54,823 nucleotides of DNA from Candidatus Geothermocultoraceae bacterium (lineage in GTDB: Bacteria; Actinomycetota; Aquicultoria; SKW223; CALKMS01). The DNA lies in assembly GCA_036796755.1 (NCBI GenBank), contig DAIRCJ010000001.1, forward strand, positions 1 to 54,823, given 5' to 3'. A model generated the notes under the pieces. The model worked only from the letters and a program-made list of their open reading frames with translations. It did not search any database and had not been told where the DNA came from. How positions within the stretch are numbered: the first letter of the stretch is position 1; every line of letters starts with the position of its first letter. The position numbers and the translations under genes are program-made. Of this stretch, positions 1-54,823 are shown piece by piece.

Positions 1-185
1 GTCTTGAGCTGGGAGCGACAGCTTACCTTACTGTTTTTGACCCCGATTTTGAATGGGTTTACCAGAAAAAAGAAGACGGTTTATGCTACAACAGTCCTTT
101 CCTTGGTGAAAAGATGAAAGGGAAAGCTTTCGGGGTAATTTCGGGCGGAAAACTTTTATTCTGGGAGGGCAAGCTTCTTGGTTAA
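1..185 (+). CDS. pyrC: dihydroorotase, C-terminal fragment (5' end outside window)
   Basis: Frame 3 is open from the window edge to TAA 183-185 (...[52 protein letters not shown]). It resembles a DHOase C-terminus and sits directly upstream of carA in a pyr operon. It is absent from the ORF track because it is truncated. Confidence 0.55.
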   Translation, partial: LELGATAYLTVFDPDFEWVYQKKEDGLCYNSPFLGEKMKGKAFGVISGGKLLFWEGKLLG

Positions 186-1347
186 AGGGCGGGCCTTGCT
201 TGTTTTAGAAGACGGAACCAGTTTTTTGGGGCGGCCTTTTGGTTCTTTCGGGGAAACTTTTGGTGAGGTTGTTTTTAATACTTCAATGACTGGTTATCAG
301 GAAATCCTCACCGACCCCTCTTACTATGGGCAGATAGTAACTTTGACTTATCCTCATATTGGAAACTACGGGATCAATTTGGAAGATATGGAGTCAGAGA
401 AACCTCAGGTTTCCGGGTTTATAGTCAAGGAAGGTGCAAGTTTTTATTCTAATTGGCGGGCTGAAAAAGGACTGGAAGGCTGGCTGAAGGAAAATAAAAT
501 CGTAGGGATTCAGGATATTGATACCCGGGCCCTGGTAAAAAGAATCAGAAGTGTTGGAGCAATGAAAGGGGGGATCTCAACTGAGGATTTAAAACCCTCT
601 TCTTTGCGGGAAAAAGTAAAGTCCTATCCCTCAATTGTCGGTCGCGACCTGGTCAAAGAAGTGACTATTGGGAAACCTTATTTTTTTGAAGGAGAAAAAT
701 CCGGCGATTATCTCGTTGCTGTCGTTGACGGGGGCGTGAAGAGAAATATTTTGAAAGAGCTTAAAAAAAGAGGGTGTGCGGTTTACTTGGTGCCTGCTTC
801 CACCTCGGCGGAAGAAATTTTAAGTTTGAAACCTGACGGAGTTCTTTTTTCTAACGGTCCGGGGGACCCGGCGCCTGTAACCTATATGATTTCTTTAGCC
901 CGTCGGCTTCTTGGAAAACTTCCCCTTTTTGGGATTTGCTTGGGTCATCAAATGCTTGGGCTCGCTCTGGGAGCAAAAACTTACAAGTTAAAGTTTGGTC
1001 ATCGAGGAGCCAATCAGCCAATTAAAAACCTGCTTAACAATCGGGTTGAGATTGCCTCAGAAAATCACGGTTTTGCCGTTGACCCCGCTTCTTTCGGCAT
1101 TACTTTGGGAAAATGGGAAGTAGGTCAGACTTTTCCTTCTGCTGAAATGCTTATTGGCAAGTGCAGTTTTGGTCGTGTTCAGGTGACTCACTTGAATTTA
1201 AACGATGGTACTTTGGAAGGAATTCGTTGTCTGGACTTGCCAGCTTTTTCTGTTCAGTTCCACCCTGAAGCTTCTCCCGGACCTCATGATACTACTTATC
1301 TTTTTGACAATTTTATTGCCTTGATGAGAAAGGAAAAACTTGCCTAA
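178..1347 (+). CDS. carA: carbamoyl-phosphate synthase small (glutaminase) subunit
   Basis: 389 aa. Has the CPSase small-subunit N-domain ([18 protein letters not shown]) and amidotransferase motifs GICLGHQ and FHPE. The TTG start overlaps the upstream stop. Confidence 0.95.
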
Positions 1348-4300
1348 AAGAACTGACCTTAAAAAAATTCTTATAATTGGTTCCGGACCAATTGTAATCG
1401 GTCAGGCTTGCGAATTTGACTACTCCGGAACCCAGGCCTGTAAAGTTTTAAGACAGGAAGGTTATCAGGTTGTTCTGGTTAACTCTAATCCGGCAACCAT
1501 TATGACTGACCCGGAGTTCGCTGACGCCACTTATATCGAGCCGATAACCCCGGAAATGGTAGAAAAAATCATTGCTCGGGAAAGACCCGATGCTTTACTT
1601 CCCACCCTCGGTGGTCAAACCGGGCTCAATGTAGCCGTTGCTCTGGCGAAAAGTGGTGCCCTGGATAAGTATGGAGTGGAAATGATTGGTGCCACTCTCT
1701 CGGCCATTGAAAAGGCTGAGGACCGCAAGGCTTTCCGCCGCGCGATGGAGAAAATCGGGTTAAAAGTGCCTCGAAGCGAACTGGTTAACTCAATTCAGCA
1801 GGCTAAAAAGGTTCTTTCTTACCTCAAATTTCCTTTAATTGTCCGTCCCAGCTTTACACTTGGAGGAACGGGAGGTGGCATAGCTTACAACCTTGAGGAG
1901 TTTGAGAAGATAACTGGCCAGGGACTGATGCTTTCTCCAGTTCATGAGGTTCTAATTGAAGAGTCGGTTATTGGCTGGAAAGAATATGAGCTGGAGGTAA
2001 TGAGGGACAAAAACGATAATGTAGTTATTGTTTGTCCTATTGAAAACTTTGACCCTATGGGAGTTCACACTGGGGATTCCATCACTGTTGCTCCCGCTCA
2101 AACTCTGACCGATAAAGAATATCAGCGACTGCGCGATGCTTCAATTGCTATTATGAAAGAAATCGGAGTTGAAACTGGTGGCTCAAACATTCAGTTTGCG
2201 GTTAATCCGGAAAACGGCGATTTGATGGTGATTGAAATGAACCCCCGGGTTTCCCGTTCTTCAGCTCTGGCTTCCAAAGCTACTGGTTTTCCCATAGCTA
2301 AAATTGCCGCTAAACTGGCTGTCGGCTATACTTTGGATGAAATCGCCAATGATATAACCCGGGAAACACCTGCCTCCTTTGAGCCAACCATTGATTATGT
2401 GGTGGTTAAGGTCCCTCGCTTTACTTTTGAAAAGTTTCCAGGCGCTGAAGATGTTCTCGGCACTCAGATGAAATCAATTGGCGAGGTTATGTCTATCGGG
2501 CGAACCTTTAAAGAGGCCTTACAGAAAGCTGTCCGTTCTTTGGAAATCGGGCGCTACGGTCTGGGAGCAGACGGCAAAGACGAGATAGACCCAGAGTTAA
2601 TCAAAGAAAAAATTTCCATCCCCAACTCTCAAAGACTTTTTTACCTCAAAGAAGCCTTAAAGCGAGGTTATAGCATTGAGGAAGTGGCCCAGATTAGCTT
2701 TATTGACCCCTGGTTTCTTGCCCAGATAAAGGAAGTTATAGAACTGGAAGAAGAGCTGAAAACCTTTAGCCTAAAAACAATTTCCCGGGAAAAACTGCTG
2801 GAAGCGAAAAAATTTGGTTTTTCCGATTATCAACTGGCTTATCTTATGAAAACCCGGGAGGAAGAAGTGAGAAAGAAAAGGCGGGAGCTGGGAATAAAAC
2901 CAGTTTTTAAGATGGTAGATACCTGTGCTGCCGAATTTGAAGCTTACACTCCTTATTTTTACTCAACTTATGAGGAAGAAAACGAGGCCTTACCTTCTAC
3001 CCGTCCCAAAGTAGTGATTTTAGGAAGTGGCCCTAACAGAATAGGGCAGGGAATTGAGTTTGATTACTGCTGCGTTCAAGCGGCTTTTGCTCTGAAAGAA
3101 GAAGGCTACGAAACGGTTATGGTCAACTGCAATCCAGAGACTGTTTCTACTGACTACGACACCTCTGACCGACTCTATTTTGAACCCCTAACTTTAGAAG
3201 ACGTTTTAAACATTATTGAGAACGAGAAGCCGCTGGGGGTAGTAACTCAGTTTGGCGGTCAAACCCCTTTAAAACTGGCAGTTCCCCTGGAAAGAGCCGG
3301 AGTAAAAATACTTGGAACTTCTCCAGAAAGCATTGACATAGCTGAAGACCGAAATCGCTTCAATCAGCTTTTAAAAAAGCTCAACATCAAGCAGCCCCCG
3401 GGAGCTGTTGCCACTTCTTACGAGGAAGCAATGAAGGTGGCGGAAAAAATTGGCTATCCCATGCTGGTTCGGCCTTCCTATGTTTTAGGGGGAAGAGCTA
3501 TGGAGATTGTTTACTCGCCAGACAAGCTTGAGGAATACATAACTTCTGCGGTAAAAGCTTCTCCTGAACATCCTGTTCTCATCGACCGATTTTTGGAAGG
3601 CGCAATTGAGATTGATGTTGATGCTCTCTGCGATGGTAAAAAAGTTTTTATTGGCGGCATTATGGAGCACATTGAAGAAGCTGGTGTTCACTCCGGAGAC
3701 AGCTCCTGCGTTTTACCCCCGATAACCCTTTCCCGAAAAACAATTAAAGAAGTGGAAGAAATCACGGAAAAAATTGCTTTGGCTTTAGAGGTTAAGGGCT
3801 TAATAAATATTCAGATGGCTTTAAAAGATGGTGAGCTTTTCGTTTTGGAAGTAAATCCTCGAGCTTCCCGAACCGTTCCTTTTGTGAGCAAAACCATAGG
3901 TTTTCCTTTGGCTAAAGTAGCGGCCAAGTTGGCAGTGGGCAAAGAACTAAAAGACTTTAAACTTCCTTCCCGAAAGTTTTCCCATATTGCGGTAAAAGAA
4001 GTGGCTCTCCCTTTTCGCCGCTTTCCCGGTGTTGACCCGGTTTTAGGTCCGGAAATGAAATCAACGGGGGAAGTGATGGGGATTGATTTTAGCTTTCCTG
4101 TCGCCTTTACTAAAGCTCAGGCTGCTGTAGGTTCTAAACTGCCGGAGAAAGGGAGAATTTTTATCAGTGTAGCCGACAAAGACAAAAAACACATTGTTTC
4201 TCTTGCTCAGGAATTAAAAGAAATGGGCTTTGAAATTGTTGCTACCCGGGGAACTTATGAATACCTGAAAAAATCAGGAATTGAAGCCGAAGAAGTAAAA

Positions 4301-4555
4301 AAAGTTAGAGAAAGCCGTCCCAATATAATTGATTTAATAAAAGATGGAAGCATTCTGTTGGTTATTAATACTCCCTGGGGAAAGGAAACTCGCAGCGACG
4401 GCTATTTTATTCGCACGGCTGCCGCTTTCTACGGCGTTCCTTCCATTACTACTATTCCGGGAGCTAAAGCGGCGGTTGAAGGGATTAAGGCTTTAAGAAG
4501 AGAAAAGATTACGGTTAAAAGTTTACAGGAGTATCATAGGGAAATTGGAAACTAA
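1340..4555 (+). CDS. carB: carbamoyl-phosphate synthase large subunit
   Basis: 1071 aa. Has two ATP-grasp halves ([10 protein letters not shown] / [10 protein letters not shown]; NPRVSRSS / NPRASRT) and a C-terminal MGS-like domain. Overlaps the carA stop. Confidence 0.97.
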
Positions 4556-5333
4556 GATTTTTTTAAAAAAAGACTGCCCGGTTGTTTTTAATAAAAAAAT
4601 CAGCAAGAACCGCTTCCTTTTGAGGGTTAAAGCTCCTGAAATAGCCCGGGCGGCTTCTCCTGGTCAGTTCGTTCAGATAAAGTTGGGCGATTTTGACCCT
4701 CTTTTACCCCGACCTTTTGCAGTGAGTTTTGTTGAGGGCAGTTTTCTGGAAATTTTATATGAAGTAAGAGGTAAAGGAACCCATCTCCTTTCCCTTGCTT
4801 CCAAAGGAAGCTTTCTTTGTCTTCTGGGACCCCTGGGAAAGGGTTTTGTTTTGCCTGAAGAAAAAAGCGAGAACCTGGTTTTAGTGGCTGGCGGAATGGG
4901 GTTGGCTCCCTTGAGGTTTTTAACTTGGAAAGCCCAGGAGAAAAAATATTCCTTGATTTTGCTTTATGGCGACCGGCATCCAGTTTTTAGGCTTCCTCTG
5001 GAGAGCCTCTTTCCGCCGGAAGTCTCTTTTTACGAGATTTTTGAAGAAGGAAGGGAAAAAAAGGGTCTTTTGACTGACCTTTTGTCTGAATTGATTGGTC
5101 AGTTCTTACCGGCTCACTTTTTTGTTTGCGGTCCACGACCAATGATGAAAAAAGTAGAGCTTTGGATTTCTTCAAGAGCTGCTGGCAAAACCCAGTTTTC
5201 TTTTGAGGAAAAAATGGGTTGCGGCTACGGAGCTTGTCGGGGTTGTGTCATTCCTACCCGAGAAGGATTAAAACGAGTTTGCTGCGAGGGACCAGTTTTT
5301 AAAGGAGAGGAAGTAGATTGGGAGTTAATTTAA
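4545..5333 (+). CDS. pyrK: dihydroorotate dehydrogenase (class 1B) electron-transfer subunit
   Basis: 262 aa ferredoxin-reductase-like protein with a C-terminal Cys cluster ([12 protein letters not shown]...RVCCEGPVF). TTG start at 4545. Lies between carB and pyrD. Confidence 0.85.
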
Positions 5334-6226
5334 AAGTTAGACTGGGTTCGGTTGAGCTTTCCACTCCTCTTATTTTGGCTTCTGGAACTGTCTCTCTAGA
5401 AACCTTGCCATTTTTAAAGGCGGAAAAAATCGGGGCTATGGTTTTAAAAACTGCCACTTTGAAACCCCGAGAGGGGAATCCTCCGCCTCGTCTTACCGAA
5501 ACGCCGGCTGGGTTGCTGAACTCGATTGGCCTTCAAAACCCGGGGGTAAAAAAACTCCTAGAGGAGCTTGCTTTATACCCGAAAGAATACAAGCTGGTTG
5601 GAAGTGTCGGTGGAAGCAGCGTTGAGGAGTATGTGAAAGTAGCCAGAGAACTGGAAAAGTCCGGGCGCTTTCTGGCATTGGAACTCAATGTTTCCTGTCC
5701 CAATGTTAAAAAGGGAGGGATTGAGTTTGGAAGAGAGCCTCGACTACTTTTCGATTTAGTAAAAGAGGTTAAAAAATCGGTCTTTCTTCCTCTCTGGGTC
5801 AAGCTTACTCCGAATACTTCATCGCTCGAAGAAGCAGCAACGGCCGCCGGGGAAGCTGGGGCCGATGTTCTGGTGATTGCCAATACTTACCTGGGGATGG
5901 CGATTGATGTTGAAACTCGAAAATCCCGGCTGGGAACTTTAACTGGGGGTCTCTCCGGACCGGCTATCAAGCCTTTGATGCTTTATTTGGTTTATCGGGT
6001 GCTAAGGACAACCAATTTGCCTGTCATTGCCAGCGGGGGAATATACAGTTATCTTGACGCCCTGGAGTTTTTGATTGTTGGCGCATCTGCTTTTTCCCTT
6101 GGCACGGCTATGCTTGTCAAGCCTGATTCAGCCCTGGAAATTTTGGATGGTTTAGAAAGATGGCTCGAGGAAAGGCAGATAGGAAACATTAGCGAGTTGA
6201 TTGGTAGTTTCCAGGAGGTTGGTTGA
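5318..6226 (+). CDS. pyrD: dihydroorotate dehydrogenase catalytic subunit (class 1B)
   Basis: 302 aa TIM-barrel DHODH (LKTATLKPREGNP, NVSCPNVKKGG, ASGGI). TTG start preceded by AAAGGAGAGG. Confidence 0.92.
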   Translation: MGVNLKVRLGSVELSTPLILASGTVSLETLPFLKAEKIGAMVLKTATLKPREGNPPPRLTETPAGLLNSIGLQNPGVKKLLEELALYPKEYKLVGSVGGSSVEEYVKVARELEKSGRFLALELNVSCPNVKKGGIEFGREPRLLFDLVKEVKKSVFLPLWVKLTPNTSSLEEAATAAGEAGADVLVIANTYLGMAIDVETRKSRLGTLTGGLSGPAIKPLMLYLVYRVLRTTNLPVIASGGIYSYLDALEFLIVGASAFSLGTAMLVKPDSALEILDGLERWLEERQIGNISELIGSFQEVG

Positions 6227-6930
6227 AAGAAGACAGACTGATAATTGCTCTGGACCTTGTTGAGCCGGAAAAAGCCTTAAAGCTGGCTGATTTGCTTTCT
6301 CCTTATGTCACCACCTTTAAAATTGGCTGGCAACTTTTTTTAAGCGGCGGAGAAAAAATAGTCAAATCTATGAGAGAAAGGGGAGAAGTCTTTCTGGATT
6401 TGAAGCTCTTTGACATACCCTTTCAGGTGGCTAAAGCCGTTGAAGCTCTTTCCCGTTTTGAGCTTCGTTTTCTAACCGTTTCCCTTTTTGGTGGCTTTGA
6501 AATGGTTAAAGAAGCTGTTGAAGCAAGCAAAAACTTTTCTCGGGAAGGAAGGCTCACTCTTCTGGGGGTTACTGTTTTGACCTCTCTGGAGAAGAAAGAC
6601 CTGGTAGATTTAGGAATTAAGTCTTCGCCGGAGAAGAGCGTTTTAAACCTCGCTAAAATGGGTTATGAAGCTGGCTTAAGGGGTTTGGTAGCCTCTTCTC
6701 GAGAAGCCCGGTTAATTAAGGAAAGGATATCTCAAGAGATAAAAGTGGTGACGCCGGGTATTCGTCTGGGTGGAGAAGCTTCTGGGGACCAAAAAAGAGT
6801 CTCAACAGTTGAAGAAGCCCTGAAAGCGGGAGCCGATTTCCTGGTCGTAGGAAGGCCAATAACCGGAGATAAAGACCCGCTAAAAAAACTTCAAAAATAC
6901 CTGGAGGAAATAGCAAAATGGAAAGCTTAG
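6223..6930 (+). CDS. pyrF: orotidine 5'-phosphate decarboxylase
   Basis: 235 aa. Has the LDLKLFDIP motif and C-terminal VVGRPI. Start and stop overlap the neighbouring genes. Confidence 0.9.
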   Translation: MKEDRLIIALDLVEPEKALKLADLLSPYVTTFKIGWQLFLSGGEKIVKSMRERGEVFLDLKLFDIPFQVAKAVEALSRFELRFLTVSLFGGFEMVKEAVEASKNFSREGRLTLLGVTVLTSLEKKDLVDLGIKSSPEKSVLNLAKMGYEAGLRGLVASSREARLIKERISQEIKVVTPGIRLGGEASGDQKRVSTVEEALKAGADFLVVGRPITGDKDPLKKLQKYLEEIAKWKA

Positions 6931-7490
6931 AAAAGCTTCTTAAAGAAAAAGGGGCAGTCTTAAAAGGCCATTTTCAGCTTTCTTCCGGTTTGCACAGCGA
7001 CACCTATATTCAGACAGCTCGAATTTTTCAGTACCCTGATGTTGCCGAAAGGATCGGGGAGGAGCTAGGGAAAAAGTTTCAAAATCTCAACCCGGAAGTG
7101 GTAATTGGTCCCGCTCTGGGAGGGGTTATTCTCTCCTTTGTTGTGGCTCGCTTTTTAGAAGTCCGCTCAATTTTTGCTGAAAGAAAAGAAGGAAAACTCG
7201 AGCTCAGAAGAGGATTTCAGATAAAAACCGGGGAAAGAGTTCTGGTGGTTGAAGATGTGGTCACTACGGCTCTTTCAGTTAAGGAAACCATTGAGCTAGT
7301 CAAACAAAGCGGCGGTCTGGTTATCGGGGTGGGCTGCTTGGTGGATAGGAGCGAGATTCCCTTAGATTTGCCTTATTTTCATTCCCTTTTAAAAATTTCA
7401 ATTAAAACTTATCAGGCGGATGACTGCCCATTATGCCAGCAAGGAGTACCTTTTTGTTACCCAGGGAGCCGAAAATCAGGAAAAAGCTAA
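6918..7490 (+). CDS. pyrE: orotate phosphoribosyltransferase
   Basis: 190 aa. Has the PRPP-binding loop VLVVEDVVTTALS. It is the last gene of the pyr operon. Confidence 0.9.
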   Translation: MESLEKLLKEKGAVLKGHFQLSSGLHSDTYIQTARIFQYPDVAERIGEELGKKFQNLNPEVVIGPALGGVILSFVVARFLEVRSIFAERKEGKLELRRGFQIKTGERVLVVEDVVTTALSVKETIELVKQSGGLVIGVGCLVDRSEIPLDLPYFHSLLKISIKTYQADDCPLCQQGVPFCYPGSRKSGKS

Positions 7491-7508
7491 AAATTTTTTA
7501 AAAAATAC

Positions 7509-7537
7509 TTGCTCAAGCAAGGTTCTAGTTGTATAAT
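7509..7537 (+). promoter_or_regulatory. sigma-70-like promoter for mihF-gmk-rpoZ-coaBC
   Basis: TTGCTC (7509-7514), a 17-nt spacer, then a perfect TATAAT (7532-7537). This lies about 44 nt upstream of the mihF ATG, which has a GGGGG Shine-Dalgarno. Confidence 0.55.
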
Positions 7538-7580
7538 CCGAAACGGTAGCTCAAAATACCAAGTAAAGGGGGTCGGATAG

Positions 7581-7898
7581 ATGGCGCTACCGAAACTTTC
7601 AGACGCTGATAAGAAGAAGGCACTAAAAAAGGCTTTGGAGGTGAGAAGGGCAAGGGCTAAGCTCAAGGCCGATTTGAAAGCGGGGAAAGTGAAGCTCCAG
7701 GACGTCTTTAAGAAAGCCAATGACCCTGTTGTTGGCAAAATGAAGGTCTCTTCCCTTTTGAGTTCTCTTCCTGGCCTTGGCAAGGTAAGAAGCAGCAAAA
7801 TTATGGAGGAAGTTGGCATTAGCGAAACCCGCCGGGTCAAGGGTCTGGGCGACAAGCAGAAGGCCAAGCTTCTTGAGATTTTAGGAAAAAAAGGTTAA
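7581..7898 (+). CDS. mihF: actinobacterial-type integration host factor (mIHF/sIHF family)
   Basis: 105 aa. MALPKLS...GKMKVSSLLSSLPGLGKVRSSKIMEEVGISETRRVKGLG closely resembles Streptomyces sIHF and Mycobacterium mIHF as I recall them. It sits in the conserved position upstream of gmk-rpoZ. Confidence 0.85.
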   Translation: MALPKLSDADKKKALKKALEVRRARAKLKADLKAGKVKLQDVFKKANDPVVGKMKVSSLLSSLPGLGKVRSSKIMEEVGISETRRVKGLGDKQKAKLLEILGKKG

Positions 7899-7924
7899 TT
7901 AGAAACAGTCAGGGTAAACTATTT

Positions 7925-8464
7925 GTGATTTCTGGCCCTTCAGGGGCAGGAAAAAGTACAATTGTAGCTGAATTATTAAAAGTTAACAAAGATTTAGTCA
8001 AGTCAGTATCTTGTACTACCAGAAAAAGAAGAAAGGGCGAAATTCAAGGGAAAAGTTATTACTTTATAAGCGAAGAAGAGTTTAAAGAGAAAGTAGATAA
8101 AGGGGAGTTTCTGGAATGGGCAATGGTTCACGGTTCATTCTACGGAACTCCTCTTAATTTTATTAAAGAGAGTTTAGCCCAAAAGAAAAATATAATCCTG
8201 GAAATTGATGTTCAAGGGGCAAAGGTTATTAAGGAGAAGGTGCCCGATGCTGTTTTGATTTTCGTTTTGCCCCCGAGCTTAAAGGAACTTCGCTCCCGGC
8301 TTTTAGCTAGGAATACTGAAGATGACGCTTCTTTGAGTTTAAGATTAAAAAACGCTCTACTTGAACTTCGCGAGGTAAAAAGCTATGATTATGTTGTTGT
8401 TAACGATCGGCTGGAAAGAACAGTTGAGGAAATTACCCAGATAATTAATAAAGTAAAAAATTAA
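7925..8464 (+). CDS. gmk: guanylate kinase
   Basis: Has the P-loop SGPSGAGKST and TTRKRRKGEIQGKSYYF. GTG 7925 is the first canonical start, but conserved-looking residues lie upstream of it (see findings). Confidence 0.9.
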   Translation: MISGPSGAGKSTIVAELLKVNKDLVKSVSCTTRKRRKGEIQGKSYYFISEEEFKEKVDKGEFLEWAMVHGSFYGTPLNFIKESLAQKKNIILEIDVQGAKVIKEKVPDAVLIFVLPPSLKELRSRLLARNTEDDASLSLRLKNALLELREVKSYDYVVVNDRLERTVEEITQIINKVKN

Positions 8465-8479
8465 CTTTTAGGAGGTAAA

Positions 8480-8839
8480 TTGCTAACCAGACCAAGTTAT
8501 AACGAGCTTTTAAAAAGAATTAACAGTAAGTATCAGCTGGTAACGGTAGCTGCCAGGCGAGCAGCTCAGTTAGTTGAAAACGCAAATTTAGCTCGTCAGG
8601 GCTTAATCCCTAAATACCGTCCGCCTCAGGTTGACTTTTTTGGCAAGAATTTCTTGACTATTGCCCTGGAAGAAATTGCGTTAGGCAAGGTTGAGATGGT
8701 GCGAAGACCAAAGAAGAAAGCTCAAACTCCAGAAATGGTTTTTTCTTCGGGAACAGATTCTTTAGTTGAAGAAGATTCTTCAAAAGAAGAACTAGCTGAA
8801 AGTCAAGGGGAAGAAAAGAACTCAGAAAACCTTGAGTAA
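8480..8839 (+). CDS. rpoZ: DNA-directed RNA polymerase omega subunit
   Basis: 119 aa. The N-terminus NSKYQLVTVAARRAAQL is typical of omega, with an acidic C-terminal tail. TAGGAGG lies upstream of the TTG start. Confidence 0.85.
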   Translation: MLTRPSYNELLKRINSKYQLVTVAARRAAQLVENANLARQGLIPKYRPPQVDFFGKNFLTIALEEIALGKVEMVRRPKKKAQTPEMVFSSGTDSLVEEDSSKEELAESQGEEKNSENLE

Positions 8840-10038
8840 TGTCTGAAAAAAAACCCGAAGTTAAGGAAATTATCCTCGGGGTAACGGGGTCAATAGCTGC
8901 TTATAAATCTCCGGAAATAGTCAGTCGGTTGAAAAAAAGCGGCTATCAGGTTACGGTTGCTCTGACCCCTTCAGCGCAAAAATTTGTTGCTCCTTTAACC
9001 TTAGAGGTTCTTTCTGGAAACAAGGTTTACGCTGATATTTTTGATGAAGAGCCAGGGGTTTCCCATATTGAACTAGCCAGGAGGGCAAGCCTTTTTTTAG
9101 TGGCACCGGCCACTGCTGATTTTATTGCCCGAGCAGCTAATGGAATTGCTGATGACCCTGTCTCTTTGATTTATCTCTGTTGCGCCTGTCCGGTTGTCAT
9201 TGCTCCGGCGATGAATGAAAAGATGCTTAATCACCCGGCACTTAAAAAAAATCTGGAAACCCTGATAAGCCGGGGGACAATCGTGGTTGAGTCGGAAGAA
9301 GGTAAGCTTGCTTGCGGGGTAACTGGTAGAGGGCGACTGGCTTCGGTTGAGAAAATCCTAGAAACTGTGAAGCAAGTTTTGGAAAAATCGGAGTCCCTTA
9401 AGGGAAAAACAGTTTTGATTACCGCTGGCCCCACCCGGGAGAAAATTGACGAGGTGAGGTTTATTTCCAATTATTCATCGGGAAAGATGGGTCTGGCTTT
9501 AGCTAAAGAGGCTTTTTTGCGGGGAGCCAGGGTAGAGCTGGTTTGCGGTCCTACAACCCTTGACCCGCCATACGGTGTGCACCCGACTTATGTGGAAAGT
9601 GCGCAGGAGATGGAAAAAGCCTGTTTGAAAATTTTCCCTGAAACTGACATAACCATAATGGCAGCGGCTGTTTCTGATTATCGACCGGAAAAGGTAATGA
9701 AGGGTAAGCTCAAAAAGGAGGGGAGAGAATATCTGGAGTTAAAGCTGGTGAAGAATCCGGATATTTTAAGCAAGCTATCGCGAAAAAAGAAGCGAGGACA
9801 GATAATTGTTGGCTTCGCTGCTGAAACCGACAACTTACTTGAAGGAGCTCAAAAAAAACTTAAAGAAAAGAAACTTGACCTGGTGGTGGCAAACCTGGTG
9901 GGAAAGGGCAGAGGATTTGAACAGGACTATAACGAAGTAACCTTTGTTTTTCCCGACGGAAGAATGGAAAAGCTTCCTTTACTTTCTAAAACCTTAATCG
10001 CCCAAAAACTCTTCGACCTCCTCCAAAACTCAACTTAA
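8839..10038 (+). CDS. coaBC: bifunctional phosphopantothenoylcysteine decarboxylase / synthetase
   Basis: 399 aa. Has an N-terminal flavoprotein domain (ILGVTGSIAAYK) and a C-terminal DFP domain (ISNYSSGKMG). The ATG overlaps the rpoZ TAA. Confidence 0.92.
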   Translation: MSEKKPEVKEIILGVTGSIAAYKSPEIVSRLKKSGYQVTVALTPSAQKFVAPLTLEVLSGNKVYADIFDEEPGVSHIELARRASLFLVAPATADFIARAANGIADDPVSLIYLCCACPVVIAPAMNEKMLNHPALKKNLETLISRGTIVVESEEGKLACGVTGRGRLASVEKILETVKQVLEKSESLKGKTVLITAGPTREKIDEVRFISNYSSGKMGLALAKEAFLRGARVELVCGPTTLDPPYGVHPTYVESAQEMEKACLKIFPETDITIMAAAVSDYRPEKVMKGKLKKEGREYLELKLVKNPDILSKLSRKKKRGQIIVGFAAETDNLLEGAQKKLKEKKLDLVVANLVGKGRGFEQDYNEVTFVFPDGRMEKLPLLSKTLIAQKLFDLLQNST

Positions 10039-10344
10039 TCTTGGTACCCCTGGGTTAGACCCTCCGCCCACTCTAAACTTTTAAAGCAAATTCTTAATTT
10101 TCAATTTTTCTCTTTTTAATTTTTCCACTCCTTTTTTAAAATCTTCTGCCTTAAATTTTAAGGGGATTTAGGGGGAATTAAGAAACCCCACAATTAGGAA
10201 ATTGGTTTTTTCAAATCCCCCTACCCACTTATCCTGACGGATATAGGAGTTAGTAACCCGGAAACCTCTGAATCGTGAGCTTAATTTTCAGGATTTTGAG
10301 TCCAATATGCCTGATATATAATTTTCGGGCACACTGACATTTGT

Positions 10345-10373
10345 TTGAAGGAACGAGGTTTTATTGATAAAAT
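10345..10373 (+). promoter_or_regulatory. possible metK promoter
   Basis: TTGAAG (10345-10350), a 17-nt spacer, then TAAAAT (10368-10373). This lies about 38 nt upstream of the metK ATG (SD AAGGAGG). Called by eye only. Confidence 0.3.
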
Positions 10374-10410
10374 TATAAGGTTATACCTGTTGTGAATTAA
10401 GGAGGTGTAG

Positions 10411-11607
10411 ATGGCGCGTTATTTTTTTACTTCAGAATCAGTAACCGAAGGTCATCCTGATAAATTAGCTGATCAGATTTCCGATGCTGTTCTGGACGCT
10501 ATATACAAGGATGATCCTATGGGCAGGGTTGCTTGCGAAACTTTAGTTACCACCGGGTTAGTGATTGTAGCTGGCGAGATTAGCACCCAGACTTATGTTG
10601 ACATACCGAATTTAGTTAGAGGAATAATTAAAGAGGTTGGCTATACCCGAGCCAAATATGGCTTTGACGGAGATACCTGCGGAGTCATCACGGCCATTCA
10701 AGAACAATCTCCGGATATTTCTGAAGGCGTTGAACACGCCTACGAAGAAAGGACAGGAGAAGCTCAAGACGCCGAGCTTGACCGTCAGGGAGCCGGAGAC
10801 CAGGGAATGATGTTTGGTTATGCTTGCACGGAAACACCCGAGCTGATGCCCTTGCCTATAATGCTGGCTCATAAATTAGCTCATCGTTTGGCTGAGGTCA
10901 GGAAAGCTGAAATTTTACCTTATTTACGTCCGGATGGAAAATCTCAGGTGACGGTAGAATACGAAAATGGCAAGCCAGTGAGAGTTGATACTGTCTTAAT
11001 TGCTGCTCAGCATCGCCCGGGAGTTGATGTTGAGAACCTTTTGAAGCCCGATTTAATTGAGCATGTTATTAAGCCAATTCTTCCCGAAGAACTCGTTGAC
11101 TACCGCCGATTAAAAGTTATTGTTAATGCGGGTGGACGGTTTGAGATTGGGGGGCCAAAGGCTGACACCGGTCTAACCGGAAGAAAAATTATAGTGGATA
11201 CTTACGGGGGAGCAGCTCGTCACGGAGGAGGTTGTTTTTCTGGAAAAGACCCGACCAAGGTGGACCGTTCCGGCGCCTATATGGCCAGGTATGCCGCCAA
11301 AAATGTGGTGGCAGCTGGTCTGGCTGAAAGATGCGAAATTCAGGTTTCTTACGCTTTGGGCAAAGCCCGGCCCGTCTCTTTAACGGTGGAAACTTTTGGC
11401 ACGGAAAAGATTGAAGCCAGCAAAATTGAGGAAATTGTCAAAGAGGTTTTTGATTTCCGCCCAGCTGCTATCCTTAAGAACCTGGATTTGCGAAGGCCTA
11501 TTTATCGCAAGACCGCTTGTTACGGCCATTTTGGCCGCAGTGACAAAGACTTTACCTGGGAAAGAACCGACAAGGCTGATGAGTTAAAAAGATTAGCTGG
11601 CTTGTAG
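10411..11607 (+). CDS. metK: S-adenosylmethionine synthetase
   Basis: 398 aa. Has [29 protein letters not shown] and [16 protein letters not shown]. Confidence 0.97.
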
Positions 11608-11624
11608 TCTTTGTTTGGCTTTAA

Positions 11625-12614
11625 ATGAAAAAAGATACAGTGGCTTTCACTTCAACCATTCCGGTTGAGATAGTTTTCTCTTCCGGTCGAAAACCCGTTG
11701 ACCTCAACAACTTATTTATATCTTCTTCTGAGCAAAAAAACTACCTTAAGGAAGCCGAAGAACAAGGTTTACCTCGCAATTTATGCTCCTGGATTAAAGG
11801 AGTTTACATAGCAGCTTTAAAAACTAAAGCGAAGACGGTAATCGGAGTCTTAGAAGGCGACTGCAGCAATACTCATGCCTTGCTCGACCTCTGGAAGGAA
11901 AAAGGGATAGAGGTTATTCCTTTTTCTTATCCGGCTGACCGATGTCCAGAGCTTTTAAAGTTTCAAATAGAAAAGCTAAAAAAGAAGTTTAAGGTGAGCG
12001 ACCAGGAGCTAAACGAAACTCACCAAAAGCTCAATTCATTAAGAGAATTAGCCGACAGAATTGATTATTTAACTTGGAAGGAAAATCTTATAAGCGGTTT
12101 TGAAAACCATTTTTTTCTCATCAGCACCAGCGATTTTATTTCTTCAACGAAAGCCTATGAGAGAAAGGCTTCCAGGCTGATAGCTGAAGCCTCCAGAAGA
12201 GAGCCCTTCCCTCAAAAAGTACGTCTGGCATATGTGGGAGTTCCTCCGATTTTCCCGGAAATTTATCGCTTTCTGGAATCAATAGGAGCCCGGGTGGTGT
12301 ATAATGAAGTTCAGCGGCAGTTCACTATGCCAAAGAACCGCCATAACCTGATAGATCAGTATCTTTCTTATACTTTTCCCTATGATATCTATGCCCGCCT
12401 TGAAGACATCAAGGAAGAAGTGAAAAAAAGAGAGGTTCACGGCGTTATTAACTATGTTCAGAGCTTTTGCTATCGTTCCATTTATGAGTCTTTAATTAAA
12501 AGGAGCCTGAATTTGCCCGTTTTGACCATTGAAGGAGATTTACCCGGAGAGCTTGATTTTCGCACGCGGCTGCGGCTTCAAAGCTTTGTGGAAATGTTAA
12601 AGGGAAGGTTGTAA
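11625..12614 (+). CDS. 2-hydroxyacyl-CoA dehydratase / benzoyl-CoA reductase family protein (HgdB/BcrC-like, single subunit)
   Basis: 329 aa. The layout is typical of the HGD-D family, with spaced cysteines (NLCSWIKG, EGDCSNTH, QSFCYRS). Its stop overlaps the start of the activase gene. Confidence 0.65.
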   Translation: MKKDTVAFTSTIPVEIVFSSGRKPVDLNNLFISSSEQKNYLKEAEEQGLPRNLCSWIKGVYIAALKTKAKTVIGVLEGDCSNTHALLDLWKEKGIEVIPFSYPADRCPELLKFQIEKLKKKFKVSDQELNETHQKLNSLRELADRIDYLTWKENLISGFENHFFLISTSDFISSTKAYERKASRLIAEASRREPFPQKVRLAYVGVPPIFPEIYRFLESIGARVVYNEVQRQFTMPKNRHNLIDQYLSYTFPYDIYARLEDIKEEVKKREVHGVINYVQSFCYRSIYESLIKRSLNLPVLTIEGDLPGELDFRTRLRLQSFVEMLKGRL

Positions 12615-13375
12615 TGGCTCTGGGTCTGGATTTAGGCAGTCAAAGGGTCAAAGCAGTGGTTTTAAGCCAGAACCAGGTTAAAAAACGGAAATGCTGGCAA
12701 ACAGTGAATTTTTTTAACCAGTATTTAGAAAAAAAAGGTGAGGCCCTTCACCTTGTTAACTTTCCTCTTCTTGAAGAAAAGGTGGCTTTAACCGGTTATG
12801 GCTCAACTTTTTTAAAAGTGGCTCAAGGAGAAAAGGTAACCGAGATAACGGCTCATCTAAAGGGCACAATTTATTTTTGGGGGAGAAAATTGTCTGATTT
12901 CACTCTCCTTGATGTTGGCGGTCAGGACATCAAGGTTATTAAAGTTAGAGAAGGAAGGGTAGTGGATTTTTTGACCAATGACCGCTGTGCTGCTTCATCA
13001 GGAAGCTTTCTCCAGCATATGGCCAATTTTTTGAAGGTTGATTTGAGCTTTTTAATGAATCAGTATAAAAATCCAGTGGAACTTAACACCACCTGTTCAG
13101 TTTTTGCGGAAACCGAAATTATTGAGAAGTTGAGTCGGGGAACAAGCCTGGAAAGCCTTTGCGCCGGTATTAACCAGGCTCTTTACTTGAGAATTAAGCC
13201 TTTTCTTTTGAGGCTTCCTTCAGAGGTCGTTGTTCTTTCGGGTGGAGGTGGAAACAATCCCGCTCTGGCTTATTTTCTAAAAAAGGACCTGAAAGTGAAG
13301 GTTGAGTTTAATCCTTATCCTGAATACACCGGGGCGCTGGGATGCGCTTTAATAGCTGAGGAAGGCCGAGATTGA
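12614..13375 (+). CDS. acyl-CoA dehydratase activase (BadF/BadG/BcrA/BcrD ATPase family, HgdC-type)
   Basis: 253 aa. Has the ASKHA ATPase motifs LGLDLGSQ and DVGGQDIKVI, plus the cluster-ligand contexts NDRCAASSGSFL and TCSVFAETE. Confidence 0.8.
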   Translation: MALGLDLGSQRVKAVVLSQNQVKKRKCWQTVNFFNQYLEKKGEALHLVNFPLLEEKVALTGYGSTFLKVAQGEKVTEITAHLKGTIYFWGRKLSDFTLLDVGGQDIKVIKVREGRVVDFLTNDRCAASSGSFLQHMANFLKVDLSFLMNQYKNPVELNTTCSVFAETEIIEKLSRGTSLESLCAGINQALYLRIKPFLLRLPSEVVVLSGGGGNNPALAYFLKKDLKVKVEFNPYPEYTGALGCALIAEEGRD

Positions 13376-14055
13376 AATCAATTGTTTTGCTTTCAGCCGG
13401 GCTTGACTCAGTAGTTAATCTGGCTTTCGCCGCCAGGAAAACCCGAGTTCGAGCTGCTCTTACTTTTGACTACGGACAGAAAGCGGCAAAAAGGGAGGCT
13501 TATTTCTCAGCTCAGTTAGCCAGGTATTACGGCGTTGAAAGTGTCTTAGTTAAGCTTCCCTTCTATAAAAAAATAGGAAAAGCCGGCTTGTTGAAGGGAG
13601 AAGTTCCTAAAGTTAAAGCTGAAGAGCTTGAAGATAAAGAAATACTTAAGCAAAAGTCGCTTCAGGTCTGGGTGCCCAGCAGAAACCTGGTTTTTTTAGC
13701 GGTGGCTGCTGTTTTCGCTGAATACCTTGGGGCTGAAAAGATAGTTGCTGGTTTCAACCTTGAAGAGAGTCAGAACTTCCCTGACAACTCTTTTGAATTT
13801 TTAAAAGCAGTTAATGACACTTTAGTTTTTTCCACCCTCAAAAAAGTGGAAGCAATTTCCTATACTCTGAATATGACCAAGAAAGATATTGTTCAAAAGG
13901 GAATGGAGCTTAAGATACCCTGGGAGTTTGTCTGGTCCTGCTACCGGGGTTCGGAGAAAATGTGTGGACAATGCGAGTCCTGCCAGCGATTGATACGGGC
14001 AAGCCAGGGAAGCACCGCCTGGGAAGTTTTAAAGGGAAGGTTTAAAAATGCTTAA
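13372..14055 (+). CDS. queC: 7-cyano-7-deazaguanine (preQ0) synthase
   Basis: 227 aa. Has an N-terminal PP-loop (VLLSAGLDSVV) and the C-terminal Zn motif CGQCESCQRL. Confidence 0.9.
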   Translation: MKSIVLLSAGLDSVVNLAFAARKTRVRAALTFDYGQKAAKREAYFSAQLARYYGVESVLVKLPFYKKIGKAGLLKGEVPKVKAEELEDKEILKQKSLQVWVPSRNLVFLAVAAVFAEYLGAEKIVAGFNLEESQNFPDNSFEFLKAVNDTLVFSTLKKVEAISYTLNMTKKDIVQKGMELKIPWEFVWSCYRGSEKMCGQCESCQRLIRASQGSTAWEVLKGRFKNA

Positions 14056-14623
14056 AACCCTGTTTTACCACGACAATCAAGTTTTTTACGACGGCAGCCA
14101 GCTTGCTCCAGGCTGGATAGAAAAGAGATTTAATTTAAAAGGAGATTCCCTTGTCTCTTTTGTTGGCGGCTGCAATGTTAAGTTTGAGCATATGGTAGAT
14201 TTAAAAGATTTTGAGGAGAAAAATTTTATCCGCTCTGATTTGATGCTTCATTTTTTGGGAGAGTTTTTTTCCTCAAACGACCTTTACTTTAGTTTTGCTC
14301 TTCAAAGGCTTCTGGTTCTGCTGGCTAAAGAAACTCTTGAAGAAATGAGTCTTAAAAAATTAAACCGGGAAGGCGATGACCTTTATTATTTTAAAAGAGG
14401 GGAGAAAGGAAAGCTTTCAATCTCGGTAGCTACGGTTTCTTCCGTTTCCTCTCTCTTTCACTTTGCTTTGAACCTAAAAAAAACCGGCACTCCTGTGAAG
14501 GTGGCAACGATGAAAGATTTAGGAGTTGAAGCCTATGAGTTTGCCCCCCTTCTTCTTAAAAAATTTTCCTTTGAATACCAAAACCTGATTGAGGAGTCAA
14601 AAAGGGTCAGAAGGCGGGATTAG
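14048..14623 (+). CDS. uncharacterised protein embedded between queC and queE (possibly DUF366/COG2029-like)
   Basis: 191 aa. The ATG overlaps the queC stop. I recognised no catalytic motif. The DUF366 suggestion rests only on recalled gene context with queC/queE in archaea, not on a search. Confidence 0.4.
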   Translation: MLKTLFYHDNQVFYDGSQLAPGWIEKRFNLKGDSLVSFVGGCNVKFEHMVDLKDFEEKNFIRSDLMLHFLGEFFSSNDLYFSFALQRLLVLLAKETLEEMSLKKLNREGDDLYYFKRGEKGKLSISVATVSSVSSLFHFALNLKKTGTPVKVATMKDLGVEAYEFAPLLLKKFSFEYQNLIEESKRVRRRD

Positions 14624-14634
14624 AAGGAGGAAGG

Positions 14635-15405
14635 CTGAGCAAAGCAAACCTGGTTGAAGTTTTTACTTCCCTTCAGGGCGAAGGCACATTAATGGGAGTG
14701 CGTCAAATTTTTCTCCGTTTTTCTGGTTGTAATTTAAGGTGCGATTACTGCGATACCGATTTTTCTATAAAAAAGGAGTTCCGTCTGGAAAACCAACCTT
14801 TTTCTCAAAAATTTGTTTATTTACCTAATCCGGTGGATATATCCAGTTTATTGAGGTTGGTGGTTGATTTAAAAAAGAAAGCTCTTGCCAACTGGCTGAC
14901 CTTGACCGGGGGAGAACCCCTTTTACAGTCTGATTTTTTGTCTTCCTTTCTTTTAGAGGCAAGAAAAGAAGGCTTGAAGATATTTTTAGAAACTAACGCC
15001 ACTTTACCTGAAGAATTTTTAAAGGTTAAAAAATATCTGGATTTTGTTTCTATGGACTTAAAGTTACCTTTTCTCTCGCGCCCAAAGCGAGCTTTGAAAA
15101 AGCAGTTTGAGTTTTTTCGCCTTGCTTCCGAGCTCAAAGGGGAAGTTAAGCTGGTATTAGTTGATTTCGACCATTTTGCCGAAAAAAAGGGGGGAAGTAA
15201 AGCAGAAGATTTAATTGAAAACTTCCAAAAAAATATAAAGAAGTTTAGCCAGGTTTTGCCCTCACATCCTTTAATTCTTCAGCCAGCTACAGCTTTCTTC
15301 TCTCCCGACCTTTCAAAGATGCTAGAATACCAGGCTCTGGCTTTAGAAATTCATCCTGAGGTCAAACTACTGCCTCGCCTTCAAGTTTTGTATAATTTAC
15401 TTTAA
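14635..15405 (+). CDS. queE: 7-carboxy-7-deazaguanine synthase (radical SAM)
   Basis: Has the CX3CX2C motif GCNLRCDYCDT. The conserved QueE N-terminal block EVFTSLQGEGTLMG lies upstream of the first ATG (14692). The start is therefore placed at in-frame CTG 14635, 4 nt after GGAGG. The exact start is uncertain. Confidence 0.8.
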   Translation: MSKANLVEVFTSLQGEGTLMGVRQIFLRFSGCNLRCDYCDTDFSIKKEFRLENQPFSQKFVYLPNPVDISSLLRLVVDLKKKALANWLTLTGGEPLLQSDFLSSFLLEARKEGLKIFLETNATLPEEFLKVKKYLDFVSMDLKLPFLSRPKRALKKQFEFFRLASELKGEVKLVLVDFDHFAEKKGGSKAEDLIENFQKNIKKFSQVLPSHPLILQPATAFFSPDLSKMLEYQALALEIHPEVKLLPRLQVLYNLL

Positions 15406-15406
15406 G

Positions 15407-15757
15407 ATGAGTATGAAAATTGAGAAGCCCTGGGGAGAGGTTAAGCAGCTCACTTTTAATCAGAATGCGACTGTAAAGCTGATAACCCTGAAGCCCGGCC
15501 ACAAAACCAGCCTTCACCGCCATCACTTAAGGGATGATTTATGGTTAATTCTTGACGAGGGGATAACCGTCCAGATTGGTGAGGAATTGATAGAAACCAA
15601 GCCGGGTGAAGAATATGTGGTTCCGGCTGAAAAGCTTCACCGAATTATTTCTCAAGATAAAGAAGCCCGGGTTTTGGAAATTGCTTTTGGTTACAGCTTT
15701 GAAGATGACGATTATATGGTGGAAGACGATTACGGGCGCTTAACTTCCGAAAAATGA
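15407..15757 (+). CDS. small cupin protein (type II phosphomannose-isomerase C-terminal cupin-like)
   Basis: 116 aa. Has KPWGEVKQL...LKPGHKTSLHRHHLRDDLWLIL...EDDDYMVEDDYGR, which is a cupin metal-site pattern. Confidence 0.7.
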   Translation: MSMKIEKPWGEVKQLTFNQNATVKLITLKPGHKTSLHRHHLRDDLWLILDEGITVQIGEELIETKPGEEYVVPAEKLHRIISQDKEARVLEIAFGYSFEDDDYMVEDDYGRLTSEK

Positions 15758-16557
15758 AGTATTCGCTAATTACCTTTCTTTCTGACTTTGGTTTATCCGA
15801 CGAGTATGTGTCTTCTTGCCTTGGGGTTATAAAATCAATTGCTCCGCAAGTGGAGATTTTGAGCTTAACTCATCTGATACCCCCCGGCGATGTGCTCAAA
15901 GGAGCCTTCACTTTAGCCGCTTCCCTTCCCTATTTTCCTGAAAACTCTGTTCATCTGGCTATTGTTGACCCTGGAGTAGGAAGCGAAAGAAAAAAAATCG
16001 TGATCAAAGCTAAAAATGGAAGTCTTTTAGTCGGACCCGATAACGGTCTTTTTAGTCTGATTATAGAAAGAATTGGTTTGGTTTTAGTTCGGGAAATTAA
16101 AAATCCTTCTCTTCTGGCAGGAAAAGTAGCACCAACCTTTGAAGGCCGAGATGTTTTCGCCCCAGTCGCTGCTCGTCTTGCTCTGGGTTTTCCTTTTGAA
16201 GAAGTGGGACCGGAGACAAAACAGCTGGTGCCTCTAAAACTCCCTGAAGTTCAGCTTACCGCTGAAGGCTGGAAACTTACGGTGTTAGATATTGATAGAT
16301 TTGGCACAGTCAGGTTTAATTTTTTCTTTCCACGGTGGCCCAATTTTCCATTTAAATTTGGCGAAATGCTCATTTTCAAAACAACTGCCAAGGTTATTGA
16401 GGCCCCATTTTTAAGAACTTTTTCTGATGCCTCTCCAGATAATCCTCTTTTTTTTGAAGATTCCTCGGGCTTCCTTGCCCTGGCTATTAACCAGGGAAAT
16501 GCTGCTCTGAGGTTTAACCTGGAAAGGAACCATTCTGGTATACTGAGTAAAGCCTAA
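15754..16557 (+). CDS. SAM hydrolase / SAM-dependent halogenase family protein (DUF62, SAM hydroxide adenosyltransferase-like)
   Basis: 267 aa. Has ITFLSDFGLSDEYVSSCLGVIKSI, VDPGVGS and FEGRDVFAPVAA, which are typical of the DUF62 family. Confidence 0.8.
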   Translation: MKYSLITFLSDFGLSDEYVSSCLGVIKSIAPQVEILSLTHLIPPGDVLKGAFTLAASLPYFPENSVHLAIVDPGVGSERKKIVIKAKNGSLLVGPDNGLFSLIIERIGLVLVREIKNPSLLAGKVAPTFEGRDVFAPVAARLALGFPFEEVGPETKQLVPLKLPEVQLTAEGWKLTVLDIDRFGTVRFNFFFPRWPNFPFKFGEMLIFKTTAKVIEAPFLRTFSDASPDNPLFFEDSSGFLALAINQGNAALRFNLERNHSGILSKA

Positions 16558-16561
16558 AAAG

Positions 16562-18001
16562 ATGAGCGTAAGAGTAAGATTCGCTCCTAGCCCAACTGGA
16601 CATCTTCACCTTGGTGGTGCTCGAACGGCACTTTACAATTTCCTTTTTGCTCGCCAGAACAGAGGAAAGTTTATTTTAAGGATTGAAGATACCGATTTAA
16701 CACGCTCCACTGAGGAAGCCATTGAGAGTATTATCCAGGACCTATTATGGCTAGGACTAAACTGGGATGAGGGCCCGGATGTTGGCGGGCCTTACGGACC
16801 TTACCGCCAAACCCAAAGGCGAGAAATTTACCGTAAATACCTCGATATTCTATTAAAAAAGGGTCTGGCTTATTACTGCTACTGCTTCCCTGAAGAGCTG
16901 GAAAGGCAAAGGGAGGAAGCCAAAAGAAAAAAGGAAAGTTTTCGATATAATCGTCGCTGCCGCTTTTTATCTGACGAAGAAAGAAAGAAGTTAAGCAAGA
17001 CAAACCCTTCTCCCTCTATCCGTTTTTCTTCTCCTCTAAAAGGTGAAACAGTGGTTAAAGATTTAATAAGGGGGGAGGTGGTTTTTAAGCACTCAGAATT
17101 AGACGATTTTATTATTTTCCGTTCGGACGGGACACCAACCTATAACTTTGCGGCTACCATTGATGATGCCACTATGAAAATCACTCATGTTATCCGCGGG
17201 GACGATCACCTTTCTAACACTCCCAAACAAATAAACATTTATAGAGCATTGGGATTTGAAATTCCGCAGTTTGCACATCTCTCGATGATTTTGGGCCCGG
17301 ATAAAAAACCCCTTTCTAAAAGACATGGTGACACTGCTATATCACAATACCGACAAAAAGGGTTTCTTCCGCAAGCTATGGTCAATTACCTTGCTCTTTT
17401 GGGATGGTCTTATGACGACAAAACAACTTTTTTTACTCAGCAGGAATTAATAAAGTTTTTTTCCTTAAACCGAGTCTCCAAAAATCCAGCCGTCTTTGAT
17501 TTGGCTAAGCTCAAATGGTTAAATGGCCATTACTTAAGGCAGTTAGACGATTTAACCCTTTTTAAACTACTTCTTCCTTTTTTTGAAGAAAAAGTTATAG
17601 GTTTTAATGCTGAAAAGCTTAAAAAAGGCGTTCCCTTAATAAAAGAAAGGATTAGCGTTTTAAGTGAAGCTGTTGATTGGCTTGACTGGTTGTTTGCTTC
17701 AGATGTTCTTTACAATCAAGCCGATTTTAAAAAAATAGCCTCTCTTTCTCAGCTAGAGCTAATAATAAATAATGCTATTGAGGCTCTAAGCAAGCTTGAC
17801 AACTTCAAAGCTGAAGAGCTTCAAAATGTCTTGCGGGGGAAAGTTGCCGAGCTTGAAGTTAAGCCGAAGACTTTTTTTCAGACCCTTCGGCTGGCTATTA
17901 CTGGAAAGCTGGTCAGCCCGCCTTTATTTGAGTCAATGGAAATTTTAGGCAAAGAAGAAACTTTAAGAAGACTGAAAAAATTTTTAGACTGCTTTGTTTA
18001 A
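16562..18001 (+). CDS. gltX: glutamyl-tRNA synthetase
   Basis: 479 aa. Has the class I signatures PSPTGHLHLGGARTA (HIGH) and KPLSKRHG (KMSKS). Confidence 0.95.
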   Translation: MSVRVRFAPSPTGHLHLGGARTALYNFLFARQNRGKFILRIEDTDLTRSTEEAIESIIQDLLWLGLNWDEGPDVGGPYGPYRQTQRREIYRKYLDILLKKGLAYYCYCFPEELERQREEAKRKKESFRYNRRCRFLSDEERKKLSKTNPSPSIRFSSPLKGETVVKDLIRGEVVFKHSELDDFIIFRSDGTPTYNFAATIDDATMKITHVIRGDDHLSNTPKQINIYRALGFEIPQFAHLSMILGPDKKPLSKRHGDTAISQYRQKGFLPQAMVNYLALLGWSYDDKTTFFTQQELIKFFSLNRVSKNPAVFDLAKLKWLNGHYLRQLDDLTLFKLLLPFFEEKVIGFNAEKLKKGVPLIKERISVLSEAVDWLDWLFASDVLYNQADFKKIASLSQLELIINNAIEALSKLDNFKAEELQNVLRGKVAELEVKPKTFFQTLRLAITGKLVSPPLFESMEILGKEETLRRLKKFLDCFV

Positions 18002-18032
18002 ATCGTTATAGTCTCGTGATAGCATTTAACCT

Positions 18033-21000
18033 ATGATGGGAAAGGAAAGAAATAACTTTGTTCATTTACATGTTCATTCTGAGTTTTCCTTGCTTGATGG
18101 AGCGATAAAAATTCCCGAGCTGGTTGAACGCGCGGACGAGTTGGGTTTCAAAGCTCTGGCTCTAACCGATCACGGGGCAATGTACGGGGCAATTGATTTT
18201 TACCAGGAATGCGTGGAAAAAGGGATTAAGCCTATTATTGGTTGCGAAATTTATCTGGCTCGCCATAGCCGCTTTGATAAATCACAGCCCAAAGGAGATT
18301 CGCCTCATCATCTTCTGCTTCTGGCTGAGAACAACGAAGGCTATCAAAATCTCTGTCAGATAGTTACCCAGTCTTATCTTGAAGGCTATTACTATAAACC
18401 CCGGGCTGACAAAGAGCTTCTGGAAAAGTATTCCGGGGGCTTGATTGCCCTTTCCGCCTGCATAGCCGGGGAAATTCCCCGCGAGTTAATTAACAGCGGC
18501 GACCTCAAGAAAGCTCGAGAATTAGCGAGAGAATATCAGGAAATTTTTGGGAAGGAGAATTTTTTCCTTGAGATTCAAGACCACGGGATTAAAGAACAAA
18601 AAATCGCCAATGAAGGGTTAGTTAAAATTGGAAGGGAGTTAAAAATCCCTCTGGTCGCAACTAACGACATCCATTATTTGAATGCCAGGGACCGGGAAGC
18701 CCACGAGGTTTTGCTTTGTATTCAAACCAACTCAACTTTAAACGACGAGGACCGTTTGACTTTCTCTAGCGACCAGTTTTATTTGAAAAGCGAAAAGGAA
18801 ATGGCAAAGATTTTTGCTGACTATCCGGAAGCTTTAAGAAATACTCTTTGGATAGCTGAAAGAGTTAATTTAAACTTTGATTTTAACTCTCTTTATCTTC
18901 CTCATTACAGTGTCCCCGAGGGTTACACTCTGGAGAGCTACTTAAGGGAGCTTTGTTTTCAGGGGGCAAAGGAGCGCTTTGGAGAAGAGATCCCTCAAGA
19001 GGTTAAAGAAAGGTTAGAACACGAGCTCCAGGTTATCGAAAAGATGGGCTTTGCTGGCTATTTCTTAATTATCTGGGATGTGATTAACGCTGCTCGAGAA
19101 AGAGGAATAAGAGTGGGGCCGGGGCGGGGTTCAGCTGCGGGCAGCTTGGTGGCTTATGTTTTAAAAATAACCAGTATAAACCCGCTTGATTATGGCTTGC
19201 TTTTTGAAAGATTTCTTAATCCTGAACGAAGAACTATGCCCGATATAGACATTGACTTTTGCGAAGACCGCCGGGAGGAAATAATTAACTATGTTCGAGA
19301 AAAGTATGGAGAGGACAGAGTGGCTCAGATTATTACTTTTTCGACGATGAAAGCCCGGGCAGCGGTTCGAGACGCTGGAAGGGTGACGGGGTATTCCTAC
19401 AGTTTTGTTGACAAGTTAGCTAAGTTAATCACTAAAGAAACCATTGAGCAGTCAATTTCAGAAGTCAGTGAGGTAAGAGAAAAGTATCAGAACGACGAAG
19501 ACGCCCGACGAATCCTGGACACTGCCAGACGGCTTGAAGGGCTTGTCCGACAGGACTCCATTCACGCTGCTGGGGTGGTGATTTCTCGCGAACCGCTTAC
19601 CCGGCTGGTTCCTCTCCAAAGAAAAGGAGACGCTGAGATAGTTACTCAGTACTCCATGGGAGCTCTGGGAAAATTAGGCCTGCTTAAAATGGATTTCCTT
19701 GGTTTAAGAACTTTGACCGTTATAGAAAACGCATTAAAACTTATTGAGGAAAATCGGGGCATAAAACTTGACCTTGATAGCTTACCTTTAGATGACGAAA
19801 AAACTTACCAGCTAATTCAGGAAGGCAACACAGTCGGGGTTTTTCAGTTAGAAAAAGCAGGAATGAGGGAATTGCTTAAAGAACTTAAACCTACCCGATT
19901 TGAGGACATTGTGGCTGCTAACGCTTTAAATCGACCTGGCCCAATAAAAAGCGGAATGGTCCGGGATTTTATAGACCGCAAACATGGCCGAAAACCGATT
20001 GTCTATCCTCACCCTTTGCTCGAAAAGATTTTAGAAGAAACCTACGGAACAATAGTTTATCAGGAGCAGGTTATGGGAATTGCCAGTGAACTTGCTGGCT
20101 ACACTATGGCCGAAGCTGACATTTTACGGAAGGCAATGAGCAAAAAAGAGAAAAACCTGCTGGAAGAGCAAAAAAGGATTTTTGTAAGCAAAGCAGTGGA
20201 AAAAGGAGTAGAAAAAGAAAAAGCTATCTCAATCTTTGAGACAATGGCTCCTTTCGTTGAATACGCTTTTAACAAAAGCCACAGCACAGCTTACGCTTTA
20301 ATCGCGTATCAGACGGCTTATTTGAAAGCCCACTATCCAATTGAGTTTCTAACCGCTCTCCTTTCCAGCGTGAAGGAAGACAAGGACAAGGTGGCCCTTT
20401 ATATTTACGAAGCTAAAAAATGGGGAATTAAAATCTTTTTGCCTGATGTGAACAAAAGCCAGGAAGACTTTTCCATTGAGGGGAATTCCATTCGGTTTGG
20501 CCTTTCGGCCATCCGGAATGTGGGCAGCAGTGTAGTAGAAGAGATAATTTCTTCTCGCCAGACCCGGCCTTTTCAGAGTTTCTTGGACTTTTTAACCCGA
20601 GTTGACCTTTCTCGAGTCAATAAAAAAGCTGTCGAAAGTTTAATCAAGGCTGGCGCTTTTGATTCACTTGGATACAAAAGAAAAGAGCTTTTAAATAGCT
20701 ATCCATTATTTTTAGAGATGATTCAGAAACAAAAGAAAGAACAGGAGAAAGGTCAGATGTCCCTTTTTGGCAAAGAAGAAGTTGAGGAAACAAAAGAAAA
20801 CATAGAGAAGTTAGGGGAGTTTGAACAATCTGAGCTGCTTTCAATGGAAAAGGAAATGCTGGGCGTTTATGTGAGTGGCCATCCCTTGACCGGCCTGGAA
20901 AAACTTCTTGAGTTTCACATCTCTCACACTTCCAGCGCTCTGGAGGAAACCGTTGACGGTCAGGAAATAGTAGTCGGCGGTGTTATTACTTCCCTTAAGA

Positions 21001-21506
21001 ATTCCTTCACCAAAAAAGGCGATATGATGGCTAATTTTACTCTGGAGGACTTTGAAGGTTCGTTCCAGATAATTGTTTTTCCTACCGTTCTTACTTCCAA
21101 CCGGGAAAAAATTGCCGATGAAAAAATTATTTTCCTTAAAGGGCGAGTTGACCGACCGGAAGATAAGCAAAATACCAAAATTATTGCTCGGGAAATTTTT
21201 GACTTAAAGGAAGCCAGCGAAATGGAAAAACCATTGAAAGAAGGCCTGGAAAAACCTCAGCCAAAGAAAAAAAAGAAGCTCTTTTTAAAACTGGATTCCG
21301 AAAAGCTTAACTCCGAGTTCAAGGATTATTTAAAACAAGCTTTTCTTAAGTATTCAGGGGATTCCGAAGTTTTTCTTAGATTGCAGGAAGCTGAAAAAGA
21401 GCAGATTTTCCGATTAAGAAAGTATTCAGTTCGAATTTGCCCAGAACTTTTAGCTGAGCTTTCTCATTATCTTGGCCAGCAAAACATAGTTGTTTCCGAA
21501 AATTAA
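18033..21506 (+). CDS. dnaE: DNA polymerase III alpha subunit
   Basis: 1157 aa. Has an N-terminal PHP domain (HLHVHSEFSLLDG), the Pol IIIalpha core and a C-terminal OB fold. No intein-size insertion. Confidence 0.97.
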   Translation: MMGKERNNFVHLHVHSEFSLLDGAIKIPELVERADELGFKALALTDHGAMYGAIDFYQECVEKGIKPIIGCEIYLARHSRFDKSQPKGDSPHHLLLLAENNEGYQNLCQIVTQSYLEGYYYKPRADKELLEKYSGGLIALSACIAGEIPRELINSGDLKKARELAREYQEIFGKENFFLEIQDHGIKEQKIANEGLVKIGRELKIPLVATNDIHYLNARDREAHEVLLCIQTNSTLNDEDRLTFSSDQFYLKSEKEMAKIFADYPEALRNTLWIAERVNLNFDFNSLYLPHYSVPEGYTLESYLRELCFQGAKERFGEEIPQEVKERLEHELQVIEKMGFAGYFLIIWDVINAARERGIRVGPGRGSAAGSLVAYVLKITSINPLDYGLLFERFLNPERRTMPDIDIDFCEDRREEIINYVREKYGEDRVAQIITFSTMKARAAVRDAGRVTGYSYSFVDKLAKLITKETIEQSISEVSEVREKYQNDEDARRILDTARRLEGLVRQDSIHAAGVVISREPLTRLVPLQRKGDAEIVTQYSMGALGKLGLLKMDFLGLRTLTVIENALKLIEENRGIKLDLDSLPLDDEKTYQLIQEGNTVGVFQLEKAGMRELLKELKPTRFEDIVAANALNRPGPIKSGMVRDFIDRKHGRKPIVYPHPLLEKILEETYGTIVYQEQVMGIASELAGYTMAEADILRKAMSKKEKNLLEEQKRIFVSKAVEKGVEKEKAISIFETMAPFVEYAFNKSHSTAYALIAYQTAYLKAHYPIEFLTALLSSVKEDKDKVALYIYEAKKWGIKIFLPDVNKSQEDFSIEGNSIRFGLSAIRNVGSSVVEEIISSRQTRPFQSFLDFLTRVDLSRVNKKAVESLIKAGAFDSLGYKRKELLNSYPLFLEMIQKQKKEQEKGQMSLFGKEEVEETKENIEKLGEFEQSELLSMEKEMLGVYVSGHPLTGLEKLLEFHISHTSSALEETVDGQEIVVGGVITSLKNSFTKKGDMMANFTLEDFEGSFQIIVFPTVLTSNREKIADEKIIFLKGRVDRPEDKQNTKIIAREIFDLKEASEMEKPLKEGLEKPQPKKKKKLFLKLDSEKLNSEFKDYLKQAFLKYSGDSEVFLRLQEAEKEQIFRLRKYSVRICPELLAELSHYLGQQNIVVSEN

Positions 21507-21595
21507 CTTCTTTTTTCAAAATTATATTTGAAATGAAATTACTCACACAAATAAGTTGGACGACATTGCATAAATTGGAATGAAGAAATGTATAA

Positions 21596-22468
21596 ATGAT
21601 ACCAAAGGAACTAAATAAATACGACTATAGAACAAATTTAATAATTGATAAAGACAATCCACTTCTTATTCAAAAAGCGTGGAGGGACCACTTTTCTAAC
21701 AGAAGCCATTGGGATGCCGGTTATGGGGGTCAAGCGTATCTCTCGAGACTAAACAGCGAGGATGCGTTAATTTGGAATGTTTTTAGATCTCTTCAACTTA
21801 GCGGCAAAAAAGGATTAAAAGTAATATCAGAAACGCTTGGAGTATCTAAGGTTGAAAGAATTCTTTTCTGGGGCTGTGACGTTGAACATCAAGGCGATGA
21901 ACAGCAATTGTTGAATATACTAATTCGCACAAGAGACGGTAAACTTTTGGGAACGATGACCGAGCCCGATTTAGTATTAATTACTGATGAGGAAGTTGTT
22001 TTTGTAGATTGTAAGTTGAATATGAGTTCCTATTCATCGCCATGGAAGGCGCAGGGAAAAGGAGCGGAGAAAAGAATGGAAATCTATAGAGATGAATTTA
22101 CTGAGTTGAATTATATTACTGATTGGAAAGATGTTTATCAACTAATTCGTCAATATGTATATGCTAAATTATTAAGCAAATACCTGAAAAAGAAAGCAAT
22201 TATAATACCACTAACTAACAAGACTCATATGAGGTTTTTGTTGAAACACTACCGAAAAATATTAAAGAGCCCTATAAACAAGAATGCTATCTTTCGAAAT
22301 TTTGCAACATGGCAATATCTCGGTGAAAAGATATCGGAAACAAACCTTTCAAACAGAAAAGTTATAGCAGCTAAGATAGATGAGGCTTTGAAAGTAGCAA
22401 GCTATTTGCCCAAAACAAATAATAAGAAGCTTGTGAAGAAGTCGAGGAAAGCTATTAAAAAGGATTAA
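21596..22468 (+). CDS. hypothetical protein, PD-(D/E)xK nuclease-like
   Basis: 290 aa in a very AT-rich stretch. SEDALIWNVFRSL is followed by EPDLVLITDEEVVFVDCKL, which matches a PD...(D/E)xK layout. Has a lysine-rich tail. The assignment rests on the motif only. Confidence 0.45.
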   Translation: MIPKELNKYDYRTNLIIDKDNPLLIQKAWRDHFSNRSHWDAGYGGQAYLSRLNSEDALIWNVFRSLQLSGKKGLKVISETLGVSKVERILFWGCDVEHQGDEQQLLNILIRTRDGKLLGTMTEPDLVLITDEEVVFVDCKLNMSSYSSPWKAQGKGAEKRMEIYRDEFTELNYITDWKDVYQLIRQYVYAKLLSKYLKKKAIIIPLTNKTHMRFLLKHYRKILKSPINKNAIFRNFATWQYLGEKISETNLSNRKVIAAKIDEALKVASYLPKTNNKKLVKKSRKAIKKD

Positions 22469-22749
22469 AAACTCCTGAGGGAGAATGCTGTTTACATAAT
22501 TAAATCGCTTATTGAACTCTGCGGCAAGGCCGAAACAAAAGAAGCTCCTGAAAAGGTTTTTGTAAAAGACAAATTAAATTATTACCTCCTATCATTCTTC
22601 TTCTCGCAACGAACTTGTTGGGAAATAACGCACGCTAGGTGCCGAAAATTTGGTTATGTTTGAAAATTTTCGATTAAATTTATAAGAGTGGAAACTGAAA
22701 GTTTAAAAAATTAGTTATAAATAAGGAGTATTATGGGACAGTTACTAAA

Positions 22750-23109
22750 TTGCGATATTCTGGCCATTATCCACATTTGCGATTTCTCTGGCGCGCTCCT
22801 TGCTTTATAAAAATCGTTTTTACTCTTACTTGGGATATACCAGTCCTTAATACGTTTCATTATGGCGATAAATATAGAATAGATTCGATTGAATTAAGAA
22901 ATCTTGATGTTAAATCTTTAAGAAAAGTATCAGAAAGAGTTACGAAGTATTACAAAGAAGCTTACAATTTTCAACCCAGAGAAAATCCTTTTAACTTTAT
23001 TCCAGAGAAAAAAAGAGAACAGACTCGTTCATTAATAAAATCAATGATAGAGGCTCTCGATTTGATTCGTTTTCACCCTGTAAAATCTGCGAAAACATTA
23101 CTGAGATGA
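22750..23109 (+). CDS. hypothetical small protein, start uncertain
   Basis: 119-aa TTG ORF with no SD. Its stop overlaps the helicase ATG (ATGA at 23106-23109). A well-placed AAGGAG + ATG (22733) opens a different frame (see findings). Confidence 0.35.
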   Translation: MRYSGHYPHLRFLWRAPCFIKIVFTLTWDIPVLNTFHYGDKYRIDSIELRNLDVKSLRKVSERVTKYYKEAYNFQPRENPFNFIPEKKREQTRSLIKSMIEALDLIRFHPVKSAKTLLR

Positions 23110-24356
23110 CTTTTGGTCAAAGCGAAATAAGAAAGCGATTGAAGCGAACATGGGTGACTTTTTTCGGGCGACACGGCAGACTTCTTCCAGTTCAAATCAA
23201 AACAATACCTGTGGTCATGGATGGGAAAAATGCCATTATTATGTCACCCACAGCAAGCGGAAAAACAGAAGCAGTGATTGCACCATTATTGGAAAGATTT
23301 CTCCAAGGAAGTTGGAAGAATTTATCCATACTTTATGTTTCACCAACGAGAGCTCTAGTGAATGATATGTATTATCGATTGGAAGACCAAATGGCTGACT
23401 TTCAAGTAAAGGTATCAATGAAAACAAGCGACAAACCCTCTTTTAAGCCTGATAATCCACCAAATGTCATAATAACCACGCCTGAATCTTTAGATTCATT
23501 GATCTGTCGTCACCCGCAAGCTTTTAGAGATTTACAAGCAGTAGTTCTTGATGAAATACATCTTATTGACAATAACTACCGTGGCGACCAGATTAGGATG
23601 CTTTTAAGAAGATTAGAATCTATTTCTGAAAACAATTTTAACACCTATGCTCTGTCTGCTACCATGGCTGATGCGGAAAGCTTAGGAATCAGGTATATGA
23701 AGGATTTTGAAATTATTCAAATTCCGGGAAGGCGAGAAATTGAATACACATTTGTTCGCTCTTTGCAGGAGGTTTATAAGTATACAAAGGCTGAAAATTT
23801 AAGAAAACTTTTAATTTTTTGCAATACCAGAGCTTTCACGGAGTCACTTTCAGCTGAGTGTAAAAATTCTTGGGGTATGAATAAAGTAGTTGTTCATCAT
23901 GGAAGCTTGAGTAAACAGATTCGCGAGGAAGCAGAAAGTTTTATGAAAGAAACAAAATATGGAGTTTGCGTTGCAACAATGACCTTAGAGATAGGCATTG
24001 ATATTGGAGACATAGATGCAGTTGTCCTTGCTGAAGTTCCCTGGAGTATTTCTTCCTTGCTTCAACGAATAGGAAGGGGAAATCGCCGAAAACAATTTTG
24101 CAGGGTTTTTGCTTTATATAATTCTGAAGAAGAGAAGTTAATGTTTGAAAAAATGATTAACGCAGCTAGAAATGGTAATTTGGAGTCAAAGAGTTATTTC
24201 CCAGATCTATCAGTAGTTATTCAGCAGATTTTTTCGTCCTTATTTGCACAACCGTCTGGACTAGAAGTTAATCATTTTTTAGAGCTCTTCAGCGAATTTT
24301 GTTCGAAGTCTGATTTAATTGATGTTTTGAAACATTTGGAGAAAAGGGGCGGATAG
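23106..24356 (+). CDS. Lhr-like DEAD/DEAH-box (SF2) helicase, N-terminal 416-aa part
   Basis: Helicase motifs: Q (LLPVQ), I (SPTASGKTEA), Ia (YVSPTRALVND), TTPESLDS, II (VLDEIH), III (SAT), HHGSLS, VATMTLEIGIDIGDID and VI (QRIGRGNRR). The ORF ends abruptly at TAG 24354-24356, inside what looks like a winged-helix domain. Confidence 0.85.
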   Translation: MTFGQSEIRKRLKRTWVTFFGRHGRLLPVQIKTIPVVMDGKNAIIMSPTASGKTEAVIAPLLERFLQGSWKNLSILYVSPTRALVNDMYYRLEDQMADFQVKVSMKTSDKPSFKPDNPPNVIITTPESLDSLICRHPQAFRDLQAVVLDEIHLIDNNYRGDQIRMLLRRLESISENNFNTYALSATMADAESLGIRYMKDFEIIQIPGRREIEYTFVRSLQEVYKYTKAENLRKLLIFCNTRAFTESLSAECKNSWGMNKVVVHHGSLSKQIREEAESFMKETKYGVCVATMTLEIGIDIGDIDAVVLAEVPWSISSLLQRIGRGNRRKQFCRVFALYNSEEEKLMFEKMINAARNGNLESKSYFPDLSVVIQQIFSSLFAQPSGLEVNHFLELFSEFCSKSDLIDVLKHLEKRGG

Positions 24357-24394
24357 AAAAAAAGGGAAGTAGGTGGTATGCGACTACCAGATTA

Positions 24395-24718
24395 ATGGAG
24401 GATGGTGAAAAAGGGAAAATTCACTCAAATATTCCTCCTGCAGAAGCATTCAAGGTCATTGATACAGTAACAAGAAAGATAATTGGGGAAGTGAATTTTC
24501 CAGTTGATGATATTTTTGTTCTGGCAGGAAGAATTTGGAAAATAGTTTCTGTCGAAGGAAACTTGAATAAAATTTATGCAAAACCATGGGGAGGTAAAGC
24601 TTATAATCCACGATTCAGGATTCACAACCAAAAGGGCCGCTTCTTTTATCTTCTACCCGAGAACATAAAGGAAAGAATAAAAAACCAAATTGACCTGCCA
24701 ATATCAGGTTTTAGTTAA
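24395..24718 (+). CDS. C-terminal fragment of the same Lhr-like helicase (frame -1 relative to 23106-24356)
   Basis: This frame is open from 24323. Reading IEKKGSRWYATTRLMEDGEKGKIHSNIP...VLAGRIWKIVSVEG...KIYAKPWGG resembles the Lhr WH / SH3-like domain 4. It has no SD of its own. Confidence 0.6.
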   Translation: MEDGEKGKIHSNIPPAEAFKVIDTVTRKIIGEVNFPVDDIFVLAGRIWKIVSVEGNLNKIYAKPWGGKAYNPRFRIHNQKGRFFYLLPENIKERIKNQIDLPISGFS

Positions 24719-24949
24719 TCCAACTAGCTTACAAACAAAGTATTTAACGGGCTTGCAGCCAAGATTTTAAAGGTTTCAAAACTTTCAAATTTCTTAACCT
24801 CTTTCTTACTCCATTTGGAGAATAGGGATTAAAGATTATTCAAAAATTTAATAGTAATCCCAAAATTTAGATTTGAGGGTCTAATCTGTTAAAGTTGGTA
24901 AGATTTATCTTGCTAAACTTATTGGTTATCGGTATTCTTACCAATTGAA

Positions 24950-26269
24950 ATGATAGAAATTAAGACGGTTCTTGTTGATAACTCAAACATCAATGATTTC
25001 AAAGAGAGTTTAAGAGAAAAGAATCGGCTGAAGCTGAAAAAACTGGCCCAGGTCCGAAAAATCATCGAAGAGGTTCTGAAAGAAAAAGACCGAGCTCTTT
25101 TCCTTTTAACAAAGGAGTTTGACGGGGTAGACCTTGAAGAAAAGGGTCTTCGAGTTACCGAGAGGGAAATAAAAGAGGCTTTAAAAAAAGCTGACCCTGC
25201 CTTTCTTGACCTTTTTCAGAAAGCACGAAAGAGAATTGAAAACTTTGCCTGCCAGGAGTTCCAGAAGATAAAAAGCTGGAGCTATAAAGATGGTCTGGGC
25301 AATGAATTGGGTCAGGTTTTTAAACCAGTAAAAAGAGCAGGATTTTATATCCCCGGCGGACGAGCTTTTTACCCTTCCACTCTTTTAATGAATATCATTC
25401 CGGCTAAAGTGGCAGGGGTAAAAGAAGTAGTCGTTTGCACTCCACCCGGGCCTGATGGGAAAGTTATTTCGGAAATTCTGGTTGCTTCAAGTCTTCTTGA
25501 GGTTAATGAAGTTTATCGGGTAGGGGGAGCTCAGGCTATAGCTGCTCTGGCTTACGGTACGGAAACAATCAAACCGGTTGATTTGATTGCTGGCCCGGGA
25601 AACATTTATGTGACCCTGGCTAAAAAGGAAGTTTTTGGCGAAGTGGGGATTGATTTACTGGCTGGCCCCAGCGAGATTGTAATACTGGCGGATGAAAATG
25701 CCAGCCCCGATTTAATCGCCGCCGATTTGCTGGCTCAAGCCGAGCACGACCCGGACTCTTTCTGCGCCCTGGTAACTACCTCCGGCGAACTTATTTTAAA
25801 GGTGAGAAAGGCTATAAACGAACAGATATCAGCTTTTTCAAAAAAAGAGGTGGCTCTAAAAGCCTTAAGAAGAAATGGCCTTCTAATTAACTGTTCCAGT
25901 CTTGAGTTAGCCATTGAGCTGGTTAATTTTTTTGCTCCCGAACATCTGGAGCTAATGCTTACTTCAGTTAATGAAGTGGTAAAACAAATTGAAAACTGTG
26001 GGGCTTTATTTATCGGCGAAAACTCACCGGTGGTGGCCGGTGATTATCTAGCTGGTCCCAGCCATACTTTGCCGACTTCTTTTTCTGCTCGATTTTTTTC
26101 GCCCTTATCGGTGCGAACTTTTCTAACCAGTTTTTCCACGGTTGAGCTGAGCTCAAAAGGTTTTCGGGAGCTGGCTCCAGAAATAATTGATTTTGCCCTT
26201 CTTGAAGGCCTTGAAGCTCACGCTGAGGCGATCAAAATAAGGCTTAACAAACAAAGAAATGAGTCTTAA
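24950..26269 (+). CDS. hisD: histidinol dehydrogenase
   Basis: 439 aa. Has GGAQAIAALAYGTE, AGPSE and LAQAEHDPDS. Confidence 0.95.
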   Translation: MIEIKTVLVDNSNINDFKESLREKNRLKLKKLAQVRKIIEEVLKEKDRALFLLTKEFDGVDLEEKGLRVTEREIKEALKKADPAFLDLFQKARKRIENFACQEFQKIKSWSYKDGLGNELGQVFKPVKRAGFYIPGGRAFYPSTLLMNIIPAKVAGVKEVVVCTPPGPDGKVISEILVASSLLEVNEVYRVGGAQAIAALAYGTETIKPVDLIAGPGNIYVTLAKKEVFGEVGIDLLAGPSEIVILADENASPDLIAADLLAQAEHDPDSFCALVTTSGELILKVRKAINEQISAFSKKEVALKALRRNGLLINCSSLELAIELVNFFAPEHLELMLTSVNEVVKQIENCGALFIGENSPVVAGDYLAGPSHTLPTSFSARFFSPLSVRTFLTSFSTVELSSKGFRELAPEIIDFALLEGLEAHAEAIKIRLNKQRNES

Positions 26270-27245
26270 GCCAGATTATCAAAGGATAAACGGGGTTCTG
26301 GTTAAAAAAAGCGCTTTAAAAGAGTTTTCAGATTTTGATGGGTTAATTCTTGATATTGACGGGGTTCTGGTTGATGTGAGGAACTCTTTTCACAAGGCTA
26401 TTGTTCAAACTGCTTCTTTTTTCTGCCGCCAGTATCTTCACCCTTCTCTGGTCAAAAAAATCTCTCCTTCCCTGATTAAAAAATTTAAACTTTACTCTGG
26501 CTTTAATAATGACTGGGACCTAACTTATTCTCTACTACTAACTCTGATTTCCTACTATGAGAATATTTTTCTCAAAAACAAAATTGCCGATTTTAACTCT
26601 TTTGTGCATAGCTTTCTGGAAGAGGCTGCTTTGAAGGGTGGAGGATTAAAGGGGGCCCGGAAAGTTTTTAATGAACAAATTAGAAACAGTGCCCGAAACT
26701 GGTTCCGCTTAATCCCTTATGACTCAGTAAAGACTTTTTTCCAAGAAATTTACGGAGGACAGGACTACTGCTTTTTTCTTTACGGTTTCAAACCCCGGCA
26801 GATTACGAAAAAGGGCCTGGTCAATCAAGAAAAGTTGCTGGTTAGCAAAGAGCTTTTAAGCCAGTTTTCTCCTGGTCTGGGGTTGATTACTGGGCGAACC
26901 CGGGAAGAAACTATCCTTTTTCTCAAACTTTCATCTTTACAATCTTTATTTAAGGATGAGGCTATCATTCATGATGGGAAACTGGCAAACAAACCTCATC
27001 CCGATTCGCTTAAGCACCTGATGGATTTTTTGGGTTTCAAAAAAGCAGTTTACCTTGGTGATGTTCTCGATGATTGGTTAATGGTTAAAAGGTATTGTAA
27101 AATTTATAAAGAAAAAAAAGTTCTGGGAGGAATTGTAGCCAGATCATACAAAGGGAAAAAACTTTTTTTGGAGCAAGGAGTGGATTTTTTAGCTGACTCA
27201 ACCGAAGCGGCTTTAAATTTTTTGCTAAAAGGAAGGAGAAAGTAG
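26259..27245 (+). CDS. HAD-superfamily hydrolase with large cap insertion (candidate histidinol-phosphate phosphatase)
   Basis: 328 aa. HAD motifs: I LILDIDGVLVDV, II GLITGRT, III K (NKPHPD) and IV YLGDVLDD. It overlaps the hisD stop and abuts hisB. Confidence 0.65.
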   Translation: MSLKPDYQRINGVLVKKSALKEFSDFDGLILDIDGVLVDVRNSFHKAIVQTASFFCRQYLHPSLVKKISPSLIKKFKLYSGFNNDWDLTYSLLLTLISYYENIFLKNKIADFNSFVHSFLEEAALKGGGLKGARKVFNEQIRNSARNWFRLIPYDSVKTFFQEIYGGQDYCFFLYGFKPRQITKKGLVNQEKLLVSKELLSQFSPGLGLITGRTREETILFLKLSSLQSLFKDEAIIHDGKLANKPHPDSLKHLMDFLGFKKAVYLGDVLDDWLMVKRYCKIYKEKKVLGGIVARSYKGKKLFLEQGVDFLADSTEAALNFLLKGRRK

Positions 27246-27246
27246 T

Positions 27247-27828
27247 GTGAGAAAAGCAAAGATTGAAAGAAAAACCAGAGAGACAAGTATATTAGTTGAG
27301 TTAAATATTGACGGCAGCGGGAAAGCCTCTATTGAAACCGACCTTCCCTTTTTGAACCATATGCTTGAGCTTTTAGCTCGCCATGCCAATTTTGATCTGA
27401 CTTTAAAAGCTAAAGGGGATTTGGAAGTTGACGCTCATCATACTGTTGAAGACATCGGGATTGTTCTTGGTCAAGCTTTAAGACAGGCAATAGGAAGTCA
27501 TAAAGGGATTAATCGATATGGCTTCAGTCTGGTCCCGATGGACGAGGCTCTGGCGCAGGTGGCTCTGGACATCAGCGGTAGGCCTTACCTTTCTTATGAA
27601 GTCAATTTCAATCAGGACAAAATCGGGGAGTTTAATACCGACCTTTTCCATGATTTTTTCCATGCTTTCGTTAATCACGCCGCTATAACTTTGCACTTGA
27701 AGACTTTATCTGGCCGCAATGACCATCATCTTATTGAATCAGTTTTCAAGGGTTTAGCTAAAGCCTTAGAGATGGCAGTTTCTCTTACTCGCCAGAATCT
27801 GCCTTCAACTAAAGAGGTAATTGATTGA
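27247..27828 (+). CDS. hisB: imidazoleglycerol-phosphate dehydratase (monofunctional)
   Basis: 193 aa. Has RETSILVELNIDGSG and DAHHTVEDIGI. No fused phosphatase domain. GTG start. Confidence 0.93.
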   Translation: MRKAKIERKTRETSILVELNIDGSGKASIETDLPFLNHMLELLARHANFDLTLKAKGDLEVDAHHTVEDIGIVLGQALRQAIGSHKGINRYGFSLVPMDEALAQVALDISGRPYLSYEVNFNQDKIGEFNTDLFHDFFHAFVNHAAITLHLKTLSGRNDHHLIESVFKGLAKALEMAVSLTRQNLPSTKEVID

Positions 27829-28439
27829 TTGTAGTTGTTGATTACGGTTCGAGCAACCTTTTAAGTGTTGCCAAAGCCTTTGATTATTTAAAGGTTCCCA
27901 ACAGGATAAGCTCTTTGCCTGAAGACATACTTGAAGCCAGTGGAGTAGTCTTGCCGGGAGTGGGTTCTTTTGGCCACTGTGTTAAAAATCTGCAGGAAAA
28001 AAACCTATTCGGGGCAATCACTGACTATATTAGCTCTGGCCGTCCTTACCTAGGGATCTGCCTCGGTCTTCAAATTCTTTTTGAAAGCAGCGTTGAAGAT
28101 GACAGCGTCAGAGGTTTGGGCATAATAAAAGGGAAGGTTTTGAAACTTCCCCCCGGGGTAAAAATTCCTCATATCGGCTGGAACCAGGTAAAGGTCAAGA
28201 AAAACCACCCTTTTCTTGACGGCGTTCCCCAGTCTTCCCATTTTTATTTTGACCATTCCTATTACTGTCAGCCGGAAAATTCTTCTGAAGTTATCGGGTT
28301 GACGGAGTACGGCATAGAATTCCCTTCGGTGGTAGGAAGAGAAAACATTCTTGGGGTTCAGTTCCACCCCGAAAAGAGCTCGACTTCTGGCTTACAAATT
28401 TTAAAGAATTTTGCCGATTATGTAGAGGGTAAGCGATGA
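27825..28439 (+). CDS. hisH: imidazole glycerol phosphate synthase, glutaminase subunit
   Basis: 204 aa. Has GICLGLQ and VQFHPEKS. Confidence 0.93.
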   Translation: MIVVVDYGSSNLLSVAKAFDYLKVPNRISSLPEDILEASGVVLPGVGSFGHCVKNLQEKNLFGAITDYISSGRPYLGICLGLQILFESSVEDDSVRGLGIIKGKVLKLPPGVKIPHIGWNQVKVKKNHPFLDGVPQSSHFYFDHSYYCQPENSSEVIGLTEYGIEFPSVVGRENILGVQFHPEKSSTSGLQILKNFADYVEGKR

Positions 28440-29167
28440 TAGTTTTTCCAGCTATTGATATTTTAGGCGGAAAAAGCGTCCGATTGTTCAAAGGCCAGTT
28501 AGATAAACCCAAGGTTTATTATTCTGATCCTTTGGAGCCCGCCTTAATTTTCCAATCTACCGGCTTTACCCACCTTCATCTAGTTGACCTTGATGGGGCT
28601 CGTCTTGGCTACCCGGCCAACCTGTCAGCTCTACGGAGGATCTGCCAGAACACAAATCTGATGGTTCAGTTTGGCGGGGGGTTAAGAAGTCTGGAGAGTG
28701 TGGAAGAAGCTTTTGAGGCCGGCGCCGAACGGGTGGTTTTAGGAACGGCGCTGGTAAATCAACCTGAGCTGACTAAAGAAGTGATTAAAAGATATGGCTC
28801 AAAACGAGTGGTGGCAGCAGTTGACACTCGAAGTGGGAAAATCACTGTTGAGGGCTGGCAAAAAGAAACCTCTCTGGAACTGGTGGATTTAGTCAAGAAA
28901 TTGGAGAAGTTAAAGCCTGGCCATTTACTTTTAACCGATGTTGAGCAGGATGGCACTCTTCAGGGGGTTAACTTTAATCTGGTGGAAAGGCTAATTTCTG
29001 CCACCAATATACCGGTAATAATTTCCGGGGGAGTTTCTTCTCTAAAAGACCTTCAGAAAGCAGCAGAATTAGAAAAAGACGGAGTTGAAGGTATTATAAT
29101 AGGAAAGGCAATTTATGAAAATAAAATTGACTTAAGGGAAGCGGTGAAGTTTAACTGTGCTGACTAA
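28436..29167 (+). CDS. hisA: ProFAR isomerase (HisA; could be PriA-type)
   Basis: 243 aa. Has [22 protein letters not shown] and GGVSSLKD. Confidence 0.9.
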
Positions 29168-29915
29168 AAGAATTATTCCCTGTCTGGATGTGGACAGGGG
29201 GAGAGTAGTAAAAGGGGTCCAGTTTGTTAATTTGAGAGACGCCGGTGACCCAGTCGAACTTGCCAGTTTTTACAATTCCGAAGGGGCAGATGAGCTTGTT
29301 TTCCTTGACATTACAGCCTCGGCTGAAGGCCGTAAAACTATGGTTGAAGTCGCCAGAAGAACAGCTGAAAGAGTGTTTATTCCGTTTACTGTTGGCGGGG
29401 GAATAAGCAGTCTTGAGGAAATAAAAGAGATTTTGCGAGCTGGAGCCGATAAGGTTTCGCTAAACACAGCCGCTGTTAAAAACCCCGAATTAGTTCGGGA
29501 AGCGGCAAGGAAGTTTGGCTCTCAATGTGTAGTAGTAGCCATTGACGCCAAAAGAGCCGACAACTTCTGGGAAGTTTATGTTCGGGGTGGTCGCACTCCC
29601 ACCGGGCTTGATGCTGTAAGCTGGGCAAAGAAGGTTGAACAGCTTGGAGCAGGAGAAATTTTGCTTACCAGTATGGACAGAGATGGTTCCCAGGTAGGGT
29701 ATGATCTTGAGCTAACCAGAGCGATTACCTCTGCTGTCAACATTCCGGTGATTGCTTCAGGCGGAGCCGGGAAACTGGAGCATTTTTACGAAGTTTTAAC
29801 TGAAGGGGGAGCTGACGCAGCTTTGGCCGCCTCTCTTTTTCATTATGGAACCCTGAAAATCAGAGAGGTTAAAGAATACTTAAAAGGGAAGGGTCTTTCT
29901 ATAAGACCAGTTTGA
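29157..29915 (+). CDS. hisF: imidazole glycerol phosphate synthase, cyclase subunit
   Basis: 252 aa. Has [18 protein letters not shown] and ASGGAG. Confidence 0.95.
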
Positions 29916-29939
29916 TAATTGCAATTTTTTATTAGTTTC

Positions 29940-29956
29940 TTTTTTTTTTTTTTTTT
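29940..29956 (+). repeat. T17 homopolymer tract
   Basis: 17 consecutive T, counted directly, 25 nt after the hisF stop and inside a 335-bp spacer. Confidence 0.95.
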
Positions 29957-30250
29957 CGTGATAGCCAAAAGGAAAGGTTGGTTTTTCTATTTCCCGGGAC
30001 GAGGTTTACAGCTTTCCCATTCCCTTTTCCCCTATGTACCTAAGGGGGGGATAATTCTCCCTAACCTCTCTTCCAAGCAAAGGGGGAAATTAGAAGAAAC
30101 CCTCCTCTGAACTTTCTAATTCCTAAGGTGGAAGGCAAGAGAAAGGGGATCGAGAAGGATTTAAGAATTATCTTTCCGGGGTTAATTAGAACTTTGATTG
30201 TTTAGCCATGGTTTAATAAAAGCGGGCTTTCTGATAAAATAGAGCTCTAA

Positions 30251-30862
30251 ATGGATGAGTTCAAATTTGACGAGAAGGGTTTAATCCCCGCCATTATCCA
30301 GGATTATAAAACCGGTGAAGTTTTAATGCTGGCTTATATGAATCGCGAGTCTCTTGATAAAACTCTGGAGACCAAACGCACTTGGTTTTTCAGTCGTAGC
30401 CGTCAGAAGTTATGGTGTAAGGGAGAAACTTCGGGAAACATACAGATAGTAAAGGAAATCAAGTATGATTGCGATTCTGATACCCTTCTGGTTTTAGTTG
30501 ACCAGGTCGGTCCTGCCTGCCACACTGGCAACCGTAGTTGCTTTTATCGAACTGTCTTTACCGACCCGGAAGGTGTTCCAACAAACTGGCTATCAGAACT
30601 TGAAAGATTGGTTAAAAAAAGAAAAGAAGAAAAACCAGAAGGTTCTTACACAGCCAAACTTTTTCAGAAAGGTCTTAATTATATCGCTGAAAAAGTCCAG
30701 GAAGAAGCAGGAGAAGTCATTAAGGCAGCTAAAAATGAGAGTAGAGAGCGGTTAATTGAAGAATCTGCCGACCTTTTATTTCATCTTCTGGTTCTCTTGC
30801 GCGAAAAAGAAGTTGACTTTTTTGAGGTTGAAAAAGAGTTATATAAAAGACATAAAAAATAA
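30251..30862 (+). CDS. hisIE: bifunctional phosphoribosyl-AMP cyclohydrolase / phosphoribosyl-ATP pyrophosphatase
   Basis: 203 aa. Has GLIPAIIQD...[10 protein letters not shown] (HisI) followed by a HisE-like helical half (EEAGEVI...[13 protein letters not shown]). Confidence 0.9.
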
Positions 30863-30886
30863 ATTTTTGTTAGGAGGAATAGGTAG

Positions 30887-33043
30887 ATGTCAGACGAAGT
30901 TTTTCAGACTGAAATAGAAATAGGAGGAAAAACTATTTCTTTTGAAAGTGGAAAGATTGCCCGACAGGCTGACGGCGCTTTTCTGGTTACCTGCGGAGAA
31001 ACTGTAGTTTTAGTTACAGCTGTAGCCTCTGATGAACCACGAGAGGGGATAGACTTTTTCCCTTTGACCGTTGATGTTGAAGAAAAAATGTACGCCGCCG
31101 GAAAAATTCCTGGTGGTTTTTTTCGTCGGGAAGGCCGCCCGAGTGAAAAAGCCATTTTGACCGCTCGGCTCATTGACCGCCCCCTTCGGCCTTGTTTTCC
31201 TGATGGCTTTCGCAATGATGTTCAGATAATTGCTTCAATTCTTTCGGTTGATCAGATTAACCCACCTGATATACTGGCAATAAACGGAGCCTCCCTCTCT
31301 CTTATGGTGTCAAGCATTCCTTTTGAAGGTCCCGTTGCTGCGGTAAGAGTTGGCTATGCTAACGGGGAGTGGTTGATTAACCCAACTTATCAGGAAATTG
31401 ACTTTGGGGTTTTAGACCTGGTAGTTGCTGGAAGGGAGTATACAGAAAACGGGGAGACCAAAATTGGATTTATTATGGTTGAAGCTGGGGCAAAAGAGGT
31501 TAAAGAGGAAGTAATATCTGAAGCCTTTACTCAAGCCGAGCCTTTCATTAAAAAGCTTATAGAATTCCAGAAAGGAGTTCAGAAAAAAATTGGCCAGCCT
31601 AAAAAGGATTTTTCCGTGGTAGAAATTGACCCGGAAATAGCCCGAAGAGTCAAAGAGTTAGCCTTACCCCAGCTGGAAGAAGTGCTTTACACTTTCGATA
31701 AAAACGAAAGAGAAGAAAAAGTGAAAAACCTTAAAGAGAAAGTAATTGCTGAAGTAGAAGAAGTTGAATGGGAGTTTGGCGAAGAAGAAGTGGAATTTCA
31801 GGCTAAAAAATCTTTTGCCCAACTTTTAAAGGAAGAGATGAGAAAGTTAATCGTTGAAAAGGGTATCAGGGCTGATGGACGTCGTCCAGAGGAAATAAGG
31901 CCTATAAGCTGTGAAGTTGGTTTGCTTCCCCGCACTCACGGCTCGGGACTTTTCACCCGGGGACAGACTCAAGTTCTTTCGGTAGCTACTCTGGGCACCA
32001 CTTCCGAAGAGCAAATAATTGACGGCCTGGAAGCCGAAGAAAGCAAAAGATATATTCATCATTACAACTTCCCTCCTTTCTCCACTGGAGAAGCTTACCC
32101 CTTAAGAGGACCCAGGCGGCGAGAAATCGGGCATGGAGCTTTAGCCGAAAGGGCACTTTTGCCCGTCATACCTCCAGAAACTGAGTTTCCCTACACTATC
32201 CGGGTGGTTTCTGAGGTTCTTGAGTCCAATGGCTCAACCTCAATGGCCAGTGTTTGCGCCAGCTCTCTGGCTTTAATGGATGCCGGAATTCCCATTAAAA
32301 AACCAGTCGCTGGAATTGCCATGGGCTTAATAAAAGAGGATAACCGAGTAGTTATTCTAACCGATATTTTGGGAATGGAAGACGCTCTGGGCGATATGGA
32401 TTTTAAGGTAGCGGGCACTGAGGAAGGAATAACGGCTTTGCAGATGGATATCAAAATTACCGGAATTTCAGCTGAAGTTTTAAAAGAAGCCTTATTGAGA
32501 GCAAAAGAAGCTCGATTATATATTTTGGACAAAATGAAGGCAGTAATCAGCCAGCCCCGCTCGTCTCTTTCACCTCATGCTCCAAGAATATACACTTTGA
32601 AAATACCCCAGAATAAGATTGGCGAGCTAATTGGCCCCGGTGGGCGGGTAATAAAGAGCATTATTGAAGAAACCGGAGTGAGCATTGACATAGAACAAGA
32701 TGGTACGGTCTTCATTGCTTCTAAAGATGAAATCAGCGCGGAAAAAGCCCGGGAAATTGTTGAAAGCATAACCCGAGAAATTAAAGCGGGCGAAAGGTTT
32801 CTGGGAACCGTCACCCGGGTAGCTGACTTTGGAGCTTTTGTGGAGATTCTTCCGGGAAAGGAAGGCCTGGTTCATATTTCCAAACTTTCCCCTCAAAGAG
32901 TAAAAACTGCTCGGGATCTGGTTAAAGTTGGAGATAAACTACTGGTTCAAGTGGTTGAGATTGACTCTATGAACCGCATAAACCTTGCCGCTGTAAGCTA
33001 TTTGGAGCAGGCTAAAAACCGCACTTTCCCTCCTAAAAGATGA
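30887..33043 (+). CDS. pnp: polyribonucleotide nucleotidyltransferase (PNPase)
   Basis: 718 aa. Has two RNase PH domains, a KH domain and an S1 domain (GTVTRVADFGAFVEILPGKEGLVHISKL). TAGGAGG SD. Confidence 0.97.
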   Translation: MSDEVFQTEIEIGGKTISFESGKIARQADGAFLVTCGETVVLVTAVASDEPREGIDFFPLTVDVEEKMYAAGKIPGGFFRREGRPSEKAILTARLIDRPLRPCFPDGFRNDVQIIASILSVDQINPPDILAINGASLSLMVSSIPFEGPVAAVRVGYANGEWLINPTYQEIDFGVLDLVVAGREYTENGETKIGFIMVEAGAKEVKEEVISEAFTQAEPFIKKLIEFQKGVQKKIGQPKKDFSVVEIDPEIARRVKELALPQLEEVLYTFDKNEREEKVKNLKEKVIAEVEEVEWEFGEEEVEFQAKKSFAQLLKEEMRKLIVEKGIRADGRRPEEIRPISCEVGLLPRTHGSGLFTRGQTQVLSVATLGTTSEEQIIDGLEAEESKRYIHHYNFPPFSTGEAYPLRGPRRREIGHGALAERALLPVIPPETEFPYTIRVVSEVLESNGSTSMASVCASSLALMDAGIPIKKPVAGIAMGLIKEDNRVVILTDILGMEDALGDMDFKVAGTEEGITALQMDIKITGISAEVLKEALLRAKEARLYILDKMKAVISQPRSSLSPHAPRIYTLKIPQNKIGELIGPGGRVIKSIIEETGVSIDIEQDGTVFIASKDEISAEKAREIVESITREIKAGERFLGTVTRVADFGAFVEILPGKEGLVHISKLSPQRVKTARDLVKVGDKLLVQVVEIDSMNRINLAAVSYLEQAKNRTFPPKR

Positions 33044-34302
33044 CTTCAAGGCCCCGTAATTATTTGAGAACCAGGCTGGCTAACGGTCTTGAGGTTTTTA
33101 CTGAAGAAACTTCCAACTTTCGCTCGGTTGCTCTTGGGTTCTGGGTAAAAACTGGTTCGCGGTATGAAAAACCGGAGCAGGCGGGAATTTCTCACTTTAT
33201 CGAACATTTGATTTTTAAAGGTTCGGCGCGTTACAGCAGTCAGGAAATCTCAACTATTTTTGACAATCTGGGCGGAGAAATAAATGCCTTTACCGGAAAA
33301 GAATACACCTGTTACTACTTTAAGCTACTTGACGAGCACCTTGATAAAGGTTTTGAAGTCTTAACTGAAATCCTTCAGAACCCTTTGTTTAAATCAAAAG
33401 ACATTGAATCAGAAAGAAAAGTAATACTGGAAGAAATAGCAATGTACGAAGACACCCCTGATGAGAAAATTCACGATTTGTTCCTTAACCAGCTGTTTGA
33501 GGGACATCCTCTGGGAAGAAGTATCTTAGGGGACCTAAAAACAATTAAAAGTTTAACCCAAAAAGAGCTGAAAAATTACTTTGAAAATTACTATAATCCT
33601 TCTAACATAGTCCTGACAGCCTCCGGCAGCCTTAAGCATCGAAAGTTAACTGAAAAACTTTCTGACCTCTGGCAAAAAAACGGCCTTCCTCAAAACAAAC
33701 GCCAACCAATTAAGGTTAAAACTTCCCGGAAGGTTGCTCTCAACTATAAAAAAACCGAGCAAATCCACCTTTGTTTAGGGGTTGAAGCTTTTAACGCCCG
33801 CCATCCCGAACGATTTGCTCTGTCGGTTCTGGACACAATTTTAGGCAAAGGGATGAGCTCCCGTCTTTTCCAGGAAATCAGAGAAAAAAGAGGACTGGCT
33901 TACTCGGTTTTTTCTTATAGCTCCCTTTTTAACGAGTCGGGAGCTTTCGTTATCTACGCGGGAACCAATAAAAAAAATCTTCAAAAAGTGGTAGATTTGA
34001 TTCTGGAACAAATATACTCTTTGGCTGATAAAGAGCCGCAAAGCGAAGAACTGGAGAAAGCTAAAAATCAAATTAAAAGCCAGCTGGTCTTAAGTCTTGA
34101 AAGCACCTCGGCTCGAATGATGAGGCTGGGAAGGTCAGTAATGGCTGAACAAAAGATCCTGACCATTGATGAAGTTATTAAAAAAATAAATGAGGTAAAT
34201 GCGGAAAAAATTAAAAACCTGGCTCAAAAATTATTTAAACCCTCCCGGATAGTTCTTACTGCTATTGGGCCGCTAAAGGAAAGTGAAGTAAAAATCTGGT
34301 AA
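33040..34302 (+). CDS. M16-family (pitrilysin/insulinase-like) zinc peptidase
   Basis: 420 aa. Has the inverted zinc motif HFIEHLIFKGS. ATGA overlap with pnp. It sits in the same position as pepR downstream of pnp in actinobacteria. Confidence 0.85.
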   Translation: MTSRPRNYLRTRLANGLEVFTEETSNFRSVALGFWVKTGSRYEKPEQAGISHFIEHLIFKGSARYSSQEISTIFDNLGGEINAFTGKEYTCYYFKLLDEHLDKGFEVLTEILQNPLFKSKDIESERKVILEEIAMYEDTPDEKIHDLFLNQLFEGHPLGRSILGDLKTIKSLTQKELKNYFENYYNPSNIVLTASGSLKHRKLTEKLSDLWQKNGLPQNKRQPIKVKTSRKVALNYKKTEQIHLCLGVEAFNARHPERFALSVLDTILGKGMSSRLFQEIREKRGLAYSVFSYSSLFNESGAFVIYAGTNKKNLQKVVDLILEQIYSLADKEPQSEELEKAKNQIKSQLVLSLESTSARMMRLGRSVMAEQKILTIDEVIKKINEVNAEKIKNLAQKLFKPSRIVLTAIGPLKESEVKIW

Positions 34303-34328
34303 AATCCTTAATTTGGTAGTCTTTTAAG

Positions 34329-34358
34329 TTGAGATAATTATAAGAACTAACCTATAAT
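34329..34358 (+). promoter_or_regulatory. sigma-70-like promoter for dapB-dapA-rnj
   Basis: TTGAGA (34329-34334), an 18-nt spacer, then TATAAT (34353-34358). This lies about 21 nt upstream of the dapB ATG (SD GAGGGG). Confidence 0.45.
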
Positions 34359-34379
34359 AAAAAGTTATGAGGGGATTAA

Positions 34380-35168
34380 ATGATTAAAGTTCTGGTTTGC
34401 GGAGCCTCAGGGAATATGGGGAAAGAAGTTGTCCGAGCTGTTCAAGCCGACCCTGAGCTCGAACTGGTCGGAGGGGTTGATATTAACCAGGTGGGGGCGG
34501 ATTTAACAGAGAATGCTGGCCTTGAGCCCAGCGGTATGTTCATCGAAAATGACCTTTCCGCAGCGATTAAAAAAAACCAGGCTGAAGTTGTAGTGGACTT
34601 TACTCACCCTTCAGTTGTTTTTCAAAATATAATCACTGCTCTGGAAAGCGGAGCTCATATTGTAGTGGGAACGACTGGCTTAAAAGAAGACCAACTGCCA
34701 GAAATTGAAAAAAAGTCCAAAGAAACCAGGAAAAATGTTTTTATAGCTCCCAATTTTTCCCTGGGGGCAGTTTTGATGATCAAGTTGGCTGAAATTGCAG
34801 CTCAGCACTTTCCGGAAGTTGAAATAATTGAGCTTCATCACGAGAAAAAAGCCGATGCTCCTTCCGGCACTGCTTTGTTGACTGCTGAAATTATTGAAAA
34901 GGCTCGGAGAAAAGAACCAAGAATACCTGAGGGCAAGGAGGTGGTTTCTGGTTGTCGGGGCGGTAAGTTCAAAAACTTAAGGATTCATTCGGTAAGACTT
35001 CCGGGACTGCTGGCTCATCAGGAAGTAATTTTTGGAGGTTATGACCAGACCCTGACTATCAGGCATGACACTTTAAGCCGAAGATCTTTTATGCCCGGCG
35101 TTCTGATGGCTATTAAAGCTGTTCAGCAAAGGCCGGGTTTAACTTACGGTCTGGATAAGATTCTTTAG
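34380..35168 (+). CDS. dapB: 4-hydroxy-tetrahydrodipicolinate reductase
   Basis: 262 aa. Has VLVCGASGNMGKE and ELHHEKKADAPSGTA. Confidence 0.92.
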   Translation: MIKVLVCGASGNMGKEVVRAVQADPELELVGGVDINQVGADLTENAGLEPSGMFIENDLSAAIKKNQAEVVVDFTHPSVVFQNIITALESGAHIVVGTTGLKEDQLPEIEKKSKETRKNVFIAPNFSLGAVLMIKLAEIAAQHFPEVEIIELHHEKKADAPSGTALLTAEIIEKARRKEPRIPEGKEVVSGCRGGKFKNLRIHSVRLPGLLAHQEVIFGGYDQTLTIRHDTLSRRSFMPGVLMAIKAVQQRPGLTYGLDKIL

Positions 35169-35176
35169 GAGGGAAA

Positions 35177-36055
35177 ATGTTTGGTTCTTTAATTACAGCA
35201 ATGGTAACTCCTTTTAAAGAAGACTTGAGTTTAAACCTGGATTTAGCCGAAGAACTGGCCAACTTTTTAGTGGAAAATGGGTCTGATTCACTGGTGGTTT
35301 CGGGCACCACCGGCGAGTCGCCAGTTTTAAAAGAAAAAGAAAAATTAGACCTTTTTAAAGCGGTTCTTCAAGCGGTTAAAGGAAAAGCCAGAGTTATAGC
35401 GGGAACTGGAAATTACTGTACTGAAGAGACGATTGAGCTGACCCGTAAAGCCGAGAAAATTGGGGTAGACGGTTGTCTTCTGGTTGTTCCTTATTACAAC
35501 AAGCCTCCCCAGGAAGGTCTGAAAAAGCATTTTCAAGCGGTAGCTGCCAGAACCAGCTTGCCTTTAATCTTATACAATGTGCCTTCCCGGACTGCTTGCA
35601 ACCTAGAAGCCGAAACAACAATTGAACTATCCAAAGTGGAAAATATTGTCGGAATTAAGGAAGCCAGCGGAAATTTGGCGCAGATAGGGAAAGTCATAGC
35701 CTATACCCCGGACAATTTTCTTGTTTACTCAGGGGACGACGCTTTTACCTTTCCCGTTTTGGCTCTGGGTGGCGACGGGGTTATCAGTGTAGCTTCCCAC
35801 GTAGCTGGCCCCCAGATCAAAAAAATGATTACTTTGTTTAAAAAAGGCAACTTTAAGAAAGCCCTTGATTATCATCACCGGCTGATGCCCCTTTTTAAAG
35901 GCCTCTTCTTAAAAACCAACCCAATTTTAACTAAAGCTTCGGTTGAGCTTATTGGCTTTCCCGTTGGACCACCCCGTTTACCCTTAGTTGAGGCTACACC
36001 AGAAGATCGCCAGAAATTAAAAAAACTACTGGAGGAAGTTAAAACCATTAATTAA
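35177..36055 (+). CDS. dapA: 4-hydroxy-tetrahydrodipicolinate synthase
   Basis: 292 aa. Has TAMVTPF, VVSGTTGES, YYNKP and IVGIKEASG. Confidence 0.95.
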   Translation: MFGSLITAMVTPFKEDLSLNLDLAEELANFLVENGSDSLVVSGTTGESPVLKEKEKLDLFKAVLQAVKGKARVIAGTGNYCTEETIELTRKAEKIGVDGCLLVVPYYNKPPQEGLKKHFQAVAARTSLPLILYNVPSRTACNLEAETTIELSKVENIVGIKEASGNLAQIGKVIAYTPDNFLVYSGDDAFTFPVLALGGDGVISVASHVAGPQIKKMITLFKKGNFKKALDYHHRLMPLFKGLFLKTNPILTKASVELIGFPVGPPRLPLVEATPEDRQKLKKLLEEVKTIN

Positions 36056-37713
36056 TGTCTAAAAATTCAGTTGAAATAATCCCTCTCGGGGGATTGGGAG
36101 AAATAGGGAAAAATTCCACCTTAATAGTTTATGGTACAAACTCCATCCTGATTGATGCGGGTTTGAAGTTTCCTGAAGAGGAAATGCTGGGAGTTGATTT
36201 GGTTTTGCCCGACTTTTCTTACCTGAAAAAACTACCAGTTAAGCCTTTAGCCATCATCTTAACCCACGGTCATGAAGATCATGTTGGAGCTCTTCCTTAT
36301 TTGCTTCCGGACTTGAACATTCCCGTTTATGGCACTCCTTTGACCATAAATTTAGTTCAGGCAAAACTGGAAGAGTTTTCAATATCTGGTTACCAGCTAA
36401 ACATTGTTAAGCCAGGGGGAACAATAAATCTCGGTCCTTTTGAAATCGAGTTTATACAGGTAAATCACAGCATCCCCGACGGAGTTGGTCTCTATATCAA
36501 AACTCCCATCGGCGGGATTGTCCATTCTGGTGATTTCAAACTTGACCCGGCACCGGTTGATGGCAGTCCGACTGATTTAAATCGTTTTTCAGCCATCGGA
36601 AAAAACAAAGTTTTGGTTTTTCTTTCTGACTCCACTAACGCTGAAGTTCCTGGCTTCTCGCCTTCGGAACGCCTGGTCGGTGAAACTCTGGAAAAAATTT
36701 TTCGCCAGGCCAAGAAAAAAATTATTGTGGCTTCTTTTGCCTCTCATCTGCATCGGATTAAGCAAATAATTGAGTTGAGCAAGCAATTTGGGCGAAAAAT
36801 CGCCGTTTCTGGTCGAAGCATGAAAGAAAGCATTGAAATAGGAAGGCGTTTGAACCATTTTGACCTGCCGGAGGAAATGATTCTGGAATTGTTTAATTTA
36901 AAAAAATACCAACCCGATGAGTTGGTTGTAATCTGCACAGGCAGTCAGGGCGAGCCGCTCTCCGCCCTTTCTCTTCTAGCTTCTGGCCAGCACAAAAACC
37001 TTTCTATTGAAGCAGGGGATACTGTAATAATTGCGGCCACTCCTGTACCAGGAAACGAAAGGGCTGTTTCCCGAATTATTGACGATATTTTCCGAATGGG
37101 AGCTCAGGTTTTTTACGAAGATGTTTCCAGCGTTCATGTCTCTGGACACGGCTATCAGGAAGAGCTAAAACTGCTTTTAACAATGGTTAATCCTAAGTTT
37201 TTTGTTCCCATCCATGGCGAGTATCGCCATCTCGTTTATCATTCCCAACTAGCTCAGGAAGTTGGCTTAAAAGCTGAAAACATTTTTATCCTTGAAAACG
37301 GTGATGTGTTAGATGTTCGCCCTAATGAAGCTTATGTAAGTAAAAATGTGGGAGCTGGACAGGTTTTTGTTGACGGTCTGGGAATTGGCACGGTTTCTGA
37401 TCTAGTTTTAAGGGATCGGATGAAACTGGCTCTTGACGGCATGGTTGTTATCGCTATCGGGATAAAACAGCCGCACGGAGAACTGATTTATGGCCCAGAA
37501 ATTATTTCTCGCGGCTTTATTCATCCCGAAAACTCTGTCGAGCTTCTTAATCAAATAAAAGAGGAAGTATTGAGCCTGTTTTATGAAGCTGCCCGATTTA
37601 AACTAATTGAAAAGGCGGCTTTAAAAGAGGAAATCAAAAGGTTAGTAAGTCGTCTTATATTTAAACTAACCCGTCGAAAACCAATCATTGTGCCCTTAAT
37701 AATTGAGCTCTAA
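36055..37713 (+). CDS. rnj: ribonuclease J
   Basis: 552 aa. Has a beta-CASP metallo-beta-lactamase fold, HGHEDHVGALPYL and HVSGHG. Confidence 0.93.
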   Translation: MSKNSVEIIPLGGLGEIGKNSTLIVYGTNSILIDAGLKFPEEEMLGVDLVLPDFSYLKKLPVKPLAIILTHGHEDHVGALPYLLPDLNIPVYGTPLTINLVQAKLEEFSISGYQLNIVKPGGTINLGPFEIEFIQVNHSIPDGVGLYIKTPIGGIVHSGDFKLDPAPVDGSPTDLNRFSAIGKNKVLVFLSDSTNAEVPGFSPSERLVGETLEKIFRQAKKKIIVASFASHLHRIKQIIELSKQFGRKIAVSGRSMKESIEIGRRLNHFDLPEEMILELFNLKKYQPDELVVICTGSQGEPLSALSLLASGQHKNLSIEAGDTVIIAATPVPGNERAVSRIIDDIFRMGAQVFYEDVSSVHVSGHGYQEELKLLLTMVNPKFFVPIHGEYRHLVYHSQLAQEVGLKAENIFILENGDVLDVRPNEAYVSKNVGAGQVFVDGLGIGTVSDLVLRDRMKLALDGMVVIAIGIKQPHGELIYGPEIISRGFIHPENSVELLNQIKEEVLSLFYEAARFKLIEKAALKEEIKRLVSRLIFKLTRRKPIIVPLIIEL

Positions 37714-38477
37714 TGAGTATCTGGCAAGCTATTTTACTGGCGGTAGTTCAGAGCTTAACCGAGTTTATTCCCGTAAGCAGCTCAGCCCATCTGGTAATTC
37801 TGCCCCATATTTTAAAAATTCCTCAACCCTCGCTTTTCCTTGATGTCAGTTTACATTTTGGCACCTTGCTTTCTCTTCTGGTTTATTTTCGTCAACAAAT
37901 ATTCGAGCTTTTAAAAAAAGGTTCCCCAAGCCGTGGACTCCTGAAATACCTTTTAGTAGCAACTCTTCCCGCAGCTATCGCCGGAGCTTTAGCTAACGAT
38001 TTTTTTGAAAGCTTTTTTCAAAAGCCCTTCTGGGCAGCTGTTTTTTTAATTTTCACCGGCATTCTTTTATTTTTAGCTGAGCGACTGGCAACCTTTAAAA
38101 AAAACAGCTTAAAAATTAACTATTCTGAAGCTCTCATTATCGGTTTAGCCCAGGCTCTTGCTATTTTTCCTGGCATCTCGCGTTCGGGAGCAACCATTTC
38201 CGCCGGTCTTTTTTTGGGGCTGAAGCGAGAAGAGGCTGCCCGCTTTTCCTTTCTTTTAGGTATCCCTATAATTTTTGGCAGTTTTCTATTTGAACTAAAA
38301 AAAGTATCTTTTAGTACAACTGCTTTCTTTCCCTTAATCCTCGGAGTTCTGGTTTCTTTTATCACGGGTTATCTTATTATCGATTTTCTATTAAAATATC
38401 TAAAGCAAAGGAAATTATATCCTTTTGCAGCTTATTGCTTTCTTGTGGGGCTGATAAGTGCCTGGTGGTTAAGGTGA
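37713..38477 (+). CDS. uppP: undecaprenyl-diphosphate phosphatase
   Basis: 254 aa polytopic membrane protein. Has EFIPVSSSAHL and PGISRSGATI. Confidence 0.92.
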   Translation: MSIWQAILLAVVQSLTEFIPVSSSAHLVILPHILKIPQPSLFLDVSLHFGTLLSLLVYFRQQIFELLKKGSPSRGLLKYLLVATLPAAIAGALANDFFESFFQKPFWAAVFLIFTGILLFLAERLATFKKNSLKINYSEALIIGLAQALAIFPGISRSGATISAGLFLGLKREEAARFSFLLGIPIIFGSFLFELKKVSFSTTAFFPLILGVLVSFITGYLIIDFLLKYLKQRKLYPFAAYCFLVGLISAWWLR

Positions 38478-40558
38478 GAAAGAATAAAGCTCAAGAAACC
38501 GCCGATTTTTATAGCGATGTTTACGCTATAATTCTGGCAACTCTGGCTATTTTTTTACTTCTTTCTCTTTTTACTGATTACACCGGTATCGTTGGTCATT
38601 ATGTCGCCTTTTTTTCAAGCTGGCTTTTAGGCTGGGGAAGGTTTTTACTGCCCTTTTTATTGCTCGTTTTCTCAGGGGTTCTTTTAATCCGAAAAGATAT
38701 TTACTGGAATGACATTGCTCTGGGTTTGTTTTTAATCGGTATTTCTCTTCTTGCTCAAAGTCATATCCTCGTGCCTCTTAATCAAATGTATTTACAAAAA
38801 AATCTAATTAAATATGGGGGTTTTTTAGGATTTCTTTTTTCCTACCCGCTGGTTTATTTACTTAAACCAGTTGGAGCAACCGTAATTTTAATTGGAGTTT
38901 TTTTAATCGGGCTGGTTCTAACCATAAGAAGGCCTCTTACTGATCTGGTTCGTCTGGCAAGGAAAAAGCCGTCCCGGCCACCCCGAGCGGTTGAAGGCTT
39001 AAATTCTCAAAGTAAACAGGAAGAAACTTTTATTGAAGAAACTCTGCCTGTCATTCTTGAAGAAAAGACTCTCCCTCTGGAAAAGAAAATCAAAGAGACG
39101 CCAGTTGAACAAAAAAAAGAAGAGGTAGTTGTTCCTCTGGAAATAATAAAGAAAGAGGGGGCCGAAAAGTATTTACTCTGTTCAAGCGGGAAGAAGAGAA
39201 AGTCGGCTTCGGAAATGAAAGCAGTCCTGGAAAAAACTTTAAAAGAGTTTGAAGTAGGCGCCTGGATAGAAAATGTAATTGAAGGCCCGACTTTTACCCG
39301 CTTTGAAATTCAACTGGAACCTGGAGTGAAGGTCAATAAGATTTTAAGAATTGAAGAGGATATGGCACTGGCTTTAGCCTCGCCTGATTTGAGAATTCTG
39401 GCTCCGATACCAGGCAAATCGGCCATCGGTATTGAAGTGCCCAATATCTATCGTTCCTTTGTTTACCTTGGAGATTTAGTGAAAACCCCGGATTTTCAGG
39501 AAGCTGAATCTCCGCTGGCTGTAGCCATTGGCCAGGAAATCACTGGGGCACCGGTTGTAATAGACTTGAAAGGTTTACCTCACCTACTGATAGCCGGCGC
39601 TACTGGTTCAGGTAAAAGCGTCTGTTTGAATGCTATAATAACCTCCATTCTTTTAAGAGCCCGGCCAAGCGAAGTTAAGTTTATAATGATTGACCCCAAA
39701 AGAATTGAACTAAATCTTTACAACGACATTCCCCATTTAATTGTTCCTGTGGTCGTGAACCCCAAGCAGGCTGCAGCTGCTCTGGCCTGGGCGGTAGAGG
39801 AAATGGAAAAGCGATTTGAGCTTCTTTCAGAAACAAAGACTCGCCATCTCGATGCCTACAACCGCGAAGCGGAGGAAAAACTTCCCTATCTGGTTGTCGT
39901 CCTTGATGAACTGGCTGATTTAATGCTTATTGCCGCCAAAGAAGTTGAAGATGCGATTTGCCGCCTGGCTCAAATGGGGCGAGCAGTGGGAATACATCTG
40001 GTAGTTGCCACCCAGCGGCCTTCTTCGGATATAATAACTGGCTTGATAAAGGCTAATATAACTTCCCGAATTGCTTTTGCGGTTTCCTCTCAAGTTGACT
40101 CCCGAGTAATTCTTGATAGTCCAGGAGCAGAAAAATTAGTGGGCAAGGGAGATATGCTCTTTGTCACTCCTGCCTGGTTAAAGCCCCATCGCTTGCAGGG
40201 AGTTTATGTTTCGGAAGGAGAAATTGAAAAAATAGTTGAATACTGGAAGGCTTTGTTAGAACCCCAGTACGATTACAAAGTTGTGGAAGTTAATCGCTTA
40301 AAGTCTTTTGATTCAGGTGAAGACGATGTTCTTTTTAATGAAGCGGCTGAAATGGTTATTGTTACTGGAAAGGCCTCAGTAACTTATCTTCAGAGAAAAT
40401 TTAAGCTGGGTTATGCTCGAGCTGCTCGACTTATGGATTTGCTGGAGGAGAGGGGAGTGGTAGGACCAGCCCAGGGTAGCAAACCGCGCGAGGTTTTACT
40501 GACTCTTTCCGAGTGGGAAGAGATCAAGCAAAGCCAATCTGAGGAACAGACAAGATGA
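38474..40558 (+). CDS. ftsK: DNA translocase FtsK
   Basis: Has N-terminal TM helices, a linker, a motor domain with GATGSGKSV and VVLDELADLM, and a C-terminal gamma winged helix. I prefer GTG 38474 (GGTGG SD, GTGA overlap with uppP) to the SD-less TTG 38435 of the ORF track. Confidence 0.9.
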   Translation: MRKNKAQETADFYSDVYAIILATLAIFLLLSLFTDYTGIVGHYVAFFSSWLLGWGRFLLPFLLLVFSGVLLIRKDIYWNDIALGLFLIGISLLAQSHILVPLNQMYLQKNLIKYGGFLGFLFSYPLVYLLKPVGATVILIGVFLIGLVLTIRRPLTDLVRLARKKPSRPPRAVEGLNSQSKQEETFIEETLPVILEEKTLPLEKKIKETPVEQKKEEVVVPLEIIKKEGAEKYLLCSSGKKRKSASEMKAVLEKTLKEFEVGAWIENVIEGPTFTRFEIQLEPGVKVNKILRIEEDMALALASPDLRILAPIPGKSAIGIEVPNIYRSFVYLGDLVKTPDFQEAESPLAVAIGQEITGAPVVIDLKGLPHLLIAGATGSGKSVCLNAIITSILLRARPSEVKFIMIDPKRIELNLYNDIPHLIVPVVVNPKQAAAALAWAVEEMEKRFELLSETKTRHLDAYNREAEEKLPYLVVVLDELADLMLIAAKEVEDAICRLAQMGRAVGIHLVVATQRPSSDIITGLIKANITSRIAFAVSSQVDSRVILDSPGAEKLVGKGDMLFVTPAWLKPHRLQGVYVSEGEIEKIVEYWKALLEPQYDYKVVEVNRLKSFDSGEDDVLFNEAAEMVIVTGKASVTYLQRKFKLGYARAARLMDLLEERGVVGPAQGSKPREVLLTLSEWEEIKQSQSEEQTR

Positions 40559-41295
40559 CTATCGGTCAAAAACTTTCGGAAAAGAGAAGGGAGTTAGGTA
40601 AAACCATAAAAGATGTTGAGTTAACTTTAAAAATAAGTTCTCGCTATCTTGAAGCAATTGAAAATGATGATTTTGACAAACTTCCTTCGCCAACCTATGC
40701 CAAAGCCTTTTTATCCGATTATGCTACCTTTTTAGGTCTTGACAAAGATGAAATTGTTGAAGAGTTTGAAGCTCTTTATCTATCCAGACCGGAAAAAGAA
40801 TCCCTAGCAAAACCGGGATTTGTTTTTCCAGAATGGTCTGGAACTTTTCTGGCTCTGGTTCTTTTAGCTTCTTTATTTTTTCTGAGTCTTTATTATTTGT
40901 TTTCTTATGTTCGCTCTCAAAATCCCCCGGTAAAGACCAAAACCCCGAGCGAAAAAGAGCTTCCCGCTACGGTTCCCACCCCGGAACCAACTGCTCAACC
41001 CGAGACAACCACTCCAACCGAGACACCACCTCAGCCTATTTCTGAAAAAGTTAACCTTAAAGTTAGAATAACCGGTAAAGCTAGCTGGATAAGGGTTATT
41101 GTGGATGGGGAAAAGGTTTATGAGGGAATGATGAGGCAGGGAGAAGAAAAAAAGTGGGAAGGTCAGGAAATAAAATTAAGAGTTGGCAATGCAAGCTCAA
41201 CTGTGGTAATTGTTAATGGAAAAGTTATTGAGCTCGGTCGTACAGCTAACGGAATAGTGGATAAAGTTTTTAGAGGGGGTGTTGATGAGCAATAA
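40555..41295 (+). CDS. RodZ-like protein (HTH + TM + Pro/Thr-rich linker + DUF4115-like C-domain)
   Basis: 246 aa. Has an N-terminal XRE-type HTH (IGQKLSEKRRELGKTIKDVELTLKISSRYLEAIE), one TM helix, a PTPEPT-rich linker and a beta-rich C-terminus. Confidence 0.65.
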   Translation: MTIGQKLSEKRRELGKTIKDVELTLKISSRYLEAIENDDFDKLPSPTYAKAFLSDYATFLGLDKDEIVEEFEALYLSRPEKESLAKPGFVFPEWSGTFLALVLLASLFFLSLYYLFSYVRSQNPPVKTKTPSEKELPATVPTPEPTAQPETTTPTETPPQPISEKVNLKVRITGKASWIRVIVDGEKVYEGMMRQGEEKKWEGQEIKLRVGNASSTVVIVNGKVIELGRTANGIVDKVFRGGVDEQ

Positions 41296-42466
41296 GCGAC
41301 GGTTTTTTATAGCTTCAGAAGAGGACATAGTAAAAGGGCTAGTTTCCGATGTCTATTTCAGTCGTGTTTCTGAGGTTTTGCGAGTTTATGGTATTAATCC
41401 TCTGGCTAAAGGTGAAGTGAGAGCCGGTAGTTTGCCTCTTAACTGGCCCTGGGCTGTTTTTGCCGGTTTGGAGGAGATTTTAAATCTCTTTGAGGGTTTC
41501 CCGGTTGATATCTTCGCTCTTGAAGAGGGAACAGTGTTTTACCCTGAGATGCCGGTCTTTCGAATTGAAGGTAAATATCTAAGCTATGCAGTTTATGAAA
41601 CAGCGCTTTTGGGTTTCCTCTGTCAGGCTTCCGGCATTGCTACAATGGCTGCTCGTTGTAAAAAAGCAGCTGATGGTCGGCCAGTTTACAGCTTTGGCGC
41701 CCGAAGGATGCATCCAGCTATTTCTCCAATGATTGAAAGAAATGCTTTTATTGGTGGTTGTGACGGGGTAGCCGCCATTGAAAGCGCTACTTTTTTAAAG
41801 GAAGAGCCCGTGGGAACTATGTCTCACTCTTTTATTCTTTGTTTTGGTAACGAAAAAGAGGCTTTTAAAGCTTTTCACAAGGTAATGCCGCCAAAAATAA
41901 AGCGAATTGCCTTAATAGATACTTTTCAAGATGAAAAGTTCGGTGCTTTAACCGCAGCCGAAGCTATAGGTAACGATTTGTTTGCTGTCAGGCTTGACAC
42001 GCCTTCCTCCCGACGCGGAAACTTTTTAAAAATTTTACAAGAAGTAAGGTGGGAACTGGATTTAAGAGGTTACAGCGGGGTAAAGATATTTGTCAGCGGG
42101 GGTCTTAACGAGAAACTCATTAAGGAATTGAACCAGTGCGCCGATGCCTATGGAGTAGGTACGGCTATCAGCAATGCACCAGTTGTTGACTTTTCCTTTG
42201 ACCTGGTTGAAATTGACAATAAGCCCCTGGCTAAAAGAGGTAAAACCTCAGGTTCCAAGCAGGTTTATCGTTGCCAGAAATGTTTTCAAGACCACATTGT
42301 ACCCTGGAATTCCAAAATTGAGGCCTGCAATTGCGGGAGTAAAAAACTTGAACCACTCCTCAAGCCGTGGCTTAAAAAAGGAAAACTGGTTAGAAAAACT
42401 CCGGATCCCAGGGAGATTAGAGAAAAAACCTTAAATAACTTAAAACGATTAAACCTTGAACTATGA
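41285..42466 (+). CDS. pncB: nicotinate phosphoribosyltransferase (archaeal/short type) with C-terminal Cys4 ribbon
   Basis: Has DVYF...GTMSHSF...VRLDTPSSRRG and a C-terminal CQKC...CNCG. ATG 41285, 5 nt after AGAGGGGG, is preferred to GTG 41279. Confidence 0.75.
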   Translation: MSNKRRFFIASEEDIVKGLVSDVYFSRVSEVLRVYGINPLAKGEVRAGSLPLNWPWAVFAGLEEILNLFEGFPVDIFALEEGTVFYPEMPVFRIEGKYLSYAVYETALLGFLCQASGIATMAARCKKAADGRPVYSFGARRMHPAISPMIERNAFIGGCDGVAAIESATFLKEEPVGTMSHSFILCFGNEKEAFKAFHKVMPPKIKRIALIDTFQDEKFGALTAAEAIGNDLFAVRLDTPSSRRGNFLKILQEVRWELDLRGYSGVKIFVSGGLNEKLIKELNQCADAYGVGTAISNAPVVDFSFDLVEIDNKPLAKRGKTSGSKQVYRCQKCFQDHIVPWNSKIEACNCGSKKLEPLLKPWLKKGKLVRKTPDPREIREKTLNNLKRLNLEL

Positions 42467-43632
42467 AAAAGCAGCTTTTACTGGCTTTTTTCCTGACCAG
42501 TCTTTTTCTACTTTCTCAGCCTCTGCAAATCAGTCAGGCAAACCCAGCTGATCAGGTTAAGGTTACGGCAAAATCAGCCCTGGCGGCTGAATTAAATAGC
42601 GACCAGATAGTTTTCCAGAAAGAGGTAAATGTTAAAAGACCAGTTGCCAGCACAACCAAAGTAATGACCGCTCTGCTTGCTTTAGAAAGGCTTTCTTTAA
42701 GCGAAGTTTTAACTACCACTCCGGAAGCTGCTTCTGCCGGTGAAGCCGAGATTTACTTAGCACCTGAAGATACTATGACGGTAGAAAACCTTCTTTATGC
42801 TATGCTTTTGAGGTCAGCCAACGACGCTGCTATGACTTTAGCTGAAGGAGCTGGTAAAACAATCAAAAACTTTACTGCTCTTATGAACAAAAAAGCTCAA
42901 GAGTTGGGAGCTTTTAACACTCATTTTATTAATCCCCACGGTCTTTACAACAAAAAGCACTATTCAACCGCTTACGACCTCTACCTGATAACCCGAGAAG
43001 CACTTAAAAATCCTGTTTTTGCCCGGATTGTCGCCACCAGAAAAAAGGTCCTTTCGGGAAATGGCCGTTATCTAATTAGAAACATAGTTAATCATAATAA
43101 ACTGGTTTTAAAGTACAATTACGTAAAGGGAGTAAAAACCGGCTATACCAGCGAAGCTGGCTACTGCTTGATTGCTCTTGGAGAGTTAAACAACCTGAGA
43201 ATTTTAACCGTGGTTTTAGGTGCTCCAACCAGCCAGGATTGCTATAACGACACATTAAGACTGATGAATTATGTAGCTTCAAACTACAGCTATCAAAATT
43301 TTGTAAAAAAGGGTGAGCTTACAGCTAAGCTTTACCTTGAGAACGGGAACAAACCTTTGCTTGCTCAAGCCGAAGAAGATCTTTCAATTCTTTACTCCCG
43401 AAAAGATCTGCCCATAAACGATATTTCTTTCAAATCCGACATCGCTCTTCCGGTAAAAAAAGGAACCGTCGTGGGTAAGTATATTGTGCGTGGTCAAAAA
43501 AGTAAGAAAGTTTTGGGTGAGGTCAGGCTGGTTGCCCAAAATGATGTGGAACCAGTCAGAATATTGACCTCGCCTGACAACTTGCTTAACCGAGCCTTAA
43601 GGTTTTTGGGCCGAATTTTAAATTTTTTTTAA
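42463..43632 (+). CDS. D-alanyl-D-alanine carboxypeptidase (S11, PBP5-like)
   Basis: 389 aa. Has a signal peptide, SxxK (ASTTK), SxN (SAN) and KTG (VKTGYT). Confidence 0.85.
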   Translation: MKKQLLLAFFLTSLFLLSQPLQISQANPADQVKVTAKSALAAELNSDQIVFQKEVNVKRPVASTTKVMTALLALERLSLSEVLTTTPEAASAGEAEIYLAPEDTMTVENLLYAMLLRSANDAAMTLAEGAGKTIKNFTALMNKKAQELGAFNTHFINPHGLYNKKHYSTAYDLYLITREALKNPVFARIVATRKKVLSGNGRYLIRNIVNHNKLVLKYNYVKGVKTGYTSEAGYCLIALGELNNLRILTVVLGAPTSQDCYNDTLRLMNYVASNYSYQNFVKKGELTAKLYLENGNKPLLAQAEEDLSILYSRKDLPINDISFKSDIALPVKKGTVVGKYIVRGQKSKKVLGEVRLVAQNDVEPVRILTSPDNLLNRALRFLGRILNFF

Positions 43633-43647
43633 CTAAGGACGATAATA

Positions 43648-44178
43648 ATGACTGAGGGCAAAATGGAATTGAAAGAGCTTGAAGAAGCTTTTCTTAATAT
43701 CGAAAAAAAATCTACCTCTGAACTCAAAGAACTTTTTAAACAGCTCAGCGAGTTAGAAGGTAAAGTCTCAACGTTTAGAAAGAAAATTCACGAACTAACT
43801 AACAACTTGCGAGCCGAACTGATTAAGCGCCTGGCTTCCAGCCCTTCTTTTCAGGAAGATATTTTTCTGGAAAATCTTTCATCCACCTTAGAAACTTTTC
43901 CTGTATCCTGCCAAAAAAGTCTTGATAAAATTAACTTTTCCAGTCTTTTTACTTTGCCCACTTTAGTTAACGAGCTAAACCCGGCCTCAACTGAGGAAAT
44001 CGAAAAAAACCTTAACCTTCTCCGCAGCAAAGAAGCTGAAGTCTCCTATGTCCGAAGGTTGATTCATGGCTGGCTTGATATTTTAAAAAAAGAGCTTGAG
44101 CGAAGATTTACCCGGCCAGAAACAACCATTGAGCTAATTCTTCAGGAAATCAACAGGATTCTCGTCAATAACTTTTGA
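43648..44178 (+). CDS. coiled-coil protein with two RsiG-type c-di-GMP-binding-like motifs
   Basis: 176 aa. Carries E37-x3-S41-x2-R44-x3-H48-x3-N52 and E129-x3-S133-x2-R136-x3-H140-x3-D144 on two predicted long helices. See findings. Confidence 0.45.
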   Translation: MTEGKMELKELEEAFLNIEKKSTSELKELFKQLSELEGKVSTFRKKIHELTNNLRAELIKRLASSPSFQEDIFLENLSSTLETFPVSCQKSLDKINFSSLFTLPTLVNELNPASTEEIEKNLNLLRSKEAEVSYVRRLIHGWLDILKKELERRFTRPETTIELILQEINRILVNNF

Positions 44179-44248
44179 CCGAGTTTCCTAAATAGAAGTT
44201 GTCAAATCACTTGTTTAAAGCTAAACTTTAACTGAAAGGAGGTTTAGT

Positions 44249-44521
44249 TTGGAAAAAACTTTAAGAGACCGAATTACTGATTTTTTTAAGGAATTAAGCA
44301 TTGACCTTCTTGAGGAAAGGATTATTAACTATATCATCAGAGAACTCAAGAATGGTCGCCGTTTACCTTCCATCTTGAAAGACCCTTATATCAAGAACCG
44401 CCTAAGCGAAGAAGAGCTAATGCGTCTGCTTGAAAATCCTCAGTTAATTGAAACCCTGGAAGAAGAGATAAACAAATCTTTCAAAGAACAAATGAATTTC
44501 TTTTCTTCCTCTGAGGAGTGA
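44249..44521 (+). CDS. hypothetical small acidic protein
   Basis: 90 aa. The TTG start lies 6 nt after AAGGAGG. No recognisable motif. Confidence 0.5.
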   Translation: MEKTLRDRITDFFKELSIDLLEERIINYIIRELKNGRRLPSILKDPYIKNRLSEEELMRLLENPQLIETLEEEINKSFKEQMNFFSSSEE

Positions 44522-44524
44522 AAG

Positions 44525-44962
44525 ATGATTTGCCCCAAATGCAAAAAAGAAATCAGCGAAGATGTCAGCTTTTGCCCTCACTGTAACTATCAAATTCAAG
44601 AAGACACGGTTATTTTAAAAAAATCTCATCTCAAGGGAGAAGAAGTTGAGATAAAACCTTCTACCGACAAAGCCCACACGGTTGCGATTAAAAAAGGGCC
44701 CTCAGCGGGAACTGAATTTTTGGTCGAAAAAGAAGAAATAACCATTGGCCGCGACCCAGCTAGTGATATTTTTTTAAACGACATTACTGTTTCTCGCCGC
44801 CATGCCCGCATTTTCTTTAAAAAAGATGAAGCTTTTATTGAAGATTTAGGAAGTCTCAATGGAATTTTTGTTGATGGAAAAAGAGTGGAAAAGGCTCAGT
44901 TAAAGCCAGGAGCTGAAATTCAAATTGGCAAGTTTAAGTTAGTTTTTTTCAAAAAGAGGTAA
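44525..44962 (+). CDS. zinc-ribbon + FHA domain protein (GarA/OdhI position)
   Basis: 145 aa. Has an N-terminal CPKC...CPHC ribbon, then an FHA domain (ITIGRDPASDIFLNDITVSRRHARI...GSLNGIFVDGKRV). Confidence 0.85.
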   Translation: MICPKCKKEISEDVSFCPHCNYQIQEDTVILKKSHLKGEEVEIKPSTDKAHTVAIKKGPSAGTEFLVEKEEITIGRDPASDIFLNDITVSRRHARIFFKKDEAFIEDLGSLNGIFVDGKRVEKAQLKPGAEIQIGKFKLVFFKKR

Positions 44963-44965
44963 ACC

Positions 44966-45655
44966 TTGCCTAAAAAGCCTTCTTTCTCCAATTTATTAAA
45001 AGTAAATCAAGTAGTTGAACTTTTAAAATCCGAATTTGGAGACTTAACCCCCAGCAAGATTCGTTTTCTGGAGTCCCGGGGCCTGATCAAGCCTAAAAGA
45101 AGCGAATCTGGTTACCGACTCTTCACCGAACACGATATTGAAACTTTAAGGGCAGTCTTAAGGCTTCAAAAAGAACGCTACTTGCCCCTGTCAGTTATAA
45201 AGGAAAGGCTGGAGTCTCCTGATTCCTTAAGCTCTCTGGTCACTCAAATTGAGGAAGAAGCTGAGCTGGAAGAAGAACAGGGCTTGAATCGAGAAAAGTT
45301 TAAGGAAATAACCAAACTTTCTGACGAAACCTTAGAAGAGATGCTTTCCTATGGTCTTTTAATGCCAGAGAAAACTCTGGAGGGGGAAGAGTTCTCCAGC
45401 TATGACTTGAGAGTGGCTCAAACCTTTCTTAATCTTTCTGCTTTTGGCATTGAGCCACGTCACCTTAGAATGTATGTTAATTTCGGAGAAAGAGAAAAAG
45501 TCTTTATCGAGCAAATGCTTCTTCCCTATCTAAAGCAAAAAAGTAGCGAAGGAAAGCGCCAAGCTCGAGAAAAACTGCAGATTCTCTTGAAAAATCTTAA
45601 TGAGCTGAGAAAGGCAATTCTGATAAGGTCTCTAGAAAAATACTACTCAAAATAA
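44966..45655 (+). CDS. MerR-family transcriptional regulator (FtsR-like position)
   Basis: 229 aa. Has an N-terminal MerR HTH (LTPSKIRFLESRGLIKPKRSESGYRLFTEHDIETLRAVLRLQKE). It lies directly downstream of the FHA gene, as in actinobacteria. Confidence 0.8.
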   Translation: MPKKPSFSNLLKVNQVVELLKSEFGDLTPSKIRFLESRGLIKPKRSESGYRLFTEHDIETLRAVLRLQKERYLPLSVIKERLESPDSLSSLVTQIEEEAELEEEQGLNREKFKEITKLSDETLEEMLSYGLLMPEKTLEGEEFSSYDLRVAQTFLNLSAFGIEPRHLRMYVNFGEREKVFIEQMLLPYLKQKSSEGKRQAREKLQILLKNLNELRKAILIRSLEKYYSK

Positions 45656-46135
45656 ATGGCGGAAAAATTTTTGCTTGACTATATGCTGGGGAAGCTGGCT
45701 CGCTGGTTGCGCCTTTTAGGTTATGACTCTCTTTACCTGAAACTCAAGGATGATTCCAGCCTTGTTTATATTGCTCTCAGGGAAAACCGCATTCTTTTAA
45801 CCCGTGACCAGCAGTTAATCAAGCGCAAGATGATTAAAGAAGGGAAGGTCCGCTCTATTTTAATTAAAAGCCATAAGGTGGAAGACCAAATTAAAGAGGT
45901 TAACAAGGTTCACCCTCTCAAATTCCAGAGGCATTCTTTTTGCCCCTTTTGCAATGTCCAGCTGATAAACGTTCTACCTGATGAAGTTTTTTCCCGGGTT
46001 CCCCCTTATGTTTACCTCACCCAGGAATCATTCCTAACCTGCTCTTCCTGCCAGCGCATTTTCTGGGCGGGAACCCAGCTCAATAGCTTTCTAAACACTG
46101 TTGACAAGATCCTGAATTTAAACCAGGCCAATTAG
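45656..46135 (+). CDS. Mut7-C RNase domain protein (DUF82, PIN-like + zinc ribbon)
   Basis: 159 aa. Has LLDYMLGKLARWLRLLGYD, a CPFC...CSSC ribbon and a C-terminal FWAGT. Confidence 0.7.
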   Translation: MAEKFLLDYMLGKLARWLRLLGYDSLYLKLKDDSSLVYIALRENRILLTRDQQLIKRKMIKEGKVRSILIKSHKVEDQIKEVNKVHPLKFQRHSFCPFCNVQLINVLPDEVFSRVPPYVYLTQESFLTCSSCQRIFWAGTQLNSFLNTVDKILNLNQAN

Positions 46136-46593
46136 AAAATCAGCCCCAAGTAGTGATGATGAGCACTTAAAAAGTTTGCCAGGAGGCTGAAAATAATTAA
46201 GAAAAGATTGAAAAGAGAAAAAACAGCAAGGTGACGACGCCAGCTCTTTTTTTTAGCGCGTCGATAAAGAATTATCAGGGTGGTAAACAAAAGATAAGAA
46301 ACGATTAATAAAGTAGCAAAGGCTTTAAAATCCAGGAAAGTTTTCCAGATATCTTGAGCTCGGAGAAGACCGGTGACTAAAGTGAGGCTCATAAAAAACA
46401 AAGAAAGAACCAGATACACAAAGTTAAGGTTGCTGCGAACCTCTTTAGCCGCTTTGACAAACTCTTCCAGCTTTTCTTCCTGTTCGTACCGCTTAACCAG
46501 AAGGAAGCTTAAGCCTCCAATGAAGTTAAGGAACATCAAGACTAAACTGCTCAAGGCAAAAGCTATATGCAGGTAACATTCTTTCCAAACCAT
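46132..46593 (-). CDS. small integral membrane protein
   Basis: Four predicted hydrophobic helices. I prefer ATG 46593 (MVWKECY...) to the TTG 46644 of the ORF track. Its stop overlaps the convergent Mut7-C stop. Confidence 0.5.
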   Translation of the reverse strand: MVWKECYLHIAFALSSLVLMFLNFIGGLSFLLVKRYEQEEKLEEFVKAAKEVRSNLNFVYLVLSLFFMSLTLVTGLLRAQDIWKTFLDFKAFATLLIVSYLLFTTLIILYRRAKKKSWRRHLAVFSLFNLFLIIFSLLANFLSAHHHYLGLIF

Positions 46594-46628
46594 TTTTATT
46601 ATTTTGATATAATAACACAACATAAAAA

Positions 46629-47012
46629 ATGCCTGAAACTCCAAAAAAGGATAACCAGAGTATCGATAGTGTAAAGTTTGCTCACAGTAGCGAGCGGGTT
46701 TGCGCTGAAATTCTAAATTACTATGGCATAAAATGGGAATACGAGCCCCGAACTTTTCCTCTGGCCTGGGACAAAAAAGGCAAGGTTGTTTTAAGTTTTA
46801 CCCCTGATTTTTATCTTCCTGAGTTTGACCTTTATATTGAACTGACCACTATGAATCAACGCCTGGTAACCAAAAAAAACCGCAAAGTAAAGCTTTTAAG
46901 AAAGCTTTATCCTGAAGTTAACATCAAAATTTTTTACCAGAAAGACTTCAAAAAACTTCTTTTAAAGTATGGCCTCCAGAAGAAACATAGCGCTTATTTC
47001 AAAGAGGGCTGA
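46629..47012 (+). CDS. hypothetical protein, restriction-endonuclease-like core
   Basis: 127 aa. SERVCAEILNYYGIKWEYEP...FTPDFYLPEFDLYIELT resembles a D...E-x-K nuclease core, with T in the K position. Confidence 0.4.
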   Translation: MPETPKKDNQSIDSVKFAHSSERVCAEILNYYGIKWEYEPRTFPLAWDKKGKVVLSFTPDFYLPEFDLYIELTTMNQRLVTKKNRKVKLLRKLYPEVNIKIFYQKDFKKLLLKYGLQKKHSAYFKEG

Positions 47013-47018
47013 TCTTAG

Positions 47019-47558
47019 TTGAAGAAAAAAATCGTAATTTTTAAAAAAAGGGAGATTCAAAAAAGAGTAAAAGAGCTTGGGAAAGAAATTACCCGGGATT
47101 ATAAGGGCAAAGATCTCGTTCTGGTTGGGGTGTTAAGAGGCGCTTTTGTTTTCCTGTCCGACCTCTTTCAGGCAATAAAGCTTCCCTGTAGCGTCGACTT
47201 TATAGCTATCAGTGGTTATGGTCCAGCTTCATCAGGAGTGGTCAGGCTTTTAAAAGACCTTGAAGAAAACATTGAAGGCAAGGATGTGATTTTAGTTGAG
47301 GATATAATTGATACCGGTCTAACTGTTTCTTATCTTTTAAGAAATTTAAAAGCCCGGAACCCTGGTTCACTGGAGGTTTGCACTCTTCTTAATCGTTCAG
47401 TCCGTCGAATTGTTGACCTGCCCATAAAGTATGTTGGTTTCGAAATTCCTGATGTTTTTGTTGTTGGCTATGGTTTAGATTATCAACAAAAGTTTCGTAA
47501 TCTCTCCTACATTCAGGTTCTTGAGGAAAAAGAAATTTTGAGAGGCAGTATCAGTTGA
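47019..47558 (+). CDS. hpt: hypoxanthine phosphoribosyltransferase
   Basis: 179 aa. Has the PRPP loop VILVEDIIDTGLT and a C-terminal VVGYGLDY. Confidence 0.92.
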   Translation: MKKKIVIFKKREIQKRVKELGKEITRDYKGKDLVLVGVLRGAFVFLSDLFQAIKLPCSVDFIAISGYGPASSGVVRLLKDLEENIEGKDVILVEDIIDTGLTVSYLLRNLKARNPGSLEVCTLLNRSVRRIVDLPIKYVGFEIPDVFVVGYGLDYQQKFRNLSYIQVLEEKEILRGSIS

Positions 47559-48541
47559 AAAGAATTGTTCTGGGTTTTTCCTGGCTTACTATCCTGCTTT
47601 TTATAGGCTCGGTTGGTTTTAAACTAATTGAAAACGCAAGCTGGATTGATGCCTTTTATATGACCCTAATTACCATTTCAACAGTTGGTTTTCGGGAAGT
47701 AGTTCCCCTTTCAAATCTGGGAAAAATCTGGACCATGCTTTTAATTGTTAGCGGAGTCGGCTTAATTTTTTATACCGCCAGTTCTTCAATAGAATTTATG
47801 GTTGAAGGGCACTTTGGCGGGCTTTTAGAAAAAAGGAGGTTAAAAAAAATGAGAGATAGACTTCAAGGCCACACAATTATTTGCGGTTACGGAAGAGTTG
47901 GCAAGCAAGTAGCTCAAGAAATGGCTAAACGCAAATACCCCTTTATTGTTGTAGAAATTGATGCTGAAAAAGTTGCTGAAGCTCAAAAAAAGGACTATCT
48001 GGTATTAAATGGTGATGCCTCCAAAGAAGAAACCTTGCTGGAAGCTGGAATTAAGCGAGCTCGTTTTTTAGTTGCCGCTCTGGACTCTGATTCACAAAAT
48101 GTTTTTGTTGTTCTGGCGGCCAAACAACTAAACCCTGAACTTAGTATTGTCGCTCGAGCAAACGAGGAAGAATCGGAAGCCTTGCTTTTTAAAGCCGGTG
48201 CCTCTCATGTAGTTTCGCCAACAATTATTGGAGGAAGAAAAATTGCCAGCGTTATCTTAAAGCCTGCGGTAGCTGAGTTTCTCGACCGAATTTTTCCAGA
48301 AGAGAGCAGTGGTTTCGAATTAGACGAGATCGAAATCACCGAAAAAAATCCTTTTCTGGACAAGGATTTAAAGGAGCTAAATTTTGAGGAAAAATTTGAC
48401 TTAATAATTTTAGGAGTAAAAAAGAAGGGTAAAGGAGTTCTTCTAGCTTCCAAACCGGGACTTAAGCTGGAAAGAGGCGACAAACTGGTAATTGCCGGCA
48501 AAGTGAGTGAGCTTAAAAAATTTCTTAAAAGCTCAGGGTAG
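47555..48541 (+). CDS. 2-TM ion channel with RCK (TrkA-N/TrkA-C) domains, atypical pore signature
   Basis: 328 aa. Has TM1, a pore helix with TISTVGFRE, and TM2. These are followed by a Rossmann GxGxxG (ICGYGRVGKQVA) and a TrkA-C-like C-terminus. Confidence 0.8.
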   Translation: MKRIVLGFSWLTILLFIGSVGFKLIENASWIDAFYMTLITISTVGFREVVPLSNLGKIWTMLLIVSGVGLIFYTASSSIEFMVEGHFGGLLEKRRLKKMRDRLQGHTIICGYGRVGKQVAQEMAKRKYPFIVVEIDAEKVAEAQKKDYLVLNGDASKEETLLEAGIKRARFLVAALDSDSQNVFVVLAAKQLNPELSIVARANEEESEALLFKAGASHVVSPTIIGGRKIASVILKPAVAEFLDRIFPEESSGFELDEIEITEKNPFLDKDLKELNFEEKFDLIILGVKKKGKGVLLASKPGLKLERGDKLVIAGKVSELKKFLKSSG

Positions 48542-49582
48542 GGGAGTGACGATTTCAATCTCAACCCGAACAACTCCGGAAAATCCCAGTGCTTGAGCAG
48601 CTCTTTTTGATAAATCAAGGTCCCTTCCTGGAATAAAAGGCCCGCGGTCGTTAACTTTAACCACAATCTGGCGGTCTTTATATTTCACTGCCAGGAAAGT
48701 TCCAAAGGGAAGGGTGCGGTGAGCACAGGTAAAATCGTTTTCATTAAACACTTCCCCACTTGAAGTGCGCCGACCATGAAAACCTGGGCCATACCAGCTT
48801 GAATAGACGAAGAATTTTTCTCCGGTTGCCTTAAACCGGGCTGGAAACTGGGCATTGGTTAAATAAAACTGATTTGGGTAAGGATCTACGGTAACATATC
48901 TTTCGGTTACTGCTCCAAGGTAACCAGGAGTGCTGTAAGCCCTTCTAAGAGCATTCTCGTAAGAAGAGCGCATTTGCTGGTAAAGGATTTTTAGTTCTTC
49001 ATTGGCCTGGGCTAAAAGCGCCTGAAGTTCTTTTTCCTTTTGGTTAAGTTTTTCCAGATTGAGAAGGTATTGTTCATTTAAAATGTCTTTGACCTTCCTT
49101 TCTTCCAGCAATTCCTTTTCTATTTTTTGTATCTCATCTCGATAGGTGTTAATTTTCTGGATAATTTCCTGGTCGTTTTTTAGTAAGCGGGAAGCAATAT
49201 AAAATCGGGTGATGAAATCAAAAAAGCTCTGAGCGTTTAAAAGGAGGTCAAGGATACCTCGATCCCCATAAATGTAAAGCTTTCTAATTCTCTGGCTGGC
49301 AATGCTTTCTTCTCTTTCTAAAAATTTCTGAGTGCGGTCCAGCCGTAGCCGAGTTAAAGCTAGCCTTTCATTAAGCACCTCTAACTGATTGCTTAAGGCT
49401 ACTTTGTACTCTGATAGAAGTTCGCGCTGGGCTTCGACCTGTTTAATCTTCCGTTTAATTTCTTCAATCTGGGCTCTTTTTCCGCTAATAGTGGAAGGCG
49501 GAAGAGCTGAAGCCTTAAAAGCAATTGACCATAAACTGAACCAGGCTAAAAACAAAAGCTTAATAAGCCTTTTTTTATTCAT
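48533..49582 (-). CDS. secreted coiled-coil protein with C-terminal RlpA-like double-psi beta-barrel domain
   Basis: 349 aa. Has a signal peptide, a long coiled coil, and then SGEVFNENDFTCAHRTLPFGTFLAVKY...VVKVNDRGPF (DPBB/RlpA-like). Confidence 0.8.
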   Translation of the reverse strand: MNKKRLIKLLFLAWFSLWSIAFKASALPPSTISGKRAQIEEIKRKIKQVEAQRELLSEYKVALSNQLEVLNERLALTRLRLDRTQKFLEREESIASQRIRKLYIYGDRGILDLLLNAQSFFDFITRFYIASRLLKNDQEIIQKINTYRDEIQKIEKELLEERKVKDILNEQYLLNLEKLNQKEKELQALLAQANEELKILYQQMRSSYENALRRAYSTPGYLGAVTERYVTVDPYPNQFYLTNAQFPARFKATGEKFFVYSSWYGPGFHGRRTSSGEVFNENDFTCAHRTLPFGTFLAVKYKDRQIVVKVNDRGPFIPGRDLDLSKRAAQALGFSGVVRVEIEIVTPLP

Positions 49583-49661
49583 AAACCACTAAATTATAAT
49601 CTGAACAGCTATTTTTTTCAACTTCAGGTGCTAATTTGTAGTTACTATTTTGAAATTTAGT

Positions 49662-49689
49662 TTGATTGACGGTTCGAAAAAAGTAAAAT
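49662..49689 (+). promoter_or_regulatory. possible promoter giving a leaderless transcript for 49697 ORF
   Basis: TTGATT (49662-49667), a 16-nt spacer, then TAAAAT (49684-49689), with only 7 nt before ATG 49697 and no SD. Confidence 0.3.
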
Positions 49690-49696
49690 TAAGTTA

Positions 49697-50008
49697 ATGA
49701 AGAAAATCATAGGACCAGCTAATGAATTTTACCGGGTAAGACTTTTTGAGATCATCTGCGAGTTTCCAGCCGAACTTGATTGGAAAGAAGGAATTTCTTA
49801 CTTCCCACCCCCACCAGAAGAGGGGAAAAGCTTAAGAAAGTTCCTAATTGAGTTTGTGGACATAGAAAACAAAACCTCTTACCCCTGGAGGTATTTTATA
49901 GATAAAAGCGAAGCTCTACGAGCTTTTGAAGAGGCTCAAGAAGATATCAAAACTTTGACTAAAAAACAGCTGGAAGAAAAATATCTATTTTTACCAAAAA
50001 ACATTTAA
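49697..50008 (+). CDS. hypothetical protein
   Basis: 103 aa. No recognisable motif. It is the first gene of a co-directional block. Confidence 0.5.
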   Translation: MKKIIGPANEFYRVRLFEIICEFPAELDWKEGISYFPPPPEEGKSLRKFLIEFVDIENKTSYPWRYFIDKSEALRAFEEAQEDIKTLTKKQLEEKYLFLPKNI

Positions 50009-50060
50009 TTAACTTGATTTTATAGGCAAATGTCGGTATTATTAGTTGTTGGTGGGATAA

Positions 50061-50474
50061 ATGGGGATATATTTTGACTACGATTTTGAAGACGGAAAAG
50101 AGGTTGAGAGATGGTCGCCTTGTTACCTGTGCAATCAAAAGAAAGTTCTTTTCGTTGAGTATCATATAAAAACCGGCCTTGTTTATTCTTTATATGACAA
50201 CGCGCGAAAACTTCATAGCGGGCACCAGGTCAAAGTTGGGAGTGCTGAATATCTGGTTTGCGAAGACTGCTACAATACTTATGGAAGCGAAGAAGGCCTG
50301 GTAAGCGAAATTATTCGGCGGCGCAAGGAGGAAAAAGAATCAGAGGTCAGCTCTCAGGTTCAAACTATCGAAAAAGAGATAGAAGAAACAAAAAAAGAAT
50401 TTTTAGAGCTAGTCGAACGCCTGGGCAAGTTATACTATCATCTTGAAAAAGCAAAGGAGGGCAAAGTTGGTTAG
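50061..50474 (+). CDS. hypothetical Cys4 + coiled-coil protein (paralog A)
   Basis: 137 aa. MGIYFDYDFEDGKEVE..CYLC...CEDC followed by a K/E-rich helix. It is a paralog of 51198-51638. Confidence 0.6.
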   Translation: MGIYFDYDFEDGKEVERWSPCYLCNQKKVLFVEYHIKTGLVYSLYDNARKLHSGHQVKVGSAEYLVCEDCYNTYGSEEGLVSEIIRRRKEEKESEVSSQVQTIEKEIEETKKEFLELVERLGKLYYHLEKAKEGKVG

Positions 50475-51171
50475 GGTAGTTTTTTACGGTTATTCTTCTT
50501 TCGCTGTCAAAGGTGAAAGGCTAAAAATACTTATTGACCCTGGGAAAGCCATACCCGAAGAAAACCCGATTATTCCTGCTGACGAATATAAAGAGGCTGA
50601 TATGGTTCTGGTAACCTCTATTGGCGAAGATCATTCCGGGGCTCTGCCCGCGGTTGTTTCTACCGGCTTCAAAGTGGTAATTGGTCCCGAAGAGTTAAAA
50701 GAGCAACTAAATGTTGAAAGTGTGAACTTCCAGGCCATTAAACCCCAGGAAGAAATTAATATTTTAGGTATTAAAGTCCAGGCTTTTAAGGCCTCTCCTG
50801 GCCAGATAGGGGGAGGCTTGAGAAGTTTATTTAAGCGCAAAAGCACAACTCCAGAAGGGCTTGGTTATCTTATTACCCTTGAAGAAAGAACGGTCTGCCA
50901 TTTAGGTGAAACTCTCATTCGGGAAGATTGGGAAGAATGGAGGCCAGACTTATTGCTTATTCCGATTGGTGGGGGAACAACGATGGACATAACTGAAGCC
51001 ATTATGGCTGTTGATAAAATTAAACCCCGGGTTGTGGTGCCGATGCATTATAATCTTCCGGCCGGTATTTACCAGTCACGTCAGATTGACCCTTCCCAGT
51101 TTGTTGCCCAGATGGACGAAAGGGGATACGAGGCTAAAATACTCGAGCCCGGTCATTCAATATTAATTTAA
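50467..51171 (+). CDS. MBL-fold (UPF0173-like) protein with degenerate metal-binding motif
   Basis: The start is set at TTG 50467, 6 nt after AAGGAGG. The fold pattern is ILIDPG...DMVLVTSIGEDHSG...PIGGGTTMD...VVPMHYN, but HxHxDH is replaced by SIGEDH. Confidence 0.6.
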   Translation: MVRVVFYGYSSFAVKGERLKILIDPGKAIPEENPIIPADEYKEADMVLVTSIGEDHSGALPAVVSTGFKVVIGPEELKEQLNVESVNFQAIKPQEEINILGIKVQAFKASPGQIGGGLRSLFKRKSTTPEGLGYLITLEERTVCHLGETLIREDWEEWRPDLLLIPIGGGTTMDITEAIMAVDKIKPRVVVPMHYNLPAGIYQSRQIDPSQFVAQMDERGYEAKILEPGHSILI

Positions 51172-51197
51172 AAAGAATTTTTATAAAGGAGGTCATT

Positions 51198-51638
51198 ATG
51201 GGAGTATATTTTGAGTACGATTTCAAGAATGGAAAGGAAGTTGAAAAAGCAGAAAAATGCTTTCTCTGCGATGCCGACAGCGTGGTTTATGCTGAGTATT
51301 ACATTCTTGAAGGGGACACTTATAAACTTTACAAAGACGCCCGCAAAATAATAAAAGGCAAGGAAGTTCAGGTTGGCAGTCAAGTTCATGCGGTGGGACC
51401 GGAATGTCTGGAGAAGTATCCGGAAGAAGAAACTCTCATTTCTGCCATCCTGGAAAGACGGGTTGAGGCCAAGAAGAGCGAGAAGAAAAAGGAAATTGAA
51501 GAATTAGAAGCCCAGATGAAAGCCAAGGAAGAAGAAATTAAAGCTAAAGAAGAAGAAATTAAAAAGATGAAAGCTGAGCTTGACGAAATCAAAGCTAAAA
51601 TCGACGCCATCAAGAAGGAAGTCGAAAGCAAAAAGTAA
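51198..51638 (+). CDS. hypothetical Cys + coiled-coil protein (paralog B)
   Basis: 146 aa. MGVYFEYDFKNGKEVE..CFLC...PEC followed by a K/E-rich coiled coil. AAGGAGG SD. Confidence 0.6.
   Translation: MGVYFEYDFKNGKEVEKAEKCFLCDADSVVYAEYYILEGDTYKLYKDARKIIKGKEVQVGSQVHAVGPECLEKYPEEETLISAILERRVEAKKSEKKKEIEELEAQMKAKEEEIKAKEEEIKKMKAELDEIKAKIDAIKKEVESKK
51522..51563 (+). repeat. imperfect 21-bp tandem duplication inside paralog B
   Basis: gccaaggaagaagaaattaaa / gctaaagaagaagaaattaaa, 19 of 21 identical. It encodes AKEEEIK twice. Confidence 0.85.
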
Positions 51639-51657
51639 TTTGTTTTAAACCGAAAAT

Positions 51658-52479
51658 TTATTCAGAGAAAGAAATTGGTTCTTCCAGGGCATGAAGAATT
51701 TTTTCCATGCCCTGTTTGTTTTCAGGGTAGGATACGGCAGCGGCATAAATCTGATCGGCTGTTGGCTCGCAACCATGACTTTGTAAAACTTTTAAGATAA
51801 TATTTTTTATTCTTTCTTCAACTACCCGACAGCCCTGAAAAGGAGTGTGGGGAAGAACCATCAGAAATTGATTTTCGTATCTCCCAAGTTCATCAATAGT
51901 CCGTATATTTTTCCTGATTATTGAAGCGACTTCGCTTAAAATATGCTCTCGGCGAAAGGCGCTAACCACTTCCAGAGCATTGGGGTCAACTTCCATTAAA
52001 ATAATAGAAAAATTGCTTTTATATCTTTCATATTCTTTAATGTATTTATGTATAAGATTTGACAAATATTCTTTTGTATAAATAGCACTTACAGCACTGC
52101 TTAGCCGGTGCTGCTCAAGCTCAGCGAACTGGTTAGAAACTGATTGAGCGGTTTGCCCCAAATACCAGCCGGCTACAGGGTAGAGGAGAACGAGAAAAAA
52201 GGAAAGAATTGAAAGGGGAGAGAAAGAAAAATTTGCCAGAAAAACGCCAACGAAAACAGCTATTAAAATGAAAGCTGAAGCTATTCCAGCCCAGAACCCC
52301 CCGTTTTTAAACCAGAAAGCTGAAGAAAGGATGACCGGAATAAAGAGAAAAACGGCTAAAGCAGCTAATAAATTAAGGGGGAGAAGAGATAAAACCAGAA
52401 CCAGCAAAAGAAGGGAAAGATAAAAAATAGCTTCCCGAGTAAAGGCATAATATGTTATGGGATAAGTGACTTTTTTCAT
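51658..52479 (-). CDS. membrane protein with degenerate GGDEF-like cytoplasmic domain
   Basis: 273 aa. Has about 4 TM helices, then FSIILMEVDP...SEVASIIRKNIRTIDELGRYENQFLMVLP. This has a GGDEF-domain layout, with RYENQF in place of RxGGDEF. Confidence 0.5.
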   Translation of the reverse strand: MKKVTYPITYYAFTREAIFYLSLLLLVLVLSLLPLNLLAALAVFLFIPVILSSAFWFKNGGFWAGIASAFILIAVFVGVFLANFSFSPLSILSFFLVLLYPVAGWYLGQTAQSVSNQFAELEQHRLSSAVSAIYTKEYLSNLIHKYIKEYERYKSNFSIILMEVDPNALEVVSAFRREHILSEVASIIRKNIRTIDELGRYENQFLMVLPHTPFQGCRVVEERIKNIILKVLQSHGCEPTADQIYAAAVSYPENKQGMEKILHALEEPISFSE

Positions 52480-53112
52480 TTACTTTAGAAACTTGCCAAG
52501 CCAGCCGGGTGACTGTTGACTCTGAGCTTCAACCGGGTTTTCGTTTGAGTATCCATTAAGAAAGTTGCGAACTTTAGCAGCGAAATCGGGATTGTTTAAA
52601 ATTGGCCGAAAATAATTCCAGATAGCATTCCAGTCTCTTTTAATTTCGCTCATTCCCTGGTGGGAGACAAGCTCAATCATCCGGTGGCGGGTAGTTATCA
52701 AATTAATTTCGGGAAGGTTTTTTAAAGAACAGGAAAGCTTAAACTCGCTGACGTGAGGATTATTTACCAGAATACGATAAGCAGAAATAATTAAAACTTC
52801 TTCAGGATTAACAAAATTTAGTTTTATTCTATCCTCCTCGGATAAAATTGAATCGTCAAAGCTAATAGAAAGGGCAGGGCCTTTGAGGGTTACTTGCTTA
52901 ATCAAAGAGCCATAACGGGTGTTTCTCAAATCATTTTCAAGCTGGAGCGCCCTTATGGTATCTGAAAGGCTCATCATTGCATCTTTAGGTATTCTCAACA
53001 GGAGCTCATCAAAAAAATTCTTTAAGTGGCACTCATTCCGATAGCAACGCCTTTCAGAAAGTTTCAAATGGCCACAGACTCGATTGCAGTAGTCCTCATA
53101 TACTTTTGCCAT
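52480..53112 (-). CDS. hypothetical protein with N-terminal Cys cluster
   Basis: 210 aa. Has C9-x3-C13...C23-x4-C28. Its stop abuts the start of 51658-52479 with zero gap. GGAG SD. Confidence 0.55.
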   Translation of the reverse strand: MAKVYEDYCNRVCGHLKLSERRCYRNECHLKNFFDELLLRIPKDAMMSLSDTIRALQLENDLRNTRYGSLIKQVTLKGPALSISFDDSILSEEDRIKLNFVNPEEVLIISAYRILVNNPHVSEFKLSCSLKNLPEINLITTRHRMIELVSHQGMSEIKRDWNAIWNYFRPILNNPDFAAKVRNFLNGYSNENPVEAQSQQSPGWLGKFLK

Positions 53113-53598
53113 CTTCTCCAGACCTTGCCTTCATTTTTGTTTATTTTACCCCACCAAAAAGATAAAACAAATTCCATTTTAGTTTACATAACATATATTA
53201 TCGCAACTTATGCAAACTCCTTTCTTATAATATTTAACGAAGAATTCCCTCATAAGTGTTGGCTTCTCCATCATTTCTTACGTTTTCCGCTTCTTTTTAA
53301 ATTAATTTCACTTTTCTGATTTCCGCCCCGTTAAGTTTTAAAAATTAAATCCAAACTTATATGGTTTCCGAAACAGCTAATTCCGGGTAATCTGCTTAAA
53401 CTTCCCAATTAACTTAGTTTGTCTATCAATAAAATCTAAAATCTCCAAAAAAAGCCCGACCTACTGTTATGATTTGACTGGTTAAGAACCGGAACAAGAA
53501 AAAACACAGTTAAAGAACTAAATATGACAAAAACTAAAAATTAAAGGCTTAAAAAGCAGAAAACAAAACCTCTCAAGATTTTTTAATATTTATTTTTT

Positions 53599-53628
53599 AA
53601 AAAAACCGCTCAGAGAGGCTCTGGAAGC
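53599..53628 (-). terminator. possible weak intrinsic terminator after dut
   Basis: The minus-strand RNA reads gcuucCAGAGccuCUCUGagcgg followed by U7. The stem is short and separated from the U tract, about 40 nt after the dut stop. Confidence 0.3.
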
Positions 53629-53666
53629 ATATTCCCAGCTAAATTGGGCTCTTTCCCTCCCCAAAA

Positions 53667-54104
53667 TTAAATTCCTGTGCTTCCAAATCCTCCGGTTCCA
53701 CGAGATGTTGGGTCGAGTTCGTCCACCTCCTCCCATTCAACCTCAGCTACTTGCTGCACAACCATTTGAGCAATTTTATCGCCTCTTTTGATTTCAAAAG
53801 AGTTTTCCCTGTCAGTGTTTAATAAAATAACTTTAATCTCGCCCCGGTAGCCCGAATCGATCAACCCTGGAGTGTTGACAATGGTAATACCGTATTTAGC
53901 TGCCAGCCCGCTGCGTGGTTGAACAAAGGCTGCCCAGCCCCGAGGTAAGCTTATGGAAATTCCAGTAGGAACAATCTGACGCATCCCGGGTTTTATAACC
54001 AGGTCAACAGTGCTGTAAAGGTCCACTCCCGCATCGCCCGGATGAGCAAAGCGGGGCAAGGGCAAATCAGGATCTAATCTTTTAACTTTTACTTTAACTC
54101 TCAA
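53667..54104 (-). CDS. dut: dUTP diphosphatase
   Basis: 145 aa. Has [29 protein letters not shown] and a C-terminal [10 protein letters not shown]. Confidence 0.95.
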
Positions 54105-54106
54105 GT

Positions 54107-54823
54107 TTAAGCACCTCGGACCCGAGTTGGGACAATCTCGCTAGCTTCTTTAGCCCAAGAATAAAGCGTATCCGAAGAGTAGGGCTCAACAAAATTAAAA
54201 TCTTTACTTAAGGTTTTTTGAGGATTGAACTGCTGTAAAATATAAATATCAGCTCCTTTGATTTCTTCAGCGATAGCTAAGACATCATGCCGATCGACTA
54301 GTCCTGGAACTACTGTTGTTCTAAACTCGTGCTTAAGGCCAGAGCTTAGGATTTTTTCAATGGTTTGTTTAATTAATCTAACCGAAGCAAAATTAGAGGT
54401 AGCATCCTCATAATGGTTAAAGCCGGTTTTTATGTCCATAGCAATGAAATCTACCAGTCCTTCATTTATCAGTTCCTCAATCATTTGAGGGTTGCTCCCA
54501 TTAGTATCAAGCTTAACTGGATAGCCCATTTTTTTAATTTCTCTTAAGTAAAATGGCAGTTCAGAGTGGATTGTTGGCTCCCCTCCCCCAATCACAACAG
54601 CGTCCAACCAGCCTTTTCTGCTTTTCAAGTGTGAAGAAAGGTCTTCCCATTCGAAAGGGGTTAAGTTTTCAAGCTCTGTAACCAGTTCGGGATTGTGACA
54701 GAAAGGACAGCGGAAATTGCACCCAGCGGTGAAGAAGACAGTAGAGATCTTTCCTTCCCAATCAAGCATAGAAGCGGGCAAAAAACCACCAAAAATTATA
54801 GAACTTGTTTGATCTCTTCCGGC
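54107..54823 (-). CDS. nrdG: anaerobic ribonucleoside-triphosphate reductase activating protein (radical SAM), 5' end probably outside window
   Basis: Has [18 protein letters not shown] (CX3CX2C). The frame stays open upstream of the track's TTG 54781 right to the window edge (…[17 protein letters not shown]), and that stretch looks like the conserved N-terminus. Confidence 0.85.

Follow-up and report, generated by a model that had tools for sequence, protein, structure and literature searches.

The step from preQ0 to preQ1 in queuosine synthesis is occupied by QueF, which uses a cysteine thioimide and two NADPH. In Bacillus subtilis the preQ0 genes and the enzyme of this preQ1 step are joined in one operon, queCDEF (ykvJKLM). 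The HGD-D proteins include the 2-hydroxyacyl-CoA dehydratases HgdAB and HadBC, with the activases HgdC and HadI (PDB 3O3M, 1HUX, 4EHT), which are heterodimers of two paralogous subunits, take CoA thioesters as substrates and recycle their electron catalytically, and the class I benzoyl-CoA reductases (BcrABCD, BzdNOPQ, MbdONPQ; PDB 8S02, 9GAI), which are four-subunit enzymes acting on aromatic CoA thioesters. The double-cubane protein DCCP and its partner DCCP-R from Carboxydothermus hydrogenoformans (PDB 6ENO, 7YYL) combine one kind of catalytic subunit with an HgdC-like ATPase, and DCCP reduces small unsaturated molecules, not CoA esters (PMC7317905).

The locus described here lies in the window, the whole stretch of 54,823 nucleotides that was analysed. 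An ORF check of the window placed seven ORFs on the plus strand (Table 1), with the end of metK 17 nt upstream of the block and the start of gltX 4 nt downstream. The HgdB-like and activase genes overlap by 1 nt, activase and queC by 4 nt, queC and the DUF366 gene by 8 nt and the cupin and DUF62 genes by 4 nt, while gaps of 11 nt (DUF366 to queE, from CTG 14635) and 1 nt (queE to cupin) separate the remainder. An earlier note on this DNA had described seven co-directional, near-contiguous genes between metK and gltX, and the coordinates, junctions and families were all confirmed.

Table 1. Features of the seven-gene block, in positions of the window.
Feature	Length (aa)	Coordinates	Strand	Profile matches and remarks
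HgdB-like single-subunit HGD-D family protein	329	11625..12614	+	PF06050 133 bits; candidate catalytic [4Fe-4S] component
HgdC/DCCP-R-type ATP-dependent activase	253	12614..13375	+	TIGR00241 164 bits
QueC, 7-cyano-7-deazaguanine (preQ0) synthase	227	13372..14055	+	TIGR00364 165 bits
DUF366 protein	191	14048..14623	+	PF04017 175 bits
QueE, radical-SAM 7-carboxy-7-deazaguanine synthase, divergent subtype		14635..15405 (CTG) or 14692-15405 (ATG)	+	
Small cupin	116	15407..15757	+	PF01050 and PF07883
DUF62 / SAM hydroxide adenosyltransferase family	267	15754..16557	+	PF01887 plus PF20257

Residues 10-325 of the HgdB-like protein matched profile positions 2-342 of PF06050 (HGD-D) with 133.3 bits against a cut-off of 28.4. 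The AlphaFold model (pLDDT 92.5) gave Foldseek matches to HadC, DCCP, BzdO and MbdO at a TM of about 0.8 (3O3N_B, 6ENO, 8S02 and 9GAI; E 1e-15 to 1e-11, TMq 0.75-0.82). Three cysteines, C54, C80 and C282, were invariant across 21 orthologues of 42-76% identity, and the DCCP motifs 'NLC' and 'FC' align with C54 and C282. By its full-length profile match, fold, putative cysteine ligands of an Fe-S cluster and cognate ATPase, the protein is a member of the HGD-D superfamily. Narrower assignments were rejected. It is not a double-cubane protein, since NF040772 gave only 57.9 bits against a cut-off of 350 and the invariant cysteines number three, not six; a true DCCP (484 bits, NF040772) is encoded elsewhere in the same genome. 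Nor is it a 2-hydroxyacyl-CoA dehydratase proper, as the HadC equivalog gave 26.6 bits against a cut-off of 700 and there is no paralogous second subunit, the operon and every related locus having one HGD-D gene only. No CoA-transferase or ligase was conserved near the gene in the extended loci of the phylum or in the metagenome loci. The protein is without the T-fold signature PF14489 of the QueF family, of which it could be a functional analogue only.

The activase scored 163.9 bits against TIGR00241 (cut-off 125.4), and its best solved relatives were DCCP-R 7YYL_E (7e-36), HgdC 1HUX and HadI 4EHT. The activase can be aligned over its full length with DCCP-R and HgdC, and both cluster-cysteine contexts, 'DrCAA' and 'tCsVFAE', are retained. 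Judged by sequence, from this score, the ASKHA ATPase and the two cluster-bridging cysteines, it is a TIGR00241 acyl-CoA dehydratase activase. Its gene adjoined the HgdB-like gene in 35 of the best 80 metagenome loci, and 19 of 20 carriers without an adjacent activase had one elsewhere. In the phylum of genome G415, each of four carriers tested had exactly one activase and two QueF genomes tested had none.

QueC exceeded the TIGR00364 cut-off (165 bits against 150.3), and its translation carries the zinc-binding cysteine cluster C-x8-C-x2-C-x2-C (CYRGSEKMCGQCESC); it belongs to the lower-scoring subtype, the one that travels with the HgdB-like gene. The top NCBIfam matches of QueE were QueE models, all under their equivalog cut-offs, at 78.8 bits with the CTG extension (cut-off 260) and 62.1 bits without it. 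In the extended form QueE holds the radical-SAM CX3CX2C motif and an N-terminal F-x-S-x-QGEG block, and the gene occupies the queE position of conserved que clusters. A start at CTG 14635 is supported, because no in-frame ATG, GTG or TTG was found between the stop at 14590-14592 and ATG 14692, a Shine-Dalgarno sequence GGAGG (14625-14629) stands 5 nt upstream of the CTG, and in the closest relative, L008, this very codon is TTG; the QueE scores also rise with the extension.

The 191-aa ORF, which the earlier note had guessed to be DUF366, was identified as such by PF04017. It matched 2DDZ (PH0223) at 4e-30 and its model (pLDDT 95.9) at a Foldseek TM of 0.93; the Foldseek matches that followed were biotin and lipoate protein ligases (TM 0.5-0.63, 10-18% identity), although no Pfam match to the biotin/lipoate ligase families was obtained. 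K122 was invariant in a GKLS-I-S context. The protein is a conserved putative accessory in preQ0 clusters of this kind, with a modelled fold like that of biotin and lipoate ligases.

The genome, which is 97.8% complete, encodes FolE, QueD, QueE, QueC, Tgt, QueA and QueH, with queD, folE, tgt, queA and queH on contigs other than that of the block. The bacterial Tgt (TIGR00430, 521 bits) is the sole TGT-family gene found in the genome and is of the tRNA-G34 type. No QueG was found in the genome, the epoxyqueuosine step being that of QueH. The earlier note had seen no queD, folE, queF or tgt in the window and had proposed a genome-wide search for que genes; queD, folE and tgt were located by this search, and no PF14489 match (QueF) was present anywhere in the assembly. 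As no QueF was found, one step alone of the queuosine pathway is left unfilled, the conversion of preQ0 into preQ1.

We consider it fairly probable, from genomics only, that the HgdB-like protein and the activase form a two-component ATP-dependent [4Fe-4S] reductase that replaces QueF. The enzyme class fits, since ATP-driven reductases and dehydratases working at low potential have this fold and this kind of partner. The observations behind the proposal are the gene content, the hole in the pathway, the conserved clustering, the mutual exclusion of QueF and the HgdB-like gene, the fold of the HgdB-like protein and its cysteine pattern. In the predicted reaction a low-potential donor such as ferredoxin would pass one electron to the HgdC-type activase, from which ATP hydrolysis would drive it on to a [4Fe-4S] cluster in the HgdB-like partner. 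The three invariant cysteines would hold this cluster and leave one iron free for the substrate, and the C-N triple bond would be reduced by repeated electron and proton transfers, a four-electron conversion of the preQ0 nitrile to the preQ1 aminomethyl group. Tgt, QueA and QueH, whose genes all lie elsewhere in the genome, would then take the preQ1 further. The substrate may be preQ0, either free or bound to tRNA, or else a precursor that is an amide or a carboxylate, and DUF366 may take part. To our knowledge nitrile reduction has never been shown for the HGD-D superfamily, and no paper was found that describes an HgdB-like/activase pair as a QueF substitute. A wider claim, which we judge slightly more likely than not, is that this would be a third, mechanistically unrelated biological nitrile reduction, in which an ATP-driven, oxygen-sensitive [4Fe-4S] HGD-D enzyme makes preQ1 in many anaerobes. 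If true, it would also give a first physiological role to the 'orphan HgdB plus activase' pairs, which have a single subunit type and are widespread.

In the phylum of the window's genome, nearly all of 30 orthologue loci had queC, DUF366 or queE within 1.5 kb, and the order HgdB-like-[activase]-QueD-[QueC]-DUF366-QueE was found in 18 of 20 extended loci. The named relatives are deep-branching Actinomycetota. The earlier note had held that linkage confined to one genome would argue against a functional connection; linkage recurs in many families. The HgdB-like orthologues form one family, in which que-linked members occur at no fewer than two places in the tree among unlinked ones, most parsimoniously at five. 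A search of upstream regions for preQ1 riboswitches, with Rfam in 80 loci and by pattern in 80, found none. Among the best 80 metagenome loci, que genes lay within 2.5 kb in only 3, and in Syntrophomonadaceae the pair sits between murI and fumarase/rph. These unlinked members could be taken to mean that the substrate of the pair is an unrelated one, for example a 2-hydroxyacyl-CoA, and that the pair stands beside que genes by chance in a compact genome; adjacency kept across many families, exclusivity with QueF and dependence on QueC in three phyla, and the lack of a CoA-transferase or second subunit nearby make such a juxtaposition very improbable.

The distribution of the HgdB-like gene was compared with that of QueF in a phylum sample of 401 genomes, in which QueF was counted when over cut-off. 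There were 41 carriers of the HgdB-like gene, with QueF in 0/41, QueA in 41/41 and QueC in 38/41. Of the 79 QueC carriers, 38 had the HgdB-like gene without QueF, 37 had QueF without the HgdB-like gene, and four had neither; two of these four were without QueA and two were assemblies of 640 and 780 contigs. The HgdB-like gene was present in only 3 of the 322 QueC-less genomes. The pattern was the same in two further phyla, where the gene stands apart from que genes. In the 14-genome phylum of G415, all eight carriers were without QueF and all five non-carriers had QueF and QueC, and in the 25-genome phylum of G413 the HgdB-like gene was present in 25/25 and QueF was absent in 24. Across the three phyla, one of 74 carriers also had QueF (G434), on a stretch of 54% GC compared with 61% GC for the stretch bearing the HgdB-like gene. 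The sampled genomes are mutually related, so Fisher P values on this pattern overstate the support for it. G413-G415, in which the gene is not beside que genes, have the HgdB-like gene, QueC and QueA and no QueF, and two Planctomycetota genomes have QueF and no HgdB-like gene; both outcomes had been predicted before testing, and the predictions held.

The note's alternative, a 7-deazapurine other than queuosine, for example for DNA modification or as a secondary metabolite, is highly unlikely. It draws on the reaction of the candidate enzyme being a predicted one and on the known branching of such products from preQ0 (PMC5699537). Against it are the presence of QueA and QueH beside a single TGT-family gene of the tRNA-G34 type, the retention of QueA in every carrier of the phylum sample and the lack of conserved dpd-like or tailoring genes beside the cluster in the 20 extended loci. 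The note's undescribed reductive step fared better; the tie between the activase module and the que genes stood, and the QueF step is now a specific candidate for it.

DUF366 had almost the same phyletic pattern as the HgdB-like gene, so the profile alone fits either protein as the catalyst. DUF366 might then itself stand in for QueF, or be a catalytic partner that the reaction cannot do without, for instance by adenylating a deazaguanine carboxylate or amide for Fe-S reduction and so bypassing free preQ0, a role in keeping with a fold like that of the adenylate-forming biotin and lipoate ligases and with the invariant lysine. In the phylum of G415 it occurred in 8/8 carriers and 0/5 QueF genomes; it was also present in G413 and G414, and in the window's class it was absent from the QueF-plus-QueC genomes searched (4 of 7 in the class). 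We regard this role as improbable, as DUF366 lacks both a redox-cofactor motif and any conserved cysteine, is found in queD-queE clusters of archaea, which have no need of preQ1, and in Planctomycetota with QueF but without the HgdB-like gene, and gave no match in carrier G315 (89% complete). A more exotic version of our own proposal would have the HgdB-like enzyme and the ligase-like DUF366 act together on an activated carboxy or amido intermediate, again bypassing free preQ0.

The QueC subtype, and perhaps that of QueE, co-varies with the HgdB-like gene, which suggests that a whole variant pathway travels together. The pair could therefore serve another step of a variant preQ0 route, as a dedicated low-potential source of electrons for the divergent radical-SAM QueE or by acting with QueC and DUF366 on a carboxy or amido intermediate, with the QueF step met by salvage or an unseen gene. 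Sharing an operon with QueE, and co-varying with a distinct QueC subtype and DUF366 and not just inversely with QueF, count in favour of such a role. Yet the QueF hole stays in 73 genomes, with QueA kept in all or nearly all tested; HGD-D proteins convert substrates and are not electron carriers that serve other enzymes; the absence of QueF is still tracked in three lineages where the pair has no linkage to queE; and salvage of preQ1 would make a genome's own preQ0 synthesis pointless, there being one TGT-family gene only to use the preQ0. Service at another step is thus unlikely.

The cupin and DUF62 genes were found with the cluster only inside the genus (the cupin is present in L008) and were absent from the 20 extended loci of other families; they are genus-specific passengers of the cluster, the cupin gene a co-transcribed one. 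The DUF62 protein matched PF01887 (168 bits) and PF20257 (47 bits) above cut-off and NF058624 with 177 bits against a cut-off of 350, and is probably an (R)-SAM hydrolase, a housekeeping role published for the family (bioRxiv 10.1101/2025.08.29.672840). Of the note's overall interpretation, the link between the activase module and the 7-deazaguanine genes was upheld, while the non-queuosine product, the cupin and DUF62 protein as parts of the system and the SAM theme were not.

In comparison with QueF, the candidate would hold the same position between preQ0 and preQ1; the two genes are exclusive among preQ0 makers, and both often cluster with queC, queD and queE. They have no sequence or fold kinship, and the candidate is predicted to work with ATP and a [4Fe-4S] cluster, one electron at a time, and to be sensitive to oxygen. 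DCCP and DCCP-R are the closest solved sequence relatives of both components, although the candidate is ~90 residues shorter and has three invariant cysteines as against the six needed for the [8Fe-9S] cluster. The 2-hydroxyacyl-CoA dehydratases share the fold (TM 0.8), a three-cysteine site, which in the candidate would hold a [4Fe-4S] cluster, and ATP-dependent activation by a homologous activase, whereas the candidate has one subunit type and no CoA-metabolism genes, and a net reduction would be needed. With the class I benzoyl-CoA reductases it has in common the catalytic-subunit fold, and it would share their stoichiometric ATP-driven electron transfer for a difficult reduction. Compared with the B. 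subtilis operon, queF has given way to the HgdB-like gene, which heads the operon either alone or together with the activase gene, and DUF366 stands between queC and queE. The pathway itself offers a precedent for non-orthologous displacement at a redox step in QueG and QueH, two Fe-S epoxyqueuosine reductases that are unrelated to each other; that case differs from the present one in concerning the last pathway step and in being experimentally established.

The seven open reading frames lying between metK and gltX are listed in the table. Successive junctions, read 5' to 3', are overlaps of 1, 4 and 8 nt, gaps of 11 and 1 nt, and a final overlap of 4 nt. All seven frames and their junctions match the description in the earlier note, and its guess that the 191-aa fourth product is a DUF366 protein was confirmed. 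The CTG start proposed there for queE is well supported, because the conserved V-E-V-F-T-S-L-Q-G-E-G block of QueE is encoded 5' of the first conventional start codon, the CTG lies 5 nt downstream of a GGAGG, the closest relative (L008, HgdB-like protein 76% identical) uses TTG at precisely this codon, and the 19 additional N-terminal residues raise the scores of all QueE models. The frame itself is open from 14593 and contains no ATG, GTG or TTG until ATG 14692. A promoter and terminator scan of positions 9900-18200 returned counts equal to the shuffled expectation and was uninformative on the limits of the operon. The metK leader contains the sole intergenic sigma-70-like site of this region, and metK through gltX may form one long transcript, provided that an internal promoter is absent.

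Features of the seven-gene block, its flanks and related loci (positions on the window unless a contig is named; C2 and C6 are contigs of the window's genome)
Feature	Location	Strand	Profile match
metK leader (372 nt)	10039-10410
Sigma-70-like site	10345-10373
metK	10411-11607
Seven-gene block	11625-16557	+
Gene 1, HgdB-like	11625-12614	+	HGD-D family PF06050, 133 bits (profile search)
Gene 2, activase, acyl-CoA dehydratase type		+	TIGR00241, 164 bits (cut-off 125)
Gene 3, QueC		+	TIGR00364, 165 bits (cut-off 150)
Gene 4, DUF366		+	PF04017, 175 bits
Gene 5, radical-SAM protein	CTG start at 14635	+	Top matches are QueE models
Gene 6		+	Small cupin (profile search)
Gene 7		+	Two-domain DUF62 / SAM hydroxide-adenosyltransferase protein (profile search)
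gltX	16562-18001
Sole QueD of the window's genome	C6, L001:1066-1857	+	TIGR03367, above cut-off
Genuine DCCP of the window's genome	C2:31092-32132 (L004)		NF040772, 484 bits (cut-off 350)
QueF of G434	C36:61644-61868 (L166)

The cupin and DUF62 genes, which had been counted as members of the system, are passengers: they accompany the cluster only within the window's own genus and are absent from 20 extended loci of other families. DUF62 enzymes were recently reported to hydrolyse (R)-SAM and so to repair epimerised SAM (bioRxiv 10.1101/2025.08.29.672840). Such a role would suit the position of this gene after metK, and a link to deazapurines would be unnecessary.

The proposed association of the activase module with 7-deazaguanine genes recurs across families and is not confined to the window's genome. 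Full-length orthologues of the 329-aa HgdB-like protein (38-76% identity) were found in 41 of 401 genomes of the window's phylum. Nearly all of the 30 loci returned have queC, DUF366 or queE within 1.5 kb, and 18 of the 20 extended loci follow the order HgdB-like, sometimes activase, QueD, usually QueC, DUF366 and QueE. It is highly improbable that the HgdB-like gene lies beside que genes merely by chance. An activase is encoded elsewhere in 19 of 20 carriers lacking an adjacent copy.

Away from this phylum the HgdB-like gene is unlinked to que genes in many lineages. The family comprises 3070 proteins at E <= 1e-10 in 90%-identity clusters, and in the best 80 metagenome loci the gene was alone in 42, with an adjacent activase in 35 and with que genes in only three. 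A FastTree phylogeny of 113 members, rooted on the double-cubane cluster protein (DCCP) of the window's own genome, recovered one compact family, with que-linked members interspersed among unlinked ones in at least two well-supported places, most parsimoniously five. Syntrophomonadaceae and Thermosyntropha (L043, L044, L046, L056, L057) carry ∼50%-identical HgdB-like and activase pairs in a conserved housekeeping row of murI, HgdB-like, activase, MBL-fold hydrolase, fumarase alpha/beta, rph and rdgB. In Coatesbacteria the gene comes after coaX, and in a Deltaproteobacteria-labelled MAG after a SpoU methylase. Throughout the phylum of G415, a genome with an unlinked copy, a SpoU-type methyltransferase is followed by the HgdB-like gene, an unannotated 350-aa gene and tRNA-Met (L045, L058-L065). 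A functional tie to neighbouring tRNA genes was rejected, as tRNA-Met and tRNA-Arg are not queuosine substrates. No preQ1 riboswitch was detected upstream of the HgdB-like gene in 80 loci with Rfam models at the gathering threshold, nor did a pattern scan find the A-rich tail of such a riboswitch within the 350 nt preceding the gene in 80 metagenome loci.

The genome assembly containing the window (1.46 Mb, 112 contigs, 97.8% complete) has uncultured Actinomycetota, Ca. Oleimmundimicrobium and Ca. Aquicultorales as its closest named DnaE relatives. Genome search located FolE, and QueA with QueH adjoining; of the genes that the earlier note proposed to look for elsewhere in the genome, queD and tgt are present, and neither QueF nor QueG was found in the assembly. 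With FolE, QueD, Tgt, QueA and QueH found and QueF not, there is a gene for every step from GTP to queuosine except the conversion of preQ0 to preQ1. The sole QueD occupies the C-terminal half (residues 146-235) of a 264-aa open reading frame whose N-terminal half is an RNase HI domain, matching NF005567 and NF041306 over residues 2-135; such an RNase H-QueD fusion is unusual.

Judged from sequence comparisons, the nitrile reductase QueF has probably been displaced non-orthologously by an ATP-dependent [4Fe-4S] reductase consisting of the HgdB-like protein and its activase. The substrate reduced could be preQ0, either free or bound to tRNA, or one of its amide or carboxylate derivatives. Substitution for QueG or QueH was ruled out, as QueH adjoins QueA. 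The earlier note had also raised a deazapurine product other than queuosine; this is very unlikely, as the sole TGT-family gene is of the bacterial G34 type (TIGR00430, 521 bits) and no second paralogue able to use preQ0 for DNA modification is present in the genome.

Across the 401 genomes, QueF was found above cut-off in 57, QueA in 270 and QueC in 79, and the HgdB-like protein and QueF were never found together (0 of 401). QueA is present in all 41 carriers and QueC in 38, the remaining three being 83-91% complete. The 79 genomes with QueC divide into 38 with the HgdB-like protein only, 37 with QueF only and four with neither; two of these four have no QueA, and the assemblies of the other two consist of 640 and 780 contigs. 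Only three of the 322 genomes without QueC carry the HgdB-like gene. QueF without QueC occurs in 20 genomes of the phylum sample, presumed to be preQ0 salvagers, and the HgdB-like gene is hardly ever present where QueC is missing. The sampled genomes are related and include many MAGs, and naive Fisher tests overstate the support since kin are not independent. Carriers span 12 families and QueF genomes about 14, with both kinds in the window's own class, and this family-level distribution still needs several switches.

The unlinked copies provided a test, replacement of QueF predicting that QueC and QueA should be present in such genomes and QueF absent. G413, G414 and G415, each with an unlinked copy, have QueC and QueA and are without QueF, as predicted, and two Planctomycetota genomes with QueF have no HgdB-like gene. 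Among 14 genomes of the phylum of G415, all eight carriers are without QueF and seven of them encode QueC; each of five non-carriers encodes both QueF and QueC, and one genome has none of these genes. In the phylum of G413 every genome is a carrier (25/25) and 24 are without QueF. Overall, one of 74 carriers has QueF. In this genome, G434, QueF is encoded next to a MetH-like gene, away from que genes, on a stretch of 54% GC, and the HgdB-like gene lies on another contig (C9, L167) on a stretch of 61% GC; bin contamination or genuine co-occurrence could account for the pair.

QueC scores track the partner enzyme, PF06508 matches being about 1e-40 to 1e-50 in most carriers (1e-61 to 1e-78 in a few), and QueF genomes giving about 1e-55 to 1e-80. 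These two score classes suggest two versions of the whole pathway. The HgdB-like and activase pair might act at a different step, within a variant pathway that moves as a whole and comprises distinct forms of QueC, DUF366 and perhaps QueE; we consider this unlikely.

DUF366 travels with the HgdB-like gene. It lies inside the cluster in the window's phylum, is unlinked in the phylum of G415 yet present in 8/8 carriers and 0/5 QueF genomes, and was found in G413 and G414; the search also covered four genomes of the window's class that have both QueF and QueC, and gave no match in them. That DUF366 is itself the true QueF substitute, or an obligatory catalytic partner, is a rather unlikely explanation of this pattern. 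DUF366 also occurs with no HgdB-like gene in a Thermaerobacter-like contig (L048: queD-queC-DUF366-queE-folE2-methyltransferase) and in Methanobrevibacter (L049: DUF366-queD-queE). In Planctomycetota with QueF and no HgdB-like gene (L047, L050) it has a HEAT-repeat or unknown gene on one side and, on the other, genes for an LPG_synthase_TM membrane protein and a PfkB kinase, which looks like a second, unrelated context. A QueF-like catalytic cysteine was sought and rejected, as conservation does not extend to the cysteine at position 42 or to any other. The DUF366 model matched PH0223 (2DDZ) at TM 0.93, followed by biotin and lipoate protein ligases, whose catalytic domains gave TM 0.5-0.63; the idea of a B3/B4 or TilS-like tRNA-binding domain was set aside, the fold search favouring biotin/lipoate-ligase-like domains. 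We read DUF366 as an accessory of an archaeal-type preQ0 cluster; it possibly binds or adenylates a carboxylate intermediate and might cooperate with the putative Fe-S enzyme. A whole-word literature search found no paper mentioning DUF366, COG2029 or PF04017, and the protein is flagged here as an unrecognised player in bacterial and archaeal 7-deazaguanine synthesis.

Queuosine synthesis is regarded as a solved pathway. According to a 2016 review, organisms with Tgt and without QueF must salvage precursors, and QueF-less bacteria are usually interpreted as salvagers of preQ0 or preQ1 (PMC5699537). If QueF has been replaced as proposed, many anaerobes would produce preQ1 themselves by an unrelated enzyme, including deep Actinomycetota, Coatesbacteria, the small phylum holding the MAG labelled Deltaproteobacteria and, judged from homologues, Syntrophomonadaceae; metabolic reconstructions of anoxic communities would change in how queuosine and queuine are supplied. 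A large family of orphan HgdB-like and activase pairs would gain a defined, assayable substrate, and nitrile reduction would be added to ATP-coupled Fe-S radical or low-potential chemistry, with interest for biocatalysis. A full-text search found no paper tying HGD-D proteins, activases or double-cubane proteins to preQ0, preQ1 or QueF.

Alignment of 21 orthologues from several phyla (42-76% identical to the window protein) showed C54, C80 and C282 to be invariant; the window protein has a fourth cysteine that is not conserved among them. The AlphaFold model (pLDDT 92.5) superposes at TM about 0.8 on HadC, HadB, DCCP and the BzdO/MbdO subunits of class I benzoyl-CoA reductases. Among solved proteins DCCP is the closest in sequence, but only weakly (3e-6). 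Membership of the DCCP group was rejected on a score of 57.9 bits against an equivalog cut-off of 350, the cysteine count also being against it; the genome encodes its genuine DCCP separately from the que-linked protein, and contig C62 holds two weak HGD-D fragments. Because of the weak match, the score below cut-off and the true DCCP elsewhere, the HgdB-like protein is, by sequence, assigned to a distinct, shorter and putatively single-cluster branch of the superfamily. Exactly one activase was present in each of the four carriers tested in the phylum of G415, and none in the two QueF genomes tested there. The window's activase most resembles DCCP-R, HgdC and HadI and retains both cluster-cysteine contexts.

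What the first reader, a model, noticed from the sequence alone, without database searches (positions are those of the whole stretch)
21507..24949. Accessory cassette between dnaE and hisD: PD-(D/E)xK-like protein + small ORF + Lhr-like helicase (candidate nuclease-helicase module)
Seen in the sequence: this is the only block in the window with no housekeeping role. It fills the gap between the dnaE stop (21506) and the hisD start (24950), and it is punctuated by 89-, 281- and 231-bp spacers. Spot G+C counts are 15/60 for the lines starting at 21601 and 22141. They are 24-26/60 for the lines at 23461, 24001 and 25381 (hisD). So at least the first gene is compositionally foreign; I did not count the spacers. 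Gene 1 (290 aa) carries SEDALIWNVFRSL ... EPDLVLITDEEVVFVDCKL, a PD...(D/E)xK layout. The helicase has a complete SF2 motif set (SPTASGKTEA, VLDEIH, SAT, QRIGRGNRR). Its ATG overlaps the stop of the 119-aa ORF (ATGA), which indicates translational coupling. From established knowledge: nuclease plus SF2-helicase pairs are a recurrent anti-phage architecture (for example Hachiman HamA/HamB), while Lhr-type helicases otherwise act in DNA repair. Inference: this may be an uncharacterised nuclease-helicase defence or repair module. The helicase (about 540 aa if rejoined) is much shorter than HamB, and I cannot place the set in any named system.
Basis: partly seen in the sequence, partly recalled or inferred. 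Interest (0 to 1): 0.7.

Follow-up and report, generated by a model that had tools for sequence, protein, structure and literature searches.

The report
Orphan nuclease gene plus dead helicase-system relic
The 3.4-kb block between dnaE and hisD is a foreign insertion made of two unrelated pieces, an intact solitary restriction-endonuclease-like gene and the broken tail end of a four-gene ATPase/helicase system, so it is not a new nuclease-helicase module.

Summary
In detail: ORFs, spacers, G+C counts, motifs and the ATGA overlap are all as described. The interpretation as a nuclease-helicase module does not hold.

- The nearest relatives (DnaE 82-86% identical) have the same gene order, but dnaE is followed directly by hisD. 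The block (~21515-24904, GC 0.35 against 0.42) is therefore a lineage-specific insertion.
- The 290-aa protein is an intact member of Pfam PF22558 (REase-ARP, which NCBI names the "PGN_0703 family") with a PD-(D/E)xK motif.
- The "119-aa ORF" is the last ~125 codons of a BrxD-type ATPase.
- The helicase is a BrxHI/Lhr-like gene broken by a 1-nt deletion, which an independent assembly reproduces.
- In 50 of 56 genomes with enough upstream sequence, orthologues of this helicase end a conserved four-gene operon: unknown 280-aa protein, BrxD-like ATPase, BrxD-like ATPase, helicase. The ATPase-helicase junction there has the same 4-bp overlap.
- In the window, the first two genes and 70% of the third are missing.
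- The nuclease and helicase families never co-occur: 0 of 79 and 0 of 80 loci.

Verdict: an ordinary defence-islet relic plus an orphan nuclease. Interest is low. The intact four-gene operon elsewhere, which I could not match to a named system, is the more interesting lead.

The parts
21507..21514 (.). Native sequence just downstream of the dnaE stop (CTTCTTTT). It is shared with the empty site of relative L336 (CTTCTTAT).
   Evidence: Junction alignment.
21515..24904 (.). Inserted foreign segment of about 3.39 kb (borders +/- about 4 bp). No terminal direct or inverted repeats, no tRNA, no integrase.
   Evidence: Empty sites in L336, L337, L338 and L339. Borders. GC 0.350, z = -4.3. No border repeats. 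No tRNA.
21596..22468 (+). Intact 290-aa solitary PD-(D/E)xK nuclease-fold gene of Pfam PF22558 (REase-ARP; NCBI 'PGN_0703 family putative restriction endonuclease'). The motif residues are E55/D56, P124-D125 and D138-C-K140, followed by Q182xxR185. It carries a 21-residue Lys-rich C-terminal tail that homologues lack.
   Evidence: AF2 model with pLDDT 91. Foldseek hits are weak but nuclease-enriched.
22469..22725 (.). Spacer of unknown origin between the nuclease gene and the ATPase fragment. It shows no detectable homology to g1, ATPase 1 or the ATPase 2 N-terminus, or to any fetched locus.
   Evidence: HMM scan of the six-frame translation; blastn and tblastx against 343 loci.
22726..23109 (+). 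3' fragment of a BrxD-type (PF10923) AAA+ ATPase, 'ATPase 2' of the ancestral operon. Only profile positions 321-444 of 449 remain, and the P-loop half is missing. The called 119-aa ORF (22750-23109, TTG) is this fragment.
   Evidence: tblastn E = 3e-18 to L012 ATPase 2 residues 306-438. HMM E = 7e-30. Alignment to the C-terminal columns.
23106..24356 (+). Helicase pseudogene, 5' part: both RecA-like domains and the start of the winged-helix region of a compact BrxHI/Lhr-like SF2 helicase. Its ATG overlaps the ATPase-fragment stop (ATGA), as in intact operons.
   Evidence: HMM positions 6-415 at 23118-24347. The same 4-bp overlap occurs in L011, L012 and L014.
24335..24352 (+). Frameshift site. 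A 1-nt deletion in or next to the run AAAAGGGGCGG moves the reading frame by -1 and creates the TAG at 24354-24356.
   Evidence: The two HMM segments overlap at 24335-24347 in different frames. Frame translation. The sequence is identical in the independent assembly L001.
24335..24718 (+). Helicase pseudogene, 3' part in the -1 frame: the rest of the winged helix plus a beta-barrel-like C-terminal domain. The called 107-aa ORF is 24395-24718.
   Evidence: HMM positions 412-526, E = 3e-39. tblastn to L011, L012 and L014 helicases.
24905..24949 (+). Native hisD upstream region, 91% identical to the dnaE-hisD intergenic region of relative L336.
   Evidence: blastn: window 24905-24950 matches L336 11479-11524. 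Alignment.

Best explanation
The block is a horizontally acquired, low-GC islet inserted into the dnaE-hisD intergenic region of this lineage only. It holds two unrelated cargoes.

(1) An intact, solitary PD-(D/E)xK endonuclease-fold gene of the PF22558 / 'PGN_0703' family. In other genomes this family sits alone in unrelated neighbourhoods, with no methyltransferase or helicase partner. It is probably the only working gene in the block. By inference it is a metal-dependent DNA endonuclease that acts alone. Whether it works as a modification-dependent restriction enzyme or has some other role is not shown.

(2) The 3'-terminal 2 kb of a conserved four-gene operon: unknown ~280-aa protein 'g1', BrxD-like ATPase 1, BrxD-like ATPase 2, and a compact BrxHI/Lhr-like helicase. 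In intact copies, the two ORC/Cdc6-type ATPases presumably load or activate the helicase on target DNA. That is an inference by analogy with the role proposed for the BrxD-BrxHI pair of type-2 BREX in PMC12839542.

In the window g1, ATPase 1 and the N-terminal 70% of ATPase 2 (including its P-loop) are gone, and a 1-nt deletion has split the helicase. The system is therefore dead. The '119-aa ORF' and the ATGA overlap are leftovers of the ATPase2-helicase junction. They are not a small adaptor gene coupled to the helicase.
For: Insertion:
- Three relatives with DnaE 82-86% identical keep the metK...gltX-dnaE-hisD-his operon order, with only 49, 183 or 220 bp between dnaE and hisD.
- Both window flanks align to the L336 empty site.
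- GC is 0.350 against 0.420 +/- 0.016.

Relic:
- The rejoined helicase is 65% identical over 97-98% of its length to ~525-aa homologues.
- In L011, L012 and L014 the operon is g1-BrxC_BrxD-BrxC_BrxD-helicase with a 4-bp overlap at the helicase start.
- 50 of 56 GTDB loci with at least 4.3 kb upstream keep all four genes in order.
- Even helicases only 32% identical, on plasmids, keep the layout.
- Window 22726-23103 matches ATPase 2 profile positions 321-444 of 449 (E = 7e-30). Nothing matches g1, ATPase 1 or ATPase 2 positions 1-320.
- The frameshift is mapped to 24335-24352 and is identical in an independent Logan assembly from another run.

Nuclease:
- PF22558 scores above its gathering cut-off.
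- It is 72% identical to its nearest homologue, and all 38 invariant family columns are present.
- The model is confident, and its weak fold hits are enriched in PD-(D/E)xK nucleases.

No linkage:
- 0 of 79 nuclease loci have the helicase orthologue or the ATPases, and 0 of 80 helicase loci have the nuclease.
- Close nuclease homologues sit beside unrelated genes: a hydrolase and UPF0182 in Archaeoglobus, AddAB, DUF5615/DUF4365, and a TIR/kinase island.
Against: - The rejoined helicase still keeps 105 of 109 columns that are at least 95% conserved. Its inactivation is therefore recent, and some residual activity of a split protein cannot be excluded.
- The frameshift lies in a short homopolymer. 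The two agreeing assemblies could share a systematic error or come from the same culture, and I could not inspect reads.
- Foldseek gave no statistically significant structural match for the nuclease (best E = 0.018 in PDB and 5.6e-3 in BFVD). The fold assignment rests on the Pfam profile and the motif.
- No biochemical function is known for any of the families.
- I could not tell whether the two cargoes arrived together or separately.
Confidence: 0.85

Rival explanations
1. This is a working, previously unseen nuclease-helicase module. The PD-(D/E)xK protein would be the effector. The helicase, made as two polypeptides or by ribosomal -1 frameshifting, would be the sensor or motor, and the 119-aa product an adaptor.
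For: The nuclease gene is intact. The helicase keeps 105 of 109 highly conserved columns. All ORFs lie on one strand. Nuclease plus SF2-helicase pairs do exist, for example Hachiman HamAB (PMC12278908).
Against: - The two families never co-occur in 79 + 80 loci.
- The 119-aa ORF is the C-terminal quarter of an ATPase with no ATG and no P-loop.
- 281 bp of unrelated spacer separates the nuclease gene from the rest.
- The nuclease has no hit to HamA or any other PADLOC model.
- Helicase orthologues almost always come with g1 and two ATPases.
- The shift site is not a canonical X XXY YYZ slippery heptamer (read from the sequence).
Confidence: 0.04
2. The helicase frameshift is a sequencing or assembly error, or a phase-variable run. 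The helicase would then be intact and work alone as an Lhr-type repair helicase next to dnaE.
For: The break lies in a homopolymer-rich stretch (AAAAGGGGCGG). The rest of the gene is well conserved. Six of 56 loci have a helicase orthologue without upstream ATPases.
Against: - The same sequence appears in an assembly of a different run (L001).
- A G4 run is short for phase variation (general knowledge).
- The closest relatives lack the gene altogether, so it has no conserved repair role at this site.
- It scores far below the NCBIfam Lhr and ligase-associated helicase cut-offs: 188.6 against 850 bits.
- Its translational start is coupled to a truncated gene that has no start of its own.
Confidence: 0.06
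3. The history differs from a single event: there were two separate insertions at a hot spot. An older four-gene system decayed in place, and the nuclease gene arrived later and deleted g1, ATPase 1 and the 5' part of ATPase 2. The alternative is one acquisition of a fragment that was already composite.
For: The dnaE-hisD spacer varies among relatives (49, 183 and 220 bp). The two cargoes have different phylogenetic partners and never travel together. A weak 28-nt repeat of the dnaE end (21496-21523) occurs at 22642-22669 (71% identity).
Against: No relative with an intact system at this site was found. GC is similar for both parts (0.351 against 0.33-0.37). The repeat is within chance range. 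There are no mobile-element signatures.
Confidence: 0.4

Closest known systems
BrxD-BrxHI pair of type-2 BREX (Pgl)
   Same: The helicase's best PADLOC model is BrxHI (8.8e-71 for the window, 4.8e-80 for the intact homologue P0105). The upstream ATPases of intact operons hit BrxD (5.9e-39 and 4.9e-17) and Pfam BrxC_BrxD PF10923. As in BREX, the ATPase and helicase genes are tightly linked (PMC12839542).
   Different: No PglX, PglZ, BrxC or PglW is present in the window or in intact relatives. There are two ATPase paralogues plus an unknown 280-aa protein. The helicase (~525 aa) covers only positions ~21-521 of the 698-position BrxHI profile, so it lacks the C-terminal Lhr-CTD-like domain. In the window the set is truncated and frameshifted.
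Shango (SngA TerB protein, SngB ATPase, SngC helicase)
   Same: SngC is the second-best model for the helicase (3.1e-67) and SngB for ATPase 1 (9.5e-22). The logic is the same: an ATPase plus an Lhr-like helicase.
   Different: No TerB-domain protein is present. g1 has no TerB, Pfam or PADLOC hit. There are two ATPases instead of one. The helicase is shorter than the SngC profile (720 positions).
Hachiman (HamA nuclease + HamB helicase)
   Different: The 290-aa protein hits no HamA or DUF1837 model. HamB models score 1e-20 or worse, against 9e-71 for BrxHI. The two families are not genomically linked.
Pfam PF22558 REase-ARP / NCBI 'PGN_0703 family putative restriction endonuclease'
   Same: The 290-aa protein passes the Pfam gathering score (30.4 against 27 bits). 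It is 72% identical to its nearest homologue, and all invariant family residues are present.
   Different: It has a 21-residue Lys-rich C-terminal extension. It has Asp instead of the usual Glu at the (D/E)xK position 138. No family member has an experimentally known function in the sources I could search.
Lhr / Lhr-core DNA-repair helicases
   Same: Same SF2 DEAD/Helicase_C core followed by a winged helix and a small barrel domain. Database names of the homologues are 'Lhr-like helicase'.
   Different: It scores far below the NCBIfam equivalog cut-offs (TIGR04121: 188.6 against 850 bits; PRK13767: 170 against 849). It sits in an operon with BrxD-like ATPases, not in a repair context.

Membership tests
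Pfam PF22558 (REase-ARP) / PGN_0703 family | Whole-protein score above the curated gathering cut-off | tested here: met
   30.4 bits against a cut-off of 27, covering residues 27-251. Homologues carry the same precomputed Pfam assignment.
Pfam PF22558 (REase-ARP) / PGN_0703 family | PD-(D/E)xK catalytic constellation conserved | tested here: met
   E55/D56, P124-D125, (E/D)138-C139-K140 and Q182/R185 are invariant or nearly so in 28 sequences. The window has D at 138.
Pfam PF22558 (REase-ARP) / PGN_0703 family | Restriction-endonuclease fold confirmed by structure comparison | tested here: inconclusive
   The AF2 model has pLDDT 91. The best Foldseek E-values are 0.018 (PDB) and 5.6e-3 (BFVD), which are not significant. 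Top hits are nonetheless cap-snatching endonucleases, EcoO109I, and phage 'PD-(D/E)XK nuclease' and 'restriction endonuclease' proteins. A PDB sequence-profile search found nothing.
Classical type II restriction-modification | Cognate DNA methyltransferase adjacent to the endonuclease | tested here: not met
   No methyltransferase is present in the insert, or next to homologues in Archaeoglobus, Eisenbacteria or the metagenome contigs.
Four-gene g1 / BrxD-like / BrxD-like / BrxHI-like operon (unnamed) | Helicase orthologue (~525 aa) | tested here: met
   Present but frameshifted: 716 + 128 bits to the family HMM and 65% identity over 97-98% of its length.
Four-gene g1 / BrxD-like / BrxD-like / BrxHI-like operon (unnamed) | Complete ATPase 2 with P-loop directly upstream, overlapping the helicase start | tested here: not met
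   Only profile positions 321-444 of 449 remain. The 4-bp overlap is retained.
Four-gene g1 / BrxD-like / BrxD-like / BrxHI-like operon (unnamed) | ATPase 1 and g1 present upstream | tested here: not met
   No match better than E = 0.03 anywhere in 21400-25000 in six frames. The 290-aa nuclease is not homologous to g1.
BREX type 2 | PglX methyltransferase, PglZ phosphatase, BrxC and PglW alongside BrxD/BrxHI | tested here: not met
   None is present in the window, or in the intact relatives L011, L012 and L014.
Shango | TerB-domain protein SngA | tested here: not met
   There is no TerB hit for any window ORF, or for g1 of the intact operons in Pfam or PADLOC.
Hachiman | HamA (DUF1837) nuclease paired with a HamB helicase | tested here: not met
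   The 290-aa protein matches 0 PADLOC families. HamB models are weak secondary hits (1e-20) compared with BrxHI (9e-71).
Lhr / ligase-associated DEXH helicase | Score above the NCBIfam equivalog cut-off | tested here: not met
   TIGR04121 scores 188.6 against 850 bits; PRK13767 scores 170.2 against 849; PRK09751 scores 100 against 1496.
Mobile genetic element (IS, integrative island or prophage) | Terminal repeats, an integrase or transposase, a tRNA target, or phage or plasmid homology | tested here: not met
   No border repeats and no tRNA in the window. The nuclease has no PHROG, phage or plasmid hits. No recombinase ORF is present.

The most novel reading that the evidence does not exclude
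The helicase relic in the window points to a conserved four-gene operon found across Archaea and Bacteria. Its genes are a ~280-aa protein with no detectable domain, two paralogous BrxD-type ORC/Cdc6-like ATPases (the second sometimes carries an N-terminal Tudor/CarD-like domain), and a compact BrxHI/Lhr-like helicase that lacks the Lhr C-terminal domain.

This operon has no BREX methylation or PglZ core and no Shango TerB protein. I could not find it as a named system in PADLOC v2 models or in the papers I could search. It may be an undescribed stand-alone defence (or DNA-surveillance) system in which two ATPases load a helicase. The window would then record its decay.

A much less likely reading is that the orphan nuclease has been recruited to the surviving helicase (probability about 0.04).
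Probability: 0.35. Interest if true: 0.55.

Novelty: new member of a known kind. Interest (0 to 1): 0.2.

Why it matters
For this window it matters little. The block is a small defence-type islet in decay, and its genes belong to catalogued families. The analysis guards against three annotation errors:
- calling a gene fragment a 'small coupled ORF';
- calling a pseudogene a helicase;
- inferring a system from adjacency alone.

Two by-products could be useful. First, the PF22558/PGN_0703 nucleases appear to be solitary, highly mobile genes with no fixed partner, which makes them candidates for stand-alone (possibly modification-dependent) restriction. Second, the g1-BrxD-BrxD-BrxHI-like operon is widespread (50 of 56 loci are complete), is carried on plasmids, and is apparently unnamed. 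It could be tested directly for anti-phage activity and for the proposed ATPase-loads-helicase mechanism.

Tried and rejected
Searches that led nowhere:
- A single-sequence scan of GTDB genomes with the 290-aa protein found nothing. An alignment-based scan was needed.
- HisD-based scans of genome contigs and metagenome contigs returned only relatives 45-50% identical, because the chosen peptide patterns are universally conserved. They gave no information about the junction. A DnaE protein search solved this instead.
- The exact-cluster look-up gave no organism names, so the organism stays unidentified. The nearest named DnaE relatives, at 53-59% identity, are uncultured Actinomycetota MAGs.
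- Literature searches for 'REase-ARP', PGN_0703/PF22558 and DUF2791/PF10923 found nothing useful. I could not establish what 'ARP' stands for.
- A PDB sequence-profile search for the nuclease gave no hit.

Ideas considered and rejected:
- g1 of the intact operon as a homologue of the 290-aa nuclease: tblastn and HMM both show no similarity.
- Border repeats or target-site duplication: none convincing.
- Phage or plasmid origin of the nuclease: no matches.
- A conserved partner for the nuclease: the largest neighbour cluster is a WYL-type regulator in only 8 of 79 loci, all distant ones.
- The RBS-like AAGGAG plus ATG at 22734: it opens only a 25-codon ORF in another frame, so I treat it as chance.

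Full report
**What is there.** Between the dnaE stop (21506) and the hisD start (24950) there are four same-strand ORFs:
- 21596-22468 (290 aa)
- 22750-23109 (119 aa, TTG start)
- 23106-24356 (416 aa)
- 24395-24718 (107 aa)

The spacers are 89, 281 and 231 bp. Over its full length the block has GC 0.350. All other 3.4-kb windows of the 54.8-kb sequence average 0.420 +/- 0.016 with a minimum of 0.387, so z = -4.3. GC3 of its ORFs is 0.23-0.33, against 0.37-0.42 in the flanking genes. The quoted motifs and the ATGA overlap at 23106-23109 are present.

**It is an insertion.**
- A protein search with DnaE found three close relatives (86, 83 and 82% identity).
- Their contigs have the same gene order as the window, from metK through gltX-dnaE and on into hisD-hisB-hisH-hisA-hisF-hisIE-pnp.
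- In them dnaE is followed by hisD after only 49 bp (L336), 220 bp (L337 and L338) or 183 bp (L339).
- Aligning the junctions shows that the 8 nt after the window's dnaE stop, and its last ~45 nt before hisD (24905-24949, 91% identical to L336), are the two halves of the L336 spacer.
- The insert therefore runs from about 21515 to 24904, roughly 3.39 kb.
- It has no terminal direct or inverted repeats beyond chance. The window has no tRNA, the block has no recombinase ORF, and promoter- and terminator-like sites are not enriched.

**Gene 1: the nuclease-fold protein.**
- The 290-aa protein passes the gathering threshold of Pfam PF22558, 'REase-ARP', with 30.4 against 27 bits.
- It has 99 homologues with E below 1e-3, typically 265-290 aa. 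The nearest is 72% identical. One cluster is named by NCBI 'PGN_0703 family putative restriction endonuclease'.
- In an alignment of 28 members the residues E55/D56, P124-D125, (E/D)138-C-K140 and Q182/R185 are invariant or nearly so. That is a PD...(D/E)xK layout. The window protein keeps all 38 invariant residues, has Asp at 138, and adds a 21-residue Lys-rich tail.
- An AlphaFold2 model from this alignment is confident (pLDDT 91, pTM 0.88). It places the motif residues on an alpha-beta-beta-beta core.
- Foldseek finds no significant match: best E = 0.018 in PDB and 5.6e-3 in BFVD. The top of both lists is still dominated by PD-(D/E)xK enzymes: bunyavirus and arenavirus cap-snatching endonucleases, EcoO109I, AF1548, and phage 'PD-(D/E)XK nuclease' and 'restriction endonuclease' proteins.
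- It has no PADLOC hit (so neither HamA, Cap4 nor Shedu), no PHROG hit, and no relative in the phage or plasmid collections.
- I accept the nuclease fold on the profile and the motif. The structural test is inconclusive.

**The helicase.**
- The 416-aa ORF has DEAD and Helicase_C domains. Its best PADLOC models are BrxHI (8.8e-71) and SngC of Shango (3.1e-67). HamB models reach only about 1e-20.
- It falls far below the NCBIfam cut-offs for Lhr-type and ligase-associated helicases.
- The reading frame of the 107-aa ORF is open upstream to 24323. It reads ...RIEKKGSRWYATTRLMEDGEKGKIH..., which continues the family consensus.
- A family HMM matches positions 6-415 at 23118-24347 in one frame and positions 412-526 at 24335-24685 in the -1 frame. 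A single-base deletion in or next to AAAAGGGGCGG (24340-24352) therefore split the gene.
- An independent Logan assembly from another sequencing run (L001) spans the frameshift and is 100% identical to the window. A second (L002) is also 100% identical but ends at 23732, before the frameshift.
- Rejoined (537 aa), the protein aligns over 97-98% of ~525-aa homologues from Aciduliprofundum, Cloacimonadota, ANME-1, Methanoperedens and others at up to 65% identity.
- It keeps 105 of the 109 columns that are at least 95% conserved, so the lesion is recent.

**The '119-aa ORF' is a gene fragment.**
- I looked up the genomic context of three helicase homologues: Aciduliprofundum CP003168, a Methanoperedens contig, and a Thermoanaerobacterium-like contig.
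- All three show the same operon: a ~281-aa protein with no Pfam family (g1), a ~410-aa BrxC_BrxD (PF10923) ATPase, a second 430-500-aa BrxC_BrxD ATPase, and the helicase. The helicase ATG overlaps the ATPase stop by 4 bp.
- tblastn of these proteins against the window places ATPase 2 residues 306-438 on 22699-23106 (E = 3e-18).
- An HMM built from 62 ATPase 2 sequences matches only its positions 321-444 of 449, at 22726-23103 (E = 7e-30).
- Nothing in 21400-25000, in any frame, matches g1, ATPase 1 or the first 320 positions of ATPase 2, which include the P-loop.
- The TTG 'start' simply follows from how ORFs are listed. The ATGA overlap is the ancestral ATPase2-helicase junction.

**How general is the operon?**
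- An alignment-based scan of GTDB species representatives returned 80 helicase loci.
- Of the 56 loci with at least 4.3 kb upstream, 50 carry g1, ATPase 1, ATPase 2 and the helicase in order on one strand. Six have the helicase alone (L227 was counted complete after inspection).
- Plasmid-borne helicases only 32% identical (Desulfomonile tiedjei pDESTI.01, Aulosira laxa plasmid 3) keep the layout. RefSeq (PGAP) names the ATPases on the Desulfomonile plasmid 'BREX system ATP-binding domain-containing protein'.
- ATPase 1 hits PADLOC BrxD (5.9e-39) and SngB (9.5e-22). ATPase 2 hits BrxD through its N-terminal part only. g1 hits nothing in PADLOC, Pfam or PHROGs.
- The operon is thus a relative of the BrxD-BrxHI pair of type-2 BREX, described as a tightly linked dyad in which BrxD may load or activate BrxHI (PMC12839542). 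It is also a relative of Shango, whose third component is a TerB protein (bioRxiv 10.1101/2022.05.11.491447).
- It lacks the BREX core and the TerB protein, and it has two ATPases.

**Are the nuclease and the helicase linked?** No.
- Of 79 GTDB loci with PF22558-family relatives, none has the helicase orthologue or a BrxD-like ATPase within 10 kb. Only generic SF2 hits of 86 bits or less appear, against 716 bits for the true orthologue.
- None of the 80 helicase loci contains the nuclease.
- Close nuclease homologues sit in unrelated places: between a hydrolase and UPF0182 in Archaeoglobus; in a TIR/kinase/AAA_13 island in an Eisenbacteria MAG; next to AddAB; and next to DUF5615/DUF4365 genes.
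- The most frequent neighbour family, a WYL-type regulator, occurs in only 8 of 79 loci, all distant ones.
- No methyltransferase accompanies the nuclease anywhere I looked.

**Conclusion and mechanism.**
- The block is a composite islet.
- The nuclease gene is probably functional and acts alone. I infer a metal-dependent DNA endonuclease. Because it never has a methyltransferase, a modification-dependent (type-IV-like) or other stand-alone role is more plausible than classical restriction-modification. This step is inference only.
- The rest is the dead tail of a four-gene ATPase/helicase system. It lacks g1, ATPase 1 and the catalytic half of ATPase 2, and its helicase is split, so it cannot work as its intact relatives presumably do.
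- Whether the two pieces arrived together or in two steps cannot be decided. No relative with an intermediate state was found.

**Scores.** Interest is low for the window itself (0.2). Novelty: new members of known kinds. The more interesting by-product is the intact four-gene operon elsewhere, which I could not match to a named system.

Noticed in passing
L011 3634-8584; L012 3581-8572; L014 3417-8611; L176-L255; L344 3644-9070; L345 3664-9058: A conserved four-gene operon: ~280-aa protein without any domain hit, BrxD-like ATPase, second BrxD-like ATPase, and a BrxHI/Lhr-like helicase. It occurs across Archaea and Bacteria and on plasmids, and is complete in 50 of 56 loci with enough flank. 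It has no BREX core and no TerB protein. I found no name for it in PADLOC v2 or in the searchable literature.
   Followed up: partly
L014 5502-7004 (ATPase 2, residues 54-105): In the Thermoanaerobacterium-like operon the second ATPase carries an N-terminal PcrA/UvrD Tudor (CarD/TRCF-RID-like) domain (PF21196, 1.4e-8). This hints at contact with RNA polymerase or another partner. The archaeal copies lack it.
   Followed up: no
L345 1-9058 (Aulosira laxa plasmid 3): The four-gene operon lies immediately downstream of an alkaline-phosphatase-domain (PglZ-like) gene, an ATP/GTP-binding protein and a second DEAD/DEAH helicase. That is, two BrxD/BrxHI-like sets sit in tandem next to a BREX-like remnant.
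   Followed up: no
L188, L232, L237, L239, L252, L255 (also L189, L192, L250): These are helicase orthologues with no g1 or ATPase genes upstream, although several kb of flank are available. L192 keeps a 24-bit ATPase 2 scrap right before the helicase. They may be further relics like the one in the window, or a second architecture.
   Followed up: no
window 22469-22660: The reading frame of the nuclease gene stays open for 64 more codons after its TAA stop (KLLRENAVYIIKSLIELCGK...). There is no homology to anything fetched, so the origin is unknown.
   Followed up: partly
window 21496-21523 and 22642-22669: A 28-nt imperfect direct repeat (71% identity) of the dnaE end and junction (CCGAAAATTAACTTC...) recurs just upstream of the ATPase fragment. 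It could mark a second insertion border, or it could be chance.
   Followed up: no
L111, L120, L124, L129, L134, L153, L163, L170: Distant PF22558-family members (40-65 bits) have an HTH-WYL-type regulator gene next to them on the same strand in 8 loci. This is the only recurrent neighbour found for the nuclease family.
   Followed up: no
L336 11475-11523; L339 11478-11660; L337 11478-11697: The dnaE-hisD spacer differs in length and sequence among the closest relatives (49, 183 and 220 bp), while the last ~40 nt before hisD are conserved. The site appears to be a small variable spot.
   Followed up: partly
whole window: The organism has no close relative among GTDB species representatives: the best HisD match is 50% identical. 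The nearest named DnaE relatives, at 53-59% identity, are uncultured Actinomycetota MAGs. The two cargo genes have their closest homologues in thermophilic or anaerobic archaea and Cloacimonadota.
   Followed up: partly
L337 372-1568: In relative GCA_964426525.1 the metK gene is called as two ORFs (264 + 108 aa), whereas the window, L336 and L339 have one 398-aa gene. This is a likely frameshift or assembly error in that MAG.
   Followed up: no
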